Shown piece after piece: positions 1 through 32,000 of a stretch of 32,000 bases of DNA. The position numbers were made by a program, and so were the translations under genes. Source of the stretch: Gemmata obscuriglobus (lineage in GTDB: Bacteria; Planctomycetota; Planctomycetia; Gemmatales; Gemmataceae); the NCBI RefSeq assembly GCF_008065095.1, contig NZ_CP042911.1:8550001-8582000 (forward strand), read 5' to 3'. The notes under the pieces were generated by a model. It had not been told where the DNA came from, did not search any database, and saw only the letters and a program-made list of their open reading frames with translations. How positions within the stretch are numbered: the first letter of the stretch is position 1; each line of letters starts with the position of its first letter.

Positions 1-942
1 CGCCAGGCCGACCGCCACGAACCCCGCCACTTCGCGCAGCTCCGCGCTGAGGTCCACAGATCCGGACCGCGCGAGGTCGATCACCTCGTCGACGTTCACC
101 GTGCGGCCGAGCTTTTGCGACGCGAGCCACGCCAGCGCGGAGTCGCTGGCAACGGTTTCGAGGCACCCGGTGTTACCGCACCCGCACCGCCGCCCGCCCA
201 CCGGCACCGCGGTGAAGTGCCCGATCTCGCCCGCTAGGCCCGACCGTCCTTTCAACAGACGCCCGCCGCTCATGATCCCTAAACCGACGCCGGCGCCAAC
301 GTCCAACAGTGCAAAATCGTCGAGCCCCTTGGCGAGCCCGTAGTGCCGCTCGGCGAGGCACAGGGCGTGCGACTCCTGGAGCACCGTACATTCGATCCCG
401 AGCCGCTCGGCCAAATCCGCTGCGGGGCAGTGGTTGTTGGTGATCGCCACGTTGGGCGACAGCACCCCGCACCCCTTGCGGTAGTCGACCAGCCCCGGGA
501 GGCTCACGCCGAGGCCGAGCGTGGTCACCCCGGGCCGGGCCATGAACGTTCGCGCCGCGCGGGTGAGCGCGTCGATCAGTTCGGGGTAGGTCGCCGGCGT
601 CGGTACGGTCAGCGTGTCGTCGCGGAGCGCCCCGTCGAGCCCCGTGGACACCACCTCGCAGTGGCAGACATCGATCGCGACACCGAGCACCTGCGCGGAG
701 GTGGTCGCGAGTCTCAGTTTCGGGGCGGGGCGGCCCCGCGTGAGTTCCGGCGCGTCCGTCGCTTCGATCAGCCCGGCCTTCAGCAGCGACTCAACCGCTT
801 TGGAAACGGTCGGCGCGCTCAGCCCGCTCTCCCGTGCCACTTCCGCCCGCGAGAGGGAGCCGCGGGACTGGATGACGCGCAGCACCTGTCGCTCGTTCAG
901 TTTCCCGACCAACGCGGGGCGAATCGTGGTGATCGCGGACAT
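1..942 (-). CDS. ROK-family transcriptional regulator (NagC/XylR-like); 3' end runs off the window
   Basis: Absent from the ORF track because no stop lies in the window. My reverse-strand translation from the ATG (complement of 940-942) reads MSAITTIRPALVGKLNERQVLRVIQSRGSLSRAEVARESGLSAPTVSKAVESLLKAGLIEATD (winged HTH). Further on it reads GLAGEIGHFTAVPVGGRRCGCGNTGCLETV, the ROK CxCGxxGCxE motif. The frame stays open to position 1. Confidence 0.8.
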   Translation of the reverse strand, partial: MSAITTIRPALVGKLNERQVLRVIQSRGSLSRAEVARESGLSAPTVSKAVESLLKAGLIEATDAPELTRGRPAPKLRLATTSAQVLGVAIDVCHCEVVSTGLDGALRDDTLTVPTPATYPELIDALTRAARTFMARPGVTTLGLGVSLPGLVDYRKGCGVLSPNVAITNNHCPAADLAERLGIECTVLQESHALCLAERHYGLAKGLDDFALLDVGAGVGLGIMSGGRLLKGRSGLAGEIGHFTAVPVGGRRCGCGNTGCLETVASDSALAWLASQKLGRTVNVDEVIDLARSGSVDLSAELREVAGFVAVGLA

Positions 943-1212
943 CCTTCGCGCGTCCCGTCTGTGTGTGTTGATGGACAAGGTACACGAACCATAACTGTTT
1001 GTAAAGAGGCTTTAGTAAATCTGGCTTAGAAATGGACCGCACCCGCCCAGGTGCCATAAACACGGCGAAAAGGAACGGATTCTGTCGTGTGAAATTTAGG
1101 TCTTGTCGGCAGATCGCCGTGTGAGTGGACAGTTGTGTCGGGTTTGGATCGTTCTTGACGAGGCGGATACGGACGGGCTGTCCACTTCCCAAAGGAGAGC
1201 GGCAAAACGCCC

Positions 1213-1248
1213 GCGGCGGTCGCTCTTCCAGAGAAGAGCAACCGCCGC
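1213..1248 (-). terminator. Putative intrinsic terminator downstream of csrA (1281-1490)
   Basis: Hairpin of 8 bp + 1 mismatch + 7 bp (1213-1228 pairs with 1233-1248, loop caga), 33 nt after the csrA stop. On the minus strand it is followed by GGGCGUUUUGCC, a short U-tract after a 5-nt spacer, so only moderate. Confidence 0.45.
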
Positions 1249-1280
1249 AAGGGAGCGTTCGGACGAGCGAACCGAGTCCG

Positions 1281-1490
1281 TCAAGAGACGGTCGGCACGT
1301 TCGGTTGTCCGGCGGCGTCAGCACGCTGCTTTTGTTGTTCCAGGGGCAGTAACTCCTGCCGGTAGATGGGCACGTCCCGCGGGGCCTCGATTCCGAGCCG
1401 AATCTTGCCGCGATCGATGTCAACGACCGTGATGCAGATGTTGTCGCCGATGAAGATCTTTTCACCCAGTTTGCGACTGAGAACGAGCAT
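1281..1490 (-). CDS. csrA: Carbon storage regulator CsrA (69 aa from the internal ATG)
   Basis: MLVLSRKLGEKIFIGDNICITVVDIDRGKIRLGIEAPRDVPIYRQEL is the canonical CsrA fold signature. The ATG at 1490 is preceded by ACGGAGGGACGCGACCC (SD GGAGGGA). The track ORF (to 1517) adds 9 unlikely residues. Confidence 0.9.
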   Translation of the reverse strand: MLVLSRKLGEKIFIGDNICITVVDIDRGKIRLGIEAPRDVPIYRQELLPLEQQKQRADAAGQPNVPTVS

Positions 1491-1537
1491 GGGTCGCGTC
1501 CCTCCGTTGTGCGTCACTCGTCCGTAAAACGCTCCCC

Positions 1538-1546
1538 AATTCTACG
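1538..1546 (-). promoter_or_regulatory. Putative -10 element (CGTAGAATT on minus strand) upstream of csrA
   Basis: TAGAAT (5/6 match to TATAAT) lies 48 nt upstream of the ATG. The identical 9-mer CGTAGAATT sits upstream of the second csrA at 20679-20687. No convincing -35 element. Confidence 0.3.
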
Positions 1547-1894
1547 TCATGATTCTGCAGGGGGTTGCGGCGCACTACGAATTGGCGTTTCGACACCTGG
1601 GGGCACCGAGCGCACCGCCGTCATAATGGGTGCAGCACACACCGATACGTATGAACACCGGGCGCGGCCCGCATTGAGAGCCGAATCGCGTCAAACCGTC
1701 CCGTTGAGTCGGCGATCGGGCCGGGGTTCACAGACCGTGGTGCCGCGACCCGCAAAATTCTTCCGACCAAACCGCAGCGGACACGTTGGCGAGGAGTCAC
1801 TAGCTCGGAAACTCAAGCCCAACCGAATCTCGATTTGCCATTCGGCTCATGTGGCGATTTACAGAAAGTGACGGAAACGGACAGAAACGGCCAG

Positions 1895-1932
1895 CAAAAA
1901 CATTAGCAGACCGTCGAAACGGTCTGCTAATG
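1895..1932 (-). terminator. Rho-independent terminator (minus strand)
   Basis: Perfect 13-bp stem (cattagcagaccg 1901-1913 pairs with cggtctgctaatg 1920-1932, loop tcgaaa). On the minus strand it is followed immediately by UUUUUG (plus-strand caaaaa, 1895-1900). Confidence 0.65.
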
Positions 1933-1981
1933 CGAATCAATTGGTATTAATCAGCCGCACTTACCTCAACTTCGGAATGCA

Positions 1982-2131
1982 GCGGGTTGTGGGAGGCACG
2001 GTTCCGTTCGCGTTCAGGTCGGGCGCTTATCGTTTGTGTCTGAGAATTAAACGGACGGGAAGTCCGTGGGCGACAGACACCATTTGGTGGGGCGCACCTG
2101 CGGGCGAACGGCAGCCTCAACCACAACCCGC
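1982..2131 (-). other. 150-nt nested imperfect hairpin (structured 3' UTR/RNA element or degenerate palindromic repeat)
   Basis: Six properly nested helices checked base by base: 1982-1992/2121-2131 (11 bp), 1993-1996/2115-2118 (4), 2004-2011/2104-2111 (8), 2015-2019/2096-2100 (5), 2036-2042/2074-2080 (7), 2051-2056/2062-2067 (6). It starts 7 nt past the stop of the 2138-2482 gene and ends about 50 nt before the terminator at 1895-1932. Confidence 0.6.
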
Positions 2132-2137
2132 GGCCCG

Positions 2138-2482
2138 TCAGGCCACGCACAACATCTCGGACGCGGCGCTGCGGGACTTGTTCTTGAGGAACTCGACCGG
2201 GCGCGGGTCGCCTTCGTAACGGGCGTCGGCCGGGTGGAAGATCGCCTGCTTCAGTTTCGCCCGTTGTTCCAGCACCGCGAGCTTCTCCGGCGTGCCGGGG
2301 GCGGCGGTCGTCGGGGCGCCGGGCAGCGGCGCGCTGCCGGTGAAGTTGCCGACCCCGCGGCGGGCGTACTTCGAGGTCGAGGGGTACAGTTCCTTCACGC
2401 CCGGGGTGTAGTAGCAGCTCCAGCACAGCCCGCGCGGACGGTTCACCTTCGACTTCGTGCAGTGACGGCAGATCGGGTTCAT
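2138..2482 (-). CDS. Small Cys4 (zinc-ribbon-like) hypothetical protein
   Basis: 114-aa ORF with N-terminal CRHC...(13 aa)...CWSC (NPICRHCTKSKVNRPRGLCWSCYY). Composition is coding-like, unlike the Arg/Pro-rich shadow ORFs overlapping it. Confidence 0.6.
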   Translation of the reverse strand: MNPICRHCTKSKVNRPRGLCWSCYYTPGVKELYPSTSKYARRGVGNFTGSAPLPGAPTTAAPGTPEKLAVLEQRAKLKQAIFHPADARYEGDPRPVEFLKNKSRSAASEMLCVA

Positions 2483-2648
2483 GGCGATATCCGAGGTTTG
2501 GGTAAGTGCGTGCGTTCGGGTCGGGAACTCGTATGCGGGCCGTGCCGAAAGAAGCGATTTTTCACTCCCACCGACACCGATTTACTGTTCAGATGACTAC
2601 TGCGGACCTCGCGGGACTCGTGTCGCCCGTGTTGTCTGGAAGGGCCGC

Positions 2649-3098
2649 TCAGGCGGCGGCGATTTCGGGCTGCATCGTGAGCGGCTTGTTCGCCGGGTTC
2701 GGGGCCTCGATCGGGAGCCGCTGGGCGATCGCGAGTTCGACCTCGGCAAGCAACTCGCGGCGCATCTCGTCGCGGGGCGTGTCGTCGAACCAGTTGAGGA
2801 ACCAGCGGCACGCGGCGGGTTCACCGAGACGCTGGTCGGCCTCGAAGCAGGCCCGGGCGAAGAACTCCTCGACCTGGCCCACAGATTCGAGTTCGTCGCC
2901 CTGCCAGCCGCAGAACCCGAGGGCACAGGCCGCTTCGACCGGCCAGTCCTGAACACACATGAGCGGAGGAGGGGTGGTGGTGCTGCCTTGGGTCAGTCGG
3001 GGGTCGTCGCCACGGAGCGCATCGCGGAGCGATTCCAACCCGGCCGTCGAGAGCACCGGCACGAACCCGTCCCGCCACACCAGACGCCAGCTTTCCAT
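2649..3098 (-). CDS. Hypothetical protein (149 aa), no domain recognised
   Basis: ORF with balanced amino-acid composition (MESWRLVWRDGFVPVLSTAGLESLRDAL...). The ATG is preceded by GGAGGGCGGAACC. Same strand as, and 166 nt upstream of, the Cys4 gene. Confidence 0.6.
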   Translation of the reverse strand: MESWRLVWRDGFVPVLSTAGLESLRDALRGDDPRLTQGSTTTPPPLMCVQDWPVEAACALGFCGWQGDELESVGQVEEFFARACFEADQRLGEPAACRWFLNWFDDTPRDEMRRELLAEVELAIAQRLPIEAPNPANKPLTMQPEIAAA

Positions 3099-3392
3099 GG
3101 TTCCGCCCTCCGCACTCGTGTTCGCTTGGTCGCGTTCAACCCGTTCGGTTGCAGTTCCAACTCCTCAGTTGCATCCGACACACTACTTATACACCTGTAC
3201 ACCAAGTGTGTCAACTAACTCCCGCGCGGATTTTTCGATTTTCTTTTTGCCTGGGCGTGATTCGTTATTTTGATGGACATTATTAACAACGATAATTGCC
3301 CGAAAAGTGACATTTGTGGTCTGTAACGGAGGAGGAATAGAGGTGTTGGAACTGGTGTGCGCCGGTGGTGCCGAATTTGAGGAGGGCGAATC

Positions 3393-4196
3393 GTGTTACG
3401 GCTGTGTTTTCTGAGCCTGTGTTTTGTGGGAACTGGCACAGCGACACCGGCCGCAGAGCCGGCGGCAAAACGGGCGGAGTGGAGGGTCGGCGATACCCCG
3501 CGTGAGGCGCTGGTTTGTGCTCCCGCGAGCGCAACAAAAGCGGCCAGCCCGCTGGTGTTCGTCTTTCACGGTCACGGCGGCACGATGAGGCACGCGTCCG
3601 TGTCGATCGGGGTTCACCCGCACTGGCCGGAGGCCATCTGCGTGTACCCGCAAGGGCTCAACACGCCCGTCAAACTTACCGACCCCGAAGGCAAGAAGAG
3701 CGGGTGGCAGATCACCGCCGGCGAGCAGAACGACCGCGACCTGAAGTTCTTCGACGCGATGCTGAAGTCGCTCCGCGCGGACTACAAAGTGGACGAAACG
3801 CGGGTGTACGTCACCGGGCACTCGAACGGCGGCCGGTTTACGCAACTCTTGTGGGCCGAGCGCGGGGACGTGTTTGCGGCGGTCGCGCCGTCGGGCACGA
3901 CTGCCGTCGGTTTAACGAAATCGTTCAAGCCAAAGCCGTGCTTACACATCGCGGGTGAGAAGGACGAACTGGTCAAGTTCGCGTGGCAAAAGCAGACGAT
4001 GGATGCGGTGCGGAAGTTGAACGGCTGCGAATCCGAAGGAGCGCCGTGGGACAAAGAGAAGACCCCGGCGGGCGTGGTTTACGCTTCGAAACGCGGAACG
4101 CCGTTCGTGGAGTTGGTGTATCCGGGTGGGCACACGTTTCCGACCGACGGGGCGGAGCGGATCGTCACGTTCTTCAAACAGCACGCGAAAAAGTGA
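3393..4196 (+). CDS. Secreted alpha/beta-hydrolase esterase (PHB-depolymerase/feruloyl-esterase-like family)
   Basis: N-terminal signal peptide (MLRLCFLSLCFVGTGTA), an HGHGG oxyanion-type segment and the GHSNGG nucleophile elbow (GxSxG). GTG start preceded by GGAGGGCGAATC. Confidence 0.75.
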   Translation: MLRLCFLSLCFVGTGTATPAAEPAAKRAEWRVGDTPREALVCAPASATKAASPLVFVFHGHGGTMRHASVSIGVHPHWPEAICVYPQGLNTPVKLTDPEGKKSGWQITAGEQNDRDLKFFDAMLKSLRADYKVDETRVYVTGHSNGGRFTQLLWAERGDVFAAVAPSGTTAVGLTKSFKPKPCLHIAGEKDELVKFAWQKQTMDAVRKLNGCESEGAPWDKEKTPAGVVYASKRGTPFVELVYPGGHTFPTDGAERIVTFFKQHAKK

Positions 4197-4200
4197 ACGC

Positions 4201-4578
4201 TCACGCAGGAGCACCAAGGTGCGGAGTGAGCCTTTCGGAAAGAACCGCGAGCAACTCGGGCTGCATGAACTGGTAATCGTCGGGAATCGCAAGACAGACG
4301 AGTGGCTTGTCGCCGACTTCCAACGCGAACCGGCGGCGAATGAGCTTTTCGAGGCGCCTTTCCATCACGAAAATGGTGTCGGCCCAGGCAAGCAATTCTT
4401 CAGTGAGTTCGACTCGCGCCAGCGATGAAAGGCCCGCTGATTTGGTCTTGAGTCCAGGCGTGTTCGCGTACAACCGAGCGGCGGTCGGGCTGCGGTGCCG
4501 GTTTCCCTCGCAGACGAACAGAGCGTTCACAGGAACTCCTGAAACGTCGGTTCGGACATAGTGCTGCGGGCGGTACAT
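4201..4578 (-). CDS. Low-molecular-weight phosphatase-like protein (CX5R(S) motif)
   Basis: VNALFVCEGNRHRSPTAARLY contains C-X5-R-S. The approximately 125-aa size fits small predicted protein-tyrosine phosphatases. No clear SD, so the exact start is uncertain. Confidence 0.65.
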   Translation of the reverse strand: MYRPQHYVRTDVSGVPVNALFVCEGNRHRSPTAARLYANTPGLKTKSAGLSSLARVELTEELLAWADTIFVMERRLEKLIRRRFALEVGDKPLVCLAIPDDYQFMQPELLAVLSERLTPHLGAPA

Positions 4579-4618
4579 GCCGCGCGATCATGGCCACGCG
4601 GCACACGTACCTGCCGGA

Positions 4619-5194
4619 TTACTCTTTTTCCTTCTTGTTGCCGAACTTGGTGAGTTCCACCGCGCTCTCCATGTCCTGACCCATGAACTTGCCCGTCATG
4701 GTCATCTTCAACATGCCCAGCGGCATGTCCTTCGAGGTCCACACCTTCATCTCGGACTCGATCTCCTGCCCGAATATTTTCATCTTGGCCTTATAGGTCG
4801 TCCAGGCCGTGTCGTACTCCTTGCCGTCGACCTTGACCTTCTCTTTGCCGTCCTTCAGCTTCTCGATGTCCACCTTGCCGCCGCCCGGGACCGCGCCGCC
4901 CTTGGTCGGGTCGAACGGCTTGGTCAGGTCGATCTTCTGCGTTTGCTCGTTCTCCTTCTTTTGCCCGCCGATTTCGACCGCGCTGGTGATCTTGAGCGTC
5001 AGCTCCTTATCGGTCTTTTCGGTCACGACCTGGCGCATGGTGCCCGGGATCGACAGTTCGCCGAACTTGGTGGTCAGCTTGTACTCGGCGAAGTCGCCGA
5101 CCTTGGCTTTCTTGTACGGGTTCTCTTCGTCGGCCGCGCGAACGGCGAGCGGGGCGAGCACGAGGGCGAACACGGCGAGCAGGCGGAAGCGCAT
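4619..5194 (-). CDS. Secreted Lys-rich hypothetical protein
   Basis: Start moved to the internal ATG, giving MRFRLLAVFALVLAPLAVRAADE (signal peptide with an AxA-like cleavage site). The rest is a K/E/T-rich, beta-strand-like sequence with no recognisable domain. Confidence 0.65.
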   Translation of the reverse strand: MRFRLLAVFALVLAPLAVRAADEENPYKKAKVGDFAEYKLTTKFGELSIPGTMRQVVTEKTDKELTLKITSAVEIGGQKKENEQTQKIDLTKPFDPTKGGAVPGGGKVDIEKLKDGKEKVKVDGKEYDTAWTTYKAKMKIFGQEIESEMKVWTSKDMPLGMLKMTMTGKFMGQDMESAVELTKFGNKKEKE

Positions 5195-5284
5195 AGCGTA
5201 CCTCAGGAAGGTGCGGGAGCGAACGGCCCCGCGGGTGGGGGGATTATAGCCGCACCGCCGGTGCAAGAGCTTCAGGAAAACCGC

Positions 5285-6358
5285 TCACCCGCCTTTGAGG
5301 AGCTTGGCCAGCGCCCGCGTCTGCTCGAAGTGCTCCATCACGATGGTCAGCACCGCCGTCAGCGGGACCGCCAGAAACATGCCCGGGACGCCCCACAGCA
5401 GGCCCCAGAACGCGAGCGAGCCGAGGATCACCAGCGGGCTGATGCCGACCGCGCTGCCCAGAATCATCGGCTCGATCACCGACGCCGACGCCCCGTGCCA
5501 CACGAGCAGCAGCGCCGCCGCCGCGAACGGCTCCCACGACGGCCCGAACCACAGGAACGCGAACCCCACCGGCAGCGAGTAAGCGACCACCGTGCCGATG
5601 TACGGGATGAAGTTGCACAGGAACGTGAGCACCGCCCACAGGAGCGAGAAATTCACCCCCGTGGCCCACAGCACCGCGCCGACCGGGGCCGCCAGAAAGA
5701 AGCTCGACTTCACCTTCGCCTTCAGGTAGCTGATGACCGCGGCGTTGACCTCACCGGCGACCTGGAGGATCTGCTCCGCCCGCTCCTTCGGGTACGCGCG
5801 GCGTACCCGGGCCGGGAGTTGCGTGCCCTCGAGCAGCAGGAACAGCAGGTACAGCCCCACCACACCCGCCTCGATCATCGCGGTCGCGACGCCGGCGACG
5901 ATCAGCCGCACCACCAGCCCGATCTGCTCGGTGGCCTGCACCCGCATGGGCCGGGTGTCGTTGCGCGACACCCACGGGGCGTGCGCCGAAACGCCGCGCT
6001 CGAGGGTCACGAACAGGTCGTCGGCGCGCTGCGTCAGTTGGGGCAAGTCGTCGCGAAGGGCGAGCACGCTCGCGGAGGTGATGAACGCCAGGCCGACCAG
6101 CGCGGCGGCGGTGCCGCCCGCGAGGATCGCGATCGACGCCGGCGTGCCGACCTGTTTCCGCAACCGGGAGTGGTACGGCATCAGCACGTACGCGAGGAGC
6201 ACCGCAACCAGCAACGGCCGCAGTACGGACGCGAGCTGGAGCATCAGGTACCACCCCGCGGCCGCGCCCATCAGCACGAACGCGACCGTGCGGAGCGTGT
6301 CGGGCGCGCGCCAGCGCGGGAACTGCGAGGTGTCATGGGTCGGGTCGTGCGCGGACAT
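5285..6358 (-). CDS. AI-2E family transporter (PerM/UPF0118-like permease)
   Basis: Polytopic 357-aa membrane protein. The C-terminal half (FLCNFIPYIGTVVAYSLPVGFAFL ... GISPLVILGSLAFWGLLWGVPGMFLAVPLTAVL) matches the family pattern as I remember it. Confidence 0.85.
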   Translation of the reverse strand: MSAHDPTHDTSQFPRWRAPDTLRTVAFVLMGAAAGWYLMLQLASVLRPLLVAVLLAYVLMPYHSRLRKQVGTPASIAILAGGTAAALVGLAFITSASVLALRDDLPQLTQRADDLFVTLERGVSAHAPWVSRNDTRPMRVQATEQIGLVVRLIVAGVATAMIEAGVVGLYLLFLLLEGTQLPARVRRAYPKERAEQILQVAGEVNAAVISYLKAKVKSSFFLAAPVGAVLWATGVNFSLLWAVLTFLCNFIPYIGTVVAYSLPVGFAFLWFGPSWEPFAAAALLLVWHGASASVIEPMILGSAVGISPLVILGSLAFWGLLWGVPGMFLAVPLTAVLTIVMEHFEQTRALAKLLKGG

Positions 6359-7053
6359 GAGTTCGTCTCGGGCGGTCGGAGCCGGGATCGAGGTCCGGGC
6401 ATCTTACCCCCTGTTTCTTACCCGAACCATCGCCCCGTTTCCGGAAGTCCAGCAGATGGCGTTGAAGGTAGAACCAAGGCTCTGATCACGGGCGGTGAAT
6501 GTTGTGAACTGTAGCAGCCGGCGCGCGATTTTGAGGCAGCCGGAGCCTTGTGAAAAAATACACAAGAAAAACTTGCTCCGCAAATTGCTTCCAATTAATG
6601 ACTTGCAAGAATGATCCGCGGAACAGGGAACCCGGCTCAGCGGTTGCACTACCAAGTGATGTAAGCTACCCGCAGGATAGCCGGAACTATCCTGAGAGCG
6701 AGTACGAAGAGCAGAACTCCCCACCCCTACCGCTCGCGTCCGCGTCGGCTTGGAACACCGACGTGAGAAGGCGAACGGTCCTCACCAGACGCGGGGGATT
6801 CGCGCCGTAACGTGCGCACGCACGCCGGCCCGAGCTGCCCGCGAGTGGACCGCCGGAGATGGATCGGGTCCGTTGGATCCGGCCCTGTTCCCCGGTCCTA
6901 GTGTGTGATTTCCGACCCGCCGCGCCCGCCCCCCGACAGGAGGGGATGAGGTCGTGCGTTGCCGTCGGCCGAAGTTCGTGTCTCCACCCGTCGCGTAGAA
7001 CCGCGCCGCGGGTGGTAGGGAGGTCCGTTGTTTTCGCCCCTGACCTTACGGAG

Positions 7054-7530
7054 ATGACCAAGTTGTTCGCGAACCTTCAGACGCGCCCCCGCATCGTGAC
7101 CGCCGCCCTCTTCGCCGTGGCGTTCGTGGCTCTCGTGAGCCACCCGACACTGGCACAGTCGCTCGGCGCGGACGTGTGGAACGTCTCGAACCTCCGCGAT
7201 CAGGTCCGCGCCGCGACCGACGAGAGCGCGCGGCTCAGCGCCGAGGACGACACGGTTCTGAACCGGATCGCGGTGAAAGAGTCGATCGTCCGGGAACTGA
7301 TCGAGGGCCGCGCGACCCTGACCGAAGCGACCGACCGGTTCGCGCAACTGAACGCCGCCCGCCCGCAAGCACTGAACGCCATCCGCTTCGCCTACCCGGG
7401 CACCACGGACCGCGAGAAAACGGCTCGCAACGTGATCTCCTTTGCCCTCGGGCGCACCCCGGCCGCCGCCCGTGCGGCCCTCTCTGAGCGCCTTGAAGCC
7501 GAGTTCCAGCAGGCGGCCGCCGCCCGCTGA
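7054..7530 (+). CDS. Membrane-anchored hypothetical protein, DVWN paralog A
   Basis: From the internal ATG: MTKLFANLQTRPRIVTAALFAVAFVALVSHPTLAQSLGADVWN..., i.e. an N-terminal TM/signal anchor followed by a helical domain. Paralogous to the next gene. Start is uncertain because the in-frame upstream region is open back to 6859. Confidence 0.6.
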   Translation: MTKLFANLQTRPRIVTAALFAVAFVALVSHPTLAQSLGADVWNVSNLRDQVRAATDESARLSAEDDTVLNRIAVKESIVRELIEGRATLTEATDRFAQLNAARPQALNAIRFAYPGTTDREKTARNVISFALGRTPAAARAALSERLEAEFQQAAAAR

Positions 7531-7665
7531 TCGCGCTTCATCCTGCTCCCGGCCGGCGCCCCGGCCACTCCCTCTCCGCTACCCCCGCGCCCCGCGCGCC
7601 CCCGGTCGATGTCGGCCGTAGGCGCCCGCGGGTCGGACCGAGGTTACCTTACGGAGGTTCTTGTG

Positions 7666-8166
7666 ATGGCCACGATTCGTCGTCCCGGTGCTGCTTCGGC
7701 CGCCGTCCTGGTTGGACTGATCGTCAGCCTGGGCGCGGCGCACCTGTTGGCCCCGGAGTGGGCACGCGCGGCCGGGCTGGACGTGTGGAACTACGCCGCG
7801 CTCGACGCACAGAAGCAGTCACTCGCCGACGAACGCGCCGACATGGACGCCAAGGCCGAAAGCGACACCCGGCGCCGCGGGCGGGCCGACCAACTGGCCG
7901 CCCGACTCATCGCAGGGGAAGACACCCTTCCGGCCGTCTCCGCCGAGATCGGCCAGTTGTTCATCAACGACACCGGCTGGCAGTGCGCGCTGGCGGCGTT
8001 CTACCCCGACCTGCGTGACCCGCGGCTGCTGCACGCCCGGCACACGATCGACCGCGCCGTCCGGCAGCTCGATCACGACCCGTCGCGCAAGGCCGCGCTC
8101 CGGGTCCGCCTGGAGGCTGAGTACCGCACAATGGAATCGCAATGCGGTTCGACTGTGACCCACTGA
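7666..8166 (+). CDS. Membrane-anchored hypothetical protein, DVWN paralog B
   Basis: MATIRRPGAASAAVLVGLIVSLGAAHLLAPEWARAAGLDVWN..., with the same architecture as 7054-7530. Shared DVWN, LI.G..TL, YP and RLEAE(F/Y) positions. SD GGAGG lies 9 nt upstream. Confidence 0.6.
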   Translation: MATIRRPGAASAAVLVGLIVSLGAAHLLAPEWARAAGLDVWNYAALDAQKQSLADERADMDAKAESDTRRRGRADQLAARLIAGEDTLPAVSAEIGQLFINDTGWQCALAAFYPDLRDPRLLHARHTIDRAVRQLDHDPSRKAALRVRLEAEYRTMESQCGSTVTH

Positions 8167-8217
8167 GCCGCGAAACGTTCTACGTCATTCGGTGCGGGCA
8201 GAAGCAGGTAATCGTGT

Positions 8218-8276
8218 GACGGGGCGGGGGCGCGTGCGACGGACACATCATCCGTCGCACGCGCCCCTGCCCCGTC
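8218..8276. terminator. Long GC-rich hairpin between convergent genes (candidate bidirectional terminator)
   Basis: 25-bp stem with one G-T pair (8218-8242 pairs with 8252-8276, loop acacatcat). Lies between the stop at 8166 (+) and the stop at 8336 (-). No U-tract on either side. Confidence 0.5.
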
Positions 8277-8335
8277 GTACCGAGAGCAGTCGTTCCAAGC
8301 TCCACGTTAAGCTGAAGGGATACACGTGGCTTGGG

Positions 8336-10363
8336 TCATGGTCCGGGTGGTGGCCACAGGATCAATCGCTGCTTGGCGCGCGGCACCGGGCACGTACCCG
8401 CGCCGTCGGCGACTGACCACGCGCCGCACCACAGCAGAAAATACTCGGTGCTGTCGTCGCTCCGTGAGCTGAGTTCGTGGACCACGTACCGGCCCTTACC
8501 GCCGCGGCTGCGGAACAGGGTCGGCTGGTTGAACGGGAACGACGCCGGGTACGGCGACTCGGCAGGCAAGAGGTGGTGCGGGTGCGGGCGCCCCGGCGGG
8601 CCGAGCAGTTGCGCCCGCACCTCCGGGTCCGTGGCCGGCAGCGCGACCCACTCCAGATCGCTGATCACGAACCGCCGGTTCGCCGGCGCGGCCGCGAGTT
8701 CCGCCATCACCCGCTCCTGGCCGGTGACCGACACGTCCGGCCCCTGACCGATCGAGATGGCCGTGTACACGTGCATGAACCGGAGCCCGGGCTTCAGGTG
8801 CATGATGATGTACAGCACGTGCGGCGAGTCGAACCACGCCACCACCTCCCCGTCCCGTGCGCCTTGGGCGCGCAGGTACTCGGCGACCTCGGCGATCTCG
8901 ACCCAGCCGACCACCGCCTCGTGCGGCGGGTGCAGCCGGAGGCGGTCCCAGAGCGCGTACCGCTCCGCGTCGCTCAGGTTCGTGCGCCAGCACACGGGCC
9001 ACTGCTTCAGCCGCTCAAAGTTGAACGCGACGTGCCGCGGCAGGTACCGCTCGTGAACCTTCTCCGGAACGGAACTCAGCCACGCCTGCGCCTGGGGGCT
9101 GCCCCCGGCGGCCCCCCACATCGCGGCCACCAGTGCGAACCACACGAGCAGCGCGAACGTGAACGCCCACCGGTGCGACGCCCACACGCCGAGCATCAGG
9201 AGCGTTTCGGGCACGTGCGCGTACTGGAACCCGCGCTGGAGGAAGAACGCCTGCGTCAGCCAAACCAGGTACAGCGCGCCGAGCGTCCCGCGCACGAACC
9301 GCGCGTCCGCGTCCGCGTGCTTGTCCCAGAGGTGCCGCGGCAGCCAGTACCCGAGCGGGCCGGCGCGCCCGGGAACCGCACCCGCGGCCCGCCGGCTCGA
9401 CCACGGGGCCATGTCGATCACGGAAAGCAGCGCCAGCGGCACCGTGACGAACGGCCCGAGGCTCCACCCCGGGAACCAGTCGAGCTGCTGGTCGCTCCGC
9501 TGGGCGAGTTCCTGCCGCACGAGCCGCATGTAGTCCGGGTTCCACTCGGTGAACACCTCGAGGAACGGCCCCCACGCCCCGGACGCGACCAGCCACAACA
9601 CGCCCGCGGCCCCGACGACGAGCCCGCCGACGAGGTTACCCAACAGGTCGAAGGCGGCCGCGCGCCACGGCCGCGGGTGCCGGCCCGCGAGCCGCCGGGC
9701 GGTGAGCAACCAGACGGTAGCGGCCATGACCACGATGTGCGGTTTCACCCACAGCGCCGCGCCCCACAGCGCGCCTTCCAGGGCGGCGGGAGCGAACCCG
9801 CTGCCCGCGGGCATGTCCGGCACGGGAAGCCCGGCGCCCAGAACCGCGGAGGCGCTCTCCACGTGCGAGTTTGAGGGAAGGGGTTCCGGCCCGCCGATCC
9901 CCCGCCGCACGCGGATCAGCACGGCGGCCAGCCCCGGGAGCGCCATCCAGGTGTCCCGCTGGGCGTGCGACATCTCCATCGTGAACGGGTACAGCGCCGC
10001 CGCCCCGGCCACGGCCCACCACCGCGCCGCGGGCGGCGCCCCGCCGAGCTTCGCCAGCCGGTCGATCAGCGCGACCACCCCGGCCACGATGAGCAGGTCG
10101 GCGGCCCGCACCACCACCACGCTCTCGCCGAACGCCCACTGGATCAGCGTGAGCGCCCAAACGAACCCCGGCAGGTTGGTGTCGAAGATGTCCTTGTAAT
10201 GGGTGCCGCCTTCAATGAGGTTGCGGGCGGCCATCTGATAGAGCGTGAGGTCGCACCACGGGGGCATGCGCAGGAACAGCGGAACACCGACGGCCAGAGC
10301 GACCGCGGCGAGCGCCCGGGCCGCCCACACCGACCGCCACGGGCAACAGAGTTCAACACGCAT
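8336..10363 (-). CDS. Large polytopic membrane protein, probable GT-C-fold glycosyltransferase (ArnT/PMT-like) with C-terminal soluble domain
   Basis: 675 aa with many TM helices in the first approximately 400 aa. The first loop carries HYKDIFDTNLPG, which resembles the Y.D.WD.KPP acidic loop of GT-C enzymes. Family assignment is from memory only. Confidence 0.55.
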   Translation of the reverse strand: MRVELCCPWRSVWAARALAAVALAVGVPLFLRMPPWCDLTLYQMAARNLIEGGTHYKDIFDTNLPGFVWALTLIQWAFGESVVVVRAADLLIVAGVVALIDRLAKLGGAPPAARWWAVAGAAALYPFTMEMSHAQRDTWMALPGLAAVLIRVRRGIGGPEPLPSNSHVESASAVLGAGLPVPDMPAGSGFAPAALEGALWGAALWVKPHIVVMAATVWLLTARRLAGRHPRPWRAAAFDLLGNLVGGLVVGAAGVLWLVASGAWGPFLEVFTEWNPDYMRLVRQELAQRSDQQLDWFPGWSLGPFVTVPLALLSVIDMAPWSSRRAAGAVPGRAGPLGYWLPRHLWDKHADADARFVRGTLGALYLVWLTQAFFLQRGFQYAHVPETLLMLGVWASHRWAFTFALLVWFALVAAMWGAAGGSPQAQAWLSSVPEKVHERYLPRHVAFNFERLKQWPVCWRTNLSDAERYALWDRLRLHPPHEAVVGWVEIAEVAEYLRAQGARDGEVVAWFDSPHVLYIIMHLKPGLRFMHVYTAISIGQGPDVSVTGQERVMAELAAAPANRRFVISDLEWVALPATDPEVRAQLLGPPGRPHPHHLLPAESPYPASFPFNQPTLFRSRGGKGRYVVHELSSRSDDSTEYFLLWCGAWSVADGAGTCPVPRAKQRLILWPPPGP

Positions 10364-10652
10364 GTGGCGTAATCGGGTGAAACGGGACGGCGCGTCCGGT
10401 CAAGATACGAGTTACCCAACCGCACGCCACCACCCGGAAAGACGGGTGAGCCGATCCGCGACTTGTGCGGCACGACCGCACTTGACCGTTTCGGATCGGA
10501 ACCCGCCATGCCGATAAACTTCGTATATCAGTGGGCGTTTGCGCGACACACCGCCGGTCCCCCGGCCCTGTCCGCGGTGGCGCATCACCCGAACGAGAAA
10601 GCCGGCCACAAAAGGCGGCCGGGTCTGGCCTCATACATGAACCCACCCGCGG

Positions 10653-10739
10653 TGTCGCTTTCTTGACGAGCCGCGACCGCCAGGGAGCGGTGCCACGTAT
10701 CCCGCTCCCTGGCGGTCGCGGCTCGTCAAGAAAGCGACA
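10653..10739. repeat. Perfect 38-bp-arm inverted repeat (palindrome) with 11-nt spacer
   Basis: 10653-10690 pairs without mismatch with 10702-10739 (checked base by base). Spacer is tgccacgtatc. It starts 19 nt past the stop (10759) of the LRR gene. Confidence 0.9.
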
Positions 10740-10758
10740 ATATTACCGGGTACGTGTA

Positions 10759-12273
10759 TCAGTACTCCTCTCCGTGCTTGAACCGCGCTCGCAACTGGGC
10801 CTTTGCTCGCGCGCCGCTCGGCGAGGCGCCGAGCGCCCCCAGGCCCGCCAGGTGCGGGCTGGCGAGCAACTGTTTGAGCCCGGTGTCGGTGAGCCGGGGG
10901 TTGTACTTCACGTGCAGCGCTACCAACCCGGACGCGCCCTTCCAGTTGGCCAGCAGTTCGGCCGAGCGGTCGTCGATGCGGTTGCGGATCAGCCACAGGA
11001 GCGGCGGGCACCACCGCCCGCACCCGCGCACCAGCTCGCGCACCCCCTGCACGCCCAGGCCGTTGTCGTCGAGGTCCAGGTACCAGACGGTGCGCACCCG
11101 CGGGCACCGGACCAGGGCGCGCACGTCCGCGGTCCGGAGCCGCGCGCCGTGACAGTTCAGCAGCCGCAGGGCCGCGGCGGGGGCCGCTTCGAGCCGCCCG
11201 GCGTCGAGCCCCGAGAGCGGGTTGAAATCGAGCCCGAGGTACGCCACCCCGCGGAGGTGGGGCGAGCACAGTAGCGCCGTGGCGCCGGGGCCGTGGATGC
11301 GGTTGTGCGCCAGATCGAGGTCGCGGAGGCCCGCCAGGGCCGGCGCCCGCGCGAGCAGTTCGGCCGACTCGTCGTCGAGGTTGCAGTGCGTCAGCCGGAG
11401 CGAGTTGAGGGCGGACAGGTCGGCGGCGAGGAGCGCGCGAACGTGATCGGGACGCCAGTCGTACCCGCCGCGGAGCCGGAGCCGGCGCAGTCCGCCGAGC
11501 CGCCCCGCCGCCAGGAGCCCTTCGAGCGCTTCGGCACGCACCTCGGTTTCCGACAGATCAAGTTCGCGAAGGCCGGTCCAGTGCGGGGCGTCGGCGAGCG
11601 CGGCGACGGTAGCCGCCACATCTGTGTAGCGGATCGTGAGCCGGCGCACGAACCCGGCCGCCGGCAGGTGCCCGAACGCACGCAGCCCGTCCGCGCAGCC
11701 GCCGCGCAGGTCCAGCCCGGTGACCCAACCCGTCAGCCCGACCTCGGCGAGCCGCTCCACCGTTTTGGCCGAGAACCCGTGGTGCGCCACGAGCGTGACG
11801 GGCGGCACCTCCTGGAGACGCCGCGCGGCGCTCTTAACGTTCGTCGGCTCGTCGAGTGCTAACCGGTGCGGGAACCCGCGCGCGAACCCGTTCAGCCGTG
11901 TCGCGTCGTCGTACCGATCGGCCCACCGCACCCGGGCCGACCCGCCCGGCGGCGGCTCCCACGCGCCGCGGTGGCGGTCCAGCAGCTCGTTGGCCCGCCT
12001 TTCGAGGCTCACGAGCCGGTGGACGCCGGCGTCGATGCGGGACCAGTCGGTGGTGAGCAGCCCGTGGTGATAGCGGTCGCGAAGGAACTCGTACATCGCG
12101 TGGCTGCCGCCGTATTCGTCTGCCGCGGCGGCCAGCTCGCACTGAGCCCGAATGAACTCGGCCCGGGCGGCGTCCCCGTGCTCGTCGAGCCAGTCGGCGT
12201 ACGCGAGCCGTGGCGTGTCCTCATCCGGGTGCGCGCGGATGGCGGCCAGCAACGCGTCGCGATCGGACAGCAT
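10759..12273 (-). CDS. TIGR02996-domain protein with RNI-like leucine-rich repeats
   Basis: N-terminus MLSDRDALLAAIRAHPDEDTPRLAYADWLDEHGDAARAEFIRAQCELA is the repeat-companion (TIGR02996) signature. It is followed by repeated L..L.L..N.I...GA.AL-type LRR units. Confidence 0.85.
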   Translation of the reverse strand: MLSDRDALLAAIRAHPDEDTPRLAYADWLDEHGDAARAEFIRAQCELAAAADEYGGSHAMYEFLRDRYHHGLLTTDWSRIDAGVHRLVSLERRANELLDRHRGAWEPPPGGSARVRWADRYDDATRLNGFARGFPHRLALDEPTNVKSAARRLQEVPPVTLVAHHGFSAKTVERLAEVGLTGWVTGLDLRGGCADGLRAFGHLPAAGFVRRLTIRYTDVAATVAALADAPHWTGLRELDLSETEVRAEALEGLLAAGRLGGLRRLRLRGGYDWRPDHVRALLAADLSALNSLRLTHCNLDDESAELLARAPALAGLRDLDLAHNRIHGPGATALLCSPHLRGVAYLGLDFNPLSGLDAGRLEAAPAAALRLLNCHGARLRTADVRALVRCPRVRTVWYLDLDDNGLGVQGVRELVRGCGRWCPPLLWLIRNRIDDRSAELLANWKGASGLVALHVKYNPRLTDTGLKQLLASPHLAGLGALGASPSGARAKAQLRARFKHGEEY

Positions 12274-12432
12274 TGGACGACCCCGAAGAGATGAGCCCGC
12301 TGCACTGTAGCAGAGCGGGCCGAGGGCAGGAAGCAGGGATCAGAAGACCGGGCCGGATAAGGCCCGACACCGCCATGAATGCCCGTCTCATAAAGACAAC
12401 AGCCGAAGCCGGCACCGATACCGGACCGTGAA

Positions 12433-13698
12433 TCAGCGGAGCCACTTGTCGGCGAACTGCACGTACACCTTCCAGTCGTCGGGCGTCATCGCGTGCTTGC
12501 CGGCGCGGATGAAGTAGCCCAGCCGCTCGTCGCTCAGCTTGCCCTGCTCGGGCACCTTCGCTGCAACGGGCCGGTCGTCGCCGTACAGCTTGTACACCGG
12601 GGCCGCGGCGGCCAGCATGTCGAACTGACCCGGCGGGTTGGCCCACTGGTCGTCTTCGGCGTTCGTGAGCAGCACCGGGCGCGGGGCGCAGATCGCGATC
12701 AGGCCGTGCTGGTCGAACGGTAACTTCGTGGTGTCGTCGCCGAACGCGCTAAAGTGCCCGCAGAACCAATGCGGGAACACGGTCGTGATGCGCTTCACCG
12801 GCTCGGCCTTTGGGTTCTTGCTCCGGCTCGGCCCGGCGCCGCCGCACCCCGACTGGTGCGGGATCACCACCGCGATGCGGTCGTCGAACGCACCGGCCAG
12901 CAGCGCCGTTTTGCCCAGGCGCGAGTGCCCCACCACCGCCAGCCGCTTCGGGTCGATGGCCTTGTCCGTAACGAGGAAGTCCACCGCCCGGTGGCAGCCC
13001 CAGGCCCACCACATGACCGTCGCGGTCTCGTCGCCGGGCGCCCCGCCCTCCGCGGGCGGGAGCGTCGCGCGCATCCCTTCGCGCACGTTCGGGCGGTCCG
13101 GCTGAACGTCGCCGCAGTAGAACGTCGCGACCGCGTACCCCTTCTCCACGACCTGCCGGAGCGGCCACGTGTCGGCCTGCTTCCCGCGGCCCGCCGCGGT
13201 CGCCTTGTTCGTGCCCTTCTCGACGCCGGGGTAGTTCGCCGGCACCCACGCCGTTGGGACGCGGACCTTTTCGTGCGGCGTGAGCAGATGGTTGCCGCCG
13301 AAGTTCGGCCCTACGAAGCACGCCGCCGGCGTTTTGTCGTTCGGCGTCGCGACGAGGAGGTAGATTTTCGGCCACTCGGGCGGGCCGAACGTCAGCTCCA
13401 CCTCGCGGAGCGTCCCCTTACCGTCGAGCGCCTTCGCGTCCTCGAACAGCACCTTCGCGGTCACCTGCTTGGGCTTTTCCGGGAACCGGCCGTACATGTA
13501 GTGCTCGAACAGCGCCTTCAGCTCGGGGCGGCGTTTCTCTTCCCACTCCTTTCGCGTGGTGACCTTGGTCCCGTCGCGCGCGGTGAGAACGTCCGGAAAC
13601 TCCGCCGCCGAGGGAAGTTTGTCCGGCGGCGGGAAATCGGCAGGGGTGGCAATCGCGCTCATGAGGAGAAGGCCGAGGCTCGCGAGGGAGAGTCGCAT
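12433..13698 (-). CDS. Secreted CE15-like glucuronoyl esterase
   Basis: Signal peptide MRLSLASLGLLLMSAIA. GHSRLGKTAL corresponds to the CE15 G-C-S-R-x-G-K nucleophile motif. The 421-aa size and overall layout fit bacterial CE15. Confidence 0.75.
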   Translation of the reverse strand: MRLSLASLGLLLMSAIATPADFPPPDKLPSAAEFPDVLTARDGTKVTTRKEWEEKRRPELKALFEHYMYGRFPEKPKQVTAKVLFEDAKALDGKGTLREVELTFGPPEWPKIYLLVATPNDKTPAACFVGPNFGGNHLLTPHEKVRVPTAWVPANYPGVEKGTNKATAAGRGKQADTWPLRQVVEKGYAVATFYCGDVQPDRPNVREGMRATLPPAEGGAPGDETATVMWWAWGCHRAVDFLVTDKAIDPKRLAVVGHSRLGKTALLAGAFDDRIAVVIPHQSGCGGAGPSRSKNPKAEPVKRITTVFPHWFCGHFSAFGDDTTKLPFDQHGLIAICAPRPVLLTNAEDDQWANPPGQFDMLAAAAPVYKLYGDDRPVAAKVPEQGKLSDERLGYFIRAGKHAMTPDDWKVYVQFADKWLR

Positions 13699-13721
13699 GT
13701 GAACCGCTCCAGAAACAGCGA

Positions 13722-13739
13722 CGGGGGCCGAAGCCCCCG
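13722..13739 (-). terminator. Small stable hairpin (UUCG loop) between the 644-aa gene and the CE15 gene
   Basis: 7-bp GC stem cgggggc/gcccccg with a UUCG tetraloop on the minus strand, followed by UCGCUGUUUCUGG. It lies only 24 nt upstream of the CE15 start, so it may be an attenuator or processing site rather than a full terminator. Confidence 0.4.
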
Positions 13740-13787
13740 AAGGTACACCAAACGTGGCGGGAGTGTGAGGCGAATTCCGGTGCGGGC

Positions 13788-15722
13788 TCAGTTGAGCGCG
13801 GACACGGCGGCTAACGCGAGCGGCTCCAGCCCGAGGAACTCGAGGGGCAGGCTGAACGACTCGTTCGTCTCGATCCGGATCGTCTTACCGTCGTTACGGG
13901 TGACGGTGAGGTTCGGGAACAGGTGGCGGCTCAGCTCGTGGGCGTTCGGGACCAGTCCCACGTCGATCGGGTCGAAGTCCGACTCGTTGTTCTCGCGGAA
14001 CCGGTTGCGCAGCTCGAGCGTGCTGAGGAACATGGGGCCGACGCAGCACAGGTTCTGAGTAGTGGATTTCGGGTTGCAGAACTGGAGCCCGCACCCGTCC
14101 TGCGACAGCTTCGCCAGCCGCTTCGCGGTCTCGGCGTCGGGCGCCCACTTGTCCAGCGCGCCCTTCGCGCGAAGTACGAACCCCTGCACGGCCTGCGGGT
14201 GCCCGCCCACCACCAGCCACTCGCCCACGATGGCGTAGGTCGGCGTGACCACCCCGAACCCGCGGGCGTAGAACTCGCGGACCTCCACCCCCTTGAGCAC
14301 CTTCTTGCGCACCTTGATCGGGCTGTTCGCGATGCCCTCGAGCGCGCGCTGGATGTTGTCCGTCGCGGCCTTGATCTTGGCCGGGTCCTTGCACGAAACA
14401 CAGACCACCTGACCAAACAGCGACAGCCCCTCAGTCGGGCTCTGGAACAGCACCAGCTTGTCGCCGAGGTGCGGAATGATGTCGTCCCTCACGCGGACGC
14501 CCAGGAACTTGTCGGCCTCGCTCGCGAGGTACTCCTTCCGCGCCGGAACGAGACCTTTCTTGTCGCCCTCGACCCCGAACGCACCGCCGGCCTTGAGGAA
14601 CTCGACCAGGCTCAGGCCCGCGTCATAGGTGGCGGCCGGATCGAGCCGGAGCGCGGAGAACCGGCTCACGTCCGGCGGCATCGGGGGCAGGTCGTTCAGG
14701 CCCAGCGGCTCGTTCTTGAGCGCCCGGGCGAACCCTTTGCGCTCGCCCGGCGTGTCGAGTTCGTAGACCGCGCGTGACTCCTTGCCGTCGAACCCGGACG
14801 AAAACACCACCGCCTTGAGTGACCCGAGCCCGACGCCGTTGAGCCGGTCATTCAACCCGGGCACGAACGGCCCCGCGAAGCTCTTGGCCAGCCCGACCAC
14901 CCGGCCCGTGTCCACGAACCCGCGCGCGACGCTCTCGAACTCGCCCAGCTTCGCCGCGCGCTGGTACAGCGGGCTGGCGGTGAGCCCGCCCTTCGCGGCG
15001 TTGGCGGTGAACTCGTCCATGACCGCTTCGGGCGCCCGTGTGCCGGCGTAGAACACGAAGTGCGCCCCCTCACCCCACCACGCCGCGAACAGCGGGAACG
15101 GCGGAGCGCCCTCCTTCGGGAGCACGAACCGGTAGCCCGTGCGCCCCTTCGCGGCGAACGCCTCGACCTTGTTCTCCCCGAGGCGCATCAGGAGCCGGAC
15201 GGCGCCGTTCAGGGCGCCGGCCTTATCCGCAGCGCCCGGCACGATGACGAGCAGGTGCGCGTCCGGTACGAGCGCGTCGGCTTTGGGGGCCTTCCCGCCG
15301 AGCAACCCGGTCAGGGCGCTCCCGACGCCCTTGAGGCTGGGCGCCGGCTCGCGCACCTCGGCGGCGACGATCACGCCCCGGTCGGCGAGCAGGTCGACCA
15401 GCTTGTCGACGGCCTTGAGGTCGGCGAGGTTGGCCTTCAGTTCGCCCGGATCGCGACCCGAGAGGAGCGGGTCGGCGACCAGCGACGAGCCGAAGAGCCG
15501 CGGCCCCTTCGCGAGCAGCGCGCGGACGTTGTCGCCGGTCGGCCCGGCCATGACCGGCCCCCAGACTGATTTCTTGTACGCCTCGTTGTGCGCGGAGACG
15601 CCGTCCCACCGCGCGTACAGTTGCGTGGTGGGGGCGAGCAAGGTTTCGGGCGCGTCGTCGGAACCGCGCGCGGGTGCGGCGAGCGCGAGCGCGGCGACGG
15701 CAAGAGCGAACGGGCGGGTCAT
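13788..15722 (-). CDS. Secreted hypothetical protein (644 aa)
   Basis: Signal peptide MTRPFALAVAALALAAPARG. Long ORF with balanced composition. SD AGGAGC lies 4 nt upstream of the ATG. No domain recognised. Confidence 0.75.
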   Translation of the reverse strand: MTRPFALAVAALALAAPARGSDDAPETLLAPTTQLYARWDGVSAHNEAYKKSVWGPVMAGPTGDNVRALLAKGPRLFGSSLVADPLLSGRDPGELKANLADLKAVDKLVDLLADRGVIVAAEVREPAPSLKGVGSALTGLLGGKAPKADALVPDAHLLVIVPGAADKAGALNGAVRLLMRLGENKVEAFAAKGRTGYRFVLPKEGAPPFPLFAAWWGEGAHFVFYAGTRAPEAVMDEFTANAAKGGLTASPLYQRAAKLGEFESVARGFVDTGRVVGLAKSFAGPFVPGLNDRLNGVGLGSLKAVVFSSGFDGKESRAVYELDTPGERKGFARALKNEPLGLNDLPPMPPDVSRFSALRLDPAATYDAGLSLVEFLKAGGAFGVEGDKKGLVPARKEYLASEADKFLGVRVRDDIIPHLGDKLVLFQSPTEGLSLFGQVVCVSCKDPAKIKAATDNIQRALEGIANSPIKVRKKVLKGVEVREFYARGFGVVTPTYAIVGEWLVVGGHPQAVQGFVLRAKGALDKWAPDAETAKRLAKLSQDGCGLQFCNPKSTTQNLCCVGPMFLSTLELRNRFRENNESDFDPIDVGLVPNAHELSRHLFPNLTVTRNDGKTIRIETNESFSLPLEFLGLEPLALAAVSALN

Positions 15723-15855
15723 GAATGCTCCTGGCGAGCGGGGGGCTCACGCCCCCCGAGCAAACGTTCGGGTGATGTGAACGAAAGACGATCGAGAAGT
15801 ACACCGGCGGGGATACACCCGGCGCGTCATCACGATCCGGTCGAAGAACGCCTTA

Positions 15856-15934
15856 TCTTCTGTAGCCGGCCTCTGTGAGGCCGGTGCGATACGACCCATG
15901 TAGCACCGGCCTCACAGAGGCCGGCTACAGAAGA
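15856..15934. repeat. Perfect 32-bp-arm inverted repeat with 15-nt spacer; each arm holds its own 8-bp mini-hairpin
   Basis: 15856-15887 pairs perfectly with 15903-15934. Each arm contains ccggcctc-tgt-gaggccgg. Lies between the DUF1501 stop (16003) and the start of the 644-aa gene (15722). Confidence 0.9.
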
Positions 15935-16002
15935 CAAGGTACGGCATGGATCAACGGTCATAATCCACCGGGCCAGACGCCGTAGACGCGCGCCCGCCGC
16001 GG

Positions 16003-17379
16003 TTACATTTTCTCGACCGGCGGCGGGACTTCTTCGACCAGCGGGAGCGGTGCGCTTCCCGGGGGGACGGTGGGCGGCGTCGGGGTGCCCTTTGGGGCCT
16101 TCTTCTTGCGGTCGATCAGCGGGAGCTTCTCGAACGTGTCGTCCAGCACGCCGCGGCTGTCCACCTCCAGCCAGTCGTCGAGCAGTGTGGCGTACACGCG
16201 ACGGAAGTCGGTGTGGTACTTGACATCCCCGTCGGTGAGGTCCGAGAGGCTCGGGTGCTTGCCCACCAACCCGCCGACCACCTGCGAGCCGGCGACGAAC
16301 ATGCACGACCCGCTCCCGTGGTCGGTGCCGCGCGAGCCGTTCTCCTTCACCCGCCGGCCGAACTCGGAGTACGTCATCACCGCCACGCGCTCCGAGTGCT
16401 CGGGCGTCAGGGCGTTGAAGAAGCTGCCCAGCGCGCTCGACAGTTCGCCGAGCAGTTTGGCGTGCGCCTCGGCCTGCTCGGAGTGCGTGTCGAACCCGCC
16501 GAGCTGCACGTAATAGAGCCGCGTGCCGAGCCCCTTCTGGATCATCCGGCCGATGAGCCCGAGCTTGCCGCTCAGGGTGTTGAGGGAGTCCGGGTCGGTG
16601 GTCACGAACCGGCCGTCGACGAACTCGCGGGTCTGCCCGCGGCCGCTGCTCCCGGCCTCGCGCAGCGCGTCCTCGATCTTCTGGAGGCTGGTGTACGTTT
16701 GGAGCTGGCGCTTCCGCACGAACGCGGCGAGGTCGGCCTTGCCGGCGTCGTTGCCGCTGTTCAGGCTCTCGATGAGCGACTTGCGGCTCGACTGGTTGCC
16801 GGTCAGTTGCAGCTTGAAGCTGGCGCGGTCGGCGAGGCTGATGACCCCGCCGTCGGCGCCCTGCATCGCGACCGGGAGCCGGTCGTCGCCGAGGTACATG
16901 CCCGGCACGCCCGCGTCCTTCACCCGCATCCCCGGGATCGCCCGGGCGAGCCACCCGCTGGTGCCGGCCCGCTTCGGGTCGGCGAGCTGCCAGATGTCCA
17001 TCGACTCGAAGTGCGAGCGGTCCGGGTTCGGGTACCCCACCCCCTGAACGACCGCGAGCCGCTTCTCGTCGTACAGCCGTTTCAGTTCGCCCAGCCGCGG
17101 GTGCAGCCCGTGGTAGTCGTCGAGCTTGAGCACGTCCTTCTTGGCGAACGCGAGCGTCGGGCGGGCCTTCTGGTACAGGTCGTCGCCGTAGGGCGCGACG
17201 GTGTTGAGCCCGTCGTTGCCCCCCGTCAACTCGACCACGACCAGGACCGTGTCCTTCTTCTTATCGTCCTTCTCCGCGGCGAGTGCGGTGGTGGCGAGAA
17301 ACTCCGGCACCACCCCGCCGACGGCCAACAGGCTCGACGCACCGAGGGTGGTCTTCAGGAAGTCGCGTCTCGTGGGCAT
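16003..17379 (-). CDS. DUF1501 domain protein (sulfatase-like fold, Tat signal)
   Basis: MPTRRDFLKTTLGASSLLAV is a twin-arginine leader. Also TGGNDGLNTV, GFDTH and TDHG segments, which I remember as typical of DUF1501. Confidence 0.9.
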   Translation of the reverse strand: MPTRRDFLKTTLGASSLLAVGGVVPEFLATTALAAEKDDKKKDTVLVVVELTGGNDGLNTVAPYGDDLYQKARPTLAFAKKDVLKLDDYHGLHPRLGELKRLYDEKRLAVVQGVGYPNPDRSHFESMDIWQLADPKRAGTSGWLARAIPGMRVKDAGVPGMYLGDDRLPVAMQGADGGVISLADRASFKLQLTGNQSSRKSLIESLNSGNDAGKADLAAFVRKRQLQTYTSLQKIEDALREAGSSGRGQTREFVDGRFVTTDPDSLNTLSGKLGLIGRMIQKGLGTRLYYVQLGGFDTHSEQAEAHAKLLGELSSALGSFFNALTPEHSERVAVMTYSEFGRRVKENGSRGTDHGSGSCMFVAGSQVVGGLVGKHPSLSDLTDGDVKYHTDFRRVYATLLDDWLEVDSRGVLDDTFEKLPLIDRKKKAPKGTPTPPTVPPGSAPLPLVEEVPPPVEKM

Positions 17380-17505
17380 CGAAGACTCCGGAAAAGAAGG
17401 GAACGTACCGGAGAGGACGCAGAGAAAAGCACACGAGCGAGAACGATTCCGACCTCGCCGTAATTCTCTGTGCGCCCTCTTGTGCTCCCTGCGGTGAAAA
17501 ATGCT

Positions 17506-19278
17506 CTAATTCAGTTGGTATTCCGGCAGACACATCATCGCGTGATAAGCCTCGCGGACGCGGGCCTTGAAGTCGGCAGAATCGAGCTTCACGTCCTTCG
17601 GATCGAGCGGCTTGTGCGGCTCTTTTTTCGAATCCTTCTTCTCCCCCTTCGGGGCCTCTTTCGGGGCTTCCGGCGGCTGAGATGGTGCGGCGACCTTGGC
17701 CCCCTTACCCTTCGCAGCCGGTCCCTTCGGGTTAGCCGGCGCCGGGGCCGCCGGACCGGGCGTCAGCAGGAACGTTTCGATCTTCTTGGCCTGCGCCGGC
17801 GTAACGGCCTCACCGTACAGCAGTTCGCCCATCCGTTTCACAACAGCCGTCACGTCCTTCGGCTTGCCGGCGTAGACGGCGGCGCACACGTCGAACTTCG
17901 CGTCCGGACCCGGCCCATATTCCTGCACGTTGGGTTCGGTCGCGTAAGTCTTTAGAGCCACGGCCCCGGACTCCGAGCGCCCACTCTGGCTCCACGTTCC
18001 GAGTGCGACTTTCTCCGCAAAGTTGTTCCGCGACAGAAGGGTGGCGCTGTTGAGCCAGTCGGTGCCGGTGCGCCAGCCCTTCACGTTCGGCGGTGAGAAC
18101 AGCGCTTGCCCCATCTTCGCGAGCGGCTCGAGCAGGTCCGCGAGTGGCACGCGGGTGGCAACCGCGGTGCGCACCGCGCCGAGGGCGCACTCGACCGGCC
18201 ACTTCACCCGCTTGCGGTACGCGTGCGCGCTGAAGAACAGCCGCGACCCGAGGACCGTTCGGACGAGGTCCGCGATGTCGTAGTCGGACTTCCGGAACTG
18301 GTCCGCGAGCGGGGCCAGCAGCCCCTTGGGCGGCGCCTCCTCGCTCACGAGGAACGCGTACAGCTTCGACACCAAGAACTTCGGGCACGCGGCGTGGTCG
18401 CAGCAGAGCCGGACCACGTCCTCGCCGGTCCACCGGCCCGTTTTCCCGAAAACGGTCTTCGTGCCGTCGTCGTGCAGGTCGCGGTTGAACTCGAACTGTT
18501 TCACCTCGGCGTCGTGGTGCCAGCCGGTGAGCGCGCGGGCCGCCTCCTGGATGTCCTTCTCCGTGTAGTTGTTGTTGCCGACGCCGAGCGAGAACAGTTC
18601 CATCACCTCGCGGGCGTAGTTCTCGTTGGGCGCCCCCTTCACGTTGCGGTTCGAGTCCAGCCACACCAGCATCGCGGGGTCCTTGCTCATGTCGAGCAGG
18701 AACGGCCGGAACTTCCCGAGCGCGTGCTTGCGGATGGTGACGTTCTGCTCGTACATCAGGCTCGTGCTGCGAACCTTGGCGTAGCTGGTGGCGAAGTGGT
18801 TGTGCCAGAACAGCGCCAGCTTCTCGCGCAGCGGGTGCCCGCCCTCGGTCATGGCGTACAGCCACCATACGCGCAGGTTCGCCGGCTCGGTGTAGAACTT
18901 CCCGCTCTCGGTGAGCAACTCGAGCCGCTCGGCCTGGTCCGGTTCGCCGGTCAGGAACCGGTCGAGCGTCTTGGTCGGACCCTGGGCGAGCGCCTGATCG
19001 ATCTCGGCGGGCGTGGCCCCGAAGCCGGCGCGCCGGTACAGGTGCGCGACCCACTTGCGGTTCCATTCGCCCGCGGCCGGCTGCCACGGCCGCCAAGCGT
19101 CGGCGGGATCAACTTTGCTCAGATCGGCTGGAAGGGACTCGGCCACGGGCGCGTTCCTCGTGAAGCACCGGCGGGATGCCGGGAGGAGGTTCGGACTGGC
19201 GACCGCATTATTGCCACGAGCGGCTGGAGTTCCAAGCCTCAAGTTCCGGGTTCCCGGACCGGAGGCAATTAACCCCAA
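17506..19278 (-). CDS. DUF1800 domain protein with a Lys/Pro/Ala-rich insertion near the C-terminus
   Basis: WWLYAMTEGGHPLREKLALFWHNHFATS is the DUF1800 signature region. A low-complexity PAAKGKGAKVAAPSQPPEAPKEAPKGEKKDSKKEPHKP stretch precedes the terminal ...LPEYQLN. Confidence 0.85.
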   Translation of the reverse strand: MGLIASGPGTRNLRLGTPAARGNNAVASPNLLPASRRCFTRNAPVAESLPADLSKVDPADAWRPWQPAAGEWNRKWVAHLYRRAGFGATPAEIDQALAQGPTKTLDRFLTGEPDQAERLELLTESGKFYTEPANLRVWWLYAMTEGGHPLREKLALFWHNHFATSYAKVRSTSLMYEQNVTIRKHALGKFRPFLLDMSKDPAMLVWLDSNRNVKGAPNENYAREVMELFSLGVGNNNYTEKDIQEAARALTGWHHDAEVKQFEFNRDLHDDGTKTVFGKTGRWTGEDVVRLCCDHAACPKFLVSKLYAFLVSEEAPPKGLLAPLADQFRKSDYDIADLVRTVLGSRLFFSAHAYRKRVKWPVECALGAVRTAVATRVPLADLLEPLAKMGQALFSPPNVKGWRTGTDWLNSATLLSRNNFAEKVALGTWSQSGRSESGAVALKTYATEPNVQEYGPGPDAKFDVCAAVYAGKPKDVTAVVKRMGELLYGEAVTPAQAKKIETFLLTPGPAAPAPANPKGPAAKGKGAKVAAPSQPPEAPKEAPKGEKKDSKKEPHKPLDPKDVKLDSADFKARVREAYHAMMCLPEYQLN

Positions 19279-19305
19279 ACGCGGTCAGAATTTGCAGCTC
19301 TTGAA

Positions 19306-20055
19306 TTACGGCTTCTTCGCTTTCGCTTCGGCTTCTTTGATGTATTTCTCAGGGTTCTCTTTGAACTCGTCACGGCACCCCGAACAGCACACGTAGTAGT
19401 CTTTCCCTTTGTACGTAACTTTCATTGTACCGAGGCCGCCGCTGACGATGCACTCCGGCCCCTTGGCGACGCTGGCGAACGGCTCGCCCTCTTTGGTCGC
19501 GCCGACTTGGTACTTCTTCGTGAATGCGACCGCCGTCCCCGCGGGCCGGCTCTCGAGCCGGTACAGGTGCCGGTTGCTGTGCAGCAGACTGAACACGAGT
19601 CGCTGCTCCTCGGACGCCGGGGCGTTCGTGCGCGTCAGCGTGAGAACTTTTCCCTTGTCGGTCAGCGTGCCGGTGAAGGTGGCGGTCGATTTGTCTGCGG
19701 TCGTGAGCGTGAGCGTGAACTTCGGTTCGGAAGCGTCCTTCTCAGGTGTGTAACGCAGTTCCCCTTTTGCAAAGTGTTTACCTTTGTCGAATGTCACCGC
19801 CAGCCACGCATCCTGGTCCTTAAATTTCCATTCCCATGTAACCTTTTCTTCCCAGGCGCCGGCGGCGCGCTCCTCTTTCGTTCCCTCGGGTGCCCCGCTA
19901 CCCTTCCATCCCCCCACGAGCACGTTGAATGGCTGCAATGCTTCCTTCGGGGGCACATTGTGCCCAGGAGCCGTGTGACGCACGAAAGGTGTGTCGCAGT
20001 CGCGCGCGGCGTGGTCAGAAATCGCACACGTGACCAAAAGAACAACAGCGGTCAT
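19306..20055 (-). CDS. YHS/TRASH-type metal-binding domain protein with N-terminal beta-rich (lipocalin-like) domain
   Basis: C-terminus CIVSGGLGTMKVTYKGKDYYVCCSGCRDEFKENPEKYI matches the YHS pattern (C..G...Y.G..YY.C...C...F..NPEKY). Short hydrophobic N-terminus. Its stop lies 27 nt upstream of the DUF1800 start. Confidence 0.75.
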   Translation of the reverse strand: MTAVVLLVTCAISDHAARDCDTPFVRHTAPGHNVPPKEALQPFNVLVGGWKGSGAPEGTKEERAAGAWEEKVTWEWKFKDQDAWLAVTFDKGKHFAKGELRYTPEKDASEPKFTLTLTTADKSTATFTGTLTDKGKVLTLTRTNAPASEEQRLVFSLLHSNRHLYRLESRPAGTAVAFTKKYQVGATKEGEPFASVAKGPECIVSGGLGTMKVTYKGKDYYVCCSGCRDEFKENPEKYIKEAEAKAKKP

Positions 20056-20148
20056 GACCGGTTCCTCGCGAGGTGGCGGAGCCCCGGGTGGTTCTCCGAA
20101 AAGACGACGCGACAGACCAGCCCTTTCAACAGGATCTATTAGAAGAGG

Positions 20149-20181
20149 CGAAACGAAGAAAGCCCGCGCAAACGCGCGGGC
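20149..20181 (-). terminator. Rho-independent terminator of the second csrA
   Basis: 8-bp GC stem gcccgcgc/gcgcgggc (20162-20169 / 20174-20181), 4-nt loop, followed on the minus strand by UUUCUUCGUUUCG. Lies 52 nt after the csrA stop. Confidence 0.7.
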
Positions 20182-20233
20182 ATTCGCTTCTCACTGGAGA
20201 AGTTGGAGTTGAAGTGCGTGAGCACCGAAGGTA

Positions 20234-20608
20234 TCACACGCGCGGCTTGCGGTACTTGGTGGCCTTCCCGACCGGCGGAACCGATGCAGGTACAGGAACT
20301 TCGGGCTTCGGAACGGCGGCCACGTTCGGCGTGTTTTCCGCGGGAGCGCCGCCGGCCACAATCATTGCGGTGTCGCCGCCCGTGTTAACCATCGTGTTGT
20401 GGGAACCGCCGTTGACCGCCTGGCCGACCAGAGCAAGAACGTCCGAAGACTGTTCAATTTTGTCGTGAATTTCTTGCCGGTCCACACGCACGTGCTGCGG
20501 GGCTTCGATCCCGATCTTGACGCGGCCGGGGCCGACGCTAACTACGGTGAGCTTGATGTCGCCAGCGATGATAATGGATTCGCCGGGGCGCCGGGTGAGA
20601 ACGAGCAT
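20234..20608 (-). CDS. csrA: CsrA paralog with approximately 60-aa low-complexity C-terminal extension
   Basis: MLVLTRRPGESIIIAGDIKLTVVSVGPGRVKIGIEAPQHVRVDRQEI is a full CsrA core. The tail is rich in G/A/P/V/N. SD AGGAGGGAC lies upstream of the ATG. Confidence 0.85.
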   Translation of the reverse strand: MLVLTRRPGESIIIAGDIKLTVVSVGPGRVKIGIEAPQHVRVDRQEIHDKIEQSSDVLALVGQAVNGGSHNTMVNTGGDTAMIVAGGAPAENTPNVAAVPKPEVPVPASVPPVGKATKYRKPRV

Positions 20609-20678
20609 CAGATGTCCCTCCTGGATGGTGCCGGCAGACGGGAGAGGTTGAACTGACCCCGCCGGCGGTCCTCGTACT

Positions 20679-20687
20679 AATTCTACG
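20679..20687 (-). promoter_or_regulatory. Putative -10 element (CGTAGAATT) upstream of the second csrA
   Basis: Same 9-mer as at 1538-1546, here 71 nt upstream of the ATG. The -35 element is not convincing. Confidence 0.3.
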
Positions 20688-21101
20688 ACACAATTTGTCG
20701 CATCTTGCAGGCCGAACTCATTTTTTTCTCAAGCTCTGGCCCGCCGTTACCGACACGTTACAGTCCGTTCGAGCCTCGCGTCATGTCGGTTGTCGGCCGC
20801 GTAAACTTCAGCAATTTAGGCGCCGATATCAAATAAGACGAAAAAACAGGGCAAGCGTTTGCAAACTGGAAAAAGAAAAATTACTACCGGCTCTGTTGCA
20901 GCCGGAACGGTTCACTGGAACCTGATTTGAGAGAAAAAGGTAACCGAACGAGATCGGCGCTGTCAAGGCTGCTCTGTGACAAGTTGAGGGCTTCTGGAAA
21001 CTTGGGAGGCTTGCTGCTCGTTTCGGTGCTGATTGGAAACGCCCGGGGAGTGAGCGGCAGGCGTTTTAACACCCACCGCCCACTCCCCGGACAAGTTACG
21101 G

Positions 21102-21950
21102 TTAAACGAGGGCAGGAACGCGCGGCCGCGGGGCGGTCACCTTCCAGGGCGGCAGCCAGTCGTTCTCGTCGAACAGGTCGGCCAGTTCCGCGAGCGACGG
21201 AACCACCGTTTCCGGACTGTAGGCGTACCGGGGAAGGTCTTCGGCTTTCGTGCCGCCGCTCAGTACGAGCACCGTGTGGAACCCGAGCTGTACCCCGCCG
21301 AGGATGTCCGTCTCCATCGTGTCGCCGATCATCGTCGTCTGATCGGTGGTGAGCCCGAGTTCCTTGCGGGCCGCGCGCATCATGACCGGGCTCGGCTTGC
21401 CGACGCTGAACGCCTTGACGCCGGTCGCGGTTTCGAGCAGCGCGACGAACGCCCCGCACCCGGGCCGGATGCCGTTTTGCGTGGGACAGTTCGGGTCCAT
21501 GTTGGTGGCGATCAGCTTCGCCCCACCGAGGATCATCCGCACCGCGGACTCGACCAGCTCCAGGTTGAACGTGCGGCCCTCACCAACGACCACATAGTCG
21601 GGGTCGTGATCGACGACCGCGTACCCGTGCTGGTGCAGCGCGGTGAGCAACCCACCTTCGCCGATCACGTAAGCGGTGCCGCCCGGCTTCTGTTGTGCGA
21701 GGAACCGGGCCGTTGCCATCGCGCTGGTGAAGACGTGTTCCTCTTCGACATCGAGCCCCAGGCGGACGAGCCGGGCGACGACATCGCGCCGGGTGCGCTG
21801 GCTGTTGTTGGTCAAGAACCGAAAGGGGATGTCCCGTTCACGCAGCTCGCGCACGAAGCGGTCTGCGCCGGGGATGAGATCCGTTCCGCGGTAGAGAACG
21901 CCGTCCATATCGATCAGAAAGCCGAACTTCGGTGTGCTGTGCTGCACCAT
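21102..21950 (-). CDS. HAD-IIA family hydrolase (NagD-like sugar-phosphate phosphatase)
   Basis: FLIDMDGVLYRG (motif I DxDG), FLTNNS (motif II region) and GDTMETDILGG (motif IV). 282 aa. Confidence 0.9.
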   Translation of the reverse strand: MVQHSTPKFGFLIDMDGVLYRGTDLIPGADRFVRELRERDIPFRFLTNNSQRTRRDVVARLVRLGLDVEEEHVFTSAMATARFLAQQKPGGTAYVIGEGGLLTALHQHGYAVVDHDPDYVVVGEGRTFNLELVESAVRMILGGAKLIATNMDPNCPTQNGIRPGCGAFVALLETATGVKAFSVGKPSPVMMRAARKELGLTTDQTTMIGDTMETDILGGVQLGFHTVLVLSGGTKAEDLPRYAYSPETVVPSLAELADLFDENDWLPPWKVTAPRPRVPALV

Positions 21951-22369
21951 TCATTCCTCAGTAGTGAAAATCAGGCCCAACGGGTTTCGTACCCGTGGCG
22001 AGGTCCGGAGAACGGGAGGAGGAGAAGCCGTCGAGAGGGGACGGTGCGGAGGAGGATGGTAGTAACCAAAGCATGCCGCGTGCCGCACCGGCCGGATTGG
22101 CGCGGTCTCGACAGTAAGGTGATGCGGGGCAACAGCTTGCAAACGAAATGTGGCTGATGTGAAGATACGCCGGATGCGTAAAGAGCAGGCAATTCGACCG
22201 AAATCCCTTACAGGCGAAAGGGTAAACGGGGTGTGGCCCACTTCCTCCCGCGTTCGCACTGTGTCCGAACCGGCGGGCGTATCAAGACGTTCGGCGGCCT
22301 GAGCGTCCCATCACTCAAATCGTCGGGGATCGTTCGCACTGCCCGCGCTAGCGGGCGGGGCAACTGTTT

Positions 22370-23008
22370 CTACTGCGAGAAGTTCTTCTTGAAGTCGAGG
22401 TACGCGAGGTACATCAGCCCGCCGAGGATGAGGTAGCACACCATCGTCGCGGGTACGGACGGTGAGGCCAACTTCAGCGCGCTGCCGGCCGATGCCTTGA
22501 GTTTCGGTTTGATGCCGCGCCAGTCCACCGAATAAATCTCGTCCAGGATCAGGTGCGACAGGAACCCGACCATCACGCCCACGCCGAGGATGAACCGCAC
22601 CCCGCGGTCGGGGTACGCCAGGTACACGCACAGCCCCGCGATAAGCATGGCCGGGATGCTGTGGTACATCCCGCGGTGAACCGTGAACTGCTTGAACACG
22701 TTCGCGACGAAGTACCGGATGAACAGGTACGCGAACAGTAGCGTGGCGCAGATGCTCTCGAGCGGCATTCCCGCGTGCATCATGCGGCGGATGAAGAGCA
22801 TCGGCACGACCGCGGCCAGCAGCCCGAACATCTCGCGCACGGGCACCCCGGAGTCGCTGTCGAGGTCCGGGAGCATCCCGCCGACCGCGGTCACCCCGGC
22901 CGCCAGAATGCCCACTTCCGTGCTGAACCCGAGCGGCTGAACGGCGAACCCGCCGTAAGCGATGCCCAGCCCCCCGGACACCGTGATGTGCGTGCGGAAC
23001 CCGGCCAC
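22370..23008 (-). CDS. Membrane-bound metal-dependent hydrolase, YdjM/DUF457 family
   Basis: GFRTHITVSGG..., LPDLDSDSG, HRGMYHS and HLILDEI His/Asp motifs within a 5-6 TM protein. Confidence 0.8.
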   Translation of the reverse strand: MAGFRTHITVSGGLGIAYGGFAVQPLGFSTEVGILAAGVTAVGGMLPDLDSDSGVPVREMFGLLAAVVPMLFIRRMMHAGMPLESICATLLFAYLFIRYFVANVFKQFTVHRGMYHSIPAMLIAGLCVYLAYPDRGVRFILGVGVMVGFLSHLILDEIYSVDWRGIKPKLKASAGSALKLASPSVPATMVCYLILGGLMYLAYLDFKKNFSQ

Positions 23009-23165
23009 GCGTCGCCCTCCTTAACGGAGATACCCCAAACTGCCGAGCATCCTACCGCGCCCCGCCGGCGCCCGAAACTTCAGTTCGCGATACTGTAATT
23101 TTGTGCAACGGGCCTTGTGTACAGACGTTCCCTCTGAGTATGGTTTACTGAAAGGAGGACGCGAA

Positions 23166-23417
23166 ATGAACCCCACGAACGAAGTAATCGCCCAACGCCT
23201 GCGGAAGCACGCGAACGACCTGGCCCGGTCCGGCAGCAACTTGTACCGCGTCCGCGCGTTCCGGTCGGCGGCCATCGCGGTCATGGGCCTTCACGGCGAC
23301 GTGACAGAAATCGTCGCCAGCGGCGGCGTGCCGGCCCTCGAGCGCGTTCCGGGCATCGGCAAGAGCCTCGCGCTGACCATCGCCGAGTACGTTGTGGCGA
23401 ACGGCCTGGCCGCGTAA
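23166..23417 (+). CDS. Stand-alone helix-hairpin-helix protein resembling the N-terminal 8-kDa domain of family-X DNA polymerases
   Basis: NEVIAQRLRKHANDLARSGSNLYRVRAFRSAAIAVMGL...LERVPGIGKSLALTIAEYV follows the Pol X N-terminal pattern (N..IA..L...A.LLE..G.N.FRVRAYR.AA......L..LPGIGK..A.KI.E). ATG preceded by AAAGGAGGACGCGAA. No polymerase or PHP domain follows. Confidence 0.7.
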   Translation: MNPTNEVIAQRLRKHANDLARSGSNLYRVRAFRSAAIAVMGLHGDVTEIVASGGVPALERVPGIGKSLALTIAEYVVANGLAA

Positions 23418-23421
23418 CGCG

Positions 23422-25518
23422 CTAGCTGACGCCGTCCACGCGCACGCCGATCTCTTTGAGCGCCTCGCGGAACGCGGCGAGTTGGTCTTCGGCCACGCTC
23501 ACCGCCAGCGGGCCGAGGCGCTCGGCCACCAGCGCGCGGGTTCCGGGCCACTGCACCAACCCGTCTGCGATTTCGACCGTCGGCAACTTCACCACCAACA
23601 GGCGCTCCGCCCGGGGTTGTGAGAGTTGCGACCCGAGCAGCAGCAACCGGCCCGCGGCGGAGAGCGGAGAGCCGCTCCGCTCCAAGAACCACGCATCAAG
23701 CTCCGCCAACGTGCGCCCGCCCTCAACAGCCTTTCGCAGCGAGGTTGGTGTGAGCCGGAACCGCTGTACCCCGTTCTGCTCGATCGGCAGCGGCTCTGCG
23801 AACTGTTTGAGTTCCGCTTCGAGCAGCAGGTCTGCTTGCGGGCCGTCAACCGTGAGCGTGACGCCGTCGTCCGCCGGTGCGAGGCACCGCTGTGGCTTGG
23901 ATTCGTAGTCGCGGTTGCCGATCAGGCGCAGGTTCGAGAGCGACGGCTCGCGCCCGTCGGCGGTCATTCCGATGCGATCGGTGAGCCGCAGCACCACCAC
24001 CCCGCGCGCCACCGCGATGTCCAGTTCCGCGGGCGTCTGAAACTCGACCAACACCGCAGAAGCGAACGCGGTGATCCGCTCGCGCTTGCTGGCCCACCGC
24101 TGGAGCAGGTCCGCAACGCCCGCGGGCACGGGGCGCGTGCCGTGGCGGTTGAGCGTCTGCACGATCATCGGCAGCGTCAGCCCCGATTCCAGACCGCGGT
24201 AGGTCTGCTCTGGAGTGAGCTCGAGCGTGCAGGCGGGGCCGATCCCCTTCCACGCCGCGAACCGCGTGAGCGACGCGACCAGCGCCGGCGTCAGCCCCTG
24301 CCGGTACGCGAGGATCTCCGCGTTCGGCTGGACCATCAGCGTTTGCGGGAACGCCGGCGGAACCGGCGGCTCCGGGTCGCCGAAGAGCAGGTGCCGGCCG
24401 AGGCCAGAGAGTCGAACGAGTTCGCCCGACACCTCCACAATTCCTAGCGAATACGCGACGCCGAGCAGGTAACCGCGGACCCAACCGGCGCCTTTATCAC
24501 TCGCGGCGTCGGGCGGGATCACACCGGCCCACGACGGGTGGTGCGACCACAGCCACTCCGCGACCGCATCCGGGTGAACGAAGTCGCGCGCCAGGAGCAG
24601 ACTGAGGAGGCCGGCGGTCGGGGTCGGCGAGAGCCCGTTCTCGGTTGGCGCGTAGCCGGTCAGCGGGTCCCACGGCTCCACGAGCGGGAGCGCCCGCATC
24701 AGTTGCCCGAGCAGAGGGAGCAGCGGCCCCTCCCAGGTTGCCGGGAACGGGTCGGCCTCGAGCGCCCCGCCGCGCTCGGCGAGCAGCTCGACGGCTCGCG
24801 CCCACAGCAGGGCAAGCACCCCGGCGTCGGCGACGAGCGCGATCTGATCGACCGGTGGCGCGGCCAGCACCGCGTCTCCCTGGAGCCGCAGCAGGTCGCG
24901 CTTGAAGAGGGTGTGGCCCTGCGTGAGCCGCACCGGCTCGTTCTGAACCTGTTGCCAGGCCGCCGCGAGGCGTAGCGGCCATTCGAGGCCGTCGGCCTGG
25001 CGCGGGCTACCGACTTCGTCGTCCGGGTTCGTGAGGTCCGGGAGTTCCAGGTTTTCGCCCCGCGCGCGGAGCGCGACGCCCGGGTGCGCGAACACGACCG
25101 CGTTGTGCGTGCCTGCCAGCCCGAACCACGCCGCGAAGTCCTCGACGGGCGGCTCGTCCGTGCCGCGGTCGGGGAAGAGCAGGGCGGTCTCGAGCAGAGC
25201 CTGAACCGGTGTGAACCCGTCGTTGTGGTCGAGGGCCGCAAGGAGCGTGAGAAGGTGGCCGACCTTCCACCGCGGCTGGCGGCTCAGCCCCATGAACGCG
25301 AGCACCTTGCGCGCGGCCGGGGGCTGCTCCTTGATGCGCCGGTCGATGACCGGCGCGTTGGTGACCATCGCGACGGATTTCTCGATCAGCTCTTCGACGG
25401 GCAGCTTGGACCGCGGGCGGACGAGCTTGTCGCCCACCGCGCGCAAAAGGGTCTCGCTGTACCCCAGAAGGGCATCGCGGCAGCGTTCGGACCAGTCGGT
25501 GTCGGAGGTCTGGGGCAT
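23422..25518 (-). CDS. XPB helicase-associated protein (698 aa) containing XPB-N-terminal-domain-like modules
   Basis: QTLMVQPNAEILAYRQGLTPALVASLTRFAAWKGIGPACTLELTPEQTYRGLESGLTLPMIVQTLNRHGTRPVPAGVADLLQRW aligns by eye with the XPB N-terminal domain of the helicase at 26855-28690 (FIVQSDRSVLVEV...FAELEKSPEHIHTYRISNLSLWNAAAAGFSADEVVGVLQKYTKFPIPQNI). A second, weaker copy follows. Same strand as XPB. Confidence 0.8.
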   Translation of the reverse strand: MPQTSDTDWSERCRDALLGYSETLLRAVGDKLVRPRSKLPVEELIEKSVAMVTNAPVIDRRIKEQPPAARKVLAFMGLSRQPRWKVGHLLTLLAALDHNDGFTPVQALLETALLFPDRGTDEPPVEDFAAWFGLAGTHNAVVFAHPGVALRARGENLELPDLTNPDDEVGSPRQADGLEWPLRLAAAWQQVQNEPVRLTQGHTLFKRDLLRLQGDAVLAAPPVDQIALVADAGVLALLWARAVELLAERGGALEADPFPATWEGPLLPLLGQLMRALPLVEPWDPLTGYAPTENGLSPTPTAGLLSLLLARDFVHPDAVAEWLWSHHPSWAGVIPPDAASDKGAGWVRGYLLGVAYSLGIVEVSGELVRLSGLGRHLLFGDPEPPVPPAFPQTLMVQPNAEILAYRQGLTPALVASLTRFAAWKGIGPACTLELTPEQTYRGLESGLTLPMIVQTLNRHGTRPVPAGVADLLQRWASKRERITAFASAVLVEFQTPAELDIAVARGVVVLRLTDRIGMTADGREPSLSNLRLIGNRDYESKPQRCLAPADDGVTLTVDGPQADLLLEAELKQFAEPLPIEQNGVQRFRLTPTSLRKAVEGGRTLAELDAWFLERSGSPLSAAGRLLLLGSQLSQPRAERLLVVKLPTVEIADGLVQWPGTRALVAERLGPLAVSVAEDQLAAFREALKEIGVRVDGVS

Positions 25519-25543
25519 CGAAATGTTGTATGGCGAAGGCGGC

Positions 25544-25771
25544 TTATTTCCCGACCACTTGCGGGGTGTGTCCCATCTTGCGAAGCTCTTCGAGCACCGA
25601 ATCGAGCCGCCCGGGGCGGATGAGCAGCACCTTTTCCGAGAGCCGCCCGGCGACCTCGGCGGAGAGCTTCTTCCGCGCGAGCAACTCCTCGGCCAGCACC
25701 GCGTCTTCGGTGAGAACGAGGCACACGCGGCGGTGCAACTTGGCGGGCAGGCGAGCGGTCGGGTTGGTCAT
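25544..25771 (-). CDS. Small (75-aa) protein paralogous to the C-terminal domain of the 698-aa helicase-associated protein
   Basis: Ungapped by-eye alignment of RRVCLVLTEDAVLAEELLARKKLSAEVAGRLSEKVLLIRPGRLDSVLEELRKMGHTP with ERLLVVKLPTVEIADGLVQWPGTRALVAERLGPLAVSVAEDQLAAFREALKEIGVRV shows about a quarter identities and a matching hydrophobic pattern. ATG at 25771. An alternative TTG at 25813 would give 89 aa. Confidence 0.6.
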   Translation of the reverse strand: MTNPTARLPAKLHRRVCLVLTEDAVLAEELLARKKLSAEVAGRLSEKVLLIRPGRLDSVLEELRKMGHTPQVVGK

Positions 25772-25814
25772 TGGAAAACTAAACCGTGAAACGTGGTCGG
25801 TTGTCTTGGACAAG

Positions 25815-26813
25815 TTAAGTCACTATGCAGTGGCCCAGACGCATCATCAGAACAAGCCAGAGCATCGTTGCGCTGTCACCACCGGTAGCAGACACCGTAA
25901 GTTCGATTACACCCGCGGCCCCCTGACGGGCCTTGAGCTTTGCCTCCGGCATCGTCCATTCGGCTTTAGTGGCTTTGAGCGCACCTTCGGCACTCGACAG
26001 GTAGCGGATGTGCGCGGTGCTTCCGGAATCGGCGTCGAGCCAGAAGGTGAAGCCAACGGCTTTCGCGTCGCTCCCGCCGGGGGCAATCGGCGAGGTCGGG
26101 TCCTCTTTGGCAAAGTCCGCCTGATAGTGCCGAATCGCCCAGACACGCGCCTTGGAGTTAACATGCTTCCATTCGGGAAGGTGATTCGGAAGGGCGCGTG
26201 TAGCGGGCTTCTTGTCGATGCGCCTTAATGTCTCTTCGAGATATTTTTGGTTCGTCGCGCAGATCAAAACGTTTGGCAGTGGCCGGCAGACGAAATAGGA
26301 CCACGTTGCGTCTTCGGTAAATACGGCTACCTTGAACCCGGCCAACTCGATCGTCTTATTTGCCTTGTTTTGGCACTCCTGGACGCTTTTCTTGAGAGTC
26401 GCGTCCGCTTCGCTGTCGAACTGGAAAATGTGACAGCCTTCGTAAGGCATCAGCCCGAACTCTTCCGGCTTTGTGAAGCGGCGGCTGCCCTCGACAACAC
26501 ACAGTACCGTTTGCTCGGCTAACAACTCTCCGAGCAGGCCATCTTTTAAGGTAAAGAGCGGCAGGGATGGCATGTGTTGGACTAAATCTGCAAAGCTTAC
26601 TTGTTTGTCGCTTTCCACTTTTTGGCTTGGGATTTTAAAGCCAGTCGGCGCGACAATAAGGGTTTCTGTGTCTTCGGGTAGCCACTCCAAGAAAACTTCC
26701 CATCGGGCCGGCGCAGGTGCGCGCGGGACCGGCGCCGCAGACGTTTCTTTCGGTGTCACGCAGGCGGTGAGACCGAAAAGAGCGAAAGCAAGGCCGAGAT
26801 GCCGACAGAACAT
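25815..26813 (-). CDS. Lipoprotein of unknown function (332 aa), compositionally AT-richer than its neighbours
   Basis: ATG at 26813 is preceded by GGGAG-N7. MFCRHLGLAFALFGLTAC has a lipobox (L-T-A-C). The sequence is visibly less GC-rich than the flanking genes. No domain recognised. Confidence 0.7.
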   Translation of the reverse strand: MFCRHLGLAFALFGLTACVTPKETSAAPVPRAPAPARWEVFLEWLPEDTETLIVAPTGFKIPSQKVESDKQVSFADLVQHMPSLPLFTLKDGLLGELLAEQTVLCVVEGSRRFTKPEEFGLMPYEGCHIFQFDSEADATLKKSVQECQNKANKTIELAGFKVAVFTEDATWSYFVCRPLPNVLICATNQKYLEETLRRIDKKPATRALPNHLPEWKHVNSKARVWAIRHYQADFAKEDPTSPIAPGGSDAKAVGFTFWLDADSGSTAHIRYLSSAEGALKATKAEWTMPEAKLKARQGAAGVIELTVSATGGDSATMLWLVLMMRLGHCIVT

Positions 26814-26854
26814 CCGCACGCTCCCATGCGCCCCGTTCGTCATTCCTTGACGCC

Positions 26855-28690
26855 CTAACACGTAGCCGATTTCGGCGGGATCACGTCGCGCTCGTCGAGG
26901 ATCTCGTAGCTGTAGCCTTGCTCCGTCAGGAACATTTGGCGGTGGTGGGCGAAGTCGAGTTCGCGGGTGTCGCGCGTCACCAGCGTGAAGAAGTGCGCCT
27001 CGCCGTCGCCGCTGCTCTTGGGGCGCAGGATGCGCCCGAGGCGCTGCGCCTCCTCCTGGCGCGAGCCGAACGTGCCGCTCACCTGGATCAGCACGTTCGC
27101 GTCAGGCAGGTCGATCGCGAAGTTCCCCACCTTGCTCAGCACCAGGTGCCGGACATCGCCGCGGCGGAACTTGCCGTACAGGTCTTCGCGCTCGGCGTTG
27201 CCGGTGCTGCCCGTAATCATCGGGATCTCGAACCGCTCGCTCAGCCGCTTCAGTTGCGAGAGGTACTGCCCGATCACGATCACCCGCTGGTCGTGGTACC
27301 GCTTCAGCAGCTCGGCCACGACCTCGTCCTTGGCGACGTTCTCGCTGGCGATGCGGTACTTGGCCCGGTGGTCGGCGACCGCGTACTCCATGCGGGTGGA
27401 GTCGGTCGGCAGTGCGACGCGGATCTCGCTGCAACTGGCGGACGCGATCCAACCCTTCGTTTCCAGCTCGCGCCAGGGCACGTCGTATTTCTTCGGGCCG
27501 ATGAGCGAGAACACGTCGCCCTCGCGGCCGTCCTCGCGGATGAGCGTGGCCGTGAGCCCGAGCCGGCGCCGGGCCTGGATCTGCGCCGTGACGCGGAACA
27601 CCGGGGCCGGGAGCAGGTGGACCTCGTCGTACACGATGAGGCCCCAGTCCCGCTGCTCAAACAGCCCGAAGTGCGGGAACGCCTCGGTCTTGTCCGGGCG
27701 GTAGGTGATGATCTGGTACGTCGCCACCGTCACCGGCCCGATGTCCTTCGTTTCGCCGGTGTACTCCTTCACCTCGTCTTCGGTCAGCGTGGTCTTGTCG
27801 ATGATCTCGCGGCGCCACTGCTTCACCGCGGTGATGCTGGTGGTGAGTACGAGCGTGTTCTTCTGGAGCAGGCACATGGAGGCGATGCCGACAACGGTTT
27901 TCCCGGCGCCGCACGGGAGCACGATCACCCCGCTGCCGCCGCGCACGTCGCCGCCCGCGTGGAACACGTCGGCGGCCTCGCGCTGGTAGTCTCGCACCCG
28001 GAACGGGACGCCGCTCGCCGCGGTCTCGCGCAGCTCCATCGGCAGCATCGCGCCTTCGGTGTACCCTGCGATATCTTCCGCCGGGTAGCCCACCGTGATG
28101 AGCGCCTGTTTCAGCACGCCGCGGAACGCCGGGGAGACCCCATACGTCGTGTCGTCGATCTTGTCGCCGAGGAACTCTTTAACCTTCTTGTTGCGGGCCA
28201 GTTCCGCCAAGAGCGGCTTGTCGGGGCACACGAGCTTGAGGTGCTCGGCGTCGATGCGTTCGAGCTTGACGCGGCCGTACCGCGACACCGTTTCCGCGAT
28301 GTCGGTGGGGATGTTCTGCGGGATCGGGAACTTGGTGTACTTCTGGAGTACGCCGACCACCTCGTCCGCGCTGAACCCCGCGGCGGCGGCGTTCCAGAGG
28401 GACAGGTTCGAGATCCGGTACGTGTGGATGTGCTCGGGACTCTTCTCGAGTTCCGCGAACGGCGCGATGGCGTCGCGCGCCTCCGTGTACTTGGGGTTGT
28501 CTACCTCCACCAGCACGGACCGGTCCGATTGCACGATGAACGGGTTCGTCGGATCGAACGTCATTGGGGCCGCCGGCGCGGGCGCAGCTTTCGTGATCTT
28601 CGGCGGCATTGTCACCGTCGGGGTGGGGTCCGCCGGCACTCCGCCCGGCGCGAACATCCCATAGTAACGGCGCGCGCCGCGCAGCGACAA
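26855..28690 (-). CDS. XPB/Ssl2 (ERCC3, Rad25)-type superfamily-2 DNA helicase
   Basis: Damage-recognition-like N-terminal domain, Walker A LPCGAGKT, DEVH box, the XPB-specific RED motif (LIREDGRE), and helicase motifs V/VI (QEEAQRLGRILR). The true start is probably downstream of 28690 (ATGs at 28657, 28609, 28564). MTFDPTNPFIVQSD at 28564 resembles the start of other bacterial XPBs. Confidence 0.9.
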   Translation of the reverse strand: MSLRGARRYYGMFAPGGVPADPTPTVTMPPKITKAAPAPAAPMTFDPTNPFIVQSDRSVLVEVDNPKYTEARDAIAPFAELEKSPEHIHTYRISNLSLWNAAAAGFSADEVVGVLQKYTKFPIPQNIPTDIAETVSRYGRVKLERIDAEHLKLVCPDKPLLAELARNKKVKEFLGDKIDDTTYGVSPAFRGVLKQALITVGYPAEDIAGYTEGAMLPMELRETAASGVPFRVRDYQREAADVFHAGGDVRGGSGVIVLPCGAGKTVVGIASMCLLQKNTLVLTTSITAVKQWRREIIDKTTLTEDEVKEYTGETKDIGPVTVATYQIITYRPDKTEAFPHFGLFEQRDWGLIVYDEVHLLPAPVFRVTAQIQARRRLGLTATLIREDGREGDVFSLIGPKKYDVPWRELETKGWIASASCSEIRVALPTDSTRMEYAVADHRAKYRIASENVAKDEVVAELLKRYHDQRVIVIGQYLSQLKRLSERFEIPMITGSTGNAEREDLYGKFRRGDVRHLVLSKVGNFAIDLPDANVLIQVSGTFGSRQEEAQRLGRILRPKSSGDGEAHFFTLVTRDTRELDFAHHRQMFLTEQGYSYEILDERDVIPPKSATC

Positions 28691-28711
28691 GTCTAAGTCG
28701 CGCGGCGCGCG
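28671..28711. other. 12-bp all-G/C hairpin between the patatin stop and the XPB coding region
   Basis: cgcgcgccgcgc (28671-28682) pairs perfectly with gcgcggcgcgcg (28700-28711), 17-nt loop. It spans the track's XPB start codon, which argues for a downstream start. No U-tract. Confidence 0.4.
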
Positions 28712-28730
28712 GACGGGGCCGGTCAGCGGG

Positions 28731-30101
28731 TCACTTGTCCGTTCGCCCCGGGAGGGCCGGGACCGGCATCAGCCCCGGCGCGAGCCCCGGCGGGAACGTC
28801 GTCGGCTGGTCGTTGATGAAGACCAAACCCGGTCCGCGCCGCTGGTAGGTCAGGTCGGTTCCGTACCGGCCCAGCAGGCTCTCGCCGGGGCCGATGCACG
28901 GCGGGGTCGAGCGCCACGCCTCTTTCGCAGCGGCGAGGCGGTACCCCTCGTTAAACATCTCGGTCATCGGCCCGCGCTCGAACGCGGTGCTCGACGTCGG
29001 CGCCGGGAAGTCGCCGGGGATGGCCGCGAGGTGGTAGTTCATGCCCGTGACGAGCGCCATCAGGTACATGCGCTGGAGGTCGCCCCGGGTCTGGGCGTAG
29101 ATCACCGACGAGACGCTGCTGGCCGCGATCGTGAGCGACCGCTGCTTCAGCGGGGTCGCGTCCGCAAACAGCTTGCCCGCGACGATCATGTACAGGTCCA
29201 CGCCGACGAGGTCGGGGCCTTGTTTCGTGCGCTGTTCGGGCGGGACGAACGGCGGGCGGAAGAAGATCGACACCGTGGTGCCGCCGTCCCCGTGCTCCTC
29301 GACGTAGGTCTTGCCGTCCACGGTCACGGGGATCTTCGACGGGGGGAAGAACCCCGGGATCGCGGACGACCCGAGCAGCACCTTCTTGATCAGCAGGCGG
29401 TCGCCGGCGGTCCCGCGGTTGGCGATTTCGCCGATGTCCCAGAACACGAACCGCTTGCTCTCGAGTTCCGTGGTGCCGATGTACAGGCGGCGGCCCTTGC
29501 GGTGCTCCGCGGCGATCCGGCACACGACGTCCGGTGTGAGCACCTGTTCAACCAACTCCGCGAGCGGCCCGTTGTCGGCCAGCGCGAGGCTGAACAGCCC
29601 GCGCACCGGGCGGAGCGTGTAAACGTCCTTCTTTTCGATAGTGGTGTAGAACCGCTGGATCTGCGGGTCGTATTCGGGGCCGAGGAAGGCGAGCGGGGCG
29701 ATCAGCGCGCCTGTGCTGATGCCGGTGACGACATCGAAGTTGGGGCGGCCGTTGGTACCGGGGCGGTCGCCGCTCGCGGTCCAGCCGACGAGCACGCCGG
29801 CGGAGTACGCGCCGTAGGAGCCGCCCCCGGAGAGGCACAGCACCGACCGCCGCCGGGCGGCCTGTTCGGGTGTCGGCTTCTGTTTCAGCGATTCGGCCCG
29901 CGCGTACGCGGCCTCGTTCCCTCCGAGTTCGTCGGCGTCCATCTGGCCGCGAACGTCAACGAGGTCGTTAGTGCCTAACCCGGACCGAACCGGCGATCGG
30001 GCCTTCCGGAGCGAGCCGGTTTCGGTTTGGCACCCGATCAGCGCCCCGGCGAGGAGTGCGAGTGCGGCCGCGGAACCGGGCCGGAACGCGCGACGAGACA
30101 T
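28731..30101 (-). CDS. Patatin-like phospholipase, predicted lipoprotein
   Basis: LSGGGSYGAYSAG (GGGxxG oxyanion), GISTGA (GxSxG) and HGDGG (catalytic Asp). From the ATG at 30101: MSRRAFRPGSAAALALLAGALIGC with lipobox L-I-G-C. The track start at 30110 is a TTG. Confidence 0.9.
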   Translation of the reverse strand: MSRRAFRPGSAAALALLAGALIGCQTETGSLRKARSPVRSGLGTNDLVDVRGQMDADELGGNEAAYARAESLKQKPTPEQAARRRSVLCLSGGGSYGAYSAGVLVGWTASGDRPGTNGRPNFDVVTGISTGALIAPLAFLGPEYDPQIQRFYTTIEKKDVYTLRPVRGLFSLALADNGPLAELVEQVLTPDVVCRIAAEHRKGRRLYIGTTELESKRFVFWDIGEIANRGTAGDRLLIKKVLLGSSAIPGFFPPSKIPVTVDGKTYVEEHGDGGTTVSIFFRPPFVPPEQRTKQGPDLVGVDLYMIVAGKLFADATPLKQRSLTIAASSVSSVIYAQTRGDLQRMYLMALVTGMNYHLAAIPGDFPAPTSSTAFERGPMTEMFNEGYRLAAAKEAWRSTPPCIGPGESLLGRYGTDLTYQRRGPGLVFINDQPTTFPPGLAPGLMPVPALPGRTDK

Positions 30102-30108
30102 GTGCAAC

Positions 30109-30154
30109 AAACCTCCCTGGCCGGCGGGACGGAAGTCCCGCGAGCCGGAGGTTT
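30109..30154 (-). promoter_or_regulatory. SD-sequestering hairpin in the patatin 5' leader
   Basis: The minus-strand RNA reads AAACCUCC-ggcuc-GCGGGAC-uucc-GUCCCGC-cggccag-GGAGGUUU-guugcac-AUG. An 8-bp outer helix pairs the SD (GGAGG) with an upstream anti-SD, and it stacks on a 7-bp inner helix. Confidence 0.5.
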
Positions 30155-30255
30155 AGCACAGTGACAGAGAATTACCAGACGAGAGCGACGAAACGGCGCG
30201 GCGTGCTGGGAACGGCGCACATGAAGGAAAGTCCTGTGCGCGAGTCGAGATGCGC

Positions 30256-30339
30256 TTACTTGCGGTGCCGGATCCGGGAACGCATCCGACGCTTCTTCCG
30301 CCCAACCTTACGCCGTCCGGTTCCGCGTCGCCGCCCCAT
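30256..30339 (-). CDS. 27-aa Arg/Lys-rich micro-protein, bS22-like (AURKAIP1/COX24-type)
   Basis: Not in the ORF track (too short). My translation is MGRRRGTGRRKVGRKKRRMRSRIRHRK*. The ATG is preceded by CAGGAGCGAGCT (SD AGGAG, 7-nt spacing). It resembles the KKRRKRM..K.HRK pattern of mycobacterial bS22 as I remember it. Confidence 0.5.
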   Translation of the reverse strand: MGRRRGTGRRKVGRKKRRMRSRIRHRK

Positions 30340-30460
30340 AGCTCGCTCCTGAAGTCTGAATTGGTAACGTGAGGTTCGTGTTTCGTTTAAGAAAGAGAGG
30401 TTCTACGCCGCCGCCCGGCGCGCGACAAGCCCTGTCGCGTGTTCCTGGCGCCGCACCCGT

Positions 30461-30481
30461 CAGGGCCTTTCCTTATTTCAC
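30461..30481. repeat. Left terminal inverted repeat of the IS
   Basis: 19/21 match to the reverse complement of 31690-31710. Confidence 0.75.
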
Positions 30482-30541
30482 CTTGCTTACACGAGGGAAC
30501 GTGGCTATGTGGGGCGCCTTCTCGCAGCCAGGAAGGTACCC

Positions 30542-31688
30542 ATGTCTCCTTGCACCCTGGTCGATGCCCTGGCGGCGGTTCCCGATCCCCGCAGCAAGCA
30601 CGGCCTTATCCACCCACTCGCCCCCTTCCTCGGACTCGTCGCCCTCGCCATGCTCATGGGGCGCACCAGCCTCAATGGCATCGCTCGCTTCGGGCGACAG
30701 CACGGACCCGCCCTCGCCCATGCCCTCGGCTTCCGACGCGGCAAGACCCCGGCCGTTTCCACGCTCTCCCGCACCCTGCGACGCTTCGACGCCGACCAAC
30801 TGGAGCACGTCCTCTCGTACTGGATCGCCAGCCGCGTCGACCCGGCCGCCTTCACACACATCTCCATCGACGGCAAGACCCTTCGAGGCTCTCGCAACGG
30901 CGCGATCCCCGGTCAGCACCTGCTGGCCGCATACGCCCCCACCGTCGGTGCCGTACTCGCCCAGGTCAAGGTCGATGCGAGCACCAACGAGCACAAGGCC
31001 GCCTTGACGCTCCTCGGCATTCTGCCGCTGCGAGGGAAGGTCGTGGTCGGCGACGCCATGTTCTGCCAGCGAGACCTGGCCGAGGAGGTGGTCGGGGCCG
31101 GCGGCGACTACGTGCTCACGGTGAAGGACAACCAACCCGGATTGGGGATCGACATCCGAGCCGGGTTCGCCTTCGAGACCGCCGCCCGATCGATCGCGGC
31201 GGCCACTTCCCCCTGGGGATCGGCCTCCGCCCGCCCCGAGCCGCATCGCCACGACCGTCGATAAGGGTCACGGCCGCATCGAGAAGCGGACGCTGCAAAC
31301 GACCTCGATTCTGACGTGCTCGCCGACGTGGGCGGGGGTGAAGCAGGGCTTCCAGTTGACGCGTGAGCGGACGGTCCGAGGCCAAACGACGGTCGAAGTG
31401 CATTTCGGCATCACGAGCCTGTCGGCCGAGAAGGCGGATGCGGCCACACTCCTGAACCATGTGCGGACGCACTGGCGCATCGAGAACGAACTGCATTACG
31501 TGCGTGACGTGACACTGGGCGAGGACGCGTGTCGTGTGCGCATGGGGCACGCACCACAGGTGCTGGCGGCGCTGCGGAACGCCGTGGTGCACCTGTGGCG
31601 TGAGGTCAAGGCGGTGAGTTGCCCGGAGGCGATCGAGCGGCTCCAGATGGACCCGGCAATGGCCAAGGGACTTATCGGAGTTACGTAG
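30542..31688 (+). pseudogene. ISAs1-family DDE transposase interrupted by one frameshift
   Basis: N-terminal PDPRSKHG...HPLAPFLGLVALAMLMG (DDE_Tnp_1-associated type), ISIDGKTLRGS and VVGDAMFCQRD in the first frame (stop at 31262-31264). TTVDKGHGRIEKR ... HWRIENELHYVRDVTLGEDACR continue in the next frame (ends 31688). The shift must lie upstream of about 31250. A C5/G4 homopolymer pair sits at 31209-31218. Confidence 0.8.
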
Positions 31689-31689
31689 A

Positions 31690-31710
31690 GTGAATCAAGG
31701 AAAGGCCCTG
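31690..31710. repeat. Right terminal inverted repeat of the IS
   Basis: 19/21 match to the reverse complement of 30461-30481. Confidence 0.75.
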
Positions 31711-31863
31711 GGGTACCCGTTAGAACCCGTTCGACCGGCGCAAGCGGCGCCGCTCGCGAGCCCTCGGGGCGGTGGGACGATTCTCCGCCGGATGCGGGGG
31801 CACGCCGTAGCCGATAGCAGTATCGGCAGGGTTTGATGAGGTGCCGCGTGCCGGTGGTCCGGG

Positions 31864-31892
31864 TTGTCCGTATTTGGCACCGTCGATATACT
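31864..31892 (+). promoter_or_regulatory. Putative sigma70-like promoter (TTGTCC-N17-TATACT)
   Basis: -35 TTGTCC (31864-31869), 17-nt spacer, -10 TATACT (31887-31892), about 40 nt upstream of the ATG at 31932. Confidence 0.35.
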
Positions 31893-31931
31893 TTCTACTT
31901 GTTTACAATGCGCGGGACGGAGAGCGCCGCG

Positions 31932-32000
31932 GATGCGGTTCCACCTGATCGACCGAATCGACCGCTGCGAGCCGGGCAAGTCCCTCGCCGCCGCGAAGTT
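31932..32000 (+). CDS. Start of a FabA/FabZ-like hotdog-fold dehydratase (partial)
   Basis: MRFHLIDRIDRCEPGKSLAAAK resembles the MR..LIDRI.e.epGk...a.K N-termini of FabZ-family proteins. Only 23 codons are visible. Confidence 0.4.

What the first reader, a model, noticed from the sequence alone, without database searches (positions are those of the whole stretch)
23422..28690. XPB helicase operon with a p52-like partner and a p8-sized paralogue of the partner's C-terminal domain: candidate bacterial mini-TFIIH core
Four co-oriented genes are separated by short gaps (roughly 40, 40 and 25 nt). (1) An XPB/Ssl2 helicase (Walker A, DEVH, RED motif, N-terminal DRD-like domain). (2) A lipoprotein gene. 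(3) A 75-89-aa protein. (4) A 698-aa protein. By eye, the 698-aa protein contains at least one clear copy of the XPB N-terminal domain fold sequence (QTLMVQPNAEILAY...TLELTPEQTYRGLESGLTLPMIVQTLNRHGTRPVP versus XPB FIVQSDRSVLVEV...HTYRISNLSLWNAAAAGFSADEVVGVLQKYTKFPIP). The small protein aligns without gaps to the last roughly 57 residues of the 698-aa protein. In eukaryotic TFIIH, established structural work shows that XPB's N-terminal domain is clasped by a similarly folded domain of p52/Tfb2. It also shows that the p52 C-terminal domain heterodimerises with the roughly 70-aa p8/Tfb5, which shares its fold and stimulates XPB ATPase. The same three-part logic appears here in a bacterium: helicase, a large partner with an XPB-NTD-like module, and a tiny paralogue of the partner's C-terminus. 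To my knowledge bacterial XPB partners are functionally uncharacterised. The TFIIH analogy is my inference.
Basis: partly seen in the sequence, partly recalled or inferred. Interest (0 to 1): 0.8.

Follow-up and report, generated by a model that had tools for sequence, protein, structure and literature searches.

The report
Bacterial XPB–p52–p8 helicase operon

Summary
Four co-oriented minus-strand genes encode XPB, a lipoprotein-like ORF, a 75-aa protein and a 698-aa protein. The organism is Gemmata obscuriglobus.

- **698-aa protein.** It is a full-length structural homologue of TFIIH p52/Tfb2. The AF2 model has pLDDT 94. The top 20 Foldseek PDB hits are all p52/Tfb2, E down to 9e-9 over 510-560 aligned columns. 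Its family profile hits Tfb2/p52 in the PDB at E 1.6e-4 to 9e-4. It carries an XPB-NTD-like "clutch" (Pfam Helicase_C_3, E=1.6e-16).
- **75-aa protein.** It is real, with more than 2000 homologues. It has a beta-alpha-beta-beta-alpha fold. It is a paralogue of the 698-aa protein's last 59 residues (hhalign 95%, E about 1e-8, gapless). Its family profile's best natural PDB match is yeast Tfb5 (E=1.5e-3).
- **Conservation.** XPB, small and big genes are contiguous in Planctomycetota, Deinococcus, Acidobacteriota and others.
- **Lipoprotein gene.** It is a lineage-specific insert, not part of the module.
- **New details.** The clutch-plus-p8-like unit is tandemly duplicated inside the big protein. 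The p8-like module also matches XPB's DRD-like region.

No other TFIIH subunits are present, so this is the XPB sub-module, not a mini-core. Complex formation and function remain untested. My literature searches found no prior description.

The parts
26855..28564 (-). XPB/Ssl2-type SF2 DNA translocase/helicase. The maximal ORF extends to 28690; the likely start is M43 at 28564, giving 569 aa.
   Evidence: NCBIfam NF045503 scores 863 bits. Pfam finds Helicase_C_3, ResIII and ERCC3_RAD25_C. Against the PDB it scores 280-299 bits to eukaryotic XPB and 129-142 bits to archaeal XPB.
28157..28540 (-). XPB N-terminal domain (Pfam Helicase_C_3, residues 51-178 of the 611-aa ORF). In TFIIH this is the domain that pairs with the p52 clutch.
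   Evidence: The role in TFIIH is from Greber 2019, PMC6422496.
28085..28240 (-). DRD-like beta-alpha-beta-beta-alpha module of XPB (about residues 151-202 of the 611-aa ORF). It is homologous to the small protein.
   Evidence: hhalign of the small family against an 83-sequence XPB alignment gives probability 95.5%, E=1.4e-8. Weak HMM hits fall in the same place in many XPBs.
25815..26861 (-). Lipoprotein-like ORF (signal peptide plus lipobox). It is a lineage-specific insertion in the operon and not part of the conserved module.
   Evidence: No Pfam or NCBIfam family. No homologue in 82 XPB loci. Gemmata sp. JC673 has a 345-aa gene in the same position; homology to the window ORF was not tested. 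The slot holds Trypsin_2 in L001 and an unrelated gene in L084.
25544..25771 (-). 75-aa p8/Tfb5-like protein (beta-alpha-beta-beta-alpha).
   Evidence: 2189 homologue clusters, 81-99% identical within Gemmataceae. Orthologues occur in Deinococcus and Acidobacteriota. AF2 pLDDT is 79.7. The family profile's top PDB hits are Tfb5 at E=1.5e-3. It is a paralogue of the big protein's residues 638-696.
23422..25518 (-). 698-aa p52/Tfb2-like partner (annotated 'helicase-associated domain-containing protein'; GobsT_72410).
   Evidence: AF2 pLDDT 94, pTM 0.79. Top 20 Foldseek hits are p52/Tfb2, E=9e-9 to 2e-4. Profile against the PDB hits Tfb2 at E=1.6e-4 and p52 at about 9e-4.
24349..25518 (-). N-terminal helical/winged-helix-like array of the big protein (residues 1-390). 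It corresponds to the p52 N-terminal region in the Foldseek alignments.
   Evidence: Alignments span 510-560 columns of 420-460-residue p52 chains.
24079..24339 (-). [quoted passage not shown]
   Evidence: Pfam Helicase_C_3 E=1.6e-16. It aligns to Tfb2 337-405 and p52 306-424.
23884..24069 (-). First p8-like module (residues 484-545). It is the positional equivalent of the p52 C-terminal domain and has lower model confidence.
   Evidence: The motif lPaaVvdalrtWaskReRl...LlEF aligns with Tfb2 433-467. hhalign small 12-55 to big 484-523 gives E=6e-5. pLDDT is 68-89.
23614..23883 (-). Second, partial clutch-like domain (residues 546-635).
   Evidence: Internal repeat: residues 568-679 align to 415-523, hhalign probability 96.3%, E=1.9e-9. 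Pfam reports a second Helicase_C_3 stretch.
23431..23607 (-). Second p8-like module (residues 638-696). It is the paralogue of the 75-aa protein.
   Evidence: hhalign probability 95-96%, E about 1e-8, 59 gapless columns. The model shows beta-alpha-beta-beta-alpha at 640-689. 3dom_B (Tfb5/Tfb2C complex) matches with TMt 0.73, rmsd 2.4 A.

Best explanation
This is an operon-encoded bacterial counterpart of the XPB-p52-p8 translocase sub-module of eukaryotic TFIIH.

**Shown by computation**
- XPB has the eukaryote-type N-terminal domain plus a DRD-like module and two RecA domains.
- The 698-aa protein is a remote but full-length homologue of p52/Tfb2. It has an N-terminal helical/winged-helix array followed by two tandem copies of [clutch domain + p8-like module]. 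The second clutch is partial.
- The 75-aa protein is a free-standing p8-like module.
- The three genes keep the order XPB-small-big, tightly spaced or overlapping, across several phyla.

**Inferred by analogy with solved TFIIH structures**
- The big protein's clutch forms a pseudo-symmetric beta-sheet dimer with the XPB NTD.
- The small protein heterodimerises with one of the big protein's p8-like modules.
- Together they cradle XPB's second RecA domain. That would stabilise XPB and stimulate or gate its dsDNA-dependent ATPase/translocase, which opens DNA.
- The most likely cellular role is DNA repair or damage processing.

The lipoprotein gene is a passenger.
For: **XPB**
- Identity.
- It is much closer to eukaryotic XPB (280-299 bits, full-length including the NTD) than to archaeal XPB (129-142 bits).

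**Big protein as a p52 homologue**
- The AF2 model is confident: pLDDT 94.
- The top 20 Foldseek PDB hits are exclusively p52/Tfb2, E from 9e-9, 510-560 columns. XPB-NTD chains come next, and Tfb5/p8 entries match the terminal module.
- The 93-sequence family profile hits Tfb2 at E=1.6e-4 and human p52 at E about 9e-4. This includes the clutch-to-CTD junction motif. XPB scores only E about 2.
- An acidobacterial relative (L035) that lies after XPB and a small gene scores 39.9 bits on Pfam Tfb2, above the 34.5 gathering score.

**Small protein**
- It is as conserved as XPB and more conserved than the big protein: 86% versus 85% and 64% identity between the window and L001.
- Fold is beta-alpha-beta-beta-alpha.
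- Profile against the PDB: the top five hits are all yeast Tfb5, E=1.5e-3, 48 columns. That score (21.7 bits) is the same size as a yeast Tfb5 fragment gets against human p8 (about 22 bits).
- Paralogy to the big protein's C-terminal module: E about 1e-8.

**Linkage**
- XPB-small-big are contiguous in 16 loci and small-big-XPB in one. These come from Planctomycetota, Deinococcus, Acidobacteriota, a Troglogloeales MAG and an unclassified bacterium.
- A big partner lies within 8 kb of XPB in about 47 of 82 loci, spanning at least 8 phyla.
- It is the only neighbour family conserved across phyla.

**TFIIH architecture used for the analogy**
- Greber 2019, PMC6422496.
Against: - No interaction was tested.
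- The Gemmata big protein itself does not reach Pfam Tfb2. Only 2 of 29 relatives hit it, at E>=0.013.
- No member of the small family hits Pfam Tfb5 or Tfb2_C even at E<=10.
- Foldseek of the small model gives no significant hit. p8/Tfb5 chains sit at ranks 5, 6 and 14 and below, among many other small alpha/beta folds, all at E>=0.08.
- The Tfb5 profile hit (E=1.5e-3) is only about tenfold better than the artefactual de novo TIM-barrel hits. It does not extend to human or Chaetomium p8.
- The profile of the big protein's own C-terminal module does not find Tfb2C or Tfb5.
- The architecture differs from p52: duplicated clutch/p8 units and a longer N-terminus. Pairing could therefore be intramolecular, or could involve XPB's DRD.
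- Many XPB loci lack the small gene (Actinomycetota, Cyanobacteria, Bacillota). About 35 of 82 show no big partner nearby.
- No functional data exist for any bacterial member. Mycobacterium tuberculosis XPB is an active helicase on its own (PMC3353954).
Confidence: 0.72

Rival explanations
1. The big and small proteins arose by duplication of XPB's own N-terminal NTD+DRD unit within bacteria. The resemblance to p52/p8 would then reflect that shared building block rather than orthology with the TFIIH subunits. The proteins may work differently, for example as DNA- or damage-binding adaptors that do not clasp XPB.
For: - The small family matches XPB's DRD-like region as strongly as it matches the big protein's C-terminus: E=1.4e-8 against E=1.2e-8.
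- The clutch is a Helicase_C_3 domain, like the XPB NTD.
- There is an internal tandem repeat.
- Actinobacterial big partners carry a WYL domain.
- Pfam Tfb2, Tfb5 and Tfb2_C are not reached by the Gemmata proteins.
Against: - Foldseek ranks full-length p52/Tfb2 (510-560 columns, including the N-terminal region that XPB lacks) far above XPB chains (160-200 columns).
- The family profile hits Tfb2/p52 at E about 1e-4 but XPB only at about 2.
- One relative passes Pfam Tfb2.
- The clutch-to-CTD junction motif is shared with Tfb2.
- The two readings are not exclusive. p52 and p8 may themselves derive from such a duplication.
Confidence: 0.15
2. The three genes form a helicase-based conflict or defence system, or a mobile-element-associated system, rather than a housekeeping repair factor. 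XPB would be the motor and the partners would be sensors.
For: - XPB shows generic similarity to the defence helicases PbeA/HmaA.
- The Deinococcus copy sits on a 430-kb plasmid next to transposases.
- There is a variable gene slot inside the Gemmataceae operon.
- A split transposase lies about 2 kb upstream in the window.
- WYL domains are present on actinobacterial partners.
Against: - No PADLOC family matches the small or big protein, or the lipoprotein ORF. The XPB hits are generic helicase-core matches.
- Flanking genes are ordinary: patatin, HAD hydrolase, YdjM.
- Sequence conservation is high, and synteny is stable within Micromonospora and Gemmata. That is unlike typical defence islands.
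Confidence: 0.06
3. The small ORF is not a partner subunit. It would instead be an unrelated small regulator, or a mis-annotated YaiI/DUF2336-like fragment that merely travels with the operon.
For: - There is a sub-threshold Pfam DUF2336 hit (E=2e-4, 21 bits against a 34.6 cut-off) in 13 of 42 members.
- JGI names a few copies 'YaiI (UPF0178)'.
- Foldseek is non-specific.
Against: - DUF2336 is hit by only 13 of 42 members, always below the cut-off. DUF188 is hit by 2 members at E>=0.14.
- Profile-profile homology to the big protein's C-terminus and to the XPB DRD is strong: E about 1e-8.
- The position between XPB and the big gene is conserved across phyla.
- In the Chloroflexota locus L024, a closely small-like module ends a Helicase_C_3 protein. 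This is a fusion that links the two.
Confidence: 0.04

Closest known systems
XPB-p52-p8 sub-module of eukaryotic TFIIH (human ERCC3/GTF2H4/GTF2H5; yeast Ssl2/Tfb2/Tfb5)
   Same: - The helicase has the same NTD-DRD-RecA1-RecA2 layout.
- The partner has the p52 fold along its length, with a clutch domain homologous to the XPB NTD followed by a p8-like module.
- There is a separate protein of about 70 aa with the same beta-alpha-beta-beta-alpha fold as the partner's C-terminal module.
   Different: - It is encoded as a bacterial operon.
- No XPD, p62, p44, p34 or CAK is present.
- The partner is longer (698 against about 460-510 aa) and carries two clutch-plus-p8-like units.
- Sequence similarity is remote: 13-16% identity in the Foldseek alignments.
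- The small subunit is missing in many bacterial lineages.
- Assembly and stimulation of XPB are untested.
Archaeal XPB-Bax1 helicase-nuclease complex
   Same: An XPB-family motor is paired with an adjacent, co-transcribed partner gene. A role in DNA repair is presumed (PMC13024598).
   Different: - The partner here has no nuclease family match and is p52-like, not Bax1/XPG-like.
- Bax1 binds XPB's ThM/HD2 region, not an NTD (PMC13024598). Balasingham 2012 (PMC3353954) notes that A. fulgidus XPB lacks the N-terminal domain that bacterial and eukaryotic XPB share.
- Gemmata XPB scores roughly half as well against archaeal XPB as against eukaryotic XPB.
Actinobacterial XPB (M. tuberculosis Rv0861c) with its neighbouring 'helicase-associated domain' protein (Rv0862c type)
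   Same: The helicase family is the same. The partner belongs to the same Helicase_C_3-containing family and lies adjacent to XPB (L046, L082 and other actinobacterial loci).
   Different: - In Actinomycetota the partner lies upstream of XPB.
- It has one clutch plus one p8-like module and ends in a WYL domain.
- No free small gene was detected.
- Published work characterises only the helicase and states that p52 and p44 homologues are not found in bacteria (PMC3353954).
- That Rv0862c belongs to this family rests on my own knowledge of the M. tuberculosis gene order. It was not tested here.

Membership tests
XPB/Ssl2/Rad25 helicase | Scores above the curated cut-off of the XPB equivalog model | tested here: met
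   NCBIfam NF045503 scores 863.1 bits against a cut-off of 610. TIGR00603 rad25 scores 355.9 against 328.7.
XPB/Ssl2/Rad25 helicase | Walker A, DEVH (motif II) and the RED motif; N-terminal Helicase_C_3 domain | tested here: met
   GAGKT, DEVH and LIREDGRE are read in the translation. Pfam Helicase_C_3 covers residues 51-178 at E=3.3e-37.
p52/Tfb2 (TFIIH subunit 4) | Pfam Tfb2 (PF03849) above the gathering score | tested here: not met
   The Gemmata protein has no hit at E<=1. Of 29 relatives, 2 hit at E>=0.013. The acidobacterial relative L035 does pass, at 39.9 against 34.5 bits. L041 and L024 reach E about 1e-3.
p52/Tfb2 (TFIIH subunit 4) | Overall fold and domain order of p52 (N-terminal winged-helix array, clutch, C-terminal dimerisation module) | tested here: met
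   The top 20 Foldseek PDB hits are all p52/Tfb2: E from 9e-9 to 2e-4, probability 0.99-1.00, 358-560 aligned columns (at least 510 for 16 of them). TM-scores are low (0.13-0.30), as expected for a flexible multidomain protein.
p52/Tfb2 (TFIIH subunit 4) | Clutch domain homologous to the XPB NTD, followed directly by the p8-like C-terminal domain | tested here: met
   Helicase_C_3 covers residues 394-504. The profile aligns to Tfb2 337-405 and 433-467 and to p52 306-424. hhalign of the small family to big 484-523 gives E=6e-5.
p52/Tfb2 (TFIIH subunit 4) | Binds the XPB NTD and stimulates XPB ATPase; the N-terminus binds p34 | not testable with these tools
   No multimer prediction or biochemistry was available. 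No p34-like or vWA gene is in the window.
p8/Tfb5/TTD-A (TFIIH subunit 5) | About 70-aa single-domain protein with a beta-alpha-beta-beta-alpha split fold | tested here: met
   75 aa. The AF2 model (pLDDT 79.7) has E17-20, H24-37, E40-43, E48-51 and H56-65.
p8/Tfb5/TTD-A (TFIIH subunit 5) | Sequence-family membership (Pfam Tfb5 PF06331, or a significant match to solved Tfb5/p8) | tested here: inconclusive
   No Pfam Tfb5 hit in any of 42 members at E<=10. The family profile's top five PDB hits are yeast Tfb5, E=1.5e-3 to 2.5e-3 over 48 columns. Human and Chaetomium p8 are not hit. With the merged profile, Tfb5 remains the top natural hit at E about 0.02. Foldseek places p8/Tfb5 chains at ranks 5, 6 and 14, at E about 0.3-0.4 and TMt 0.57-0.61; the search has no significant hit.
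p8/Tfb5/TTD-A (TFIIH subunit 5) | Shares its fold and ancestry with the C-terminal domain of its p52 partner | tested here: met
   hhalign of small against big 638-696 gives probability 95-96%, E=1.2e-8 to 3.1e-8, with no gaps.
p8/Tfb5/TTD-A (TFIIH subunit 5) | Forms a pseudo-symmetric heterodimer with the p52 C-terminal domain | not testable with these tools
   This needs multimer modelling or experiment.
TFIIH core complex | Presence of XPD, p62, p44 and p34 alongside XPB, p52 and p8 | tested here: not met
   No such families occur among the window's other genes. No conserved neighbour family other than the big partner was found across 82 XPB loci. The rest of the genome was not searched.
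Archaeal XPB-Bax1 | Adjacent Bax1 (XPG-like) nuclease partner | tested here: not met
   No nuclease family was found on any operon protein. The partner's fold matches p52.

The most novel reading that the evidence does not exclude
The XPB-p52-p8 translocase module of TFIIH is not a eukaryotic invention. It exists as a widespread, operon-encoded three-protein machine in bacteria, whose XPB is far closer to the eukaryotic enzyme than archaeal XPB is. The eukaryotic module may therefore have a bacterial rather than archaeal source. In addition, p8, the p52 C-terminal domain and XPB's DRD-like domain would be one domain family. p52 would then be, in essence, a helicase-less duplicate of XPB's N-terminal NTD+DRD unit.
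Probability: 0.45. Interest if true: 0.88.

Novelty: new variant of a known kind. Interest (0 to 1): 0.78.

Why it matters
- **Open question.** A 2026 review still calls the function of bacterial XPB "elusive" (PMC13024598). [quoted passage not shown]
- **A testable model.** A conserved bacterial XPB-p52-p8 operon gives the field a minimal system. It can be expressed recombinantly and manipulated genetically. It could show how p52 and p8 clasp and tune XPB. Those are the subunits mutated in XP/CS/TTD (XPB) and TTD-A (p8).
- **Candidate partners.** It supplies immediate candidates for bacterial XPB studies in Mycobacterium, Deinococcus and Gemmata.
- **Evolution.** It bears on where the TFIIH translocase module came from, because archaeal XPB pairs with Bax1 instead.
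- **Domain relationships.** The link found here between p8, the p52 CTD and the XPB DRD-like module also suggests how the module was built by duplication.

Tried and rejected
- **BLASTP of the small protein against the big protein.** No relevant alignment.
- **Ungapped shuffle test.** Pairwise evidence alone is insufficient.
- **A first shallow hhalign.** Neff 1.3, probability only 5.5%, P=0.007. Diverse sequences were needed.
- **Single-sequence phmmer of both proteins against the PDB.** Nothing for the big protein; only E about 0.7 noise for the small protein.
- **The search for related loci with big-family alignments.** It failed twice for lack of a conserved 7-10-residue stretch. I used an XPB alignment instead.
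- **Profile of the big protein's C-terminal module against the PDB.** It hit only de novo designed TIM barrels, by summing four idealised beta-alpha repeats. I treat this as an artefact. Merging it with the small family did not improve the Tfb5 hit.
- **Foldseek of the small model.** Not specific.
- **PADLOC.** No defence family for the partners.
- **DUF2336 and YaiI/DUF188 labels for the small protein.** Rejected as sub-threshold, with partial coverage.
- **Promoter and terminator scan.** No more sites than expected from shuffles, so uninformative.
- **Neighbourhood clustering across 82 loci.** No further conserved partner such as a nuclease, XPD or vWA protein. Only lineage-specific synteny and ABC-ATPase noise.
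- **Seven literature searches.** No description of bacterial p52/p8 homologues. The library lacks most subscription-journal papers, so prior description cannot be excluded.

Full report
**What is in the sequence**

The window comes from Gemmata obscuriglobus. The 698-aa product is 100% identical to GobsT_72410, which sources name "hypothetical protein" or "Helicase XPB/Ssl2 N-terminal domain-containing protein". Four ORFs lie head to tail on the minus strand:

| Gene | Window coordinates | Notes |
|---|---|---|
| XPB | 26855-28690 | Maximal ORF. Orthologues start at the equivalent of M43, nt 28564. |
| Lipoprotein-like ORF | 25815-26861 | Signal peptide and lipobox MFCRHLGLAFALFGLTAC from M17. 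|
| Small ORF | 25544-25813 | Conserved form is 75 aa from the ATG at 25771. |
| 698-aa ORF | 23422-25518 | |

With those starts the gaps are about 41, 43 and 25 nt. A consensus scan found no more terminator-like sites than shuffled sequence gives, so co-transcription is inferred from spacing only.

XPB is unambiguous. NCBIfam repair_heli_XPB scores 863 bits against a cut-off of 610. Pfam finds Helicase_C_3, ResIII and ERCC3_RAD25_C. GAGKT, DEVH and RED are visible in the translation.

**The large protein is a p52/Tfb2 homologue**

- Pfam finds only Helicase_C_3 (the XPB N-terminal domain family) at residues 394-504, E=1.6e-16, with a second weaker stretch. BLASTP against the XPB N-terminus gives E=0.001.
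- The exhaustive representative search found 1181 relatives. I aligned 93 diverse ones as A1.
- The A1 profile, searched against all PDB sequences, hits yeast Tfb2 at E=1.6e-4 and human p52 at E about 9e-4. The match covers the clutch domain and the junction into the C-terminal domain (lPaaVvdalrtWaskReRl... against LPPTVVDQIRLWQLELDRV...). XPB/Rad25 itself scores only E about 2.
- AlphaFold2 with A1 gave a confident model: pLDDT 94, pTM 0.79.
- In Foldseek against the PDB, the top 20 hits are all p52/Tfb2 chains from TFIIH structures: E from 9e-9 to 2e-4, probability 0.99-1.00, 358-560 aligned columns. Sixteen of them align over at least 510 columns, which is essentially the whole of p52. XPB chains follow, aligned only over 160-200 columns. 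Tfb5/Tfb2C and p8 entries (3dom, 1ydl) match a terminal module with TMt up to 0.73.
- TM-scores for full p52 are low (0.13-0.30). That is expected for an elongated multidomain protein with different inter-domain angles.
- The Gemmata protein does not reach Pfam Tfb2. The acidobacterial relative in L035, which sits after XPB and a small gene, scores 39.9 bits against the 34.5 gathering score. Two others reach E about 1e-3.
- I therefore treat p52 homology as well supported but remote.

**The small protein**

- It is a real gene. There are 2189 clusters of homologues, 81-99% identical among the 120 listed, most of them 75-76 aa.
- Between the window and the Gemmataceae MAG L001 it is 86% identical. 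XPB is 85% and the big protein 64% over the same distance.
- Clear orthologues sit between XPB and the big gene on a Deinococcus taeanensis plasmid (...LEALRKAGHLPKVVGP against ...LEELRKMGHTPQVVGK). They also occur in Acidobacteriota and a Troglogloeales MAG.
- With a 42-sequence, three-phylum alignment (A5), hhalign gives probability 95-96% and E=1.2e-8 to 3.1e-8. The alignment covers small 14-72 against big 638-696 without a gap.
- The AF2 model (pLDDT 79.7) is beta-alpha-beta-beta-alpha. The same element order appears at 640-689 of the big protein's model.
- The A5 profile's top five PDB hits are all yeast Tfb5, E=1.5e-3 to 2.5e-3. They cover profile positions 27-74 against Tfb5 7-54.
- For scale, a yeast Tfb5 fragment finds human p8 with the same score, about 22 bits, E about 1e-3.

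Caveats on the p8 link:
- No Pfam Tfb5 or Tfb2_C hit.
- Foldseek of the small model is non-specific. p8/Tfb5 chains rank 5, 6 and 14 at E about 0.3-0.4.
- Profiles containing the big protein's C-terminal module attract de novo designed TIM barrels. This is an artefact of summed idealised beta-alpha repeats.
- I rate the direct p8 homology as probable rather than proven. The paralogy with the partner's C-terminus I regard as firmly supported by the profile-profile comparisons.

- Residues 568-679 of the big protein repeat residues 415-523: hhalign probability 96.3%, E=1.9e-9. The protein therefore carries two tandem [clutch + p8-like] units.
- The first p8-like module (about 484-545, lower pLDDT) is the positional equivalent of the p52 CTD.
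- The small family also matches the region of XPB just after its NTD, the DRD-like module. Against an 83-sequence XPB alignment the result is probability 95.5%, E=1.4e-8. Weak single-HMM hits fall at the same place in dozens of XPBs.
- So XPB's NTD+DRD, the partner's clutch+CTD units and the free small protein appear to be built from the same two modules.

**Distribution**

- A scan of one genome per GTDB species with an XPB alignment returned 80 loci. They come from Planctomycetota, Chloroflexota, Cyanobacteria, Gemmatimonadota, Acidobacteriota, Bacillota, Actinomycetota and others.
- HMM searches of all stop-to-stop ORFs show a big partner within 8 kb of XPB in about 47 of 82 loci.
  - It lies downstream in Planctomycetota, Deinococcus, Acidobacteriota, some Chloroflexota and Bacillota MAGs.
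  - It lies upstream in Actinomycetota and Cyanobacteria.
- A free small gene is present in 17 loci. It is next to the big gene wherever that gene is on the contig, usually with tiny gaps or overlaps. No free small gene was detected in Actinomycetota, Cyanobacteria or Bacillota.
- Actinobacterial partners have one clutch plus one p8-like module and a C-terminal WYL domain.
- In the Chloroflexota locus L024, a module close to the free small proteins ends a Helicase_C_3 protein. This fusion ties the small module to this protein family.
- All-against-all clustering of neighbours found no other family conserved across phyla.

**The lipoprotein gene is a passenger**

- It has no homologue in the 82 loci.
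- Gemmata sp. JC673 has a 345-aa gene with no Pfam family in the same position. Its homology to the window ORF was not tested.
- The same position holds a Trypsin_2 protease in L001 and an unrelated 342-aa protein in L084. It is empty in most loci.

**Mechanism**

[quoted passage not shown] The p52 CTD dimerises with p8, and together they cradle XPB RecA2 (Greber 2019, PMC6422496). p52 stimulates XPB ATPase (cited in PMC3353954).

By homology and gene linkage, I propose the same arrangement here. The clutch would pair with the XPB NTD, and the small protein would pair with a p8-like module of the big protein. The result would be a stabilised and activated dsDNA translocase that opens DNA, most likely in repair.

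These steps are inference. Nothing here tests binding. The duplicated units allow alternative pairings, such as module 1 with module 2, or the small protein with the XPB DRD.

Gemmata XPB is much closer to eukaryotic XPB (280-299 bits, full length) than to archaeal XPB (129-142 bits). That makes the analogy with TFIIH more apt than the analogy with XPB-Bax1.

**What it is not**

- No XPD/DinG, p44/p34 (vWA) or p62 relatives are in the window. "Mini-TFIIH core" should be narrowed to the XPB-p52-p8 sub-module.
- No PADLOC defence family matches the partners.

**Novelty**

- Seven full-text searches found no paper describing bacterial p52 or p8 homologues.
- A 2026 review calls bacterial XPB function elusive and mentions only Bax1 as a prokaryotic partner.
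- Databases label the big protein only as "helicase-associated domain-containing". One relative passing Pfam Tfb2 means a database-level hint exists.
- The library omits most subscription journals, so an earlier description cannot be excluded.
- I class this as a new variant of a known kind, of high interest to people working on TFIIH, NER and eukaryogenesis.

Noticed in passing
window 25815-26861; L001 6794-7639; L084 4712-5740; L083 4692-5729: The position between XPB and the small gene is a variable slot in Gemmataceae. It holds a lipoprotein-like ORF in G. obscuriglobus and a 345-aa gene in the same position in Gemmata sp. JC673 (homology not tested). It holds a Trypsin_2 protease in one MAG and an unrelated 342-aa protein in another. 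It is empty in most other loci.
   Followed up: partly
window 23103-23417 (+) and 22370-23008 (-); L083 8102-8353 and 8511-9149: A stand-alone 104-aa HHH_8 protein (helix-hairpin-helix domain, Pfam PF14716) converges on the big gene, ending 5 nt from its stop. A YdjM-family membrane protein follows. Both are also adjacent in Gemmata sp. JC673. Whether the HhH protein works with the XPB module is unknown.
   Followed up: partly
L046 4081-6558; L082 5558-7867: Actinobacterial big partners, which lie upstream of XPB, end in a WYL domain. They have a single clutch plus one p8-like module, and no free small gene was detected. This suggests a ligand- or nucleic-acid-sensing variant of the same system.
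   Followed up: partly
L046 2974-3393 (-) and 18 other loci (17 labelled Actinomycetota, plus L073): A conserved cold-shock-domain protein of about 130-170 aa (GKVKWYD...GFGF motif plus a C-terminal helical extension) lies near the big partner on the opposite strand in 19 loci.
   Followed up: no
L024 9527-11842 and 11782-13695; L048 9717-12023 and 11983-14367: These Chloroflexota loci have two big-partner paralogues in tandem after XPB. The first (L024, 772 aa) ends in a module that resembles free small proteins more than other big-protein C-termini do (E=2.5e-8). It looks like a fusion or split form of the Gemmata architecture.
   Followed up: partly
XPB residues about 151-202 of the 611-aa ORF (window 28085-28240), and the same region in other XPBs: The p8-like small-protein profile matches XPB's DRD-like module (hhalign probability 95.5%, E=1.4e-8). 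This implies that p8, the p52 CTD and the XPB DRD may be one domain family. I found no statement of this in the papers read.
   Followed up: partly
L004, L012, and Pseudonocardiaceae loci L065-L072, L074, L077, L080: Some XPB genes, including two in Gemmataceae, have neither the big nor the small gene within 8 kb. The partners may be elsewhere in the genome or absent.
   Followed up: no
window 30509-31264 and 31338-31688 (+): A DDE_Tnp_1 transposase is split into two ORFs, probably a frameshifted IS element. It lies about 2 kb upstream of the operon, beyond a patatin-like phospholipase gene (28731-30110).
   Followed up: no
PDB entries 6yqx, 7p12, 6wvs, 6z2i: Profiles containing the big protein's C-terminal beta-alpha motif (eRLGPtalaV...L..Lr.aL) score E about 1e-13 against de novo designed TIM barrels by adding four repeats. 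This is a trap for anyone running the same search.
   Followed up: yes
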